A stretch of DNA of 60,503 nucleotides, counting the filler, from Basidiobolus ranarum (taxonomy: Eukaryota): assembly GCA_040143965.1 (NCBI GenBank). It is 2 parts of 2 records of this genome, joined end to end, with 100 filler letters (N's around TTAATTAATTAA, not from the genome) between each part and the next. Parts side by side here need not be neighbours in the genome. Positions count along the whole stretch, not along the records: positions 1 to 30,353 come from JASJQH010000100.1; 1 more part is not named here. One strand, given 5' to 3'. Numbering within the stretch: the first letter of the stretch is position 1; each line of letters begins with the position of its first letter. A program made the translations under genes and the position numbers. Under the pieces are notes generated by a model. The model ran no database searches. It was not told the origin of the DNA and worked only from the letters and a program-made list of their open reading frames with translations. Positions 1 through 60,503 of this stretch are shown one piece after another.

Positions 1-308
1 AGTATAACAGTTCATTGACTTATGGCTATTACATGATGAGCGTATAATTGTAGGCTTTACCCATGCTATGTCAACGATGCCATCCTTCATCCACCACAAT
101 TTGATCATTTGTGAGATGCATTAGATGGTTATGAAATAGAGGATACTTGGCGCCCTTCATAAGCTCGGACCTGGTTGATACTGGTGATGTAGTACCTTTA
201 CAGAATTGATGATCATGAAGACGATGATAAACAGTGCCATCATATTACAGCAAGAGACTCTGATTATGGTGTTGAAAATAATTACTAGCAGGTAAGATTA
301 ATGGTTGC

Positions 309-408
309 GATAATTAGATAGCATTAGATTTGAGAGTTTCTTTAGCTGTTGATTTTTAGATAAATAGATAGCATTAGATTTGAGAGTTTCTTTAGCTGTT
401 GATTTTTA
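309..408. repeat. Tandem duplication of a 50-bp unit (2 copies, 1 mismatch)
   Basis: gataa[t/a]tagatagcattagatttgagagtttctttagctgttgattttta occurs at 309-358 and 359-408. Confidence 0.9.
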
Positions 409-1484
409 ATAACTTTCTTAATAGACTCATGGTTCTGTACCATGCATAAGAAAATTGTTGATTTTCATAAATTTGACATTTATATACTATTCCTGATATT
501 TCGGTGTTACTTTATGTTACCGAAGTAAGTTTCATGCATATACTTCAACAATTAACATTGATGCCTAAACCATAAATTTGGATGAGCGTAAGAAAAGAAG
601 TTTCTTTTAGATTCCTCAGGGATGTATTGCAAAGGCTAGTGAGCTGGATAATAGTGTAATCTCCGAGACATGGGAAACTCACCCTCTTTGGAGTAACAAT
701 TGTATTTAAGAGAGGAGAGACTTTGAAACAGGAGCAGGCGCTACTTATGGGATAATTGAATCGCAAGCATCGTGTCTTAAATATTCAAGTTGATACAAGC
801 AAAACTGCTTCACACGTGATGCTAAAGCTTGAATTATATCATGTGAGAATTGAGAGATCTTGACTCCTTCGCTTTTCTTCTTGCTAATATCCACAAACGA
901 ATTGCTATTCATTGCCTGACTTGTTTTGTGGTTGTCGTAATCTAAACCATAGAGTAAAAGCGTTGACAAATGAATGAAAGACTAGTTGGCTTGATCGGTG
1001 CACACTTTACAGTGTTACTACTACGAGTCTAAATGTGGAGGTGGCTTGGACCTATACAGGATGGCTTAGTGACGATGTTTAAGCTAGTTACCGAAGAATA
1101 TCATCTTGATTGGTTGAAATTGTGTGGGAACAGAAATACACCTTAAACTATATATGTATTCTCACATTCATTTGATACTTGCTGCTCTCCTGGTACTTTC
1201 CCATCGATTTACCAGCGCTACTACTTGCTCGTACTCACATGAATGCTGGTTTTACTCTCACTATCTTAGCGTTTCAAAATATAGTCACAAGATTTATTAG
1301 TTTGTGCATCCTATTGAGTTACCCATTTCTCACCCTTCAACGAACTACTTTTCGGGTTTGGTTTAAAAGCGCAACTCTACTACACATCCTTGTTTCTTAT
1401 TACTTTTTTTCTGCCTATTTCCTGAGCGGCTGCTGATCAGTTTGTCTTTATAAACTTTCTCCTTGTCCTTGTTAATATCCACAG

Positions 1485-3273
1485 ATGTCTGGAATTACTG
1501 ATACAAATAATCCAATTTCTATTGCTCGTCGCCGTCTCGAAAATCTTAATAGCACCTTAGGCAGTGTCGACAAACTTGCCAAGCCCAATACCTCTAGTAA
1601 CGGTAAGTATATCTTTTGCTATTATATCCATGGCCGACCGAGTATCTGATCTTCTGTTTACTATAGTGATTCCATATGATGAACGACAAGAAGTCAATAA
1701 AACCCAAATGAATCCAGTTTATTTTCTTCAACGTAGCTCGAATGTATTTCCAGATAAAGTTGCGGTGAAAATGGATGAGTTAACCTACACCTACACCGAA
1801 TTACTCGAAAGAGTTCACAACTTAGCTTACGCATTACGTAGTGAGGGAATCCAAGCAGGTGACCGAGTGGCTTATCTATCTCCGAATGTTCCAGCATTAT
1901 TTGAAGGGCATTTTGGTATACCTTGTTTGAGAGCCATCATGGTAGCTATCAATTATCGATTGAAAGCTGGCGAGATCGAATATGTGTTAAATCATTCTGG
2001 AAGTAAGATACTATTTGTTGATAGAGATTCTTACTCTTTGGTGGCTCATTTGAAAGAGAAATTGAAGATCATTTGCGTCGACAGCAGTGGTCGTAATGAT
2101 GATCCATACGAGCAATTTTTGGCCAAAGGTCGCACTTTAAACTGTGGTTGGAAAGGATTGGATCTATTTGGTGATGAAGATGACACTATTAGCATATCTT
2201 ACACCAGTGGTACTACCGGCAGTCCCAAGGGTGTAATGTTGACATATCGTGGAGTTTACATGAGTTCATTAGGAAATTCAATTGAGGCGGAACTGAATTC
2301 CGAATCAGTGATGATGTGGACCTTACCATTATTTCATTGTAATGGATGGACTTTCCCTTGGGCAATGACTGCAGTGGGTGGTACGAATATCATGGTTAGA
2401 AAGATGGATTACGACTATATTTGGAAGGTTTTGGTGAAAGATAAAGTTACTCATTATAATGGTGCTCCAACTGTTCAAATTTCAATAGTAAATCATCCAA
2501 TGGCGCATAAATTACCAAACCCCGTTAAAGTTACTGTAGCCGGATCCCCACCCTCCCCTAACCTCATTTCTAAAATGAAGCGATTGAATTTGATACCCGT
2601 GCATACTTACGGGCTAACTGAAACCTATGGACCCTCACTGATCTCTCGTTGGAAACCAGAATGGGAATCGCTCCCTGAGCACGAACAAGCGGTAGTATTA
2701 GCTCGTCAAGGGCATAGCTACTGTATCTCCGAAGAGACAAGAGTGGTTGATTCAAAGATGGAAGATGTTCCTTTTGACGGTAAAACTCTGGGCGAAGTAG
2801 TCATGAGGGGCTCAATGGTGATGAAAGGCTACTATAAAGATCAAGCTTCCACTGAGGAAGCGTTCAAGGGAGGTTGGTTCCATTCTGGAGATATTGCTGT
2901 ACGTCATCCAGATGGTTATATTCAGCTGAGAGACCGTAAGAAAGATATCATTATTAGCGGTGGTGAGAACATCTCTACTATTGAGATAGAGCAAATCATA
3001 AATGAGCATCCGGCCGTACTTGAAGTTGCAGTGGTTGCTATACCCGATGAAAAATGGGGAGAGAGACCTAAAGCATTTATTCGAGTGCAAGATGGAATCC
3101 AGGTCACGGAAGAAGAAATCATTTCCTTTTGCAAGAAATCCATGGCTGGCTATAAATGTCCTACTAAAGTGGAAGTGGTTCAAGATTTCCCCAAGACAAG
3201 TACTGGTAAAATCCAGAAATTCGCACTTCGTGCCAAGGAATGGGAGCATCATGGCCCACATAGAATTAACTAA
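1485..3273 (+). CDS. Acyl-CoA synthetase / AMP-binding enzyme (acyl-activating enzyme, short/medium-chain type); 2 exons
   Basis: ATG at 1485 (MSGITDTNNPISIARRRL...). GTAAGT...TAG intron at 1603-1666 joins in frame to the long ORF. Adenylate-forming motifs YTSGTTGSPKG, YGLTETYGP, GWFHSGD, DRKKDIIISGGENI and PKTSTGKIQK. Confidence 0.93.
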
Positions 3274-4131
3274 AAATCAAATATACAACCTATTGTAAAA
3301 CTTACTATTTATGGGAATAAATTTTGAATTCAAAGAATTCTCTTGGTCCTACCTAGGGACTATTGAACTATAGAAGATATGGAATGACAAATAATTTCTA
3401 GGGAATCACGATATACTAGTCACAATTATCCTCATGTCGTAATCCATTATGAAGGTAAGCTGTGTACAATGTGCATACGTGAGACTACATGCTATAGGTT
3501 GTCACACACATATTTAGTAATCTGGTATTGCATATGAACTAACATACGAAGATAGCTGAACCAGGTCTGAGATCCTGTCCCAAGATGGCTATGTTCTAAA
3601 AGACCCCTTCTATGGCCTTACATGAATCTAAATGTTTCGATGAGAGGAAAGATGGGATTCGATTGTGAGAAGGCCATTATATTTATTTCGGATGTTCACT
3701 ATCAAGAGCTCTTATTTCAACTACGTAAGATTCTGTTGAACTCGATAGTATTGAGCAAGTCAATGTTTAGAAAGTTCGATGTTGAACTTAAATAAGTAGT
3801 GTTAGATTGAAGATAACATCCAAATGGGATCTAACGCCTGGTGTGCTTACATCGGAATATGTTCAACTCAATATGGGATTGATTCCCTTCCTGAGTAAAT
3901 AAAATGGACGTTTTTTTGATTTTAGAGATTCGAAGCAATGCATTCATGGTACAAAAAACACTAGTATACAGGCAAAATCCAAAGTGGTGAAAAATGAATG
4001 GTAGTCGTTTGTATGTGCGAGGGCGACATGAGGATATTAGGGTTAGAATGTTTCGCTCCTTGTATGGTTGTTCTATATATATTGGAATAAAAAGAGTACA
4101 ATGAAAAGTTGAAGGTCAGATGCTAGAAATC

Positions 4132-4722
4132 TTATAAACATGTTTCTACGGAGGGGAAAGGACAATCAGCAAGGGGCTTCCGTTTACGAGTACATACAGA
4201 GTCGAGAGCTACTTCAGACTTATGTTTTCGAGAAACTGTCTCATCGCTTGTAGGGGGAGGGGTCAACGGTGCAAACAAAGAGATTGGGTGATTGAGATCG
4301 GTCGTCCTTACTACCCATTTCACCTTAGATACTTCAGGGAAGCTCAAGACACAATCGAACATCCACTCATGTAGGCCTTTATATTCATCTACAATACTCA
4401 AATTGCATAGATAGGCTAAACGCACATGGTCGGTTACAACTCGAGCAAATCCAATTTGACGTGCAGCATATTTAGATTGTGGATTGTTGATGTCGGGTGA
4501 AGCGGTGGGAACTATAATATAGAGACCGAAGCAAAGCGAATGTTCAAGAACCCGTTTGAAATCTTGAAAAGCCAAAGTTGCACTACTAGATGTTGATTTA
4601 ACCACAAGATTGTATATAAAAGAAAGGTCCAGTCGACGAGGATCGGTGCTAATGAAAAATGAAGTACGAAACCATGTGTAATAATTTTTTACTGGGAGCG
4701 TAGATCCCACATCGCAATTCAT
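4132..4722 (-). CDS. GNAT-family N-acetyltransferase-like protein
   Basis: ISTDPRRLDL, SLCFGLY and QIGFARVVTDHVRLAYL are typical of a widespread bacterial/fungal GNAT subfamily. First ATG is at 4722 (the ORF track starts at an upstream TTG). Confidence 0.75.
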   Translation of the reverse strand: MNCDVGSTLPVKNYYTWFRTSFFISTDPRRLDLSFIYNLVVKSTSSSATLAFQDFKRVLEHSLCFGLYIIVPTASPDINNPQSKYAARQIGFARVVTDHVRLAYLCNLSIVDEYKGLHEWMFDCVLSFPEVSKVKWVVRTTDLNHPISLFAPLTPPPTSDETVSRKHKSEVALDSVCTRKRKPLADCPFPSVETCL

Positions 4723-6183
4723 AATGTACTGCAAAAATATGTGACAGTTAAGTTTCGGAATTAGGAGCTAGAACTTCTTACTACAAAAGAATTCTTGAGC
4801 GAAGCGATATAAAACGCCGAATACTGTGAAGAAGAAGCACCAAAGGAAGCAAAAGCTCAAGCAACAAGGTAGCAAATAACAGGATAGACCAAAAAAAAGC
4901 AAGAATTTGAGAAATCCAATTGAGTGATCACACTTTTTATAAGATAGATCTGGCCTTTCCCCAAATGGCTGGGAAAAGATATCCCGAGATATCCAAAAAG
5001 GAAAAGGTTTCTTGCGAAACTTCCATAAAACTATATCAAATCAATGTACAGTAGAGGGTTATTGATCTACTAAATATCTGCTAAATATCTACCTGACAAA
5101 TGGCTGTAGCGATGGATTGATTTAGTCAAGATGAGATGAATGGCGAAGAAATGATTGCAGTTAGGGTTATCTGTGTGGTTATCTGTGTACAGGTAAACTA
5201 GAATGAATGGCTGAAGATTGGATGATCAGGACAAGTCATCTGGACCGTATCCGAAAGTATTTGGCCGTACAATACCCATTCGCACTACAAATTGTGATAG
5301 AGGTCACACCAGCTTTCTCCTTGCTGTGCTGTCGAATTGAGGCTGTGATTCAGTTGTTTCGCCAGAAAGCTATAGCATTGGTAAATGATCATTAGGTGGC
5401 TTAGAATATCTGCATAAAATTTTGTTAGTTTCTCTTTAAGCCAGATCAGCTTAAATTCAAGAACACCAATGACTTGTAGAGAAACAAAACCCAAGTAGAG
5501 CCACTGGAGAAAAGTGAGGTTTGAGGGATAGATTTCCCAAGCCCGACACATCTCCACTACTTCCTAGCATAAGGTGTAAAGAAACGCTGCTATGATTCGC
5601 AGATATTAACAGTCTAATGCGTGTCGGAAGTTATGAAAGTGCATTGGCAAAATGTAGCTTTCACTCTAAAAATTGATTGAGCCTTTATATATATACATAC
5701 ACACGATTTGATATAGAGATTATTTGCATTTATTCATATCCTCATTGTGAAACAGCTTGAAGGAAGATTTAAAGTCAGTTGAACAATGATAGATTACTGA
5801 GATTTAGGAATAATAAAATGTCCCATTTAAATCTCAGCATAGGCAACGTGTAGGTAAATATGCGGCGCCTTTTATATGTACATGATTACATTTGACATTG
5901 AGCAGCACCAGCAGTCGACTTGAGATTTATCTTACTACAATAAAGGTTCTGTTGACAGTTCCTTGGAACATTGATCGTTATCCTCATAAAAATCCTCTCC
6001 CCTATATAACAGTGTATTCCTTGTGAAAATTGCCTCATACTTGCTTTCTTATCCTTTCATTCGTTTCTTGACGATACGTGCCTTGATATTATTCCATCAG
6101 ACTACTTTATATTTCATTCGGTTCTGTAGAGAACTGTGGTATATAATCTTCTTCTTTTACCACTGCTTTTCCCTTACACAAAT

Positions 6184-8706
6184 ATGAGTTTCGGCCAATG
6201 GCAAGGTGAACCAATTGTACAGGTGAACCTTCAAGAGTTTCAACCCGAAGACCTAAGCCCACCTGGCTCACCTGATCCTTTATATGAAAGCTGGGATAGT
6301 GATAGACTGAGAGTGAAAAAAGAACAGAAAAACTTCAACGAGTATAACCATTTTTCTCAAAAAGAGTGGTCTTGGGATCGCCTGATAAAGGTAATCACTT
6401 CTTAAACATTCTTTTGTCGAATCATCTAAATCCAAAGAGTATGAATTTCACTCATAAATTATACTTAGGAATGTACTAAGCTCCAAAAGACAAATTACGA
6501 CCTGGAACTTCGCAATTTGGTTATGCAAGAACAACTGTTTCGCTCTAGGGCTGATAATGTTAGAGAATTGATGAAAGAGGTTTTATTTTGTGTTATTTAC
6601 AGTAAATATAGCAATTAATACTAAAACTATTTCATATCTAATGAAACAGTATTATACCGACAAGGCGCTGATAAAGGAACTAAACGAAGAACGGGAAAAA
6701 CAGAATAAGCTCGTAAAAGATGCACAAGAGGAGATCTCTAAACTTAAAGAGCGACTCAAAAAACCTTGTATTATGCAGCATGGAATGTCAGAAGAAGAAC
6801 ATCATAGATATAACTTAGCTCTCAAAGAGGAAAAAGCGCTTCGCAAGGAATTAAGTGTTCTTAAAGAGCGATTTAATAGCAGAAACAACGAACTCCAGGC
6901 ATCCCAAGAAGAGTCACAACGTTTGTGCAATGCGTACAATACGTTACAGAGCGAGTTTAATGAATATAAAAAGGAATCAGAGAATCGAGTCAATGATATC
7001 CACTCTCTCAATATGAAAATTGAGAATGATTTTGCACAATTGAAGGAGCAACATGCAGATATTATAAATAGTATGCCTGCTACAGAAGATGAAGTACTGG
7101 CACTTCGTGAGATGCGTGACAATGCAGTGGAAGAATGGGAGAGATGCCGTCAAAAACTAACGGAGGTTCAACGTCAACTTTCAGCTCAAGAGAAATGGAT
7201 AGCGAAAGTGCAAATAGAACGTGAGCAAATGGAAAATTCTCGAGTTCACTCCTGTTCTGATCATACACTCACACCAGAAACGGGATCCCAAGAAGGCTCT
7301 ACATTGGGCCCAAGAGATACTGATATTGAACATTATCCTCATTGCAGGTTTAGAAAGGTTTGCTATTTCTCTTAAGTTGTGAATTTATTTTCGAATTCTA
7401 ATGAGTACAACGAATTTGGCCAGAATTGTGAGTTGTATAAAGACCAAATCGCAGAGCTTAACATGCAGGTGATTCAGTATAAGCTCTCATATATCAAAGC
7501 CGAAAACCAAATTAGAGAATTAGACAGCGAAATATACGCGGTATAGTATTCTCGCAGTAACATTGAATGGTTTATGGATGCTAACCGTATTTCCAAAATA
7601 TAGGTTAGACAAAAATTAGCCGAAGCTGAAAATATATCCCATATCCTCTCCGGTCACATGAAAGAATTAGAAGAGGAACTAGAAAATAATGAACGTGGAA
7701 ATTCTGAGTCCGAGCGTTCTTTTAGAAAAGAAATCTTGCGACTAGAAGAGGTAAAGTATGATATGGAATGGAGACTGCTTGGTTAAAATTTCTTACTTCC
7801 ACTTTAAATTAGGAGCTTTCTGTAGCGATGACTAATCTCTACTCAAAAAACCCTTCTATCGCCGACATGGTTACAGAATTGCAGTATCTCCGGAGCCAAG
7901 CTGAGGACAACATCTCACGATCTAAATCACTAAAATCGCAAGTTGCCCAGGAGGCCATTAATCGAATGACTGCAGAATCCAAGAGTAAGGCTATGGAGCG
8001 AGAATTACATGATAAATATATGGATAGCATATTTATGCTGGAACAGGTAATCAACGTTGATATCTTTACTATCAAGTTTGGCATTGATTTAGTTGTATTT
8101 AGGATTTGGAGAACAAAGATACTGAAATCGTGCGATTACGAAGAAAGCTAGCAACATTCAATAGCGCTCAGTCTTCTCCATCCTCTCCTAGGGACTCGCT
8201 CCATTATAGAAGAGTAAAACCTTCTTAGAAGAGATATCTGTATAAGGTGTATTTTAATTGACTGCTTCTTTTTTACAATTAGTCATTACACGACATGAAA
8301 CTTGCCTACAGTCCGCCAAGAGACTCTCTTCAATACCGCAAGGTATGATCCTTTTATAGGCTATTCTTACGTGAGACCAACTAGTTGCTTATCTGTCCAT
8401 CTCTAGTCGTTTCATGACATCAAGCGTTCGTTTACTGCCCCGAATTACTCGAAGGCTCACACAGACTATGAACCACAAAAATCCGTGCTAGGGGTATGTA
8501 CTATCTATCCATACTATGATTCTGCTGTTCTAACAATGAATCTTTTTTTTTGAGGATGCAAACTTTGTACGCGAGCCTGCCAGTTTCCTGGAGCGTGTCA
8601 GCAGGCGCTATGAGGTATTTATTTTACTGCCATGGATTGATGACATGTCACAACTAACCTTGTAAATTAGGATTTACGTGATACCACCAATCATATGCGA
8701 ATATAA
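6184..8706 (+). CDS. Multi-exon long coiled-coil protein with a divergent centrosomin-motif-1 (CM1)-like segment (Mto1/Cnn-like candidate)
   Basis: Splicing out intron 6391-6468 gives ...RLIK|ECTKLQKDNYDLELRNLVMQEQL, resembling the CM1 consensus (LKKENFxLKLRIxFLEERL). Long heptad-rich exons follow (6650-7360, 7813-8046). Last exon reads DLRDTTNHMRI* with stop at 8704-8706. Confidence 0.6.
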
Positions 8707-8777
8707 ACAATTGTGAGCATTTACTCATTCACTCATTCACTCACACCATTCGCAATCTGTATTTGTAGAAAAAGTCC

Positions 8778-8863
8778 TAGTCTGTATGCCCAATAGACAA
8801 GTTATAGAGTCTGTTAGGCTTAGTCTGTATGCCCAATAAGAAAGTTATAGAGTCTGTTATGCT
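8778..8863. repeat. Tandem duplication of a ~43-bp unit (2 imperfect copies)
   Basis: tagtctgtatgcccaata...aagttatagagtctgtta repeated from 8778 and from 8821. Confidence 0.85.
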
Positions 8864-9341
8864 GGATGTAAATATTTTTTGGATAAATTCTGTTCATCAG
8901 GCTTTACATTTGATCAACATTTGACTCAAGTTTTTTCGGTGCCAACGAACTCACCAATTCATATAAAATCTTTGGTCCACTCTAGTACCTTAATGGTGTT
9001 CTACGTATACTTTGCCTTTGGAAAGCGACATTCAATAGTGGACTTTCTGAAGTTTGCGGTGATTATGAGTTGATAGCTGTGATAGTTCAGGTACTGAGGA
9101 TTTTTCAAGGGAAATAAGGAAATGATTTCTCCCTTATCCGTAAACATTAATGATTTATTTGCTGATGAATCCAATAATAAAATCATCCTTTCTAAGAATC
9201 CAAATTAATATTGCGAAAGTGTACTTGGACAATCAGAACTAAAATCCGACAGTTATTGAGGTGTGACTTTTGTATTACAGATAGTTTAACTTTCTAACTC
9301 TTCTTGAACTGAAAAATCCCTAAGAAAGTGCGATTACCTAA

Positions 9342-12300
9342 ATGCACCCACAGAGCTTTATCAAGCAAAAGGAGCTGGACCCTGGCAAACTGATTGAGCA
9401 AGCACTTCACGACAGAACAATCCCTCCATCTAGATTGTACTCATTTGAAGCATATTTTATCTTATAGTGATAGACTAATTCTTACCATTGCAAAATTAGT
9501 TATCAATCACCTACTAGAGCAAGCTCGTCTACTCATTTTTCGACATTTGACTCTCCCGTACGTACATCATCTACATTTGAGCTCTGGTTCTTCTCATATC
9601 CGAGTGATTGGCTAATTTCGATAGTTTCTTTTATTGCATATAGACACGAACAAAGCGGAAACTGTCGACGAAATTATTAAGACAAGAGCGGGATAAAATT
9701 ACAAGTAGAGATTCTTTTGATAAATGCAAAAAACAGACGTTACAAAGTGGGTTGGAAAATGGTATGTAGACTATATGCAAAACATTTTCACTGGTGTGTT
9801 TAATAATTGAGCCCTCCAAGCCCAGGAAGGTCTGAACCGCAGTAAAAGGCCACGAATTGAACGAGACCTTTCAGCGTTTGAACATAAGCCATTGAATCTT
9901 GTAGAAATATTAGACAACGAAAGAGATTCAAAACCACTACTTGTAAGCCCTCCCAAGAAACTTTACAGAAAAGAACTCAGTTTCCAGAATAGCCATGTTT
10001 CTCCAACTAAACAAATACAAAAACCACAAAGTATTTCTTTGGTATGTAAACGTTTATTCTCGACCTTTTATATATTAGATATCACTAAGCTCTAGTCGAC
10101 ATCAGATTGAGAAAGAAAAGAAACCTTCAACTCCGACAAACAAGCGAAACCACTCTTGTGTGTGGGTTAGTGACGAAGAGGAGCCTGGTAGGTTTAACCT
10201 ATTAAGAGTTGATTCTTGACAAATATTCTGGATATCAATCGTATTTTTCTATCCACTCAGAACATGAAGACTTGGGTAAATCAGAGAAACCAATATTAAT
10301 CGGAACACCTGACGATGTACCTGGAGATAATCACTCTTTAACAACATCCAAAGGAAAGATTTCGGTTCAGCCATCTTTTCAAATTGTAGCTACTCCAGAG
10401 GATCAACACAAGATTAAAGATCCATTTGGTACTCCAGTATTAAAGGCATGCGTTTTGGCCATTTTTCAGGTCTAGCAAATTCTAACTCTATTATATCGAT
10501 TAGTCTTCAGAAGCTTCAATCGTGATTGGGACTCCAGAAGATCAAGATTGTAGCGTGGAACCCCGTCAGCATAGCCCAGTTCGAGATAGCATGTCGCCAG
10601 AGGTATATATATTCTGATAGAATACATTTCCTCAGAACAATCCTCTAACTGCAATTACTTAGTTATTTACAACACCATCAAAATTAAAGTCAAGAGAAAC
10701 AGACGCGAGCGTTAAATACATCCCTTGTGCTCAAAGGCCCATGATGGGACTGGAATGCCTGCTAATCGGGTGTAAGCATTATAACGGCGTTACAGAACGC
10801 ATACTTCTCAGTTACAGTCAGGACTCTATACAGCTATATCATGGTTGTGACCAACTGGCTATCATACCTACTGCACGAATCACTTCGGTCAAAGTAAGCA
10901 AATTTATTACTAGAAGGCTGCCTCAACTTGGCTAATCATATTTCTACTTGTAGTACTATAATCAAACACATCCATATTTGGTTGTACTTAAGACTAATCG
11001 TCGCCTGAAAAACGAGAAGTTTGCCGAGTATTATAACCCAGGTAACCGAATACATATATTCACTGCAGGTACCTTAGATTCATTGCCTTGGCTAACACGA
11101 AGATATAGACGACCTAACGCCTAAAAAAACACAAATTCAGTGTTTTTTTAAACATCCGCCCGATAAATTGATCGAATGTCTCGAGAAAACTTTAAGGTTC
11201 TCGTGCGAACCACTATCGTACGTATTTGTCACCCGAAGGTATCAAATGGTCTATTGATTACTAATCATTTGTCCTGATCAGTAAGCTGGAATGGGATAAG
11301 CTTTGCAATGAGTCTTCGCCAGATTATACCTCAACAAAATACAAAGGAAAAGACCTTCATCTGTATCATTATTTCGGTAATATTGATATATCTAAATCTG
11401 CGCGTGGGAATGAAGAGTCAACAGGCAATCGAAACTCTTTGTTACAACGGTACATACTACATCATTACTGAAGAATTGACCATTTGGTAGCATTAATATG
11501 AACGTTTTGAACCTTAGTTCGCCTGCAAAAACCCCACGAAGTCATTCACGAAAGACCATTTTGAAAAATAAGCAATCTTTAGAGTATGTAAACGTACCGA
11601 AAATTTTAGCTCACATTCGCCTCCCCATCTAAACTCTTTTCAGACTCTTTGTATATCCTTTCAACCGGGTAAATGCTCTTGCAGTCACTAGTGATGACGT
11701 CTCTCGACTATCAGAAGGAGAATTTCTGAACGACACACTTGTAGAGTTCTACATGCGGTATATACTTGTAGTAAAACCTATTGTAAAAACTGATACCAAA
11801 CCAAGGATATTTCATTAGATACATTCAGAACGATCTCTCAAAGAAAAACCCCACGCTAGCAGATAGAGTCCACTTCTTCAACCCATTCTTCTACCATCGT
11901 CTCACTCATAAGGACTCATCCAGGTTAGTTTTAAGGTTAGAATACAACCGGAATCCACCCTATCAACTGATTTTTCTCTAGCAATGCATACGAGAGAGTC
12001 AAAAAATGGACATCGAAAATAGATCTGTTCGAGAAAGATTATATCTTTGTTCCAATTAACGAAAAGTAACTGCTTAGTTTTGTCACCGACTTTCGCCTTA
12101 CCTTGACTGACGAAAGTTTTTTCTTTGTAGTCTGCACTGGTACCTCGCATTGATATGTTTCCCCGCGCTATTGCTGAACGACACGCACTTGGATCAGCCT
12201 GAAACGCGGCCAAAGACTGATGATGGTAAGCTACATAGTATTATTTGTCATTTCTTCGCTAACCTAACCCATTCTCAAGTTTATGAATGCAACGACGAAG

Positions 12301-12950
12301 TGACAGTTATCGACGTCCATTTGATAGAAGATTCTGCACCCCAAAGCATAGATGAGGATATGAAAGCCGACAATTCCAAGAGGTTTTTGCTCATATATTT
12401 GATCATCTGTATTTGATGATAGAATTCAATTGACCCTTTATCCACCTAGTCCATGGATCATTATCTTCGACTCACTCAACTCTCGACATGAAAACGTGTT
12501 TGAAGTACTGAATACCTATTTATATCACGAGGCTAAAGAAAAAAAGAACATCAAAATCCGTGAGAAAGCAAAAGGAATCTATGCGAAAGTTGTTCACTTT
12601 TGCTATTACTCTTTCGCACTCCCATGTCTAACTATGTCTACATTTGATCCAAACTCTAGGTTCCTTGTCAAACGAATCATTGTGATTGTGGCGTCTACTT
12701 GCTACAGTATGTGGAGACTTTTTTGAGTGACTCCAAGAAATATCTAAACTTTGCAGTGGTAAGTATTATATGTGTAATTTATAAATGAACTTGGTGTCTG
12801 ATGAATGAACATTGAATTTAGGACCAGATGGAAGATACCACTGCTTGGTTTACACGGCAAGATATCGGAGGGAAACGGGAACAAATTCGAAATCTCATCT
12901 ATAAACTTAGTGAAGAATATACGAATATACAAGGAACCTCTAAAGCATAA
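9342..12950 (+). CDS. ULP2: SUMO-specific protease, peptidase C48, Ulp2/SENP6-7 type; many introns
   Basis: Spliced exons give LFVYPF...RLSEGEFLNDTLVEFYMR, VHFFNPFFY, VKKWTSKIDLFEKDYIFVPINE-(N)LHWYLALICFP (catalytic His), IIIFDSL (Asp) and VPCQTNHCDCGVYLLQYVETF (Gln/Cys). Stop at 12948-12950; the start codon is tentative. Confidence 0.88.
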
Positions 12951-13109
12951 CCTCATCAGATATAGAGAAGAGATGTATAAAATTTGAATAGTATGTAAAA
13001 CGTAAACCGTCCATCGTAAACCCTTTGTATAATATAGAATTTAATACAATGCTCGACAATAGCGTTTATTCTAAACTTTACATAAGAATCTATTAGTGTA
13101 GTTTATGAA

Positions 13110-14185
13110 TCAAAAACCAAAGGAATCATCCACATAATCATCATTGATATCTATATCATTATTAATATATGAATCATCATTCACAACAATGGTTTCTCCA
13201 CCATCATATGGTCTATCATACCAATCGTTACGTGGTTCAAATTCATCTGAAATAAATGAACCAACCAAAAGCCCAGCTAAAGCACCACCAGCTAGACCAC
13301 CAATTAGTTTTTTGTTGGAAAACTTCTTACCGCTAGTATTAGTGCTAGCTGATTGTACGGGTGGTGTTAATGGGGCAGGTGCAGGCGCAGGTGCGGGTGC
13401 ACCATTGTATGGTGGGTAACCACTGCGATCATTTGGGTTTCTTGGTGCTTGGTTGGCATATGGAGCGTTTTGAGGTGGACGATAGTAGCCAGAATTTTGG
13501 GGTGGAGGATTGTAGGAAGCGTTTTGAGGTGGAGGATTGTAGGAAGCGTTTTGAGGTGGAGGATAGTAAGGGGAATTTTGAGGTGGGATATTATAGGATG
13601 GGTTTGGAGGTGGAGGATAGTAAGAGGAATTCTGAGGTGGAGGATTGTAGGAGGAATTTTGAGGGGGAGAACGGTACGGAGCATTTTGAGGAGGTGGATA
13701 ATAGGAAGGATATTGAGAGGGAGGACAAGCATTAGAGGTTGGAGGAAGTGAGTTATAAGGAGGAACAGCAGATGGTGGTCTGGCAACATTTGGATTGTAT
13801 GAGGAGTTTCCTTGCAAATAAGGGGCAGTTTGGTTGGTTGGATACGATTGACTTTTTTCTAAGTTTTCGTTATTACGCTGTGGAGGTTGATAGCCACCTT
13901 GTCTAGGCTCGCTACTTGGCATAGGTAGGGGTGAGTTGCTCGAAGAGTATGATGGTTGGCTTGCTTGTGTATCGATAGAACTGTAGGAAGGTGGGGAAGC
14001 ATAGTCATTTTCAGATCTTGGATCGATCCAAGTAGTAACCTGTCGATTGTGGTCAATATCTATATAAAAAAACTGGTTAGCGGTTTGAAAGATAAGCATC
14101 TCTCGATAAACTACTTACAATATGGCTTTCCATCCGGTGTAAACCTTTCCTCCCACCCTGCTGGTAAAGGACCCTTAGAAGACAT
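13110..14185 (-). CDS. WW-domain, Pro/Gln/Asn/Tyr-rich protein (Wwm1-like); 2 exons
   Basis: Exon 1 MSSKGPLPAGWEERFTPDGKP plus exon 2 ...YIDIDHNRQVTTWIDPR form a WW domain. Then PPPQN(A/S)SY repeats and a C-terminal GGLAGGALAGLLVG glycine-zipper. Confidence 0.85.
13465..13705 (-). repeat. Coding minisatellite, ~27-bp unit encoding PPPQN[A/S][S/P]Y[N/Y]
   Basis: On the + strand, ttttgaggtggaggat(t/a)gta... recurs about 9 times. Confidence 0.85.
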
Positions 14186-14808
14186 GATTTATTCTTAAGG
14201 AGAGATATTTAGTGTATCAAGATGTCAAGCAGGCAAATGTATTGAAGATCCTAAGAATGGTTAGTAAGGCTTATATAATTTCAATCCACAAAAACCATTT
14301 CCCATTTTCCATACCCAGGAAACTTCGGAATTGCGGTCTAGACCACATGACGTATGTGATGAATTCCACCAAATGTACTTGGCTTATCAGTAGTTCGATG
14401 TGGAATTCACCAAAGAAAACAAGTCACGTTGACTAGATGGAGATTTCGTTCGAATAGTGTCTGATTGAATCATCCAACTCTCGGCAAGTTTTCCAAAAAT
14501 ACCTGGGTAATCTTATTATTACTAGTATTAGTAGCAATAGTAGCAGAAACAATAACATCAGCACCATTGGTCGTTGAAAAAATCGAATTTCTTGTACGGT
14601 TTCGCGAAATAAACTTCATATATGCCAAGACTAAATTTCTTAGAATTTCTCAGAAGATAAAGAATCCTTCGATATCAATTTTTTCAAGTTTCTTTACTTT
14701 CTGACCGTTTTATGTAATAACTGTCCAACAAGAAAATTATGTTGAAAGAGGGGTGTCTTTTTTATATATAATAAAGTATGGGCAGAGTTGATAAGAACAA
14801 GTGTGAAT

Positions 14809-15348
14809 CTATTCCAATTCCATATCAAACATATCGGTATCTTTATGATGCTCTATTCAATAAAAGAAGGTTAAATTTCGATAAAAGTAGAGAATATTAG
14901 TTATATTAAAGAACTAACCTTCGTTGGTATGATCCTCGGCTTCCTCTTCTTCTTCTTCACTACTTTCATTGGTGGTTTCTAGAAGTGAAGCGGGAGTGAA
15001 GGAATGCTGAAGGTGGGAGGTTCCAGTGGTAGAACCTACAGAGGCTCGGGTAACACCAGGGATGAAGGGAAGGTTGGTAGGTGGGGTTCTGGCAAGGGGG
15101 GAATTACGCAATTGAAGAAGTGTGTTACGATCATAAATGATCTTGGTGCCTTAAATGCCATGAAAAGGTTAATGGATAAAATATATAAATAAACTCGTTC
15201 ATCGTCTCTTACCACCAGGAGTAGTCGAGAAGATTGTGCCGTGTGGAGTAGTACTGTAGTCAGCAGGTAATGGTGTTCCGGGTTCGGCCCTTCTAGTTAC
15301 GGGTATATCTCTAGCAACTGAGACATTGGGTGAAAGGTTTGATGTCAT
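14809..15348 (-). CDS. EIF4EBP: eIF4E-binding protein (metazoan-type 4E-BP); 3 exons
   Basis: Spliced product: [79 protein letters not shown]...[20 protein letters not shown]. Contains the YxxxxLL motif, TP/SP sites, IPGVT and a C-terminal TOS-like FDMEL. Confidence 0.93.
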
Positions 15349-15848
15349 CTTATTTAAAGGGTCCTGTTGAAATAAAGAGTATGTGTAAAATGAATTAAGT
15401 CTACAAAAAGGATAACAGTCTAAAGAAGGTTATTTGCTATTTCTGAAAAGGAAAGAAAAGGTACAATAAGGAATCCTTGTGAAGGAGAAGGTAGGAGGAT
15501 GGTGGCCGGTTGACTATATCGAAATTTTGGTCAAGTGATTTTTCTTTCCGATAACAAAAATCCCAAAAGAATTAATGTTAATTTTTGATGCGAGAGGCTC
15601 AATACAGGTTTCAGCTGATCGACAAACTTGTTTAAACAAATTGAACGGCTCAAGCTCAGACAGTGCAAGCATAAGTGCATACTGTTTATTGAATCCACAG
15701 AGTCACGTACCAATGGAAAAATTCACTTTATTTTTAAATAAAATTATACATGTTGGTTAGATAATAGAGCAGATGAATTAAAATAAACCGTCTTTATGCT
15801 GTACAAGATCTATACTACTTTACACAAAATAATTGTTAGCAAGGAAAC

Positions 15849-16705
15849 TCATCTTTTGGCCGAGGCTCTAGTGATTCTAGTTGAAACCGGTGAGGTAGCT
15901 CGGGCGCGTCTTCTAGTAGACACATTTGGAGTGGAAGGCTTAGAGTCAGATCGAGTTCTTCGTCGGCTACGTTTGACTAGACCTTGGTTTGAATTGATAA
16001 AGTTAACTTGTCATTTTCTAAGATTTGTCGCATTAAATAGTAAAATAGAAATAGCTTCGTGTATTCACCTTCAGGCTCAGGAGTAGAGACGGTGGAAGTC
16101 TCTGCAGAGGAGAGATTAGGGGAATTTTCTTTATCTATGCTTTCGACTTCCATTTTCACTTCGTCCTGGGGCGTATCATTAAATTCATATGAAGTAAGAG
16201 TGAATTCATTCTCTACAAAAGGATCTATTGTCCCGTTATAATAATAACCATCTTCACTTTCGTCCTCCTAAAATAAAATTCAAACAGTAGCTCTGCTTAT
16301 TAAATATGCGCATTTTCTTGAAGTAAAGTCCAAAGCAAGTTAGATGAACTAACCATTTCGTCCAAGAAGTTGAGGTTGAATAGTTCTCCTAAATATTCCC
16401 AAATATCTGATGCTGTACATTTGACTGGACTATTGGCGTTATATAGGCGAACGATATTGGCCATTCGAAAGTGCTTATGAATGCCTAAATTGCGGTTATT
16501 TCAAGTAAGTGATATAAACTTATGACCAGCTTGTGAGTAAAAAAGAAAGATAGTCTGTTTACTTTTACTTACCAACAGGTTTATTTCTTCCCATTGCTTG
16601 AAACAGAGCAATTTCCATCTGTGGAAGCCACACAAACTTTTCGGAATCTGAGAGTTCTGAAGAGAGTTCGGTTTTTGGAACCTCGTCTTTCTCAAAGTCG
16701 TCCAT
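15849..16705 (-). CDS. EAF7: NuA4/TIP60 subunit Eaf7 / MRGBP (CT20 family); 4 exons
   Basis: Spliced: MDDFEK...WLPQMEIALFQAMGRNKPV|GIHKHFRMANIVRLY...DIWEYLGELFNLNFLDEM|EDESED...NEFTL... with a basic tail ending RITRASAKR*. KPVGIHKHFRM is the family signature. Confidence 0.88.
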
Positions 16706-17042
16706 ATGTAATACGGGAATGTAGTCAAGAGAGTAACAATACTAATAAATCTTCAAGTGGTGGACGCGAATATTATCCACCTAAATATATAGTAGTATAT
16801 CACGAAAACCTATGATATCCAAAGAGTGTTTTCAAATGTCAAATGAATTATTCTATGGCCTCTACTTATCCACTGGCCAATAAATCTCTTGATTTGAAGT
16901 AAATATCCAATCCATCAATTACGATCGAATTGTTTGTATATTGTGCTGATGCTTTGTAATTGGGATGATTTTACCTTACTTTTTACAATTAATTTATTTA
17001 ATAAATGAAGGAATTTTTTCAATGAAAAATACAATGAATTTC

Positions 17043-20000
17043 TTAGTTGGATATTGTGGATGGATCCGATGGTTCTTGCGATTCTTTGAAACTAGGTGCA
17101 GGAACCAAGACTTTCCGGGCGTGGTATATTCTATTTGCAAGGTGACTAACATTACCATCCATTTCAACCACTTTCCAAGAAAACTCGACACCATACATAA
17201 GTTTGATTGCATATACAATTTTCCTGGCATCGGACTCTTTAAGACCATCGAACTCATCTTCCGGGAGTTCAGGGAAATGAATATCATCCGTAGCCAAGCA
17301 ACGCTGAATCACTGGGAAAAGTGTATTCTGAATCTCTTGCTGAGTAGGATGCTGAGGAAGGATACCAACTGTGATATCAAACGGTTGAGTTAAGGCTAGT
17401 ACCGAGTGCTTGCCGTCATGATGATATCTAAATTCATAAGTTCCAACTTCCCAGGGCAGCTTATCAACCGTAAAGACCATTTCCCCAGTTATCGTTGCAC
17501 CAGTTGTACCGTGAGCGATGGGCTGTTCCGCCTCGTTTTCTTCATCCGTTTTCTTGAAGACATACAGATAGCGCCCCTTGGATGCTATAGAGGTAATCTT
17601 ATTTGAGCCATTTGCACCGACTTTATAAACACCGATCCAGTCCTCGTTGCTATGATTACTAGGTGCAGTCCAGGTAAGTTTGATAGGCTCTCCAAGAGGG
17701 AAGATGCATGAAGAAGTTATAGTAGAGTTTTGAATTTGAAGAGAATACTGTAAAGAATCTTTGCGTTCAAGTGCTTGTTCCGATGTCATTCTAACTTCAG
17801 CAATTTTAACTTGTGATTGAGTTATTAAGCTTCTAGTTTCCGAAATGATTTCTTGAAGCTTTGGCTTAGCTTTATCTACGATTCCAGCTGTCTCTTCAAC
17901 CACTCTCTCGGCCACTTTCTCGAAAGACTCGGTAACCCGTTCGACAATCTTCTCTGCTGCCCTAGTGTTCATTACGATCATTTGAATCTCTGGGGTCTCT
18001 TCCAATCTTTCCCGAATAGGTTTGGGGATGAATTTGGCCGTTTTTACAGATCTTGTAAGTCCAGCTTCCTTACGAATAGCATTGCCATAGAGTTTACGCA
18101 TATGAGGGGCCTCCACATATTGTAAGAACAAGAAGTTGGAGATTTGCGAGAAGAGAACCAATCCGTATATCACCATACTGTTACTCATGAGGGTAATCCC
18201 CCAAAAAGCCGCATGTCCAATCAGTTTCTCTGGGTTGTTCAAGAATCTGTAGATACCCGTATAACAAAGGGTAGCTGGATACTCATCAATGAAGAAATCC
18301 CCATAAAACCAACCGAAGTCACCCAACACCTCAAACACAGAGACCGAAGTCCAAATATGAAGGGCGATTAGAAGCAACCCAAATGTGTGACGTAGCAGTA
18401 CCGCACCATACGTCCAGTCCGCTGGTAGATTGTACATCCTGAGAGCAACGGCAAGAAACGACACAAAGGTCATGCTTAACGAAAGATTGTATATGCTAAG
18501 GAAGGAGGATTAGAAAATTGATGACATCTGCAAATTATTCCATCAATATTTACCTCTTCCAATTTTCAAAGGCGTCCTTATTGGTACCACCATATTTGAT
18601 GAAGTGTTTGGTCCAAAACTTGGCATTGCTTTGAAAATATAGCACCGCACCCAATACGTAACTATGGATCAAGCGCCAAACGAGACACTGACCTACTAGA
18701 AACCAAGTAAAGATGTGTTCACCACCATTGGCCAACAATGGTATGATAACACCGCCATAGAGAATGATCAACACTATGAACAGGTCGTTAGAGCGGAAAA
18801 GGTCGAAGTTTTTGAAGACAATCAAATCACGTCGGAAGTACGAGTTGTGAATATCTCTAGTGGCATATCGATCCAAATTAACTCCAACCGAGTGGCAAAG
18901 ATCATTGTTGCTAGATGTATCCGTATCACTCTCTACGGATGGACGATTATGACGCTTAGGCATTTGTGGAGTGCCGTATATTTTATCAATATCTAAAAAA
19001 GTCAACAAATATACGTTATGTTACGCTCATTTTGAATCTTGGTAGAAATCTATACGTACGAGGATTCTCTACAAAGTAAAGGAATGCGAATTGAGTAGCA
19101 TGGGCTAGAAGACTAACGTATAGAACGGTATAGCTAGCAGTCATTAAAGAAACTCCATAGTAACCAATATAGCCAACTGAGTACATGGGATGTGGGGCCA
19201 TTTCAAATACACCATCAAAAGTAAGCGATTGTTCAATCAGGAAAAAGAAGTCGCCCCAATCTATAAAAACAAAGGAGTCAGTATCCAGTCTACCGTGAAA
19301 TATAATCGATTCTGTACGTACACCAGGCAAAATCTTTTACGACACGGTGAGCATCAATCTTCACCCAGAGATTAAAAGCAACTAAGAAAATTCCACCAAC
19401 CCATCGTAGCAAATTGAACATAAATCCGTAACTCTCTAAACCTTGCATAAAAGAAAGCGCAAAGCACATATACGACGTGAAATCATTGACAAGGATGAGA
19501 TCTACTACTTGACGAAAGAGAAGCCATGTGTTGAACTCAATCGGGGCAGACTATCAAAGAGAAATGGTGAGTAAACAGCAACAAACTCGAAGTTATTTGA
19601 ATATAAATGCTACTGTGGGCAGGATAATATAAAAAAGTTCCTAAAGTACCTCAAAATCGTAGTCTTTTCCCATCTTGGCGGTTAATTCTTTTTTGATCCA
19701 CGTGTAATACTTTCCGCCTTTGTCTGCGTCAAATATTCCCTTTTTACGAGCCAAGGAAACTAAACCTCGCTTGTCACTTTGATACTTTAATAATAAACCC
19801 AGACCTAGGTTGTAGGCAGCACGCCAGAGTAGAAAAACGACTAGGAAAAAATATTTCCGAAACTCACTCGGGAGTACGAAGAAAAGAAATGCTTGAAAGC
19901 ATAAAACACCCAGAGTGAAGTAATCAAACGCGGACTTTTCAACAATGGGATCAAACAGGGTAGTTAACATATCAGAGGTTGCTGGAACTTTGAAGACTAG

Positions 20001-20237
20001 AATCAACATAGTAAGTGAGTAAAAGATCGAAAGAGAATTACACATAAGTGTGCTATGTCACCGTCTACAAGGCAAGTACTGTTGAAGTACCAATATTTAC
20101 TACATACTTTTTCCAGAGGCAGTTTTACCATAGGTAACTTGCGGCTTATCTACATCATTCTCGACCTCACTAAAAGTAGAACTAGAAGTGAGGCTTTCTG
20201 AATCTGAGGCAATTGAGTTGCGTTGTCTCAAACTCAT
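17043..20237 (-). CDS. CHO2: Phosphatidylethanolamine N-methyltransferase (Cho2/Pem1); multi-exon
   Basis: [93 protein letters not shown], and a C-terminal domain with [11 protein letters not shown]. Confidence 0.95.
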
Positions 20238-21008
20238 ATCCTAATCAGTAGTCTAAATAAACTGCTGTTGAAGCAATTAATTCTACCAAGAGATCGAGTG
20301 TCGACCTGCTGAAGTAAGGGTGGACTGAGATGAAAGTGAGTTGATATGGAGTTTTCAAGACGGCTTTTAGAGCATGGTGTAACCATCTGATTCAAGTCGA
20401 GTTATATCCCTTAAAGTTGCAATCATGTGAAAATTCACCTTTACAAGATAGCTAATCTTTCACTCCTCTCATAGAAAAAGAACACGATTTGTAACAACAC
20501 GAAACATTGTTTTGATTGGACAAATTGGACTTGCCAGTGCTACACAGAGGTACAAACTACGTGGGTACATTAGAGGCTGTCATAGAATCCATTTAACGTC
20601 GTGGTGTTCATCTCTGATGGGTCCATTGAATTCATTTAGGCACGTGTACCACCATATATTATTTATGCAAGATTCATATGATTTCATAAAGTAAACAAAC
20701 ATGTTAAATTATCATTCGGTAACTTTAAATAAATATAACCGAATCAGGGAAGAACAGCGACGTGTAAAATTAGCTAATACTTTGAATAAAGACGATAATT
20801 CAGGCAGTATTCTGTAATTAAATGTGCCAGTGCTGGCTTTAAAGACAGAGCTTTAACATATTAGAATTATGGATATCTGAGGTTTTTGAAGAGAACCTAT
20901 CAATGATCGCCAAGTGGCTTTACTTGGAATATAACCGATGTGGTAAGGTTGCACACATACATGATGTACTACATTTGGTTACCCTGACGTTGCTAGAAGA
21001 TACCATAC

Positions 21009-21438
21009 CTAAAGACTGATTCTCAAGTGGACTTCACCTACAGATTTTCCATGCTTGTTTTGCAAGATATACCATCTATCTACGGATCCTTGCGTGGCGA
21101 CATCTTGCAATGAAACGATGGTGGAACCCACTTTATCTGTATCCAAGCCCATCATTTCTCGGTCCAAAAGTTCGACATGTAGTTCGCTATGGCTGTTGTC
21201 AAATTTCAAGTTGAACGACTCGTTGTATATAGGGTTTGCATCATTCCTTCTAGCACTAGTTTTTTGTTTCGAGGTGTATCCATGGCCAGTATAGATCTTG
21301 AAAATCGGATCAATTTTATCGAACAGGTCGTTATTTTTCAAATTGCGCCCTTCAACTGATAACGTATAGGTAAATATAGATGAACGTTAACCAAATCTGT
21401 ACTGGAATTCACTTACTAACTGTAACTTGCACGGACAT
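21009..21438 (-). CDS. Small stand-alone C2-domain protein (paralog A); 2 exons
   Basis: MSVQVTV|IEGRNLKNNDLFDKIDP...ANPIYNESF...LHVELLDRE...DKVG...WYIL...VGEVHLRISL. Upstream TATAAAA on the minus strand near 21480-21487. Confidence 0.9.
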
Positions 21439-21716
21439 CTCGTTAGGATAGATAAAGGTGATACGGATGTGGGTGTGGGTTTTATAGGAGTATCTAAGCC
21501 ACCTCAGCTTCCCATTTCCTAAAGCAAGTCACACCTCGACCAATCTGATACTTGAACCCCTTTATTTTCTTGTGTGTATATCATTCTCTGGTAGCCTCCA
21601 TAACGGGAATCATAGCTTACGAAAAATCACTTTTAATCAATCAAGTCCACGGGAAGGTTGCAGGATGCAGGGCACACGAAATACGTGCGTATATTGATCA
21701 TAAATTACAAACACGG

Positions 21717-21724
21717 TATAAATA
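21717..21724 (+). promoter_or_regulatory. TATA box of the CHAP gene
   Basis: TATAAATA begins 46 nt upstream of the ATG at 21763. Confidence 0.55.
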
Positions 21725-21762
21725 AAGCTGAGCTCATTACTTGGATCTTACACTCAATCAGC

Positions 21763-22284
21763 ATGCTCTTTTTTCAATTTCTTGTATTCTCTTCGTTCAA
21801 CGTTTTTCTCTTGGCGTTACCTATTCGCAACCCCCGGACCAAAGAACTCACCTCTAAGAATATGGGTCGTCTAGCTGACATCCATCTCACCAAGGGCCAA
21901 GGTGATGACCGTAACAACGATGGTGATGGGGGTTATCTTGATTTCCAATTCAAGAATGGCCAGTGTACTGATTGGGCAGATGCTCGTTATTTTGAATTAA
22001 CTGGACATCACATTGATTGGTTCGGAGACGCTTCCACCTGGCCTAATAAAGCTAGAGAGGCTAATGGATGGATTGTATCTAGCGAGCCCCAGGTTCCTTC
22101 CATTATCGTGATTCCACCTGGTGCGCAGGGTACTGGGGGTCCGGGACACGTTGCTATTGTTGAGGATATCAATCCCGATCAGACTGTTTACACTAGCAAC
22201 TTCAACTACAACGGTGGCCCCTACAGAAAAACCTACACTGATTTCCATACCGGGGAGGGTGTATATTTCATATGGCATAAATAG
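21763..22284 (+). CDS. Secreted CHAP-domain (cysteine/histidine-dependent amidohydrolase/peptidase) protein, putative peptidoglycan hydrolase; intronless
   Basis: Hydrophobic N-terminus MLFFQFLVFSSFNVFLLA. CHAP motifs GQCTDWA (catalytic Cys), GDASTW, PQVPSIIV, GHVAIVE (catalytic His) and TSNFNY. Confidence 0.88.
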   Translation: MLFFQFLVFSSFNVFLLALPIRNPRTKELTSKNMGRLADIHLTKGQGDDRNNDGDGGYLDFQFKNGQCTDWADARYFELTGHHIDWFGDASTWPNKAREANGWIVSSEPQVPSIIVIPPGAQGTGGPGHVAIVEDINPDQTVYTSNFNYNGGPYRKTYTDFHTGEGVYFIWHK

Positions 22285-22317
22285 ATTTTAACTTAGACTG
22301 AATAAACAATACTTTAT

Positions 22318-22757
22318 TCAACTCATCGACTTACTCTTGGCGATGATTAGATGAACTTCACCAACTGATTTACCCACTTTATTACTAAGTACATACCATG
22401 AATCAATACAACCGCTCATTTTAAGCTCAGCTAAAGGAATGCCACAAGAGCCCACCTTTTCTGTATCCTTTATTTTACTGTCACCAAGTTCAACATGAAG
22501 CGTATCGTGACGATGGTTAAACTTGAGCTTGAAGGATTCATTCCATGTAGGGTTAGTATCATCCTTGCGAACACTGGTTTTCCCCTTACTCGTGAAGCCA
22601 CGGCCAGTATAAACCTTGATGACAGGATCGATCTTGTCAAACAGATCGTTACTCTGCAAGTTACGAGCTTCAACTAATGACATAGAGATTGAATGGGAGT
22701 TCTGGAATGAGATTTCTTTGGAGTTTACTTACCAACCGTAACTGAGATCTGTGTCAT
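22318..22757 (-). CDS. Small stand-alone C2-domain protein (paralog B); 2 exons
   Basis: MTQISVTV|VEARNLQSNDLFDKIDP...TNPTWNESF...LHVELGD...WYVL...VGEVHLII. Same phase-1 intron position as paralog A. Confidence 0.9.
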
Positions 22758-23105
22758 GACGTCCACGAAGGGTGAAGATAGATCATCTCCATTTTTATAG
22801 TAAGACTGATGCCTGGCCTCATCTATTTTCTATTTATGGGAATATAATAATAAATCAAATAATGGAAGAGTTAGTTCAATGAAACTCTGAAATTAGCTCA
22901 CTATCGGTTGATCTACGAGTATGACTGTCTCTTTTGCTTTCTTAATATTTAATTATATAACGTTAATAACTTTCCCTTCTTTTTTTGAATCTCTGGAAAT
23001 TGTTTAGGGTTACTTGGGTTTATTAGGGTGTAATTTACATCAATATATAATGCTTTGCAAAATTTTCAGTGAAAGGGGAGGGAAATGGATAATCTTTCAC
23101 AAGAA

Positions 23106-24782
23106 TTAGTTCTTACTAACAGACCAGATGGGTTGAATATCAACTGGTACGCTCTTCAACTTATCGAGAGCCTTGGCGGTATGATCCTTGATCACTCCAT
23201 AGGTATTCAAGAAAGTGGTGGCCTTGGCCTTGTCTCCCTCACCTTGAATAGTCATAATATCCTTGACAAGAGAAGCCACAGCCGCTTCAATCTTAGTGAA
23301 GTCAACACTGAATTTCTCAGTGGCAGTATCATACTTGAAACCACCCTTCTCGATGAGATAATTCAATTGGGCAGCTTGACCACGACCATGAGCCTCATTT
23401 AATCCGAAACGAATGGAACGGAAAGAGCTGGATAAGAAAGTGGTATAGAAGCTCTCCATGGTAATATTGGGGAAGAATCCCTTGCCAGAAAGATACTTGG
23501 CGGCGAAAAGACCGGTGATATCTGCCTTGGCTTCTTCTAAAGTAGAATGCAACTCTTGGAGCTTTGATCGGATGGGAACAGGGCTGCTACCAATGGTGAG
23601 ATGGGGTCCATTGGAGTGAGAAACTTCATGAAGAAGAACATGATTGAAGAATGCTTCGAATTGAACGTCTTTGAGTTGATCTTGTGCGATAACTGTATTA
23701 GCAATTGGTTTCAGAGTGCTCTCGAATTTTTGCTCCTGAACATTCTTAATAATCACCAATTTAGAACCACCCTTGGCGATGGCATCTTCATCATTGGGCA
23801 GGTTGTAAGCAGCAGTCATGGGCACTGCTACGTCACCACCATTGTACAGCTCATTAACGACAACAATAGGTGTAGCTTTGAGGTTCTTATTCTTGAAGTC
23901 ATCAGGGATAGGTAATTGAGCTTCAACATCAGGAAGAGAGTCTTCGAACTTTTGAAGAAGGCTAGAAGCTTGGAAATCACGAGCATGGATGAACATCTCA
24001 AAAGATGATTTGTAAGAGTTCAACCCATCGGTGTATGTTTCATAAGGACCCACGGTGACTTCTAATTTGCTCTCTGGGCTAATCTTCAACCAGGCTAATT
24101 CACTCTCAAGATATTCATTTGTGATGAAACTCTTTCCACGAAGGGAGAGGAATTGTTTCAGAGAGGCATCTTTCACCAAAAGGGCAGCCTCTTGCATGAG
24201 AATAGCTGCAGGGACAAGCAAATCTCTGTACTCTTTGGAGTAAGGGACAAGAGTCAACTTTCCTTGCTTGTTACGACGGACAACATGGTAGAATCCTTTA
24301 GCTTTCTTTTGGTCGGGAGCAGATAGAGTGGCGACCCAAGTCTCGAATTCTTCTTTGGTCATATCTTGAGGATAGAAATTACCGTTGGTCAAATGTTCAG
24401 GGACACCTTGAACGAAAGGTTCATTCTCGTTGATTCTGTCCCATGGGCCCTTGAAGAGATCGAATAATTGGAGTAATTCTTTGTCTTTCTTCTGGACTAA
24501 GCACTTGCGTAAGTTCTCATTTTGAGACCAAGCCTGACGAAGGTAAAGCTTATCCATGATTTGAGCAACCTTCTGAAGTTTGGTGATAGCAAGAATCTCT
24601 CTTTTGGAGAGAGCGGAAAGGTCGGCACCCAATTTCACAGGTTGGAAGCGAGCAACACGATCATGGATGCTAAGAGTACTGTTTGTAATGGCATCACAGT
24701 TGATCTTGGCCCCTTGATTATTGGGTGTGAAGGCAAGAGCAGAGGATAGAAGTAAAAGAGCGGAGAGGGCGATCTTGACCAT
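23106..24782 (-). CDS. Secreted peptidase family M49 (dipeptidyl peptidase III), HEXXH-type; intronless
   Basis: Signal-peptide-like MVKIALSALLLLSSALA. Motifs GPWDR, NFYPQDMTKEEF, VGPYETYTDGL, AYNLPNDE, zinc motif HEVSH, second motif LEEAKADITG, and RSIRFGLNEAHGRG. Confidence 0.88.
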   Translation of the reverse strand: MVKIALSALLLLSSALAFTPNNQGAKINCDAITNSTLSIHDRVARFQPVKLGADLSALSKREILAITKLQKVAQIMDKLYLRQAWSQNENLRKCLVQKKDKELLQLFDLFKGPWDRINENEPFVQGVPEHLTNGNFYPQDMTKEEFETWVATLSAPDQKKAKGFYHVVRRNKQGKLTLVPYSKEYRDLLVPAAILMQEAALLVKDASLKQFLSLRGKSFITNEYLESELAWLKISPESKLEVTVGPYETYTDGLNSYKSSFEMFIHARDFQASSLLQKFEDSLPDVEAQLPIPDDFKNKNLKATPIVVVNELYNGGDVAVPMTAAYNLPNDEDAIAKGGSKLVIIKNVQEQKFESTLKPIANTVIAQDQLKDVQFEAFFNHVLLHEVSHSNGPHLTIGSSPVPIRSKLQELHSTLEEAKADITGLFAAKYLSGKGFFPNITMESFYTTFLSSSFRSIRFGLNEAHGRGQAAQLNYLIEKGGFKYDTATEKFSVDFTKIEAAVASLVKDIMTIQGEGDKAKATTFLNTYGVIKDHTAKALDKLKSVPVDIQPIWSVSKN

Positions 24783-25925
24783 GATGTTGATGATTTGAAA
24801 GTTGTGATTAGGGTTAATCCAGTGGATGGTATATATAGAAATATTGGAAATCCATGTGAGTTCAGATACCATTTTTTACATAGATTCCCGAAACTCTTGA
24901 TCACCTGGTTTTCCAAGTTGTTCACACCATGTCGTACATGATTCTTGTTGTGTGGACGAGTAAAAAAGAGTCGTGAGAAAGATATTCTGCACCTGTCATT
25001 GTATCTACTTGATTTCTATATTTTGGGTGTGCTTCGTTATGATAAGTATCACAATCGGTACTCATCTGGAAGAGTTCACATGAGAGAATTGCGAAAAGTC
25101 TATATTAAGGCGATACTAGTAGAGATATGTGATCAGTAGGACAGCTTTGGAACGGAATATGGGACTATCATACATGTGCTGAAGAGAACCCGTCTTGCCG
25201 GATGCTCCAAATTTCTCACATTTGTCGGTCTTTCCCAGCTGGCAAAAAAAACTTCTTGCTCAACTCCCAAGCCAATTGGATCAATTAGATTGAAATAAGC
25301 TTTAAGTGTATATATATACTCACAGCTCCAATACTAATTACGCCTTTGGTATCATATATAATCTTTGTTGTCAAGTGACTCATCTATCTAGTGATATGCA
25401 CCGGATTTGATCCACGCTCTCAGGCAAAACGACTATTTCCCATTTCTGAGATTGATGGTGTCAATATTCTTATCGTGTGCTACTATAGTGATTTCGGCGA
25501 TCTATCGGCCGTAGAATGCCGACCTGAGTTTCATTTCAGCTTGATGACTAAGTTACGAAGTTCTATGGCATCATCCAATTAAGGTACCCAATTAGGGTAG
25601 CCTGGTGAGTGAGAATGTGTCATATTTGCCTGTTGAAGTAAATAGTTTATAGTGCATGTTTGAGGTTGTGCTCATTATAATGGGAAGGGGTATGTATCAG
25701 TATCCAAACTGACAGGAGGGGAATTGATTTTCGAGACTACTTCACAAATGATAAAGTAATAGAATGGTAACCAATAATTAGAAAACATCCAAAGAGAAAA
25801 ATAATAAAAATTCACATTATTCTACAACGTAAGAAAAAAAGGGGAAAGAAACAGATGCAAACACAAAAAATAATTGGTTTCTGCTCAAAAAAGTTCTGAT
25901 TCGAAAGGTTCTTGACTACATATCC

Positions 25926-28107
25926 TTACTGTGTCCCATCTCTATGTTCAAACTCTTCAGGGGATAAAAACTCGCTGGCAAAATGTGAGGGCAGCATCTG
26001 CCCTAACATACCATTGTTGAGTTCACTACTGTTGAGATGACTAGCGTGTTTAACATTTCCCATAAGGTACATGGAGTTTAAAGCAAGTGTCTCATCCAGT
26101 GAAGAAGAAAGTGAACCTGATACTCCAAGGCTAGATGGCATCATTTGTAGATCATACCTATGGTTTTGGTAAAGGTCGAGCGGGGAAGTCAACATAAGGG
26201 CTTCTGTTAATGGTATCTCCATGCCTGAGGGAGAGGTGGTGGTTGTCGAAAGTTGGGAAGTCAAATTGGTGTCATTGAAGTTGGATGAAACGATACTATT
26301 GTCAGTCGAAGTATTGTTATTTGGATTGAAGCTGTGTTTGGCGTAGCTGTTCATAGGTGATTCATTTTCGTTTTCGTTGATTGTCATCAAGCTATTATAC
26401 ATATCGGCAGAGAGTGAAGACTCCCGCGAAGACCCACTCAGATTCATCAAGTTAAGCATAGGGACGGAAACGGCTCGTCGGGTCATATAATCATCGACAG
26501 AAGCTCTTCTTGCGGCCAGTAAGCTCGAATTGTTAGCATCAAAATTGCTAGAGATAGATTTGTCAGGGAAAGATTGACGTCTTTGTGGAACCATCATTTG
26601 TGACATGTTTGAGGATGAACTCGACAGTGGCTCAATCCTGACGATCTTTTGTAGATTCATATCGGCTTGCATCAAAGTAACAATTTGTCGCTTTAGAGGC
26701 TGAGCGTGGCCTCGTATGATATGTCGAAAGAATCTGGAAGCTTGTTTTCCTTCCGTAAAATCACGACACGGTGTCCATATTGGATTACTACCGACCTTGA
26801 CTTCCATCGAGAATTCAGGAACTTGATTGATGTCGATGATGATCTGACCAAAGACTACGTCTAATGCTTTGTATTCAATACCCACCACAGAAGAAAAAGG
26901 AAACTCCATTTTGAAGCGACTACTATTGTCGGTAATTTGCCAGGACATCTTTTTGTCGTTCAGATTGAAGTAACAGAGCAAATCGTTCTTGGTGACAGCC
27001 ATGCGTCTCCAAGTACCAACTCCGAGAGTATCACATGCAAAAAGATGGGTGCCATCGGTGGGAGTTGTGTTTGGAGTAGTCGGTGCAGACATACTTCTCA
27101 TCATGGCGACTGTAAATTCATATTCCATTTAGAATACACAAGAGTTTAACATTTACAAACAAAAATTTAATCTTACCTGACTTGGCAACATTGGATTGCA
27201 TTAATAGTGAAGGAGAGCCATTAACTCCTGGGGTAGAGTTGGAATTCATGCTCATAGAGGCTGGATTATACTGGTATGAGTTTGGAGAAGCACTAGAGCT
27301 TAAGCACTGATTTCCAGTCATATCTACCATTGGTGTATACCCAGCACTACTATTGTTAGAATACATTCCACTCTGGCTAGGTCTCATATCGTTTCTGAAA
27401 GGATATACACCATTTGAAAACATTGGCATGCACGAATTGAAGTACTGCCTACTGATGGCTTCTTGCTGTAATAAATGTGACCGTTTTTGCATCAGCTTGA
27501 CTTTAGCCCTTCTGTTCTGAAACCATATTTGTATTGATCTTTCTGACATCTTGATACGTTCGGCAAGAGCTTCCCGAACTTTACTATTTGGTGAGGTATT
27601 TGTCATAAAAGCATCTTCCAAAATAGCCAGTTGCTCTGGTGACGCACGAGTGCGTTTCTTTGTAGAGTTGGACGAGGAGTTTTCCTTTCCGGATGTGTTT
27701 CCCTCATTAGTATCTTCTCTAGTTTGATCGATTGTTTCTTCAAATTCATCCTGGAAATCGGAGTGTGAGGAATGTTCTTCACTTCTTGAAGGATTTTCAC
27801 TGTCTTCAGAAGACTTAGTACCTTTTGGTGAACTCACTGATGGAGAGGCTTCAGATTTCGAATGCTTATCATCCTTGACTGAAACGGCGCCTGCGCCCAT
27901 ATTCAATATCCTGTTCCCTTCATACTCTTGAGAATAATGCGTGATAGAAGAGGAGTGTGTAAAGGGAAAGGTGGGGTTACCGAGATTCAAGAAATTTCCA
28001 GAAATTTCATTAAGATCAGGGTTTTGTGAGATGCTACCAGGTAGCATATTACGATGCTTTTTAGCTGGAGGTTCATCAGAATAATCAACTGAATAGTTTG
28101 AGAGCAT
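25926..28107 (-). CDS. Homeobox transcription factor of the HOY1/Phx1 type (homeodomain plus PH-like C-terminal domain); 2 exons
   Basis: Homeodomain KKRTRASPEQLAILE...MSERSIQIWFQNRRAKVK. Intron at about 27110-27176. Exon 2 has FACDTLGVGTWRR...DLLCYF...FKMEFPFSSV...PCRDFTEGKQAS. Confidence 0.9.
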
Positions 28108-30353
28108 TTCGCGATATTGAAAGGCAACACAAATACGAGTGGCAATGATTGAGGTATTACACGCAGATAAAGCCTCTAGCTTGATAGAAATAGTAAAAGC
28201 AGTAAAGGTGCTCAGATAGAAGTGCTCAAATAGAGGTGACCAATTACTTAAGCTACAGATATGGATAGTGCTATCTTGGCGATTTGATAAAACCAGAGAG
28301 AGATTCGTAGTTGTTTTATAGTTGTTAGATTATCCTGGCTCCTTGAAAGGAGCAAAGTCCATTGATGATTGATCCAGGGTCCATGATATGATCATCTCTG
28401 AAGCCAATCAAAAGAGATTGCAGGGAGTAGAACATACGCTGGATCATATTCATTAACGAGGAATTAATGAACAAATGGTCTTTATACAAGCCCAACTCAT
28501 GTCTTAGTAATTCCTCATAAATGCTCCAAAAACGACTAGATTACTTGTATCTAACCCCTTTCGCGCGCTTTTGTTATCATTGATGTAAGTAACCTGGATA
28601 TCTAGATTCAACGGTGAGAACGGAGAATAAATCATCCTTTATAGTACTGGTTTGTTCCAAGGGTAACTTGGATGTGACGACTGATAGACCTGACTCTATG
28701 CTTAGAACGAACTATGACAAGAAGGTCTAGAGCTTGGGACTTTTCTAAATGTGAATCGGCCGATAATAACCCCTTGTGAAATGATATATATGGTTGAAGA
28801 ACCCTTAGACATTCTTCAGGCTGTTGGCTCTTCCATTATAAATAACTATGAAGAAGGATAGATTACCTTCACGAATTTCTCTTTAGGGTGAGAATACTGG
28901 CATCCAAACCGGAAATGATTAAAATATGGCTGTACATGTATAGCTAGATGTATACGTAAATAAGGCGCAAAAGTGCTTTTAGAATGCTATGATGTTTACT
29001 TCGATAAAAGCATAAATGAATATGCAGAGTGTGTGCAGGTTGTGCATACGAAATATTGCACAACAGACTGTTTAGGATTCATACTGGACTCCGGAAAACA
29101 ACGATTGGAGTCTATACTGATCAAAGAAGCACAGGAGGTTAAACATACAAGCAATTAGATGATAACCATTCACTTCTAGAGCAACCAACTATCCCCTCTT
29201 TTTTGAATGGAGTACATGGGAGGCAGTTTGACATACACACCATTCCATCTTGTTTACACTTATCGGTTTTAGCAGCAATGCAGTGGTTTGGCCAAATACT
29301 GATATATGACATAGGATAAGGTATGAACAGTAGCTGAATATAAGAGTGAGTCAAGTCGTACATGATATATTTATAAGAATGAATCAAGCCATACATCTTC
29401 TTTGATCACGTTCGCTCGGCCAAGAGGGGTATTCATTAGCAAAAGAGGGGCCAGCACTGATGGGTTTGATATTGGAGGTATGGTTGATCAATGTGCTACT
29501 GTAATTTTGGAGTGTCATTGCTGTGAACTGAGTGAGCGGATGTTTCATAAACTACACGAGCCATATTTATCGCAATCTGCTAACCAATGAATCTAAATCC
29601 CGCTATCACACGAGAGAATATTGACACCAACTTAGAAGTTAGAAGATGCACTATTGGCCAAAACTAATTCATTTTTTTGCATGCATTTTTTCAAATAGAA
29701 ATATCTCATCATTTACTTCACATTTTAATGTGTATTTTTGAGAGTAAAGGGGGAGACAGTCACCAACAGGTGAAATCTTTATTTCAAACAAAACAAAGAA
29801 GCCATAACTACTTTTGTAGTTTCTTAATCAAAGTGTGAAGTTCTGGAGTATTGGTATGAATGTTGCAAAGTAGAAAAGTCAAGTCAGTAGAGTCTAAGAC
29901 ACTATTAAGTGGAGTAGGAGGGAGTAATAAAGGTAAAAATGGTTTGTCAACAATAGAAATAAGTGGAATGAGGCTAGGATTAACATAAAGCAAAAGGGAG
30001 TGTGTTTCTGAAGATATTGCTGCCAAAGGTCCACCAAGTATTCCTTGTAGGCAAGGGAGGGCTTCTCAGCTTGTTCTATAAAGGAAGCAAATTTCCTGAC
30101 TTCAGGATTGCCTAGCAGTATTCTCCAGCAAGAAGAAGGATCAGAGAAATGGAAACTCTCTAGGACATAATCCAAGGGTTCTGACTCTTGCAAATCCTGA
30201 TGAGCAGCCTAGTCTTCAGGTAGAGTATTCTAATACTGTATGGAAGTAATCCAACGGCTCCAAGAATGGCATGTCTGTAAGGGCACTCAGGCAGATGAGA
30301 AACTAGGGATGTGATACACCAAACTACAAATCTGTCAAGTTTGGTGAAGTCCC

Positions 30354-30453
30354 NNNNNNNNNNNNNNNNNNNNNNNNNNNNNNNNNNNNNNNNNNNNTTA
30401 ATTAATTAANNNNNNNNNNNNNNNNNNNNNNNNNNNNNNNNNNNNNNNNNNNN
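30354..30453. other. Scaffold gap: 44 N + TTAATTAATTAA + 44 N (artificial six-frame stop linker)
   Basis: N runs at 30354-30397 and 30410-30453 flank a palindromic TTAATTAATTAA at 30398-30409; total length is exactly 100 nt. Confidence 0.95.
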
Positions 30454-33400
30454 ATTGTTTCTTGCGTTTTTGGTTAACATCAAAGATGGAAGCAAAATTG
30501 CCCTCATTAGAATGCTCATTAAATACACCTGGGTTGTCAGGTTGTCCATTTGTATTTGGCTTCTCTGAATGTGACGACTTAACATCTCGCGAGAATTTCA
30601 AGAACACAGGGATTAATGCTGAAACCCCTTCCATCACAAGGCTTTTCAGCTGTGCATCCCTTTCAATAAACAGTGGTAAAAGATTTGGTAGAAGTTTCAT
30701 AAATTGTTCGGAGCGTAGGAGCTAGGGTCATAGGCTATCACTGTCATAAATAAACGAAACAAATCCTGGTAGGTGAATAGTTCATTCTTGCCCAAAATAG
30801 CGTGACGCATCCCGGCCCCGGCGGACATTGCCACTTTGTGAAGACCCATGATCTGAACCTCTGGTATAGTACTTGAGATTAGTTCTCCGTTGGGAGTTAA
30901 AGCAGATTGACCAATTCCCATTAAATCCGAAAGAGGAGGGTCCTCCAAGACACCAAACAGTTTAAACAGAGATTTTGCCATCAGGTCTCCTAGTTTGGAT
31001 GACTTGGTACGTGCTTTAAGAATCAAAGGGATAAGGCATCCTAGAGCTTGTAATATAAACGAGTCTTCATGAAGCGAATAAAACCTCATCCATGCATATT
31101 CTATACTTGATTGTACGGCCGGTGAATGCTGAGCTACAAAATATCCTTGAAATAGTGCCGGAACAAAGAGATGGTATCCCCGAGAAGAAGTAAACAGCCG
31201 CTTAAACGAGGCAGATACGTTGATGTATAAAACTAGGGCCTGAGTAACAAGGCCAAGGTCGTCGCCATGATATTTCAGCACACTGTTGACATCACTAAGT
31301 ATTCGTTCCAATTCCTCTCGGTCGTTAAAGTTATTGGGAAGAGCAAAAACAATAGTTTCCATGAAATGCATCCAAGCACGACACTGAAGGGCCGAGAGTA
31401 ATCTCAATTGACTGTTGGCTTTAAATGAGCTAAACGAATTAGTGGTATTCGGAACGCTTGGTCCATTTTGTGTATGGTTTAAGTCAGCCTCGCTGTTTAA
31501 CTCATCCCAATCGAATTCAAATATCCTATTCTCCCAAGGGATTGGGCTGAAGGATTGTACAACTCGATTAACGTTTATGGCTTCGCGAGGATAGCGTGAT
31601 ACGAAGTTAAACATAAAATGTATCTGGGCAATTCTCAGCATCGTCATTTGAAATGTACGCTTTGGGATTCCTGAGGGATAATTATGGGAGTCAGATGCAA
31701 GCTCCTCTACTGGTGATGTTGGAATAGACTCATCACCAGGCCAAAACTCGCTAGTCGGATTGAAGAACCATTCAATCTTGTTTTTTCGGAATTCACGTAT
31801 AGATAACTCATTACTTGACGAGATCAGCTCTGCAATTATAGGGAGAGCGTGGACAAACAAAGTGAGAGTGTGGGATCTGTTATCACGATGATGCCATTTC
31901 AGAAGTCCAGTAAGATAATTGAAAAGAATATAGGTAAAGGAAGGTGGGTGCATCTTCTGAAAAATGATCAAAGATCTAAGTTTACCAAGTAGTTCACATT
32001 GGTGACTAATCGACTGGGAACTTAAGCCTTCAAGATACTTCCGTAGAAATACACTAGGGTCATCTCTGGTAAAGTACGATATACAATCCCACATGGCCGT
32101 GTTTACTTCAACGCGCGGGTCGAATAACAGATCGATTGAATTGAATGACATGTTCTCCAGAATTGAAGAGACGACAACTGCGCGAGACTTGTGACTACCT
32201 TCCGCAATGGCTATTGAGTCAAGTTGATGGTCAAAGAACATTGTCGGTAACAGAGTTAAGGGATATATATTAATATCATCATTAGAATGACTTTCCTCTT
32301 TTTTCCACCCGAGTTCTTGAATTGTTTGAAGCTCTTTCCAAGACATATTATTAGTACTCAGTTCAGAAAGCCATGGGGAAATATTGGTGGTAAGGGTGGG
32401 TGAGCCTAAATCAGTGGAAACAAATGTAACCGTATGCCCAGCCGCCTTGAAAGGCTTTCGCCGATGCTGATCCGTGATGTAATGTTGTGAATATATGTGA
32501 CCTCTTTGATTAAAAAGGATGTACATTTTTCTGATCACATGAAGTTTGGTATGGCTATTGTGGAAGTTTTCATGAAAAATTCGACCCATGGCATCTGGTT
32601 CCTTTTCACCGCAATAGTTGAGTAAAAAAGCAATAAGCTCAAGTTTTGACTGGCGTGTATCTGTGATTCCTTGATTCCAAAGATAGTCCATCAGCGAAAG
32701 CAAATCGCTTTCCTGAAGACAGGTGTGAGTTGTTACGAGTAGCGACAAAATACTAATACTAAGATCGTATGAGGTTTTGGCTAGTCTGCTGTGTCGAAAC
32801 GATTTTCGAGGATTAGTGGTAGAATTGACTAATTTTGCGAGTACAACTGATGGGTTGTTTAATTGTGCAGCTACCGGAATATCCGCAGCGACCGGGCACC
32901 ACTCAGGAAGAGCCTTGCTTGCGTTAGGGAAAAAAGATCCACTCCCTGATACTTTTCTAGTATGAGGATTACTCTCGGTTTTATCTGAAACTGTTGCTTC
33001 ATATATCTCCTTGAACTTCGTTATGGTTAAGTCCATTTCACCATGCGTACTGAATGATATATCACTGGAATTTTTTCGGTGTGATGCAAGAGGATATAGA
33101 TCCGACTCTCGCAGCCAAATTATAACTCGTTGAAGCCAATTTGGACGCGTGGTGTGCTTACAAAACAATCTTATCTCTTTCAACAATTGACAATAGAGTA
33201 CTCTGAAAGGAATAGAGATGGCGATGTTTTGACTGGATTCCCAGGCCGCTAGGTATAGAGAAACTCTCTTCTCTATTTCAATAAGTAACTTGCGGCTTTG
33301 TCGATTTAAAAGGGGATCTGAAAGCATAAACGTTTTCGAAGCTTTCTTTAGATCTTGTAAAAACCATATGAATTCCTGAACTATAACAAGCTGTCCAAGA

Positions 33401-35862
33401 GTAACATTATCAGATACTTGAAGAGTTGGCTCTCTTAGTGCATCCAGTCTTGTGTTTTGCGATAGTCGTTGGGAGATTTCTTGATTGACGTTATTTAAGA
33501 GCAAGACAGTCATAAAGTCAACATCATGAAGGAAGACCCCTCTGCTCCGATTAGGACTTTCAACTGATCCAATAATTGGAGGCATCTTACGATCTTCTTG
33601 TACGAATTAGAACTGGCGCATACGAGAAATGGCTTGTAGAAAAGATGAGGGTATGTACGAGCCAGCTCGAGAAGAAGTGGTGATAATGCTCCTTTGGTGA
33701 TTGTACGCTGGTTGATGATTTTCTGTGAAAATTAGTGTTAATTTCCGATAAGCAAACACAAGCGTGTTATAAAGGAAGGAGGGGCTAAGAACTTACTGAA
33801 AACAATCGAGGCAGTGTTTCTTTGACAAGTTCATGTCCAATATAATCATTCAACTCGAATGCCAATTGCCAATATAGAGGCACAATTCTGCTAATCTCCA
33901 ATTGCGAAATCTATTCAACAGCTTTAGTTGCATTACAATGAAGGTATATATATATTTATCCATACCATCTTCTGAAAAGGCTTAAATATAGAGGCTTTAT
34001 GGCCACTATTCCATATACATATGAGTCGATCTTTGATACACCTTTCCATATCTGCGAACTGAATAGCATTATTTTTTGTCGCCTTTAATCCTTTATCTTC
34101 GTCATACGTGGGAGACGATGTAGTACTTCCCCGGCGATAAACCGGATGGGGTGATACAGATTCTTTGAACAGAAATCCATTGATAAACGCTTGAGCAATA
34201 TAATCCACGGTAGCTGAAGAAAGGTTTTCGTAGGATTGTGGTAGGCTCGTATTCAGTAAGATAATCATTTTATATGGAGTTGCGAGCGCTAGTTCCTGAT
34301 TGTTGATGTCTAGAGTATTTGAACTTTGAAGAACACCTGAGGCTGAAAACCAGAAGATCTGTTAAATGGAATGTTTGGTGCAAATGAGAATAGTGTGACT
34401 ATCTACCTATCCTTACTAGTCGGCTTAGTATTTGCTCATAGTACGATGTGATTTCTAATTTTGGAGTCATGAACTATGGTCCGATTCATCGTTTAGTGTT
34501 ACTTCATACAAATGAAACTTCAACTATCTTACCTCCGCCAAGAAATCCAAGGATATACTTCTAAGAGGAGCTTCTTCCAGACGCAAGCACCTCACCAAAC
34601 CATCAATTAATAAATATCTTGTGAAAACCTCACTTTCGTAAGACTTTACGTAACCCTCCTCTTTGATCGCATCTGGCTTCAGCTGAGCACCAGTAACAGT
34701 TCTTCCAGAATAAAGCCTCTTGAAAAACTCTTGTATTTTGTCTGGTATAAAGCGGTCCTGTTCTTTGTCTATTTGATTACTTACTATAATGGTGGCCGTC
34801 TTTATGGAAACCAGAAGTTTGACGCAGTTAATGATCATAATATAAATGATATTTGAAGGGATTGGATGTAACGCGGACGTGAGTATTGAATTGTAGACCT
34901 TTTCGAATAACGAGACAACACGGAACTGTAATCAAAATAGAGGATTGTCAATTCGCGTTGAAGCTATCAGGATATCAACATAATATTACTCTGAGAATAG
35001 GGTGGGGTACGATGAGCTGTTGACAGCACCAAATAATTTGGCTATAATAGTTCTATAATTCACTCAAAAATAAGTATAGTGGTTATTTATATTTAAGAGT
35101 AGAAACATACTTGTGCACCACAAGCTAAAAAATTAATTCGAATGAATTCATAAATGTCAAGCGCCTTCATGCATTCGCCAACTAAAAGGGCAGGGATGTA
35201 AATGGTAAGTATTCAAGCAAAGAATAAATAGAACTCTTGAATTACCATTTAAAGGAAACGTATAGAACGGAATGGCTAGTTCGTTCAACACATCCGAACA
35301 AAGTGGCAAGGACTCCAACTCACGATACTTGAATAGAATAAATTTGAGGTTATCTAATCTTGATTTAGTTGAAACTCCTATATTATCTATGTCATCCAAT
35401 ATGTCATGAGCCCAAGGATCTCGTTCTGGAGCATTTTGATTCCAGCTAGTAGTATGAATGTATGACTGGATCTTGGAACTTTGGCTTAATAATTTCTCTA
35501 GCTCTCGTCGAAAGTGTTGTTCAGCTGATTTATGAGGGTGTAATGAAACCTTCAACACACGGGGTGCTTCTTTTTTTGGTTTATTCGAAGTTTCTCCAGC
35601 ACAGTTTATCGACAAATCAGATTGTTGTGAATAGCTCCCCGTCTTTGCACAAGAAAAGGTGAAGGAACTCTCGATACTATCAATTTCGTTTGGTGTTAAA
35701 GTTGAAGCATTTGAAGGTAGTTTTGACGTTGTAGTATTATCAGAGTTGCTGGTTGCCGGAATAATTTCTTAAAAGTTGAAAGCATCGTTAGATGGTACAA
35801 AAAAGAATGTCAATTGAAAATATATAGACCTTCTTTGAAATCCATCCGTAAGAAGGACTCAT
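30454..35862 (-). CDS. UNC80: UNC-80-like protein (NALCN/cation channel complex accessory subunit); multi-exon, 3' end runs into the gap, apparent 1-nt frameshift near 30715-30722
   Basis: DDPSVFLRKYLEGL...LRSLI...PPSFTYILFNYLTGLL and FKRLF...GYHLFVPALF...IEYAWMRFYSLHEDSFILQ resemble conserved blocks of animal UNC-80 as I recall them (EDPxxxLRHFLEKL, HILFNYLVGL, FYxLxRKPFILQ). Upstream ORF pieces (33933-34268, 34524-34838, 35157-35615) are on the same strand with GT-AG boundaries. Start is tentative. Confidence 0.75.
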
Positions 35863-36991
35863 TAGCGTCAAAGTAGCAAAAATGGAGTAAATGGCAATTT
35901 ACGTGCAAACCTCAATTATGATGCAGCTATTTAGATTATTGGTAAAAATTAATATCCTATTGATAAGAAATGAATTTATCGTATACTCTAAAGTTTGATA
36001 CTGAACTATTAAACGAACTAAGGTGCTTTCAGCAGCTAGTTACTCCATCTCCATCATGATTTGCCCTCTAATCTACCGCTATCACATGTAGTTATTTCCC
36101 ATGATGGTTAGATATGTTTTGCACTCGTAACTTGTTTAAGAAGATAAATACTTAACGAGCAATGGCTTAACGTCAACAGCTTATCATGGGAATGGATCCC
36201 TATTCTATTGCTAGTTGGATGCCAGATAGAATGGTTGAGCGTATGTAACGTATTTGTCCTAAGTAGTTAAGATAAATAGAGCCTCAGGGTTGGCAGATAG
36301 GCTACCGCAGTTAGATCTCGTCGATGATTGATCAGGGAAGATAACACAAGCCCGTAACTCAGCATGGTACAATATATAAAGTAAGATAGAGCCGAAGATA
36401 GGATAATCAAAACTTCACTCCTGTATAGGTTTGCTCATTAGTTCGGGCATTCTAGATGGATCAGTAGTTGCTGCAACTCATATGACGAAGTGTAGTTTCT
36501 TTGAAAGTAACTGCCGCTTCAGGATTTATGCAATTGCGTTTTCTGAGAAACTGCTCTTTGGTTGACTCTGTAAGCTGGCACCAGAACAGAGATCAAAGGC
36601 CTATGCAGTAAAGCAACAGGAAATATTATCCTATTCCCGCCCATATATGTATAGCTATATCATTAATCTCGTCCACTGGAAATCATACACTCTTGGGGCA
36701 AGTCTCTCGATTGAGGCTTTGTGACACCATCGTCAGCTGATGATTGAACCCACAAAAACATGGATAAAGATACTTCTATGGCACTTTACGTACATTTCGT
36801 GTGAAATAGCATTATTAATCCAAAAGTAGGGTAATCACACAGCAACCATTGAAGAGCCAACAATCTCACAATGTTAGCTGCCCATGTCTTCAATCGATTT
36901 AGCATGCCATCCTCTTCAAAATTAACCTTTTAGAAAACAGTCCAAAAAAAGCTAATAGACAATGGCCTGTAGAATCATGTTAAACAATGCA

Positions 36992-37047
36992 ATCTTATAT
37001 TACGACTGAATAGAAGGACATCTTACATTACGACTGAATAGAAAGAC
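36992..37047. repeat. Tandem duplication of a 28-bp unit (2 copies)
   Basis: atcttatattacgactgaatagaaggac followed by atcttacattacgactgaatagaaagac. Confidence 0.85.
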
Positions 37048-38396
37048 TTTGTCATTGATGTCAATGTTTCCATCCTAGAAGAATGTCTGGATCAATGTGA
37101 CTGTCTAGGATATAGCAACAGTCACCAATGCCTATTTAGTCATCTTGGAGGGAAAGTGGCTAAAGTATTTGGATTGCTTTGGAACGCTCTAATTTAGCAC
37201 CATTTAAAGTAGCAATTTCAACCAATTACAAGAGGCAATTGATTCTGGTTGGAAATCTGACAAGATTGTATGTTCACATAATTGTCCCCTCACACTAAGC
37301 GGCGCGGAGTAGAGTTAGGAAGTATTCCACTTATTCGCCTCTTCCACAACTCATTGGTTTTGGTAGATCATTTATAGTACACATCTTTCTGGACATCGAC
37401 ATTAATGTTTATTCGCCCGACGTTTCTACAACGACTTGAAAGCTCTTTAGAACCTGGTAAGAAATCTTCGTTTTGCTAGGAGATGATGCAAAAGTAGATA
37501 ATTTTCATTCAATATGAATCAAATGCTGGTGAATTACCATTACAAATATATAGGAACTACCAAAGCGTTTTCGGAGTCGGGTCATACCCTGTACATTAAA
37601 GAAAGGTTTCCCAGTTTTCCTTCAAGAAAACTAGATCTGGTGCCGGTGGGAATATCAAACGCATAGGTAATGATATCGGTTATTCTAAACGATATGGAGT
37701 AAAAGGCTCGTACTTTCTAGCTAAGAACAGGCTTTGGAGAACTAAAGTAGACATCCAAAAGTAGGAATCCTTTCCAGCTCATTTGATGGCAGTTCCTGTT
37801 ACCCACTACAAGCCCAGCGTGCATAAGTTGGGAAGTAACTGACTACGACCAGAAATGCTTATTCTAAGCATTGCTACCCCTCCGAACCCTATTCCATACG
37901 GTAAAGAGATTGCGGTGATGGATCGAACCTTGATAAGGCTACCCGCATCTAATCAGTTTTATGATTAGCAATTATCATTCTTTACTGGACGTATCATTAG
38001 CTTAAATTAGAAATTAGTGGAATAAATGTATGTATCTATCCTAATTCCTCAAAATTCCACATGACTCCAACTGATGAAAAGAATCTTGCCAGATCTTATT
38101 ACATTGAATGAGTAACAGTCAGATTGGCCAATTGATTGGTTGAAGCAGTCGAGGTTCTCACGGTTTAATGAAATAACCCTTCCAGAGAGGTTGGTGCTTC
38201 CAGCTGTGATTGGTAAGTGAAATTTGGCTTTTGCCGGAAGATCGGATGAGTGGAGCATTACTGATTATAGGTTGGATGGTGGGAATTTACATCAATTTTT
38301 TTCTAAGCAAGTATATGTAGGATTGTACTAAGAGCTGTTGCGATCATTCATCTTCTATTTAAACTAAGGCTTCGTGAACGCTCAGCAACAAATAGT

Positions 38397-39436
38397 ATGT
38401 CTGTGAAAAGTGAGAAAAATACTAACGGAATGGTTTTTTCTTCGGAGTCTGCTAGAATTTCTTCCCCTATTCCACGAGTGGATTCTCCCATCGACTTGGA
38501 CGGTTTGAGCTATCCTAGTAAGTTGAGATGTTTACTGTTATTCTGAAATGAGTTTCTTATGTTGTATTGTTCAAAACAAGGTCTCGGAACTAAAGCCCGC
38601 CTTGAAGAAACTGAGGCTCAGAAAGAGGCTAGACTCCAGAAAATCTCCAATGCAGTCAAGACTATCTTGGACTGTATCGGCGAGGACCCTCACAGAGAGG
38701 GCCTTATGAAGACTCCTGAACGATATGCAAAGGCTTTGATGTTTTTCTCCCAAGGCTATGAACAAAATATTCGGGGTAAGTGGAATATCAATTACTTGGA
38801 ATTTGACTTTAAATTGTTTGTTAACAACACTCTACTTAACAGACCTAGTCAACGAAGCTGTATTCGATGAAGGTATTAATACCATTGTTATCTTGATGGA
38901 GCAACTTATTTAATTTCTTTTTACTTAAAAAAGACCACGAAGAGATGGTTATCGTTCGTGACATTGATATATTTTCTCTATGTGAACACCACATGGTTCC
39001 TTTTACGGGAAAGGTACAGTAACTACATATAAGTTTATTATACGGATTTTTTAACTTACGGATCCATATTGTAGGTTCACATCGGATACATTCCTAACCG
39101 TAAAGTACTTGGCCTAAGCAAGCTCGCCCGCATTGCTGAAATGTTCAGCAGACGTCTCCAAGTACAAGAACGCCTAACTAAGCAAATTGCAACTTGTCTA
39201 CAAGAGATACTGAAGCCACAAGGTGTTGCAGTTGTCATTGAGTGCAGGTATGTTGTTACAAATCGATTTATTCTAAACTTCTCATCCTTAACTGTTGTTT
39301 TCCCGACAGTCACTTGTGCATGGTAATGCGTGGTGTTCAGAAACCTACTAGCTCTACTGTAACTAGCTCTATGCTTGGTGTATTTAAAAGCGACCCCAAA
39401 ACACGTGAAGAGTTTTTGCGTTTGATCAGAAAATGA
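38397..39436 (+). CDS. FOL2: GTP cyclohydrolase I; multi-exon
   Basis: [92 protein letters not shown] and TREEFL. Confidence 0.97.
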
Positions 39437-39860
39437 GCATGCTGGAATTCTTACTCTGATTCGTGACTATTTTGTCTCATATATATATATATATCATCTA
39501 TTTTACCTACTTTGCAACCATGATCTTCTTCAAACCAGTGCCATAGAAGTTGGCAATGTTCTCATCATCAGTATAGAAGATTCCTTTGTGTAATTGTTAT
39601 AACCTCAATATATTTAATCCCGTAATAGTGGATTGTTCTTCATTAAAAAATAATCACCGAAATTTTCTATTCATTACTAGTTTTGACACTTAACGAACGC
39701 CACCAGTTACGAGAAATGTTTGTCGTGGTTGGCACACTTTTTGCGGATGAAAGCATTCCTGAACCAGGGTTGTGGAGTTGATGAGTACATTGACCCAGGA
39801 ATTCAAGTGACACTTTTGGATCAACAGATTGTTTATTATTACTTCAATTATAGTAATATT

Positions 39861-40888
39861 TTAATGAAATACAGTTTCACCGTTGGTTGTAATAATTTCT
39901 ACCAATTTACCAGTTTCAACAGACTCAGGTTTGGTAGCCCACTCGAACAATTTCTCGGCAACAGTATCCATGGGTGTCCAAGTAGAGAGATCAGCGCCTT
40001 CGCCCATAAATTTCCTATTCATGGGTGTATCGAGTGTAATGCTAAGGATGTAAAACTCAGCATGCTTTTTTTTGCTGACTAACATCATTGATACATTGTA
40101 CTTACGGTAAGATGGCGTTAACTTTGGAGTTCTTAGGCAGTCCGCTGGATTTCTCAGCAAGGCTTTGTACCAATTGATGAACTGCTGCCTTGGCTAATCC
40201 ATAACCGATCATACCTATAATTTTATGGGCATAACTCTTTAGTCAGAAGCATACACAACACCACCATTCTTATTATTTGCATACCTGGAGTTCCTTTCTG
40301 AGCGGGATATGCACCAGTTAAAGAAACGAAGCCCCCCCTGTAACATGAATCGATTCTTTAGTACATAGAATATGTTGGTTTTTGATATAGGACGTACTCT
40401 TTCAAATGCTGTGAAGCGATATGTGCAGCGATTAGCGAGGTCTGGACGCTTTGTTTCCACATAAGCTCGGAGTTGGCGAAAAGATCTATAACGGATTACA
40501 AATAAGCCAATATTTTTTCTGAATTCAGAAAGTGACTCGGTAATACCTTTGCTTGCTGCATTACCACCTGCCCAACCACCGGCAACACAAAGGACAGCGT
40601 CAGCTTTGTTGCCAGATAATTGTTTTTCAACCTCACTTAAAACTTTGAATCCTTGTGTTTCAAATGATTCCTCAGTTGTCAAGGTGATACTGTTATCTGC
40701 AAACTCATTTGGCACCAAGTCAATAGAAATAACTGACTAACATTAGGCAATTAACGGTTATTAATATGTTCCAGTGATGACAATAAGAATTTGAGGAATA
40801 CCCAGTTCATTTGCTTGAAAAATTTCACTACTGAAGACCCAAGAGCCCCGGAACCACCATAGACAATGACGTTGGATGTAGCAGACAT
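39861..40888 (-). CDS. QDPR: Dihydropteridine reductase (quinoid-BH2 reductase, SDR family); multi-exon
   Basis: [48 protein letters not shown] (YxxxK) and [12 protein letters not shown]...WTP are QDPR-specific motifs. Confidence 0.95.
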
Positions 40889-41900
40889 GTTGAAGGAGTA
40901 ATATAAAAAACCACAGACAACAATTCAACTATCTCGTCTACCTTATAAGGTGATCCCATTCAACCGAGCCTTAACCCTGTTCACAGTGGAACCCTCCTTT
41001 TCACAGCATGATTTATGTAATAACCACTCAGAAGCTACCTCGTGAGAAAAAGTCGCATCGTTGAAAAAAAAACCCACTATAACGTTGATGCATTGGACTT
41101 TATTCATGCCAAAATAGGACATGGCTGTACTAGCTTAGCAACAAATGAACTCGATTTTCCCACTGATTGTGATGAGTTTTTAGTTCTACTTTGGTCTAGT
41201 GATTTACTGTTTCGGATTAAAAGAGCTCTAACCACAGGGATACGGGTTGTACTCATTAAAAATCGCCTTAAATATTTCATTAACATTACCATGTACGATT
41301 TGATCGGTAAAAATCAGAAATGCTAGGCAGCCTCGTAGTTTTTCATATTAATGCCAGATTCTTCTAGCCTAATACGAAAAACCCCTATCAAATTGTTATA
41401 GAATGAGATATGCCTAAATAGTGGAGAGTTAAGCCATAATACAGCATTCCATGTATAGCTTAAACACGGAGATAAGCATATATTTATGATTGTTTCAAAA
41501 AAGCAATTATGAAGATGTAATGAGCGCTAGTCATTATTGGACTTGTGTAAGAACAATATCATTTTTCAAAAATCACCTCCTTACTTCTCTTAGCGTTAAG
41601 CATTCCCCAACACAGAGAAAAGTTTCTTATCGAGAAATACCTCTAATACTAGCACACTGTAGCAACTGCAATCTTAGTCAAGAGAACATTGCTTCTAATC
41701 ACATTTAGTAATTCGAACTCCCTATCAAATTGGTGACAGATCAGTCAGCGTAGTGTGTGAGTTTGTTTTTATTCATACATGTTTAAAAAGGAGCTTGAAA
41801 TTAAATGTGACCAAAGCAAATAATGTAGATACTTGAAGGCAATGCAAAGATTGCTAATATGGACTACTATTCTGGCGTAGGTAAACTTCGGCTGGCAAGT

Positions 41901-42340
41901 TTACGAACTGCCTGTTGGTTTCGGATCTGTGATAGTTACTATCCCATCTTTCTCTACAGACTCTACATCAGCCCGATTCTTCAGTTCATTTACGATTTGA
42001 TCGGTAATACGCGCGAGATATATATGTGTGTCCTTCATGTCAGCCAAAGTTTCGAATGAATTTGTGAAGCAGATATTAGCGCTCTGGTTGTAGGTATCTA
42101 TCCGTGCTTTAAGGTACGTTTCGACTGATCGCAGGAATGGTTAGCATATTAATTTCATACCACTTTAGATCTAGAATACTGCCTACATTGTTCACTAGAA
42201 TGATTCTTCTTTAAAAGCACTATGTATCGATGATCCTCTGGGTTGCTACTTGCACAGGCCTTTCCGTTGACTGCATCGATATATAAAAGGGAAAAAAGGC
42301 TAGCAAGTATAAAAAAGAGAAATTGCTTTATGTTACTCAT
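41901..42340 (-). CDS. Small secreted peptidase-inhibitor I9 (subtilisin-propeptide-like) protein; 2 exons
   Basis: Signal peptide MSNIKQFLFFILASLFSLLYIDA, then YIVLLK. After a GT...CAG intron (about 42125-42186): FETYLKARID...YLARITDQIVNELKNRADVESVEKDGIVTI...*. This is an I9 pattern with no downstream protease domain. Confidence 0.72.
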
Positions 42341-42909
42341 GATTGTAGTGCTGTAAATAAGGCTTAGAGTGGCAAAGAAGAGCTTAGAATATTAAAGACG
42401 TAAAGATTGAGGTGGATATTAATGAAACAGAAGCGATACCATCAACTCCTCAAGGTGTAGTCAGCCTCCTTTATAAAGAGTTATGGCACATCGTAAGCGA
42501 ATCAAAGCAAATAAATAGTCTGCACACTAGCTCGAATGCGCATTCAAGCAATAATAATATAAAGATCAATTGATTATATGAGCTAAATCTGGTATTGTTT
42601 CAGAAAGTAAGATAGTCAGTCTTTGGTTTGTCCAAGCTTAAACAAATCATTGCAGAGTTAGTGGCAATATTAATACTCATGAAACAGTGTATAATCCAGC
42701 GCTGACGATCAAAGAATCGTTCTTATTCATGATTCACCTTTCACTTTTCGGGGCGTATTTCAGCTCTTGTGATTGTGATAAAATAAAAGCGTAACTCCCT
42801 TGATGAGTACGTCAGATTAATTGAAATTTCAAGCATGATGATAAGGGGTGCTTCAGGCTGGTTTTATCTGGTTTTTATTAGCGTTGGTAAATAGAAATAT
42901 CGGGATTTG

Positions 42910-44695
42910 TTAGGGGAGAAGAGACTCTATACTAGGTGTACATAGCAAACGCTTATGAACTCCGCCCATAACAAAGGCTTGTTTGTTATCTGAATCTACG
43001 GCGACAATATTTTGCAAGAAACTGCAATCCAGGCCAGAATTTAGCTAAATAACAAGGCTCAGCAGCGTTTCAAGAAATGGTATTTAATAAGAAATTGCTC
43101 CTTACATCTAGATAAATATCCCCTATCTTAATTTGCATCTTCCCAGATTTGTAAATCAGTAGTTTACCCATTAAACCTTCTGCTGAGTTCCCTGGTTTAC
43201 TATCGTTTAACTTCAAGACGTCACTACTTCCTTTGTTGGTAGGTTCGATATCCATCGGTACAGTTTCATTGCCCTCGGTTTTGGTGACGCTTGTTGGCTC
43301 TTCAAGCTCCGGGAATTGCGATGGAAATTGAAAAAAGAAAAGCCTTTCGTCGCCAGCTTCTGTAGATGCCTTTTGCAATAGAAATTATATAACAGCCTTG
43401 GGTCAAATCCATACAGGAGAAATACCTACTTTTTGCTCCGTAGTAATTGTGCTTAGAAGACTGTGTACTGGTTTGAGCTTCTCTTGATCCACGTCCATCG
43501 AAAGATTTTGTTCATGGTGACTTTCCATTAATGTATCCAATCTATCAACACTCTCATCTTTGACTTCAGTATTTGTTGTAGGAAGCATTATTGGTGTCCA
43601 CTCATTTTGATCAACAAAAAATGAATCTTCTTCATTATCACTGTCCTCATATTCAAAGCTGTCAAATTTGTCTTTATAAGATTTTGAACCAGCGGGGATA
43701 TTGTTCTTAGAAGATCCGACCAATATCTCCCGACTGCTCTCAGCACCACCTCTAAACCCTTTACTTCCTATCATAATTACTTATTAGTACTTCGAGATCA
43801 ATAAATTTAGATGTATATATACATTTACCTTGAGTTGCGGGTCCCATAGAAAAGGGTCCAGATGCAGTGGAGATTATATCTTTCCCACGACCTTTTCCTT
43901 CAAGTGTATAGGTTAGTTTCACATGATGTTAAGGAATAGATAATATTCGATGTGAACCTCTTCCTCGGCCACGCCCTCGTCTTTGTGTGGGTGCAACTTC
44001 CTAGAATCGCCATATCAGTGATCAACCTTAGCTTAAAGTAGCAAAACTAGCATTCAACATGTACCGGTTTGTTCGACATTGCATTTTCAAGCAAGGAAGG
44101 TGTACTAAATTAAAATCAAACCAAGCAAATAAGGTTAATTTCACGACTTTTGAAGGTTACTATAATAAAGGAGTATTTGCGGTGCTGTGGTAGAAACTTG
44201 GACAAGAAATATGACGAAACTTAAGACGCTTAAAAAGACAAAGAAGAAACGTTTGACTGATATTTTTATTCTATAAGCTCCTACCTTTCTTTCTTATTTC
44301 GCTTTAAAGGTACGGTAGGTACAAATTTCATCTGTTTATGTTAGTCATAGTATGACATTTGGTGGTAAATGGTAGAAATAAAAAAGCAAGTTATTATATT
44401 GTTCCGGTTTGAGAAATATTAGCATAGTGTAGAGATTATCTGCTTCCTTTTATGAAGTGGCAGGTAAATATAGACCAAAAAACTCCAGTCTATAGATCCA
44501 GATAAACGTCTATATTCTTGAAACAAGCCAAACCTTTTGAGTCTCACTTTTTACATAATTCCTCGCTCTAATTGAACCCAGTCGCCCTACAGCTGGTGGC
44601 TGGGAATGAAAAGAGCCGATTTGTCGAAGGCTTTCAAGTGAATTGATCACTCCGCTATGCTTTGACTGAGAAGAGTCACTTTTCTGTTCACCCAT
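42910..44695 (-). CDS. RPC53: RNA polymerase III subunit Rpc53/RPC4 (POLR3D); multi-exon
   Basis: MKFVPTVP, RGRGRGR, SGPFSMGP, LFFFQFPSQFP, EGLMGKLLIYKSGKMQIKIGDIYLD, GLDCSFLQNIVAV and CTPSIESLL. Confidence 0.88.
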
Positions 44696-45998
44696 GCTGT
44701 TCTATTCCAATAATAACGTTAACCTCAGCCAACCTCTCAAGCAGTTACTACAACAAAAAAGTACCTGATTATCCACCGTTCAAAGGCTCGAATATTGAAA
44801 TATCACACGAAACCTAATAGTAGCAAATTTAAAAGATACTTCCCGTTAGCCACCTGTGTACTTAAGAAAATTATCAACAGTTTTGCAATGATTGACAAGT
44901 GCTTCAATGATAATCGTTCTTTTTTAAGCATACTTTCCGCCGTATTAGGTTTGGCAGCGATTTATAGATAACTAAATTAGATGAAAAAAAACCTCATGGA
45001 TTCACTAGTAAATCATGACAAATACGAAGTGTTTGAATGCACAACAAATTGGTCTAGATTATACACGAAATGCCAATTAACAATCAACATGGTATGATAT
45101 TCAAGCTTCGACCTGCATATTTATCAAGCTCAGGGACAACACTGGGTAGAGTAGATCCGGTTCTGAGCACTATCAGTATTCCATTCCATCTAGAGTTATC
45201 AGCCTATATCTCTGTTGGGGAAGTGATCAAATAACCAGAATATGGTATTCGAAGCCAATTCTCGCTTTCCAGTTGACCAACTCCGCTTGACAAGCTTCAC
45301 ACTGCCTTTCATCTGAATCTGCATTCAGAAGTAGGTTTCCATATATTGTTTGATATATATAGCAAATCGAAGTAAAAAAATTCGACTCGAAAGGGCTGTC
45401 ACTTTTCTTTTGGAAACATGGACTTCTCGAAAGAATAACTCTAGCATATAGGGTATTTACTACGTTTTTTAATTAATGTTACAAATACATATGATCAAAC
45501 CACGTGGAGGGAAACCATATAACTAACGATTAACACCGACCACTGATCGAAGCACAGTAAATTGTCTAAATTATACATTTGTAAATTCCTCATGATTGAG
45601 CACACAACGAACATACAATGGCTAAGTAGCTCTCTACTTAAATAATCTGTAATGTCTAAAGCTCTTGGATTTGCTCCACACGGATCATGTATAAATTAGC
45701 AACTGTACTTTCTTGTCAGCTCGAAATCAACCCCAACAATTCGTTCAAGAATGATAGGCCTGCCAAACCAAAGGTATGTATACATGAAAGATCCTCGATG
45801 GCTAGCTTCGAAACAAATGTAAATAGCTGTTTCAAGCACTAGACTGTCTAAAATACCATTTCTGATAGACATGACTGCTTCGACATAACAACTCACAAGA
45901 ATTCACGTAAACATTGAGTTGAATATTCCAAACGTCAACCGAAATATTTTTATTCAGACGGAAAATGGTGTGAGGAGGTCCTAGGAAACGAAAAGAAC

Positions 45999-46687
45999 TT
46001 AATAACCATAAGCAGCTAGTGATTCATTAACGCTCTTCAAATCTTCGGCTTTAGAGGCAGCAGCCTTGCTCTTCAAGTTAAGGACAGCCTTCTTGCGTTC
46101 ATAATAAGCCTTAGACTTGACCTTACGTTTCTCTTCAAGTCTCTTAACGACATCATCGTATTTCCAGCCAACTTCGGAACTTAAACGGGTCAAGGTGGTG
46201 AATTTACGACCAGGCTTAAGACGGAGAACACGAAGAGCGGCGGGAACAACCATACGCTTCATGGTATCATAAGGAGGGGGAACACCTTCGAAGAGCTTAA
46301 GACGCTCCATAGCAGTGGCACCACGAGCGGTCTTATGGGGAATCATACCGCGAATAGTACGCCATAGGAGACGAGAAGGAGCACGGAAATGATAGGGTCC
46401 CTTTGAGGGGTTAACAAGACAACGTTTACGAAGGAAAGCGTGATACTTAATCTTATTTCTGAAGAAAGATCCGGTGACGTTCAATGCTTCACAACGGACA
46501 ACGACAACCTTTTGACCTTTAAGGATTTGCTTGGAGATAATAGAAGCAAGACGACCAAGAAGATGGCCTCTACCATCAATAACAACAACCTAGTTTCGTT
46601 TGCGTAAAATTGTTAGTGACCATCCATTTTTCAAACAAAATCCATCCATTTAATTAAATGATATTCAACCTTTTCGAAAGTGCTCAT
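45999..46687 (-). CDS. RPL16: 60S ribosomal protein uL13 (L16/L13a); 2 exons
   Basis: [22 protein letters not shown]...VVVRCEALN...HFRAPSR...[11 protein letters not shown]...FEGVPPPYD; strong codon bias. Confidence 0.98.
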
Positions 46688-46987
46688 TATAAATCAGTTC
46701 TCTTCCTCTGAGAATTCAATCAAGTAAGAAGGATCTTGACTACGATCCGACAGGAAGTTAAAAGAGAGAACCACTTTACAGCTGATAAAAATTTTATACA
46801 TGCTTCCTCACCCACGTCTAGCCTAAGAGCTTATACCCTAAAATTTAAAATTTTGATCAAAGCCCTAAGTTTCCAGACTAAGAAAAGCTAATTTAGTACA
46901 GATTGGTAATATTAACACGATGGATAAATGGAATTTATTCAGCTTTAACTAGTACTGTAGTTAATAAAGGCTTAAATTTGTATCGTT

Positions 46988-49416
46988 TCATATAAAATCG
47001 CTGTCACTCTGTACTGCAAAACTAGAACTAGGTATCGAGCCTATGGAGCCCTTGAGTTCAACTTCTTCTTCTTTGTCTATTTCCTCGTGTTCAACATACG
47101 GTAGCCCGTAGTCTAGAATGTCCTTGATATAAAGACACATGTACCTAGAATAGGGGCTAAGTATTGATATATTTAGAAAATACGACGACTATCTGTACGT
47201 ACGCTTTGTTGCTCACTATATCCGAAGGTTGGGCTAGGTTCACCATATGGTCATCAAATCGAAACCACTAGCAAATAAAATTCATGTGAATAGGGATTTC
47301 TTATTATACATCTATGTAGTATATTTACTTCCTCACGGTGCCGAATTGCAACTGTATAATGGCCAGTGTCGAGCTTTCCCTCGTGATTTACAACTGCAAA
47401 TAACTATACTGCAAGCTTGGAAGTTGAACTCTAAGATAGGCACTTAGTAAAATGCACCTAAAAAGAATTGTCAAGTCTAAACATACTCTGGTCGGTTATT
47501 TGTTCGAATCTCTCTGCCTACTGAAGTATAAGGAGTCATATCTAATTCGTAGGGAATCCGGATTAAGCTGTCGATTTTACTCGCACTAGAGGTATGCTCA
47601 AAGCGCTAGAATATAGTGCGGCAAGCTGAGCATCAGCATTGTTATACCATTCGAGCCACTATAGATAACATTACCTTAAGTTGAATACTCAAGATAGGAG
47701 GTAAGGCTTTGAAAGAGAGTTGTTTTGTAGCTTCCTATAACAACAATGTCGATAATACAACGAGATGAGGAAGGTCGAGTAAATATGGCTTACTTGAAAG
47801 GTATTGGAACATTTACTACAACTGTACTCTTTGGGTCCCAACTTTTCAGGGCATGTGTACCGGCTGAGGCAGTCAAGTAAGGAATGTGAGACATCGTCGC
47901 GTCTAGTACTTTTTTTTTTACGAGTAGTAGCCTTCACATCAAGGGATACATCTAACACAGGATCATAGGCTGTAGTAATATTTCCGCATTTCTGACACGT
48001 AACATCAGATTGAAGAACACCGGCAAATGTTTGATGAACAATGCATCGGCAATCCTGGTTCTTGCTCCCTGTATATAGGTTAATACTAATGATGAAGATA
48101 GTAAAGATAGAAGTGAAATATTTGGGGGTAAACTTGCCTTCAGTGCTTGAATGAATTTGATTTAATGCTGATATAAAAAACTCGTGGGCGTCTTGTTGCG
48201 CATATCCAGCCAACTCAGTCGATGAAAGCCACATACAATGTAGGAATGTACAAGGGCCATAAGGTTCTTTCTTGCCAGAATAAAGCTATGCCGTTGAAAA
48301 AACCGGTTAGGGAAAACCACTACAGAGCAAAAGTGTACGAATAGTGCCCACTTCGTTAAATAATTTGTCCATTTCGCAGGAAAGGCAGGGTTTCTTGATA
48401 CATCCCGCCGCATTATGCTTGTCACACAAGTAATAAGCACGTAATAATGGATTATGAACAAACACTTGTATGATGACATTCATAAAGCATGTACTACCAA
48501 GATTACGGAGCCCTCGTAGACCTACGAATATATGAAGCTTCTTGATATCTTTGGCCCTAATGGTCTGATCTTCGCGTATATATACCTTCACATCTTTTCA
48601 TTGTTGCTTGGTTTCTTAGAGCTGTCACTTCGACTTCATTTGGACGCCATTCGACATAGCGAGGTCTTTTAATATGAGGTTCTTGACAGATAGAAGTAAG
48701 TTAGTGTTTTACTCGCATTTTTGCTAATGAAGTTCATCTCAACTACGATTTGGTATAATATAATTGTGTGAGTACCTATATATTTAGACACTAAGGTATA
48801 TGTATGGAGTTTTTCTTCATCATGAACTCGGTCGAACTCGATATCATATATATAGTCATCACAGTTGTTACAGTATACAGTAAACCTATTCAAGTCCATA
48901 GCTGAAGAACATCTAGCAATTGAGTTGTTGGTTTCACACAAAAATAAAACAACTACTTGATATACCAAATATATGATCTTTATCAATCAAATGAACTTGG
49001 AGGTGACTTCGATTCCAACAGCCAAGATATGAACAATGCAAGCAACCATGAACACGCCCAACAGTATAATGACAATCTGAACAGACGGAGAATGGTAACT
49101 GATAAATAACAATGACGATTAAGGTTGAATATTAGTAGAAATGACAACTCCAGAAATCTACTATATGTATATATTATGTATCTGACAGCTAAATTGGAAG
49201 AGTTTTTACCTCAACGGATAACTTTTTTCGCTTCTTTCCAGCCTCGTTAGTCTCCAATTTTGAGATTGTACTATGGTAGCGACACCAATAAGTATATCTC
49301 ACTAATATACGGTAAGCCTCCAAGATCTCATTTTTACACGTCTCTAGATGTGCACAACCTGAGGCAGGTGTATGAAATAAATTGTAACTAGTGACTAAGG
49401 ATTCAAAGCCTGACAT
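46988..49416 (-). CDS. UBP8: SAGA deubiquitinase Ubp8/USP22 (ZnF-UBP plus USP domain); multi-exon
   Basis: N-terminal GCAH and Cys/His zinc-finger exons (VYCNNCDDYIYD). Cys box GLRGLRNLGSTCFMN, AGYAQQDAHEFFI, CRCIVHQTFAGVLQSDVTC. His box LFAVVNHEGKLDTGHY, WFRFDD, YMCLY. Confidence 0.92.
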
Positions 49417-50426
49417 TATCGAGTGTGTTTATGTTTTAGTCGATATTCTTTGGTTAGGATTAACCTTGTGACTACTTTTACTTTGAATCTTTTGCTCTTC
49501 TTGCAGATTGCCACCGCTACGTTAAGTATTTTGTATAATTTTAACTAATGAATGTCGTAGTAGGTTCAATAGAAAACTAATACTTTCATGCAAATCGTTG
49601 GATTTTATAGTTAATCATTTTGAATATTTCGCTACTGTACAGTACCAGAATTCGTGTATACACTCAGCCCACGCTTAAACCAATTAAGTAGATGTAGTAT
49701 GACCGCCCCAGAGCAGATAAGGCGATGTTTCACTGCAACATCCCAATTCTCTCAGAATTTTCAAATATATGGTATATCCAACGAGGTGAGGCTTAATCAT
49801 TCACGGCGTCTTCTGTAACAAGTCACATTTGTCTGAGAATTCGCCTAGTTTTAATTTCAACCAATTGGAATGGCACAATGGTTCGTTATTCCCATTATAT
49901 GTTGTAGTTATTACAGGATTTATCTTCTGTGAATATTAGTATGAGGGACTGCACAGTGGAGGATTCTCCAAGAAAGCCCTACATGATGCATAGAATCCAT
50001 TTCACTAGCCCGGTTTGCAAGATAATGATGTCACTTGAGTGGAGTAATGGTCACATTAGGAGTGGTGTTGTAACCTTCTCGGCTGCTCGATATTTTAAAG
50101 TAGCACCGCTTTAGACAGCTATGTTATGTTGTGCTCTGGCCTCCCATCATTCGTCAGCTACGCATGATGTGGGACCACATGCATGATTCCGATATATATT
50201 TTTTACAATGAGTGAACAATCTCGATTGAATGTCTTTTTAAGGGACATCGATGGGGTATTCTACGCAGAAAAAGTTGATTAATCAGGTTAAGTAAAATAC
50301 CTAACTACAGCCTCGGACACAACTTTCCGGCATTTTATTTTATAAATATATCCACTCTAGACTGGTATTCAGAAACAGTTCTGTGTATTTATTGTCTTCC
50401 AGTGTATTATACTTAGATTTTCAACC

Positions 50427-52165
50427 ATGTATTCGTCTATACCTCATTTACACTTGGTCACGGAAACCGCACGCCATGCAACTGGATTCGATCCCAGTAG
50501 ATCGAAAAAGCAACCTAAAACATATAAAATGTTTTCACCGCTCAATACTCTATTTAGAACTCAAAAAGATAGAGAGGACATTAATGGCGAGTTGGAGAGT
50601 ACAGCTTTTGAGGATACAGGAGGTTAGTAAAGTTTCAAGTATTTTTCTGTCTACTTTACAAGTTTCTTACCCCGATGTTTTGATAAGAACTAAGCGCTTC
50701 GGATTCTCAAGAAGAAAACACTCCTAGTACGAAGATACTTCGTAAACGATCAGAGGGAAATGTTGATTCATATCGTCGTTTCAGACGTTTACTCAGACCT
50801 ATTGGTTTTGGTATTCCAGAAATTGCCATCCTTTCGCCAATGAATTCATACAAAGAATTGTGCCCGGCGGTGCCACCCTCACGAACATCCACCTTGTGTG
50901 AGAGCCTCGATCACTTTACCAAGCCGAAGTATCATATATTTAGTAATCTCAATATTGACTTCCAGCCTTTTAGACTGGTTGCCTTTAAGATAGATGATGA
51001 TAATATATGGTTTAAAATCCCCGATCCTATTGAGCGGAGAAGATTATTATTGCGAATCAATACCGAGGCCGATTTAGACGATGACGAGATAGATTTATTC
51101 TGCAGTGAAAAGGACAAGTTCGAAATTTTTGAGGATATTCAACATGTACTAATTTCAGATGTTACTATACAAAACTCAAAAAATCGAGGTTTGATACATA
51201 TTGAAGTAAAGACATATGTTGAGTTGTGTTACTAACTACTTGAATGTGTGCTCTTCTGTTATCTAGAGATCTTCCAATTAACCTCGCGAAAAGGCCAGTT
51301 TATATTGGAAGCTGGATCGGAACAGGAGAAACGGGAATTTATCAACTTGATTAGATTCGCAATCGAAGCTAAACTTGCTCCACTAGTATCAAATAGGATG
51401 CTTATCTCAGGTATTATTATCTAATTCTGTGTTTTCCATCTGTGTAGACATCTTACTGGTTCAAATAGAGGGGCCATGTCTACTCGAACAGCTGTTTCTG
51501 GTGAAATTCGGAAAACGAGAGGCAGAGACCTCCTTGATTAGAGGGTAGTGTATGAGAATTATCACTTTCCATGATATACATTTCTAATGGCCTCTATTAT
51601 TTAAGCAATTTTGTTCACATGATTGGAGATGTTGCTGGAAAGTGTTTAAACTATGGCCGGAAAATACATATTCTTCAGGTATGGCGGGTGATACGGTATA
51701 TGTTGACTTTGACATCAGACCAATAATCCTTTTCGCCAGGAGTTGATTGGAGAAAAGCAAAGAAACATCGACGATGCTCTTGGAGATTTGCAGAAACTTG
51801 ATATAAGAGAAAAAGTACAGGATCCCTATTGTGCATCATCTATTTGTAATGCATTATCACTAACAAAGTCATCTACTTAGCAACTAGCTGAATCATTACG
51901 TTTGGCTGCACGTTCTCTCGAATTATCACAACAGCTTGATGATGTCGAGGACAATCTGAAGCAATCCGTCGCGCGGGTAGACCGAGCATTGCGTAGAGTC
52001 CACGAAAAAGAAGATGTTATAGCTGGAAATCAAAACATTCTGGGCTCAATAAAAACTACCCTTGATATCACTGAGTTGCCTGAAGATACAAATAATTCTT
52101 GGCTATGGATTCTTGTTGGTGCCATTGTAGCTTTGATTGTAGCACTTATCTGGTCATGCTTTTAG
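50427..52165 (+). CDS. Hypothetical tail-anchored protein: PH-like domain, coiled coil and C-terminal transmembrane helix; multi-exon
   Basis: Exon IFQLTSRKGQFILEAGSEQEKREFINLIRFAI resembles the last strands and helix of a PH domain. The final exon has heptads (LSQQLDDVEDNLKQSVARV) and ends WLWILVGAIVALIVALIWSCF*. Confidence 0.6.
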
Positions 52166-52850
52166 TGCTAAATTTTGTTGATTTTTATTGTTATATTACC
52201 TTTCTTCATCCTTCGTTAACAACTCCCGTTACTAAATTCATGTAGATAATTTGCCTCCATCCTAATAAATATATAACATTTACAATGTCGCAGAGTATAA
52301 GATACCTCTTCTAGGAAAAGCATTAAAATCACACTCTCCGTTATAGTCAGTAACAAGATATATGTAGATGGAATGAGTACAAATTTTTACAGCCAATGTC
52401 TTCAAAAGTGAATAATTTGCGACATCAAATCTACGCCTTCCTTACCAATTTTTTAATTTTCTGTGCTCGAGACCGGTATATCAAGAATATTATCTTGAAT
52501 GTGCTTTCTTGATAATCCTTGCTTACAATGTTAACCAACCATATGCTATGTACTTGAGTAACCTCAAGTAAATTTGTGCTAGTTTGTTCCTTCTTAATGA
52601 TATAGCGACAACTTTGGGAACTATATGACTCGGTCAAATGAACTGATTATTTAACCATACTGCCTTGGTTTACTTCTTATATGCAAACGGAACATACAAG
52701 ATGCTATAAAATCCATCAATACTCTCTATATTTCTATTAGAGATCGACACACCGCCTCCCCTCCTACTTATGCTCTATAAACGATGTCAACCACTTACAT
52801 CTTGAGGGTAATGCGTTTATTTCCGGTTCTTTTTAATGCCAAATCATAAA

Positions 52851-53423
52851 TCATAATCTAGCATAGTTGGTAGCATGAACCAACACACAAGGACCATCGA
52901 AAATAAGATTGAAAGGGAGTTGAGCTCGGTACTCTGGGTCGTAGACTTCATCCGGCTCGCTTCCTGGTTGCAGCCATACACTATGTATTTTGAGCTCTTT
53001 CGCTTGACGAAGAATATCGGAGGTCACCTTAGGAGGTGTAATAACCGAAATACTAGTATTTTCTGGGTCCAACAGCTCATCAAGAGACTTCATGCAAGGA
53101 ATATGCTCAATGAGCTTTTCTCTCTATTAAAAAACAGTGGTAAATGTTAGTTGAAGTAACCTAGAAGACCAACTATATCTACAGTACTTACTGGGTTGAT
53201 GGGAATCACATATTTGTTAGCGGCAACATACCTAAAGAGCCATTTGTAAGTTGAGACCTAATGAATGCAAAATGTTCAACATTTACCATCTCAAAACTTT
53301 GTTCCCAAATTTAGCTTCATCCGAGCTAGCACCCACAACAGCGAAGGCTTGAGCTTTGAAATGTTTGGCTATTGCCTTGGATACCATTTCCGATATTTCT
53401 CCGTGTTCGAGTGAGTTTTCCAT
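52851..53423 (-). CDS. CoA-binding domain protein (YccU-like) with PTS1; 3 exons
   Basis: FAVVGASSDEAKFGNKVLRW, VIPINP, ISVITPPKVT, VWLQPGSE, GPCVLV; ends in ARL*. Start is at 53423 or 53387. Confidence 0.88.
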
Positions 53424-54449
53424 AAACGTTAGCTTATATCTTATGTCTCTGGGACTTCTTGACAAGATCCAGTTGATTATCAGATAGTTATTGCAGAATC
53501 TTCAATAGGGATTGCGATTTATTGATGACGTTCGTACTAATTGATTATCAGCAATTGATCTTTGGCATTTAGTAAGCTGATGACTAATGAACGATAAATG
53601 ACACATGTAGCACTACTGAAGTGAGTCGACCGGACCTCAGCTAAGACTCTTCAACCGTTGGCAAGAATCTATTTTCAGCTCCGCATTCGGCTTCCACATT
53701 ACATTTAGATACAAGGCCGACTGCTAATTCTCAAGATTGTCAGCTTCGATCTAGATATAGTTAGATCTGTCAAATATGGATACCATGCTTGTTGACAACA
53801 CTCGCCGACAAAATCCATCATCATCGTTTCCAAATAGCCACGTATATGTGGCCAAGGTGCACGCTATCTGGTTGTTTTGTTGTGTTTGATCTCAGCCTTG
53901 TATGCACATCTAGATGGTGGGGAGATAGAGGCGGTGTGGGATAACAAATGGATCCCTTCATGTGAAACAAACCCAGCTACATTCTTTGGTATGTGACGAA
54001 CATCGAAATTTTAGAAAAGGGGTAGATGGCAGTATGAAACCTGCAAATCATGCTAGAGTTGAAACTACGTTCTAACTTAACAAGACAAGGAGTCTAGCAT
54101 ATTTCGCTGCTTAATGCCGACATCGATTATACTAAAAAATAAAATATATTTTAGGCTAGGCCAGCGTTAACTGAGTGTATAAATAATACTTTATATTGTT
54201 GTTTATGCATGGATTTTTGATTCAAACATTTATTAATTGAGTAATATTCCCCACATTTTGCTCTCGATTTGTATCCTTCCCCTATCCTTTTTGCTTTTGG
54301 TTTTTCTCCTTACTCGTCAGATACCATTTCCTTGGCCTTCCTACAACCAAGTTGTGACTGGAATCCTCCTATTCGAAGTGTTTGATTCTGAACTTTATTG
54401 TTGCCATTATTACAGGGAAAGAGTTCATCAAGAGCTTTAGCCTGCTAGG

Positions 54450-55172
54450 ATGGGTGATCCCACTGACTCTCCTATCCCAAAACTAATTACCTCTTTTCAC
54501 CCTACCTTAAGCACACGTTCTGTACGCTCTGTGAGTGAACTCCATCCTGAAGGCGAATATGGTCCTGGATCTGTGGAGTATGAGGTTACGGCGGATTTTT
54601 TACGTCTCTCCATGCGCTCAACCGCAAGCAGCCCGGTATTGGCTGAGATACGCGAAGGTTACGAAACAGAGGAGAAAGATCCACAACCCGGTCCTTCAAG
54701 GATTACTTTCCAGGGACCACCAGAATTTCGAAGATCTTTACGACCTATATCAATCAATACAATAAGTTTTGAGGAGAAAACCAGGCCTACTTCTTTTGGT
54801 AGTGTAGAAAATTCTCATGAATTCATAAGCTCTACACCAATACGTATGTCTAAAGCAATGAATATCACACCAACCTCCTTACCAGTAGAGACAGAGAAAA
54901 TAAATACTGAAGAGGGCTTAGCCCCACCAGTAGAAGGTGATACTGCTGAACAGGACAATGCTTGCTTTGGAAACTATCGGATTCCTCGCGGGTCGTTGTT
55001 CTTTCTGTTTGGATTTCTTTTTATCCCAATATGGTGGTATGGTGCGATATTTCCGAGACAACCAAATCATAAAGTAGATCTTCGATGGCGAAGCTACAAC
55101 CGCATGATGTCAGTGGTCTCTATAATCATTATAGCGGTTGGCTTGGGGATGTTGATATGGTTTTTAGTTTAG
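54450..55172 (+). CDS. Hypothetical membrane protein: S/T/P-rich disordered N-terminus and two C-terminal TM helices; intronless
   Basis: 240-aa ATG-initiated ORF with hydrophobic segments LFFLFGFLFIPIWWYGAIF and VVSIIIIAVGLGMLIWFLV. Confidence 0.75.
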   Translation: MGDPTDSPIPKLITSFHPTLSTRSVRSVSELHPEGEYGPGSVEYEVTADFLRLSMRSTASSPVLAEIREGYETEEKDPQPGPSRITFQGPPEFRRSLRPISINTISFEEKTRPTSFGSVENSHEFISSTPIRMSKAMNITPTSLPVETEKINTEEGLAPPVEGDTAEQDNACFGNYRIPRGSLFFLFGFLFIPIWWYGAIFPRQPNHKVDLRWRSYNRMMSVVSIIIIAVGLGMLIWFLV

Positions 55173-58100
55173 CTGAAACGCATCAACAGTTAAAGCGTGT
55201 ATACACAGCCCTTGGTCCAATTTCGCAATAGTACTCACTCAACCTCTGCATTCTCTACATGCACGGTACTCTTTGCTTGTGCCTGTTGTTTCTCAAATTT
55301 GTTGAAAGACACTGGTTTGTTTTTTGATCCGCCCTGACAGAAAGGAATTTTCTGTCCAATTTTTTGATGACTTAACCTTATAGTAATTTATTATCCTGCT
55401 ATTTACGCTTTCTACCTAATCACCTTCATTTATCACCGAACAACTTGGGAGTAATAAAAAGATTATTCATGACGTTTACTGCAACTAGCCGCTCATGAAT
55501 TTCATACATAAGATATTCACTTTTATATTTGCTAGATTCCTTGAGGTAAACATGCAGATATTCAATAAATAACTACTTCAATACTTCTAAGATGATACGG
55601 AGAAAACAATGCTCTTTCAGAAGGTTCTGGCTAAAGAATCAGTTGGATTTTAGCATTATCATACTAATACTTATTTTTACGTTGCTCTTTGGGAAGCAGC
55701 TGATGCAATGGTCATTTTGAAGACTCGAATATCTTCTAGATTTTTGTGTTAGTGAAGTAAGACCTACAGTAAGCCAAGATATTAAGGTTTAAAACTCCCA
55801 TAAGAAATGGATCGAAAATGTAATAATGAAATTAGAGGAGTATATGTAAAGACCCATTCAATATTGCTCTCTGAATTCTCTAGCTAGATTCAAGCACATC
55901 AATGTAAAACTATCACCTTTACCACCCTTAATCCAAAATTTAGCATCAAACCATCACTTACCACTCCACCAGATATGTGCATGTATGTTGAAATTAGCAT
56001 AGCCTAAACATCTATATAGTCATATATAGCTTAGTATTTAGTTATTCCATATTGAACTAAGATATCACCTTTATTATTCTCAAGAGGAATTTACTTAGAA
56101 GTTCTCAGATATATAGATTTTTCAAAGAAGCCCCAAACTTTGCACACATGTTCCTGGGACCTTTCTTAGCACATTCTACACGTTTGTTTGATTACCTCTT
56201 GACAAAACTATAAATGTTGACTTTCTACTCAATAAATCAATAAGTGAAAACCACCAACTCTTCTAGTTCCAAAATACTTCAACAGTAACTTTGATGTGCC
56301 TTATAACTCCCATAGAAACTTACTTGGAGCAAACCAGCCACATAGAACTACTAATAAATATCACTATCAATTTGTTGTGATACAAATATACAGTGACAGC
56401 ATTTTATGGCCAAAGTGCAGACTTTAAAAGGTTTCAAGTTAGAGAAGGTCTTGGAATTTGGTAAAGTTACTGATAATAGAAACAGGGTGATACCTTCTGA
56501 CATTAACTATTAATTCTTCATGCTCACATAGGGCAGCTTTCCCCGGGCAACAACATCGCCTAGATGCAAGTTCCCAGCTCCATATTGATTATGATACTGA
56601 GTATTTGTAATCATCATGCACATTCAACAGCTTCCATAATTGATTTCAACTATGAGGCCCCAAGTTCAAAACCAAAGTGACCCTGTTTTCATTCTGCTAG
56701 CTAAACCGTTGATGCTTGAGTTGTGTCGTATACAGTGTAAATAAAAGGCATCACCACACGGTGATTTTTGTGGGTACCATGAACGTAACCTTGAACTTGA
56801 TAAGCGAGGTATATAGTTGCTAACGTATATCCCTAAGATCAAATCCGTTCATTGGCCCTCCTCTCAAGGCTGCATAATACACCGAAATGAAAGCCAAAAA
56901 CATTAGCACTTAACCTCCGTTTAGTAAGGCTTGATTAATGAATATAGCTTCTAAGAATGCGAAATCGAACTTGGAATCATCTTTTTTGAAATAGGAACAC
57001 ATCTCGCATGCGTGGGAGTTCATAACATAGCCTACGATTAAATAACCATGGGTTTAAGCTTAGCCTTAACCAATAAGAGGACATATTCCTGACTTCAAAT
57101 ACAGCCTGGGTTTATCCCATCAAGTATTAAAAACCTAAATGGTAATCCAGGTCATCAATCACAGATGAATTCGCAGTGAAACATTCTCATCCAAATATGG
57201 TAATCCAAGTGAGACATAGCAGGTATCCGGAATATGATACTGGTGTTTCTAGATCTGAGACATCAGTCTAAAACCATCCATGAGGTTTCTCATTGATGCA
57301 ATCACATGGAATGACCTCAGTTATACAAGCCATAAAAAGCAATGAACGGAGTTACTATAATTCGCTAAATGTAGATAAGAAATAATCTCGACTTCTGTAA
57401 TATTGCTTTTATTCGATCAATCAGCGCTTTGACACATCCTTATTTGAATACTGGACCGGGTGAATTTCGTTGGGGTGTAACTTTATTCCCATAGTTAAAC
57501 TTACTTAATGAGTCATAGAACAAGCACCAAGCCGTTGTCTAACGAAGCTACCATAGAGATTGGACGTAGATTTTTCGGAGTTTTCCAGATATGGCTAACG
57601 TACGTCCAATCGTGCTCTTGGATAGCTTTAGGTCGATCTCGGCCTGAATATATTGAACCTGATAAAATCCCAAAAAGTGAAACCTACCTGTACTCTCGCG
57701 GAACATCTTATTTGAAGCAATGTATACAATTGGAATTCATGTCAACAGTGATCCATCAGGTTGATTAATTTGCATTGTCTGTGCTATCATAGTCGCTCGT
57801 ACATAGGTTAAGCCTAATGATTGCTTTACATATAAACAATGGCGTGGAGATAGTTGGCTCCGTTACTACACTTATGCCATAGACATCCAGCGCAATGCCA
57901 GACATACCACTAGCCTGTCTCCTCGGCGAATAGAGAACCAGAGAATTGCTATACTCTGGATCCTGTTCTGATTTAGACTCAACATTGTTTTTACTCGTTA
58001 CGCAGCGATGTATAACCTGTTTTCAGTGTCTGGTCGATTAAATTTGTACCAGGCTGTGGTCAACTCTTTCATGACATCTCAAGCCCTGGAGGTAGGCCAA

Positions 58101-60503
58101 AAGTAATTAGTCTTAAGAAGCATAAGCACTCGCCCTGGTACACAATTTTGCTAAACCGGTTAGAAAAACCTACCATCCGAAGATAACAGAACTCATGATA
58201 TGGAAGACTTGGATCCAGATTGGGCTACATTATTGGATATTACCCCATTCCTTGATCCAATTACTTATCGTTGCACATATCTTGTTATTCTGAGGGTCAC
58301 CTGGCCAAACCCCGGTCCTGTTGTTGTATAGAAGTTCGTGGGGTATTTATTCATACTTTCTCGAATGCTGTAGCCCTATCACCAGAATAGAATTACGTCA
58401 CACAGCGTTGTATTTAAGTCTAAATTTAAATCTAGCCAATTTTCAAAGGTCACAGGAATCTTTCAAGAACATTGAGCAGAGTTTCCACATGTAATTGGGC
58501 TGTCTGCAGTTGCCACGATTGAGCCTTCAATGTGAGATATGGAATTAAAGGGAGCAAGGGCAGTTGACGCCAAGACGGCCAGGTAGCCTGCGTTATCCTC
58601 TCAAAGATTCGTTGCTATCCATATAAGAGACTAATGCTGGGCTCAATTTAGCTAACAATGAAAGTGGAGACATTAGTACATATTTATGCCTCCCTCGCCA
58701 ATTCCCATAGTCCTGTTTCCTGCCTTCAAGTGTTTTTTGATAGAATAAAACAATCGATTTCCCATGCTTATCCAGTCTACTCCAGAAATCCACTTCTTAA
58801 TTTGGATGGATATATTATTTTGACATCCGGCTGACCAGTAATGTGACTCAAAGTCAATCACTGGATTATACATGATTTTCCATTCAGACGATTGGCGCAG
58901 ATAGAAGCGGAAGGTAAGCGACGATGTTCAAATTGCTTTCCAGAGCTACCTCTTAGTCGCTGCTCTTTGATTACTAGTGCGAGATATCCTGCGACGTTTC
59001 AATCCACAAAGCGGAAAGTGAGATTCTTTCGGAAGATTGTCCATTAGTAATCACCCCCTGGCTGCCTCTAAACCTATGGAGTAATACCCAAAAAGGGCTG
59101 GTGAATGTGTTTGTCCATATCTGTGTAAGGCCAAGAGGCCGATGATTGAAAACACCGAAAACTGAATGATTTCATCGAATATCGCAATACCCATAATTAG
59201 CTGCTCGCTAGTAATTGCGAATCACATACCCTTGGCGCATAACACAACAGCCTGTTCAAATGCGTTAATGTTTATCTTACTACGGCCGTCACTAGCATTT
59301 CCTTGTCGCACCTCTCCAAAGCAGTGAGCGATATAGGTGATGAGTTTTTGTAGCCCTTAGCATGTCAGGAGTAGCTTCCAAGATCTGTAGAATCCAGCCT
59401 TGCCACTGATCTCCTTTCGAAACTAGTGTTTTGATGGACCAAGTTGTGCTAGCGGTGTTATTAGACTGAAGCTGTGAGTACAAACAGGTGTGGTACTGGA
59501 GATCCACCAATTAGCAGTAGGTCACAAGGTAGGATCTCGATGGACATATGGATATTGATTACAATGTGGGTTGGCCTATTGCACTGCTTCAGAACCAAGA
59601 TTTTGTGATGAGAGCACTAGGAATAGGGTCCGATATGCTCTATGGCCTCTAGGTGTCTACTATGCTTTCTAGCAAAATCAAAAATAGTATTGCCAATTCT
59701 AAATTTAATCAGATGCCCAATGTTCATTAAGGAGTTGCCAACCAATAATTTAATTGGCTTTCCCATGAATTTTTCTCCGTATTCTTGATGTTTGACAAAG
59801 GCTCCAAATATATTGAGCATTTAAATGGTTCTATATTGTATCAGTTAAAATAAATTATTCCTTTTACCTTGTAACTTTTGTGGATTCGAACAAATGGATC
59901 CGGTCCAGTGAGTTTTATCAAAATAGGTCTTTTTTTTCGACATATAATTAACTAGACTTCACTTTGTTTTCGAGATTCAGTAAATAGTTTGAGCACGGGA
60001 GTGGGGATATAACTCCCTCGGTCCATTCTCTCCATATATATTTCGCATAGCTGCCATAGTTACTACTTTTCAAATTCTGCTCATTCTGAAGTTAATTTCA
60101 TTGCTTTTGTTTAACTTCTCTAAATATTAAATTCACTCTTGCTTTTCTCTTTCCTACTACGAGTGACCACAACGCTGGCACTTTTCCCAATACTAGTGTA
60201 TTCACTCACCCTACTATTTTCCTACTTGTCATTCGTTGAGCATATATCTCTATTTACTTAATTGTGTGATACCTATTCAACTTCTGAAGTTTGTATTTCA
60301 TATACCTACAGAATCATGATGCTTAACTCAAGTAAGTGCTAATTTGGTTGCGTGCTATTCTCTTTAGTAGAGCTTCACATTTAAATACTAACATATGACG
60401 GTGAATATTCAGTAACTATTGCTTACAAATAAAGCAGTGATATATGTATAATATATGATCTTTGGTAGAATATATCGTATTGTAAAACATCATGGCTGCT
60501 CAA

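Follow-up and report, generated by a model that had tools for sequence, protein, structure and literature searches.

The four intact genes C2a, CHAP, C2b and DPP III (peptidase family M49), which lie within 3.8 kb at positions 21009-24782 of the window (the whole 60,503-nucleotide stretch of Basidiobolus ranarum DNA under analysis, filler included), are probably independent neighbours in the B. ranarum chromosome and not parts of a dedicated system, and at present there is no support for the four-gene cluster as a system.

The gene models of the original prediction were borne out by open reading frames, splice sites and Pfam matches. C2a (21009..21438, minus strand, ATG at 21438; ~122 aa) consists of exon 1 (21417-21438) and exon 2 (21009-21355) around a 61-nt GT..AG intron in phase 1 (21356-21416); it matches Pfam C2 (E 9.5e-16, 58.4 bits against a curated cutoff of 22) and its spliced N-terminus fits the pattern of database protein P0142. 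No protein record for C2a occurred among our C2 protein-search matches, and the gene appears to be unannotated. C2b (22318..22757, minus strand, ATG at 22757; 126 aa) has exon 1 at 22733-22757, exon 2 at 22318-22673 and a 59-nt phase 1 intron (22674-22732), it too matches Pfam C2 (3e-17, 63.2 bits, curated cutoff 22), and its spliced product (database protein P0140) is 100% identical to KAK9767128.1 of B. ranarum. The other two genes, as had been proposed, are intronless and encode hydrolases with signal-like N-termini: CHAP (peptidase C51; 21763..22284, plus strand, 173 aa) is a single uninterrupted ORF, as is the M49 gene (23106..24782, minus strand, 558 aa), which encodes a short pentapeptide-type DPP III. 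Signal peptides were called in both with a hydrophobicity heuristic, together with the conservation of their N-termini in the B. meristosporus orthologues. CHAP and C2b are convergent, the C2b stop codon ending 33 bp past that of CHAP, and C2a and CHAP diverge from an intergenic region of 324 bp (21439..21762, no strand) that holds the TATA elements of both. The flanks named earlier were likewise recovered by domain search, as a CHO2-like gene with two PEMT domains (17046-19336, minus strand) and a gene with a homeodomain and a HOY1 PH-like domain (25929-28329, minus strand).

A TATA-like element had been claimed near each ATG, and we found one 42-55 nt upstream in all four genes: TATAAA 48 nt 5' of the C2a ATG (21481..21486, minus strand), 46 nt 5' of the CHAP ATG (21717..21722, plus strand) and 42 nt 5' of the C2b ATG (22794..22799, minus strand), and a TATATATA element 53-55 nt 5' of the M49 ATG (24830..24837, minus strand), with TATAWA starting at both 55 and 53 nt; the background chance of a TATAWA is ~4% per 25-nt span. 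These elements, the tight packing of the genes, the signal-like N-termini on two of the four products and the divergent arrangement of C2a and CHAP all favour a co-regulated B. ranarum locus in which CHAP would lyse bacteria, DPP III would trim the peptides, and the C2 proteins would aid Ca2+-dependent secretion or membrane repair. Indeed, a lineage-specific co-regulated locus would look alike, with its shared C2a/CHAP region and similar TATA distances in the four genes. We nevertheless consider such a locus unlikely. A repeat search of positions 20400-25300 found no motif common to the four promoters: its matches were all short (14-21 nt) and present in two copies, and beyond the TATA no motif recurred. 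The C2 proteins, neither of which has a signal peptide, would reside in another compartment than the hydrolases.

Gene order in a relative also argues against a co-regulated locus. Linkage of the island genes was expected to be kept in relatives; in B. meristosporus we could trace only the adjacency of M49 and C2b, the CHAP orthologue lying elsewhere, as judged by a proxy for synteny (contig sizes and accession order, not DNA, for the annotated genes of this one relative). The B. meristosporus M49 protein ORY03277.1 and the C2 protein ORY03278.1 have consecutive accessions and both come from a contig of size 196824, and ORY03278.1 groups with C2b at 100/99 support. The CHAP orthologue ORY07711.1 (P0002), which is 73% identical to CHAP over the full length and 83% over 116 columns and is its sister at 97 SH-aLRT, is on a different contig, of size 268249. 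The 13 named CHAP genes of B. meristosporus are spread over 10 distinct contig sizes, none of which matches its four M49 or two C2 contig sizes. Of the 24 named CHAP genes in B. meristosporus and B. ranarum together, the window's is the sole one whose contig size is also that of an M49 or C2 gene, the other 23 being near neither; for the paralogues in B. ranarum this count is weakened by the shortness of the contigs (6-30 kb).

The retained pair could be taken to mean that only DPP III and C2b are coupled, e.g., by C2b regulating trafficking of the peptidase, with CHAP and C2a as bystanders. This reading, which draws on the adjacency in B. meristosporus and on the orthology of C2b to P0141 of that species (100/99 support in the C2 tree), seems to us very unlikely: the species are congeners with M49 proteins 87% identical, for which a conserved order of genes is to be expected from descent alone, and no C2 match came from a contig of size 191030, that of a second M49 copy in B. 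meristosporus. By accession order and tree placement, the M49-C2b pair is inherited synteny, in which C2b would be the ancestral neighbour of the DPP III gene and C2a an old paralogue.

C2a and C2b are 58-59% identical and have introns at identical position and phase. Because dN between them is 0.325, dS is saturated (giving no dN/dS ratio) and both ORFs are intact, we consider the duplication old and both copies retained. Alignment of the two genes extends over coding region, splice junction and TATA and no further; promoters, introns and 3' flanks have diverged, which rules out that CHAP was brought along in a segmental duplication of recent date. In the C2 tree C2a falls with P0142/P0144, which are on contigs other than that of the M49-C2b orthologues. 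Among single C2-domain proteins (PF00168) the best solved match was 9BKW, followed by the C2 domains of synaptotagmin, E-Syt and PKC; C2a and C2b share with these the C2 domain, which spans each protein entirely, and differ in having no partner domain. Of the full set of five acidic Ca2+ ligands, both loop-1 aspartates are retained when aligned with synaptotagmin-7, whereas the second Asp of the loop-3 D-x-D is Ser in C2b and (via the C2a/C2b alignment) Arg in C2a, in a loop where the alignment is ambiguous; because the loop-3 motif is altered in both proteins, Ca2+ dependence cannot be inferred. They are best explained as predicted cytosolic single-C2 membrane-binding proteins without a shown link to the hydrolases.

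The view that both hydrolases are of bacterial-looking families stood for CHAP, which has relatives in Ktedonobacteria/Chloroflexota, and fell for M49, the homologues of which occur across fungi, a wide distribution that rules out a recent bacterial import. The sole Pfam match of the M49 protein is to Peptidase_M49 (E 2e-10, 40.1 bits against a cutoff of 21) and is partial (residues 143-387), and an NCBIfam search with it returned nothing. Its zinc motifs are HEVSH and EEAKAD; the classical hexapeptide HEXXGH is absent from the protein, which has the pentapeptide HEVSH instead. Matches to solved structures were strong (E 3.4e-133 for PDB 5ZUM and 7.9e-125 for 6EOM), and HEVSH/EEAKAD align with HELMH/EEAKAD of 5ZUM. 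The HEXXH and EEXKAD motifs (as the pentapeptide subgroup is defined in the available portions of PMC9820243 and PMC5805324), the length of ~550 aa, the lack of a Nudix box and the close similarity place it in the CoDPP III/CaDPP III subgroup. The best 120 M49 homologues listed are almost all from named fungi, of Zoopagomycota, Mucoromycota and Glomeromycotina. The heuristic marks MVKIALSALLLLSSALA as the N-terminal signal-like segment of M49 and finds such an N-terminus in 13 of these 120 homologues; because the other 107 are without one, secretion of M49 is predicted to be a trait of the Basidiobolus lineage. We suggest that M49 is a vertically inherited fungal short HEXXH DPP III, of which a Basidiobolus paralogue gained a signal peptide, and that the secreted enzyme may strip N-terminal dipeptides off extracellular or luminal oligopeptides; such a predicted secreted variant would add modestly to M49 biology. 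The addition of a signal peptide in this lineage would suit a newly extracellular function in a fungus that dwells in guts, a point in favour of the co-regulated locus. The peptides on which DPP III acts, however, have free L-amino N-termini, and the stems of peptidoglycan, with their D-residues and gamma-linked iGlu, are poor candidate substrates, which argues against that locus.

The CHAP protein matches Pfam CHAP (PF05257; E 2.8e-15, 57.0 bits against a curated cutoff of 26), and its matches in an NCBIfam search were to peptidoglycan hydrolases, all sub-threshold. Hydrophobic signal-like residues 1-20 are followed by a low-confidence linker to ~55 and the CHAP domain at ~60-173; block pLDDT values of the AF2 model are 88-98 over residues 61-173. 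The model has the papain-like alpha+beta CHAP fold, as a Foldseek search confirmed, with 21 PDB matches at E<=0.001 of which staphylococcal and phage CHAP peptidoglycan hydrolases came first (5T1Q, the phi812 hub, 2K3A, PcsB, LysGH15 and LysK CHAPK, all with probability 1.00). Across 20 sequences Cys68 and His129 show no variation, and these two residues and Asn148 are >=90% conserved across 77. The signal peptide would direct export of the protein from the cell, and outside it the papain-like Cys68/His129 site may cleave bacterial peptidoglycan at amide or peptide bonds, an activity that in gut, dung and soil would serve the fungus in antagonism or in feeding. That CHAP acts instead on a fungal or host substrate, e.g., as a glutathionylspermidine (Gsp)-type amidase or as a protease that attacks host tissue or wall proteins of the fungus itself, we regard as quite unlikely. 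The CHAP fold does include Gsp amidase and trypanothione amidase, which appear further down the Foldseek list (E 6e-3 to 0.1), and the insect pathogens Entomophthora and Massospora also have members of the family, but CHAP itself matches best, by sequence and by fold, the peptidoglycan hydrolases listed above, and Gsp amidases are cytosolic, whereas the fungal CHAP family mostly bears signal peptides (by the heuristic, 24 of 31 fungal members have an N-terminal hydrophobic segment).

Members of this family were found in Basidiobolus, Entomophthora and Massospora, with at least 24 named genes in the two Basidiobolus species. An unbiased HMMER search with CHAP identified 831 matches at E<=1e-3 and 12 at E<=1e-30, and among the 10 matches looked up both named bacterial proteins were from Ktedonobacteria (Thermogemmatispora and Dictyobacter). 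The 11 confirmed loci of a genome scan were all in Chloroflexota, mostly Ktedonobacteria (44-58% identity). Nine of 151 sampled Chloroflexota genomes matched CHAP at E<=1e-15, with identity up to 60%. In an unrooted tree made with quick settings from 118 columns, 34 fungal-side rows, including three Entomophthora muscae proteins and one from Massospora, split from 140 bacterial rows (13 of them named) at 98 SH-aLRT; P0165 (2093 aa, 16 matching stretches) was left out, being of low complexity and with no stretch that passed Pfam alone. Contamination was ruled out as the source of the gene, as its contig also carries intron-bearing fungal genes and it does not differ from its flanks in GC content. 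CHAP thus has the marks of horizontal gene transfer (HGT), i.e., bacterial nearest relatives, a patchy occurrence in eukaryotes and integration in a eukaryotic chromosome. That the nearest relatives are in Ktedonobacteria/Chloroflexota suggests an old bacterial acquisition and later expansion. Judged from the unrooted tree, which is also our guide to direction and donor, an ancestor of Entomophthoromycotina most likely took the family from Ktedonobacteria-like Chloroflexota, and Basidiobolus would then have expanded it.

The amphibian and reptile guts, dung and soil in which Basidiobolus lives harbour dense bacterial communities. With an expanded and secreted CHAP family, apparently derived from Chloroflexota, antibacterial or bacterivorous enzymes would join its acquisitions, bacterial genes having been stressed for Basidiobolus secondary metabolism in the accessible part of PMC7466969. 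Our literature search found no paper that paired CHAP with Basidiobolus or with Entomophthoromycotina, and the supplementary tables of HGT surveys may list the family. A bolder reading, which we consider unlikely, would have a Ktedonobacteria-type CHAP wall hydrolase domesticated by Entomophthoromycotina and expanded in Basidiobolus into a secreted antibacterial arsenal of at least a dozen genes, one B. ranarum copy of which landed between duplicated C2 genes beside a newly secreted DPP III and so produced a lineage-specific, bacteria-induced locus joining lysis with peptide harvest.

The closest solved relative of M49 is the myxobacterial CoDPP III of Corallococcus sp. EGB (PDB 5ZUM), which likewise has a signal peptide (residues 1-22) and, as given in the text available from PMC9820243, carries the HELMH/EEAKAD motifs and was detected in culture supernatant as one of the extracellular proteins. 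M49 is also similar to CaDPP III of Caldithrix abyssi (PDB 6EOM; PMC5805324, as far as available) in its ~550 aa, its HEXXH and EEAKAD motifs and its lack of a Nudix box. It differs from both in its fungal host, and it is also unlike classical DPP III, a cytosolic enzyme of ~700 aa with HEXXGH.

The bacterial and phage CHAP hydrolases (2K3A of S. saprophyticus, 5T1Q of S. aureus, LysK CHAPK 4CSH and PcsB 4CGK) have the domain, the fold and the Cys and His in common with the fungal CHAP, which, unlike them, is encoded in a fungal chromosome and is known here from its sequence and model; where 2K3A has S-E-M-N-Y the fungal protein has S-N-F-N-Y, its Asn aligning with Glu. Closest of all are Ktedonobacteria proteins of ~290-400 aa with a C-terminal CHAP domain (44-60% identity to the fungal CHAP over the domain), which have a long N-terminal region in contrast to the eukaryotic-style predicted signal peptide and short linker of the fungal protein. 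The CHAP family would be another case of eukaryotes reusing bacterial wall hydrolases. With the secreted CHAP family of Saprolegnia parasitica, in what is available of PMC3681718, and tick Dae2, a domesticated amidase effector (bioRxiv 10.1101/2020.04.10.036376, in the part available), it shares a bacterial-type wall amidase gene that resides in a eukaryote, is predicted to be secreted and has undergone repeated duplication. The Basidiobolus case, represented here by genes alone, differs from both in its recipient, Entomophthoromycotina, and in its apparent donor, a Ktedonobacteria-like bacterium.

The four predicted genes are present, flanked by a CHO2-like gene that encodes two PEMT domains and by a HOY1-type homeobox gene; coordinates, frames and flanks agree in detail with the original prediction. 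From open frames and splice sites, the single-C2-domain gene C2a lies on the minus strand, with a 22-nt exon 1 from 21438, a GT..AG intron of 61 nt (21356–21416) and an exon 2 whose stop codon is at 21009; the cell-wall-hydrolase-type gene CHAP is a single open frame of 173 residues on the plus strand (21763–22284); the second C2 gene, C2b, is on the minus strand with exon 1 at 22733–22757, an intron of 59 nt (22674–22732) and an exon 2 extending to 22318, its spliced product being the database protein P0140; and the M49 gene, a short-type dipeptidyl peptidase III (DPP III), consists of one minus-strand frame of 558 residues (23106–24782). The identities assigned to the genes were correct, as all four products exceeded the curated Pfam cutoffs (E-values of 9.5e-16 for the C2 domain of C2a, 2.8e-15 for CHAP, 3e-17 for the C2 domain of C2b and 2e-10 for Peptidase_M49). 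The TATA-like elements proposed near each ATG were also recovered, with TATAWA starting 42–55 nt upstream of all four (48 nt for C2a, 46 for CHAP, 42 for C2b and 55/53 for M49), against a background in the window of a ~4% chance of such a start per given 25-nt span; no other promoter motif common to the four genes was seen. The window is eukaryotic DNA (~35–43% GC) with no compositional break at the locus, and contains neither further copies of C2a, CHAP, C2b or M49 nor tRNA genes. Two other frames in the window have unusual matches. The CHO2-like frame at 17046–18509 (minus strand) scores for SKICH (PF17751) at 26.2 bits (cutoff 23.4, E-value 1.2e-05) in a stretch downstream of its PEMT domain; either the domains are unusually combined or the reading runs through an intron and fuses separate segments. 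The other, an open frame of 969 residues at 30700–33606 (minus strand) in this early-diverging fungus, aligns with PF20262 (8.6e-29), the C-terminal region of UNC80, which in animals is a subunit of the NALCN channel complex.

C2a and C2b each have one C2 domain, no other domain and no signal peptide, and both retain the loop-1 aspartates of the putative Ca2+ loops with an altered loop 3. The two are 58–59% identical and have the same intron position and phase, with diverged introns and flanks; both frames are intact, dN is 0.325 and dS is saturated, and on this sequence comparison the duplication is old. A tree of five C2 sequences placed C2b with the B. meristosporus protein P0141 (ORY03278.1) and C2a with the database proteins P0142/P0144, each with 100/99 support. 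C2b is 100% identical to B. ranarum KAK9767128.1 (K7432_003320). None of the three candidates from the C2b homolog search was a record of the C2a protein, despite long identical words common to both; the C2a gene looks intact and probably lacks an annotation in the public assembly.

The original prediction went further and read the four genes as one co-regulated module for lysing bacteria and scavenging peptides, with the C2 proteins possibly in secretion or membrane repair. Where tests were possible, they gave this reading no support. By proxies available from the protein database for one relative, namely the contig size recorded for each protein and GenBank accession order (to which unannotated genes are invisible), linkage of the four genes is not conserved in B. 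meristosporus: its M49 protein ORY03277.1 and C2 protein ORY03278.1 have consecutive accessions on the same contig (196824), which together with the C2 tree shows the M49–C2b pair to be ancestral, and the CHAP ortholog ORY07711.1 is on another contig (268249). CHAP genes named in B. meristosporus, 13 in all, are spread over 10 contig sizes, none of which equals those of the M49 (191030, 196824, 46591, 190381) or C2 genes (196824, 31011). Within B. ranarum, CHAP occurs together with M49 and C2 genes on the window's contig only, a comparison weakened by short contigs. Both enzymes are predicted to be secreted, which would place them in a compartment other than that of the C2 proteins. DPP III requires free L-amino N-termini and peptidoglycan stems contain D-residues and gamma-linked iGlu, which makes a hand-over from CHAP to DPP III doubtful on general substrate chemistry. 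Most likely, CHAP lies beside the other three by coincidence.

Considered individually, the CHAP product has a hydrophobic N-terminus, conserved in the 174-residue B. meristosporus ortholog, followed by a low-confidence linker and the CHAP domain; the best ortholog, from B. meristosporus CBS 931.73, is 73% identical. P0001, a database protein identical to CHAP from the window, has 140 residues and begins at Met34, and thus has no signal peptide. The upstream ATG is favored by the collinear 174-residue ortholog, in which Met34 is not conserved, and by the position of the TATA element. Cys68 and His129 do not vary among 20 sequences, and in a set of 77 their conservation is at least 90%. An AlphaFold2 model built with 77 sequences had a mean pLDDT of 80.3, with blocks of 88–98 over residues 61–173, and a Foldseek search with it gave 21 PDB matches at E-values of 0.001 or less, the top matches including the S. 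aureus amidase 5T1Q, the phage phi812 hub CHAP, 2K3A, PcsB, LysGH15 and LysK CHAPK; Gsp amidases ranked below these peptidoglycan-hydrolase CHAPs.

A word-indexed search identified 19 matches to CHAP at E-values of 0.001 or less, all with a CHAP domain, of which 18 were the window's own protein or from Basidiobolus and one was a metagenome 'surface antigen'. Named CHAP genes, the window copy included, number at least 13 in B. meristosporus and at least 11 in B. ranarum, counts taken from cluster representatives and so possibly higher. Some lie in tandem as small groups (three genes on contig 176536, K7432_005503/005504 and K7432_005993/005995), so that both local duplication and dispersal account for the spread of the family. 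In an exhaustive HMMER search, 1.84 billion representatives yielded 831 proteins at 1e-3 or less, 256 at 1e-10 and 12 at 1e-30; among ten top matches that we looked up, two were from B. meristosporus, two from Ktedonobacteria (Thermogemmatispora tikiterensis and Dictyobacter vulcani) and the others were metagenome or Logan records. In a pattern-seeded, and hence biased, scan of prokaryote genomes, 11 of 23 matched stretches were confirmed, all 11 in Chloroflexota, mostly Ktedonobacteria, at 44–58% identity; in an even sample of Chloroflexota, nine of 151 genomes matched at 1e-15 or less with up to 60% identity. Two Ktedonobacteria genomes had 10 and 9 matches to the subfamily, some of these genes standing in tandem, three to six to an array (e.g., G002:C1:6649325-6656443 and G001:C1:1401819-1404669), so that the likely donor lineage is itself expanded.

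An unrooted, sparsely labeled CHAP tree of 174 rows (LG+G4, quick settings, 118 columns, SH-aLRT support only), which took in 173 of 176 candidate sequences (the other three missed the E-value cutoff or had under ~86 query residues aligned, and P0165 was excluded beforehand), split into sides of 34 and 140 rows with a support of 98, all 13 named Chloroflexota rows being on the larger side. The smaller side comprised a 28-row subgroup (support 92; 20 Basidiobolus, 4 B. ranarum and 4 nameless rows) and a 6-row subgroup (3 Entomophthora muscae, 1 Massospora cicadina and 2 nameless long-branch rows). From these sequence relationships it looks as if Entomophthoromycotina made a single old acquisition of CHAP, the donor being Ktedonobacteria-like, and the family would then have expanded in Basidiobolus. 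By our heuristic, 24 of 31 fungal members have a signal-like N-terminus; the products are predicted to be secreted and most likely act on bacterial walls. Five paralogs (P0010, P0013, P0015, P0017 and P0018) carry, in the stretch that separates signal peptide and CHAP domain, a cysteine-rich module of ~60 residues (C-P-x-G-N-G-L-Y-C-G ... L-Y-x-C ... C-x-x-G-C); this module had no Pfam match and may be a wall-binding domain. Full-text searches, including for terms in PMC7466969, PMC11291939, PMC9391592 and PMC8778642, found in the text covered no published description of a secreted Entomophthoromycotina CHAP family, while supplements on horizontal transfer may list CHAP. This apparently undescribed, predicted secreted family of Ktedonobacteria-like ancestry is the most useful outcome of our analysis.

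A smaller addition is a paralog of the short HEXXH DPP III with a heuristically predicted signal peptide. The window's M49 protein is 87% identical to its best ortholog, in B. meristosporus CBS 931.73. We rejected a recent bacterial import of this gene, as the best 120 of 7855 matches were almost all named fungi (Zoopagomycota, Mucoromycota and Glomeromycotina), at 46–63% identity outside close Basidiobolus copies. Most of these 120 begin directly at the conserved core and 13 have a signal-like N-terminus; the MVKIAL..LLLLSS N-terminus is common to the window's protein and its B. meristosporus ortholog and absent from other Basidiobolus paralogs (61–63% identity), so the signal peptide looks like a gain in the Basidiobolus lineage after duplication. 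Further copies exist: P0022 (K7432_016019) of B. ranarum is partial (419 residues), 93% identical and on a 3.5-kb contig, and in B. meristosporus a pair of copies with more than 90% mutual identity sits on separate contigs, which suggests homeologs, uncollapsed alleles or recent large duplications. The short HEXXH-type homologs P0020–P0139, widespread in zygomycete fungi, go by such names as 'MutT/nudix family protein' and 'Nudix hydrolase 3'; no Nudix domain was matched by Pfam in the window's protein (Peptidase_M49 only) or among the precomputed Pfam domains of the listed homologs, and these names were apparently carried over in annotation from the plant fusion protein.

Both the CHAP family and the signal-peptide-bearing DPP III belong to known kinds of protein. 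The M49 protein is strongly similar to two enzymes of solved structure that have also been characterized, CoDPP III of Corallococcus (5ZUM, 3.4e-133) and, from Caldithrix abyssi, CaDPP III (6EOM, 7.9e-125), which form the short pentapeptide-motif M49 subgroup. Its zinc motifs are HEVSH and EEAKAD, whereas those of CoDPP III are HELMH and EEAKAD; the window's protein thus lacks the classical HEXXGH motif and has the features of the atypical short subgroup. A signal peptide is predicted for CoDPP III, which was identified in the culture supernatant among extracellular proteins (PMC9820243), providing a precedent for a secreted DPP III.

Follow-up and report, generated by a model that had tools for sequence, protein, structure and literature searches.

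Tick Dae amidases are among the bacterial cell wall hydrolases that have been domesticated by eukaryotes. Further cases have been described for GH25 lysozymes (Metcalf et al. 2014, PMC4241558) and for the NlpC/P60 enzymes of Trichomonas (Pinheiro et al. 2018, PMC6299479), and a 7-gene family of secreted CHAP proteins from Saprolegnia parasitica is included in a table of candidates for horizontal gene transfer (HGT) (Jiang et al. 2013, Table 3, PMC3681718). The fungal genus Basidiobolus is known for secondary-metabolite genes of bacterial derivation (Tabima et al. 2020, PMC7466969), but the main text of that survey mentions neither CHAP nor peptidoglycan. Neither its main text nor that of a later HGT survey (Ciach 2024, PMC11291939) mentions the family described here, although the supplements may list its genes. 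Likewise, the available text of PMC9391592 (2022) and PMC8778642 makes no mention of a fungal CHAP family, and no paper describing such a family from Basidiobolus or Entomophthorales was found among the texts covered by our literature search.

The gene studied here lies in a window of 60,503 nucleotides (the whole stretch of DNA that was analyzed) from Basidiobolus ranarum (assembly GCA_040143965.1), within the part derived from record JASJQH010000100.1. A preliminary description had reported an intronless open reading frame (ORF) of 173 amino acids, and we found the frame at positions 21763..22284 of the plus strand to be intronless and free of internal stops, comprising 173 codons plus the stop codon. 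The public model of the locus (P0001, 140 amino acids) starts at Met34. Since the B. meristosporus orthologue P0002 (K493DRAFT_295347, 174 amino acids) aligns from residue 1, with 73% identity and 100% coverage, we favored the 173-residue model. The protein has a three-part layout, with a signal-peptide-like segment (residues 1 to 19), a linker (residues 20 to 58), and a CHAP domain (residues 59 to 173). The features of the gene are as follows:

21717..21724, plus strand: candidate TATA box, TATAAATA, 46 nt upstream of the ATG, read directly from the sequence
21763..22284, plus strand: coding sequence of the secreted-type CHAP protein, from full-length alignment to P0002
21763..21819, plus strand: signal-peptide-like hydrophobic segment, residues 1 to 19, from the family consensus ALP at its end and a hydropathy scan
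21820..21936, plus strand: charged linker rich in Gly, Asp, and Asn, residues 20 to 58, predicted to be disordered (AF2 pLDDT)
21937..22281, plus strand: CHAP (peptidase C51) catalytic domain, residues 59 to 173, from PF05257, the AF2 model, and Foldseek
21964..21966, plus strand: TGT codon of Cys68 within GQCTDWA, predicted nucleophile among the first residues of helix 67-80 (sequence and AF2 model)
22147..22149, plus strand: CAC codon of His129, the predicted general base, within GHVAIVE, read from the sequence
22198..22206, plus strand: Asn146-Phe147-Asn148, equivalent to Glu-x-Asn of staphylococcal CHAP (alignment to 2k3a)
22301..22306, plus strand: candidate polyadenylation signal AATAAA, 17 nt past the stop codon, read directly from the sequence

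Assignment of the domain was unambiguous at the level of the Pfam family: PF05257 matched residues 62 to 146 with an E value of 2.8e-15 and a score of 57 bits (cut-off, 26). In the AF2 model, block-mean pLDDT was 75 to 97 over residues 61 to 173, with a helix at residues 67 to 80 followed by six strands. The model and the Foldseek comparison predicted a papain-like alpha+beta fold, in which the Cys-bearing helix comes first and is followed by an antiparallel sheet carrying the His. The best Foldseek match in the PDB was 5t1q (E 2.9e-6, rmsd 1.9 Å over 112 columns), and the further top matches (2k3a, 4olk, 4csh, and 4cgk) were likewise all CHAP peptidoglycan hydrolases. At E ≤ 0.001, 19 out of 19 matches were CHAP wall hydrolases, while Gsp amidases first appeared at an E of about 1e-2. 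Searching the PDB by sequence returned 2k3a at E 1.2e-10, followed by 2lrj, 5t1q, and 9eum.

Cys68 and His129 align with the conserved Cys and His of these last four structures, and both residues, which had been described as intact on the basis of the GQCTDWA and GHVAIVE motifs, proved to be conserved across the family. In an alignment of 176 domains, the Cys column held Cys in 27 of 28 Basidiobolus rows, 4 of 4 Entomophthorales rows, and 139 of 144 other rows; the corresponding counts for His were 27/28, 4/4, and 143/144. One Basidiobolus row had Tyr in place of His, and another lacked the Cys column. Asn148 was kept in all 28 Basidiobolus and all 4 Entomophthorales rows and in 139 of the 144 others. 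The catalytic relay of staphylococcal CHAP enzymes is Cys-His-Glu-Asn, and the preliminary description had remarked that the usual Glu is missing from the TSNFN stretch (residues 144 to 148). This observation holds, as SEMNYNGGP of 2k3a aligns with SNFNYNGGP and places Asn146 opposite Glu, but it does not represent a fungal innovation, because most rows of the bacterial subfamily already have Asn here (102/144). Position 146 was Asn in 21 and Asp in 7 Basidiobolus rows; the other rows had Asn (102), Asp (19), Ser (14), Ala (4), or Gly (3), and Glu was retained, as SEMNF, in the distant Chloroflexota outgroup rows shown. Judged by this distribution, the TSNFN oddity is inherited from the bacterial subfamily. 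Asn or Asp is frequent as the third residue among papain-like enzymes. Nevertheless, since the Glu of the characterized staphylococcal relay is replaced by Asn, activity should not be assumed.

The signal-like N terminus that had been proposed was also recovered. The best 12-residue Kyte-Doolittle window reached 2.16 and began at residue 6, and cleavage would be expected near the family-conserved ...A/LP motif, between Ala19 and Leu20. Across residues 7 to 59 the AF2 pLDDT fell below 50, and in the family alignment the linker differed between paralogues in both length and sequence. Signal-like N termini were present in 23 of 28 Basidiobolus rows and in 6 of 6 full-length Entomophthora muscae proteins, compared with 1 of 10 sampled proteins of the Ktedonobacteria type. 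CHAP proteins of Ktedonobacteria are ∼290 to 360 amino acids long and carry the CHAP domain at the C terminus, behind a long hydrophilic N-terminal region. This bacterial architecture is absent here: the domain is preceded by the signal-like peptide and a 39-residue linker.

The gene is flanked on both sides by eukaryotic, intron-containing genes, as the preliminary description had stated. Its immediate neighbors are two C2-domain genes:

21009..21386, minus strand: main exon of the upstream C2-domain gene (Pfam C2, E 3.8e-16; 59% identical to the downstream copy)
22318..22757, minus strand: downstream C2-domain gene, convergent with the CHAP gene (Pfam C2, E 4.1e-18)

The stop codons of the CHAP gene and the downstream C2-domain gene are separated by 33 bp. 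In both C2-domain genes, the main ORF appears to be closely preceded by a short exon that carries the ATG and ends in a GTAAGT donor (exons inferred by eye). The other neighbors comprise a homeodomain gene, a PH_TRF2_HOY1 (TRF2/HOY1 PH-like) gene, and a PEMT gene that is broken up on the minus strand into at least four ORF pieces. Eukaryotic intron-bearing genes lie within 40 to 400 bp on each side. The sequence is free of N for more than 8 kb in either direction, with N runs at positions 30354-30397 and 30410-30453. Base composition was even along the window; the CHAP gene had a GC content of 0.46 and a GC3 of 0.448, and its neighbors ranged from 0.40 to 0.44 and from 0.27 to 0.52, respectively. 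The location of the CHAP gene in a genuine fungal chromosome is supported.

The gene did not turn out to be a single recent insertion but a member of a large paralogous family of old origin. We counted at least 14 cluster representatives in B. meristosporus and at least 13 in B. ranarum, which accumulated over successive searches (11 from B. meristosporus and 6 from B. ranarum, then 2, then 1 and 7). E. muscae contributed at least six members (P0100, P0103, P0110, P0194, P0196, and P0197) and Massospora a fragment (P0128). Basidiobolus, Entomophthora, and Massospora were the only eukaryotes among the named matches listed; copies in other Entomophthorales or in further fungi may lie beyond the 150 matches of the listing. 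In two other Basidiobolus assemblies, the contigs that carry orthologues and paralogues reach 268 kb. One further candidate, P0039 (2093 amino acids, 16 stretches), was rejected as a spurious, repetitive protein without a Pfam CHAP domain and with scattered matches that were below threshold or of zero stretches.

An exhaustive homologue search yielded 831 matches, with taxon names available for ∼30 proteins and 11 loci. Past the Basidiobolus tier, each named protein that was looked up belonged to Ktedonobacteria or Chloroflexota (Thermogemmatispora, Dictyobacter, and Ktedonobacteraceae metagenome-assembled genomes), and all 11 confirmed contig loci were from Chloroflexota/Ktedonobacteria, at 44 to 58% identity. 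Matches at E ≤ 1e-20 were present in 12 of the 201 Chloroflexota genomes sampled, with identities of up to 60%. The nearest bacterial relatives of the fungal CHAP proteins were those of Ktedonobacteria (Chloroflexota), with 50 to 60% identity. Two Ktedonobacteria genomes each contained 12 PF05257 matches, partly in tandem and including deeply divergent ones. The SsaA/PcsB-like type to which the protein had been assigned was not borne out beyond the shared domain, and neither was a phage-like type. Against the PcsB model (NCBIfam NF046104) it scored 33.9 bits with a cut-off of 450, and only over the CHAP part (profile positions 301 to 386 of 400); scores for the staphylococcal amidase/CHAP equivalogs NF006359 to NF006362 and ScrM NF052572 were 22 to 31 bits with cut-offs of 400 to 839. 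A phage origin was rejected, with 5 of 50,697 phage records matching weakly at 33 to 38% identity, and so were Firmicutes or Actinobacteria as the nearest source, with 68 matching plasmid records that were all 32 to 42% identical. In the Protein Atlas, the domain fell among generic CHAP clusters labeled Bacillota, which is not evidence on origin. A homologue search among longer proteins gave one match.

Trees were computed from 116 alignment columns, after 4 of 200 domains covering <90 HMM positions had been dropped. P0001 was left out beforehand, as were the near-identical P0167 to P0191 except P0168, P0177, and P0178. Tree 2 sampled each fourth bacterial P-row plus the named rows, and tree 3 excluded the far outgroups L024 to L031, L015/L016, and the long-branch P0143. 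What we refer to as the Ktedonobacteria-type CHAP subfamily was defined in this analysis and is not a curated group; including the fungi, it was separated from 10 distant Chloroflexota CHAPs with starred support of 100/100 and from far outgroups with 92/90. In the close-outgroup tree (115 rows; bootstrap correlation 0.987, not fully settled), the fungi formed one clade (starred support 100/99) that was sister to P0054 (97/83, starred) and then to a Dictyobacter/brp13 clade (99/85, starred), with other Ktedonobacteria clades more basal. P0054 itself has the bacterial-type architecture. The stem of the fungal clade was long, at 0.54 changes per column.

Nesting of the fungal proteins within bacteria, which had been suggested as a test of HGT, was obtained in the best tree, but a plain sister position was not rejected: forcing the 69 Ktedonobacteria-type rows into one clade cost 4.51 lnL, with a p-AU of 0.448. 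With far outgroups (Firmicutes, Actinobacteria, a cyanobacterium, and phages), Ktedonobacteria formed a clade (97/90, starred) and the root fell beside Entomophthorales (83/67). Since a tree constrained to fungal monophyly was 3.71 lnL better under these outgroups (p-AU 0.557, not rejected) and the closer outgroup gave a clean result, this root beside the long Entomophthorales branch probably reflects long-branch attraction, although the conflict with the other tree stands. Derived residues shared by the fungi and the nearest bacterial clade were too weak for use, with 1 of 116 columns qualifying. The horizontal origin proposed earlier gained support overall, with a family confined to Basidiobolus and Entomophthorales among named matches and positioned in or next to Ktedonobacteria. 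Because the Basidiobolus and Entomophthorales sequences form one clade, nested in or sister to Ktedonobacteria, the transfer looks old; it probably predates the split of these lineages, with duplication following later.

Taken together, we favor, with a probability of roughly 0.6, a family of secreted CHAP enzymes that was acquired long ago from a Ktedonobacteria-like donor, later expanded, and cleaves bacterial peptidoglycan. In this scenario, a Ktedonobacteria-like (Chloroflexota) bacterium would have passed the gene to an ancestor of Basidiobolus and the Entomophthorales, after which the C-terminal catalytic domain alone would have been retained, a short disordered linker behind a eukaryotic signal peptide would have taken the place of the long hydrophilic bacterial N terminus, and the base composition would have shifted toward that of the host. 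The family would then have multiplied to the at least 13 to 14 cluster representatives seen per Basidiobolus genome. The pre-protein would be cut near Ala19/Leu20 and exported. Cys68, activated by a His129 that Asn146/Asn148 would orient, may attack a peptidoglycan amide, either the MurNAc-L-Ala bond or one in the stem peptide or cross-bridge. Bacteria met in gut contents, dung, soil, or insect cadavers would be weakened or lysed, and the fungus might benefit through competition, through feeding on bacterial wall material, or both. The role of a domesticated antibacterial effector, as put forward in the preliminary description, is plausible. We are more hesitant about a bolder version, which we entertain tentatively and tend to doubt, namely, a large and diversifying arsenal of secreted antibacterial enzymes, captured by the ancestral Entomophthoromycotina from mycelial soil Ktedonobacteria, in which some members bear new Cys-rich targeting modules and paralogues are specialized by wall type as a fungal innate "lysin" system. 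If that were true, the arsenal would aid Basidiobolus in shaping the microbial communities in the guts of reptiles and amphibians, and would assist Entomophthora and Massospora in keeping insect cadavers clear of bacteria.

The same chemistry could also serve as something other than a weapon, in the digestion of wall debris for nutrition or in trimming peptidoglycan to evade the sensors of animal or insect hosts. We regard this as unlikely, but as a serious proposal: sequence does not separate killing from feeding, high paralogue numbers are typical of digestive secretomes, and the family is common to gut-dwelling or saprobic Basidiobolus and the insect-pathogenic Entomophthora and Massospora, all of which, despite their different lifestyles, encounter host immunity and many bacteria. 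On the other hand, the closest solved structures are those of lytic enzymes, and single-domain CHAPs are able to lyse cells from outside. A domain re-purposed for another substrate, such as a fungal wall or surface protein or, in the manner of glutathionylspermidine amidase, an amide of the gamma-glutamyl or glutathionyl type, appears quite improbable, and so does its persistence as a catalytically weakened binding protein. CHAP domains do include Gsp amidases, the staphylococcal relay Glu is replaced by Asn, and the rows with Tyr for His or without the Cys column suggest that some paralogues may be non-enzymes. However, Cys, His, and Asn148 are near-invariant in the 28 fungal paralogues; the bacterial relatives, which presumably act on their own walls, likewise normally have Asn or Asp at position 146; and in both sequence and fold the protein matches wall hydrolases far better than Gsp amidase.

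With respect to origin, an ancient vertical fungal or eukaryotic gene lost nearly everywhere, or a transfer from fungus to Ktedonobacteria, would accommodate the far-outgroup tree, with its monophyletic Ktedonobacteria and fungal rows at the base, and is compatible with the plain sister relation tolerated by the AU test. We nonetheless consider this highly improbable: in each of the collections searched, the wider CHAP family belonged to bacteria or phages, the dozen PF05257 matches in each of two Ktedonobacteria genomes include deeply divergent ones, the close outgroup nests the fungi within Ktedonobacteria diversity with starred support, and named eukaryotic matches are limited to three fungal genera. 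The bacterial affinity of the domain, and nothing else, speaks for bacterial contamination or misassembly, to which we assign a negligible likelihood given the uninterrupted flanks with intron-bearing genes close by, the host-like composition, the mere ∼60% identity of the nearest bacterial protein, the relatives on long contigs of two other Basidiobolus assemblies, and a putative signal peptide of eukaryotic style.

Basidiobolus inhabits bacteria-rich guts and dung, and an expanded set of secreted, bacterially derived wall hydrolases would constitute a second, protein-based route of fungal action on bacteria, besides its secondary metabolites. The family offers a testable handle on the interplay of fungi and bacteria in herptile guts and insect cadavers, and Ktedonobacteria, the apparent donor, would be an unusual source of eukaryotic HGT. 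Small single-domain CHAPs that, as predicted, fold in and are secreted by a eukaryote could also be of interest to the enzybiotics field.

Among known systems, the Ktedonobacteria CHAPs (for example, Thermogemmatispora tikiterensis WP_112429574 and Dictyobacter vulcani GER87773) are most similar: their domain is 50 to 60% identical with the same Cys, His, and Asn148, and they share with the fungal protein the replacement of the Glu of the relay, for which they have Asn, Asp, or Ser, a C-terminal ...GVxF[IV]W[HY], and a multicopy occurrence. They differ in overall build, with their ∼290 to 360 residues and long hydrophilic N terminus as opposed to 173 residues with a signal-like N terminus and short linker. 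Staphylococcal CHAPs (2k3a of S. saprophyticus; SsaA-type proteins and the amidase 5t1q of S. aureus) and PcsB of S. pneumoniae (4cgk) have the Pfam family, the fold, the Cys and His, and the NYNGGP-like stretch after the third strand in common with the fungal protein, but at about 29 to 35% identity they are not its nearest relatives; the staphylococcal enzymes have Glu where it has Asn146, and it lacks both the coiled coil of PcsB and an amidase or SH3b partner domain. Single CHAP domains of phages lyse Gram-positive walls, and the phage lysins (LysK CHAPk 4csh, LysGH15 4olk, and the phi812 hub 9eum) have the same fold but are only 21 to 30% identical in structural alignments. Domesticated hydrolases elsewhere resemble the fungal family in concept, combining a bacterial peptidoglycan-degrading enzyme, a eukaryotic secretion signal, and duplication in a host that lives among bacteria. 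GH25 and NlpC/P60 are other enzyme families, and the Saprolegnia CHAPs are likened to the fungal one by concept and domain name. A domesticated bacterial cell wall hydrolase in a eukaryote is a known kind of system, but the recipient (Entomophthoromycotina) and the apparent donor (Ktedonobacteria) differ from those of all these cases.

The reading frame is open throughout its 173 codons and carries both residues that the preliminary description had named, Cys68 in GQCTDWA and His129 in GHVAIVE. The CHAP gene and its immediate surroundings were read as follows.

Window 21009-21386, minus strand: C2-domain gene (main ORF; Pfam), on one flank of the CHAP gene
46 nt upstream of the CHAP ATG, plus strand: TATAAATA (sequence reading)
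Window 21763-22284, plus strand: CHAP gene
17 nt past the CHAP stop, plus strand: AATAAA (sequence reading)
Window 22318-22757, minus strand: C2-domain gene (main ORF; Pfam), downstream of the CHAP gene and convergent

The public model of the locus (P0001, 140 aa) starts at Met34. The 173-aa reading is better supported, since P0002, the 174-aa orthologue in B. meristosporus, can be aligned from residue 1 onwards and shares a hydrophobic N-terminus of similar kind as well as the conserved 'ALP' motif. The window protein and P0002 are 73% identical overall and 82% across the domain. Judged by this gene, the host would be a Basidiobolus-like fungus different from those of the B. meristosporus and B. 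ranarum assemblies.

The CHAP gene is located in a real eukaryotic chromosome. On the opposite strand it is bracketed by a tandem pair of C2-domain paralogues (59% mutual identity), the downstream one lying only 33 bp away, stop to stop. In line with the intron-containing neighbours described earlier, both C2 genes have, by eye, an apparent short ATG exon ending in GTAAGT directly upstream of the main ORF. Farther neighbours are a PEMT gene, split into several ORF pieces, and genes for an M49-like peptidase, a homeodomain protein and a TRF2/HOY1 PH-like protein. GC is even over the whole window; the CHAP ORF (GC 0.46, GC3 0.448) lies within the GC3 range of its neighbours (0.27-0.52) and slightly above their overall GC (0.40-0.44). 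The nearest N is 8 kb from the gene, the sole gaps or masked stretches of the window being two runs of 44 bases each (30354-30397 and 30410-30453). A 334-aa open frame with Pro/Gln/Asn/Tyr repeats (PPQN...SYNPPPQN) at window 13110-14114 (minus strand) had an unusually low GC3 of 0.27 and no match in a Pfam search.

A profile search matched residues 62-146 to the CHAP family PF05257 (57 bits; gathering score, 26). The suggested SsaA/PcsB-like type did not hold beyond the shared domain: NCBIfam matches to PcsB, ScrM and staphylococcal amidases were partial, restricted to the CHAP ends and far below threshold (PcsB, 33.9 bits versus 450). The AF2 model, based on an input alignment of 19 sequences, had a mean pLDDT of 73, with residues 7-59 below 50 and 10-residue blocks of the domain averaging 75-97; helix 67-80 is predicted to begin with Cys68 and strand 129-136 with His129. 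All 19 Foldseek matches of this model at E ≤ 0.001 were CHAP wall hydrolases, including 5t1q, 2k3a, LysGH15, LysK CHAPk, PcsB and phage tail lysins, and glutathionylspermidine amidases did not appear before E of about 1e-2. By sequence, the top solved structure was 2k3a, a CHAP protein of S. saprophyticus (E 1.2e-10).

A word-indexed protein search returned 19 proteins: the public model of the locus, 11 from B. meristosporus, 6 from B. ranarum and 1 metagenome protein. In an exhaustive search of 1.84 billion representatives, 831 matches had E ≤ 1e-3, 256 had E ≤ 1e-10 and 12 had E ≤ 1e-30; the rest of the top tier came from B. meristosporus (P0020, P0023, P0029) and B. ranarum (P0021, P0022, P0024 to P0028). 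As minimum counts in cluster representatives, the family comprises at least 14 members in B. meristosporus and at least 13 in B. ranarum. CHAP proteins were also found in Entomophthora muscae (P0100, P0103, P0110, P0194, P0196, P0197) and, as a partial sequence, in Massospora cicadina (P0128). Because three E. muscae paralogues (P0194, P0197 and P0100; DSO57_1023045/46/47) share one 260-kb contig with consecutive locus tags, tandem expansion is suggested in this insect pathogen too.

Below the fungal tier, scores fall to E of about 1e-30 to 1e-25, and identity across residues 55-172 is roughly 50-58%. The proteins at this level are about 290-360 aa long with a C-terminal CHAP domain, and all named ones belong to the Ktedonobacteria/Chloroflexota (Thermogemmatispora tikiterensis, Dictyobacter vulcani, Ktedonobacteraceae MAGs and the deep-branching P0132 cluster). 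A pattern-seeded scan, in which each prokaryote species was represented by one genome, produced 23 candidate stretches; 11 were confirmed, all of them from Chloroflexota/Ktedonobacteria. Its patterns were taken from the fungal family, which biases it to close relatives. Among 201 evenly sampled Chloroflexota genomes, 38 matched at E ≤ 1e-5, and in 12 of these the match reached E ≤ 1e-20, identity being 60% at most; the others, two unpublished genomes among them, had E ≥ 1.5e-13. Phage records yielded only 5 matches (33-38% identity) and plasmids 68 matched records (32-42%), mostly from Staphylococcus, Lactococcus and Bifidobacterium. The genomes of Dictyobacter alpinus (G001) and Ktedonobacteria bacterium brp13 (G002) each contain 12 PF05257 matches, partly in tandem, with arrays of up to six copies (G001 C1:1401894-1404666; G002 C1:6649331-6656368).

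In an unrooted quick tree of 176 domains, 143 of them Ktedonobacteria-type, all Basidiobolus rows grouped together (SH-aLRT 90), adjoining the Entomophthorales and one long-branch metagenome protein (92), opposite the Ktedonobacteria-type rows. Rooting with eight far outgroups (Firmicutes, Actinobacteria, a cyanobacterium and two phages) recovered the ingroup (92/90) and a Ktedonobacteria-type clade (97/90), and placed the root weakly (83/67), among many long branches, between Entomophthorales and all others; a tree uniting the 33 fungal-type rows was better than the free-search tree by 3.71 lnL (p-AU 0.557). When a closer outgroup was used, made up of ten distant Chloroflexota CHAPs (itself a clade, 100/100), the 36 fungal-type rows formed a single clade (100/99), sister to the bacterial-architecture protein P0054 (97/83); one step further out came a clade with Dictyobacter and strain brp13 proteins (99/85), other Ktedonobacteria clades being more basal. 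The nesting within bacteria proposed as a check was thus recovered in the latter tree, but imposing one clade on its 69 Ktedonobacteria-type rows cost just 4.51 lnL and was not rejected (AU p 0.448). These comparisons support well a single fungal clade and a bacterial origin close to, probably within, the Ktedonobacteria; strict nesting is favoured, though short of proof.

Inside the fungal clade, the Entomophthorales (100/99, stem 0.99) are part of an unresolved polytomy of Basidiobolus paralogues. A single transfer predating the Basidiobolus/Entomophthorales split is the simplest account; a later fungus-to-fungus transfer between the two lineages is conceivable. Two metagenome proteins, P0143 (286 aa; N-terminus signal-like, then a low-complexity stretch rich in Gly and Asn) and P0195 (205 aa), fall on long branches inside the Entomophthorales clade and may derive from unsampled fungi of this group.

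Conserved residues in the 176-domain alignment (28 Basidiobolus, 4 Entomophthorales and 144 other rows)
Cys68: Basidiobolus 27/28; Entomophthorales 4/4; other 139/144
His129: Basidiobolus 27/28; Entomophthorales 4/4; other 143/144
Asn148: Basidiobolus 28/28; Entomophthorales 4/4; other 139/144
Position 146: Basidiobolus N21, D7; Entomophthorales N4; other N102, D19, S14, A4, G3

The reported oddity of 'TSNFN' at position 146 stood only in part. Glu is indeed the staphylococcal state, and the distant Chloroflexota outgroup rows displayed also keep it, within 'SEMNF'; because the Ktedonobacteria-type subfamily mostly has Asn, 'TSNFN' is a derived trait of this whole subfamily, inherited by the fungi.

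A hydrophobic N-terminal window (12 residues, Kyte-Doolittle ≥ 1.7, inside the first 45 residues) was present in 23 of the 28 Basidiobolus rows and in all 6 full-length E. muscae proteins. Of the 10 Ktedonobacteria-type proteins sampled, just 1 has such a window; these proteins start with long hydrophilic stretches. The five Basidiobolus rows lacking it seem to be truncated or questionable gene models, and the hydrophobic N-termini can be read as signs of domestication. Between signal peptide and domain, the paralogues are highly variable, with low-complexity Asn/Gly/Ser tracts. Some Basidiobolus paralogues (P0010, P0015, P0017, P0018 and, partially, P0013) carry a Cys-rich module in the N-terminal about 70 residues, ahead of the CHAP domain (C-x-NGLYCG...C...GC...C), for which a Pfam search gave no match. 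In its Atlas model, P0017 is similar to stretches lacking annotation in secreted M23 and Amidase_2 wall hydrolases of Myxococcota (TM 0.62-0.65 by query, under the tool's naming bar), and the module may bind walls.

Most likely, the window protein would be exported, be cleaved near Ala19|Leu20 and attack bacterial peptidoglycan as a Cys-His amidase or endopeptidase. It may serve to kill competitors, to feed on bacterial walls or to trim immunogenic fragments. Sequence alone does not separate these roles, and the carriers' lifestyles are compatible with all three: Basidiobolus occurs in gut, dung and soil, and Entomophthora and Massospora in insect cadavers (PMC9391592).

Bacterial HGT has been reported previously in Basidiobolus (PMC7466969). 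A literature search found the CHAP family of Basidiobolus and Entomophthorales nowhere described; supplementary HGT tables of published surveys may list the genes. The family stands out somewhat by its size, its unusual apparent donor lineage and its occurrence in both groups. Domesticated bacterial wall hydrolases are an already known kind in eukaryotes, tick Dae amidases being a further case, and the fungal CHAP family adds another. Known examples include GH25 lysozymes (PMC4241558) and the NlpC/P60 proteins of Trichomonas (PMC6299479), and a secreted CHAP family occurs in the oomycete Saprolegnia (PMC3681718).
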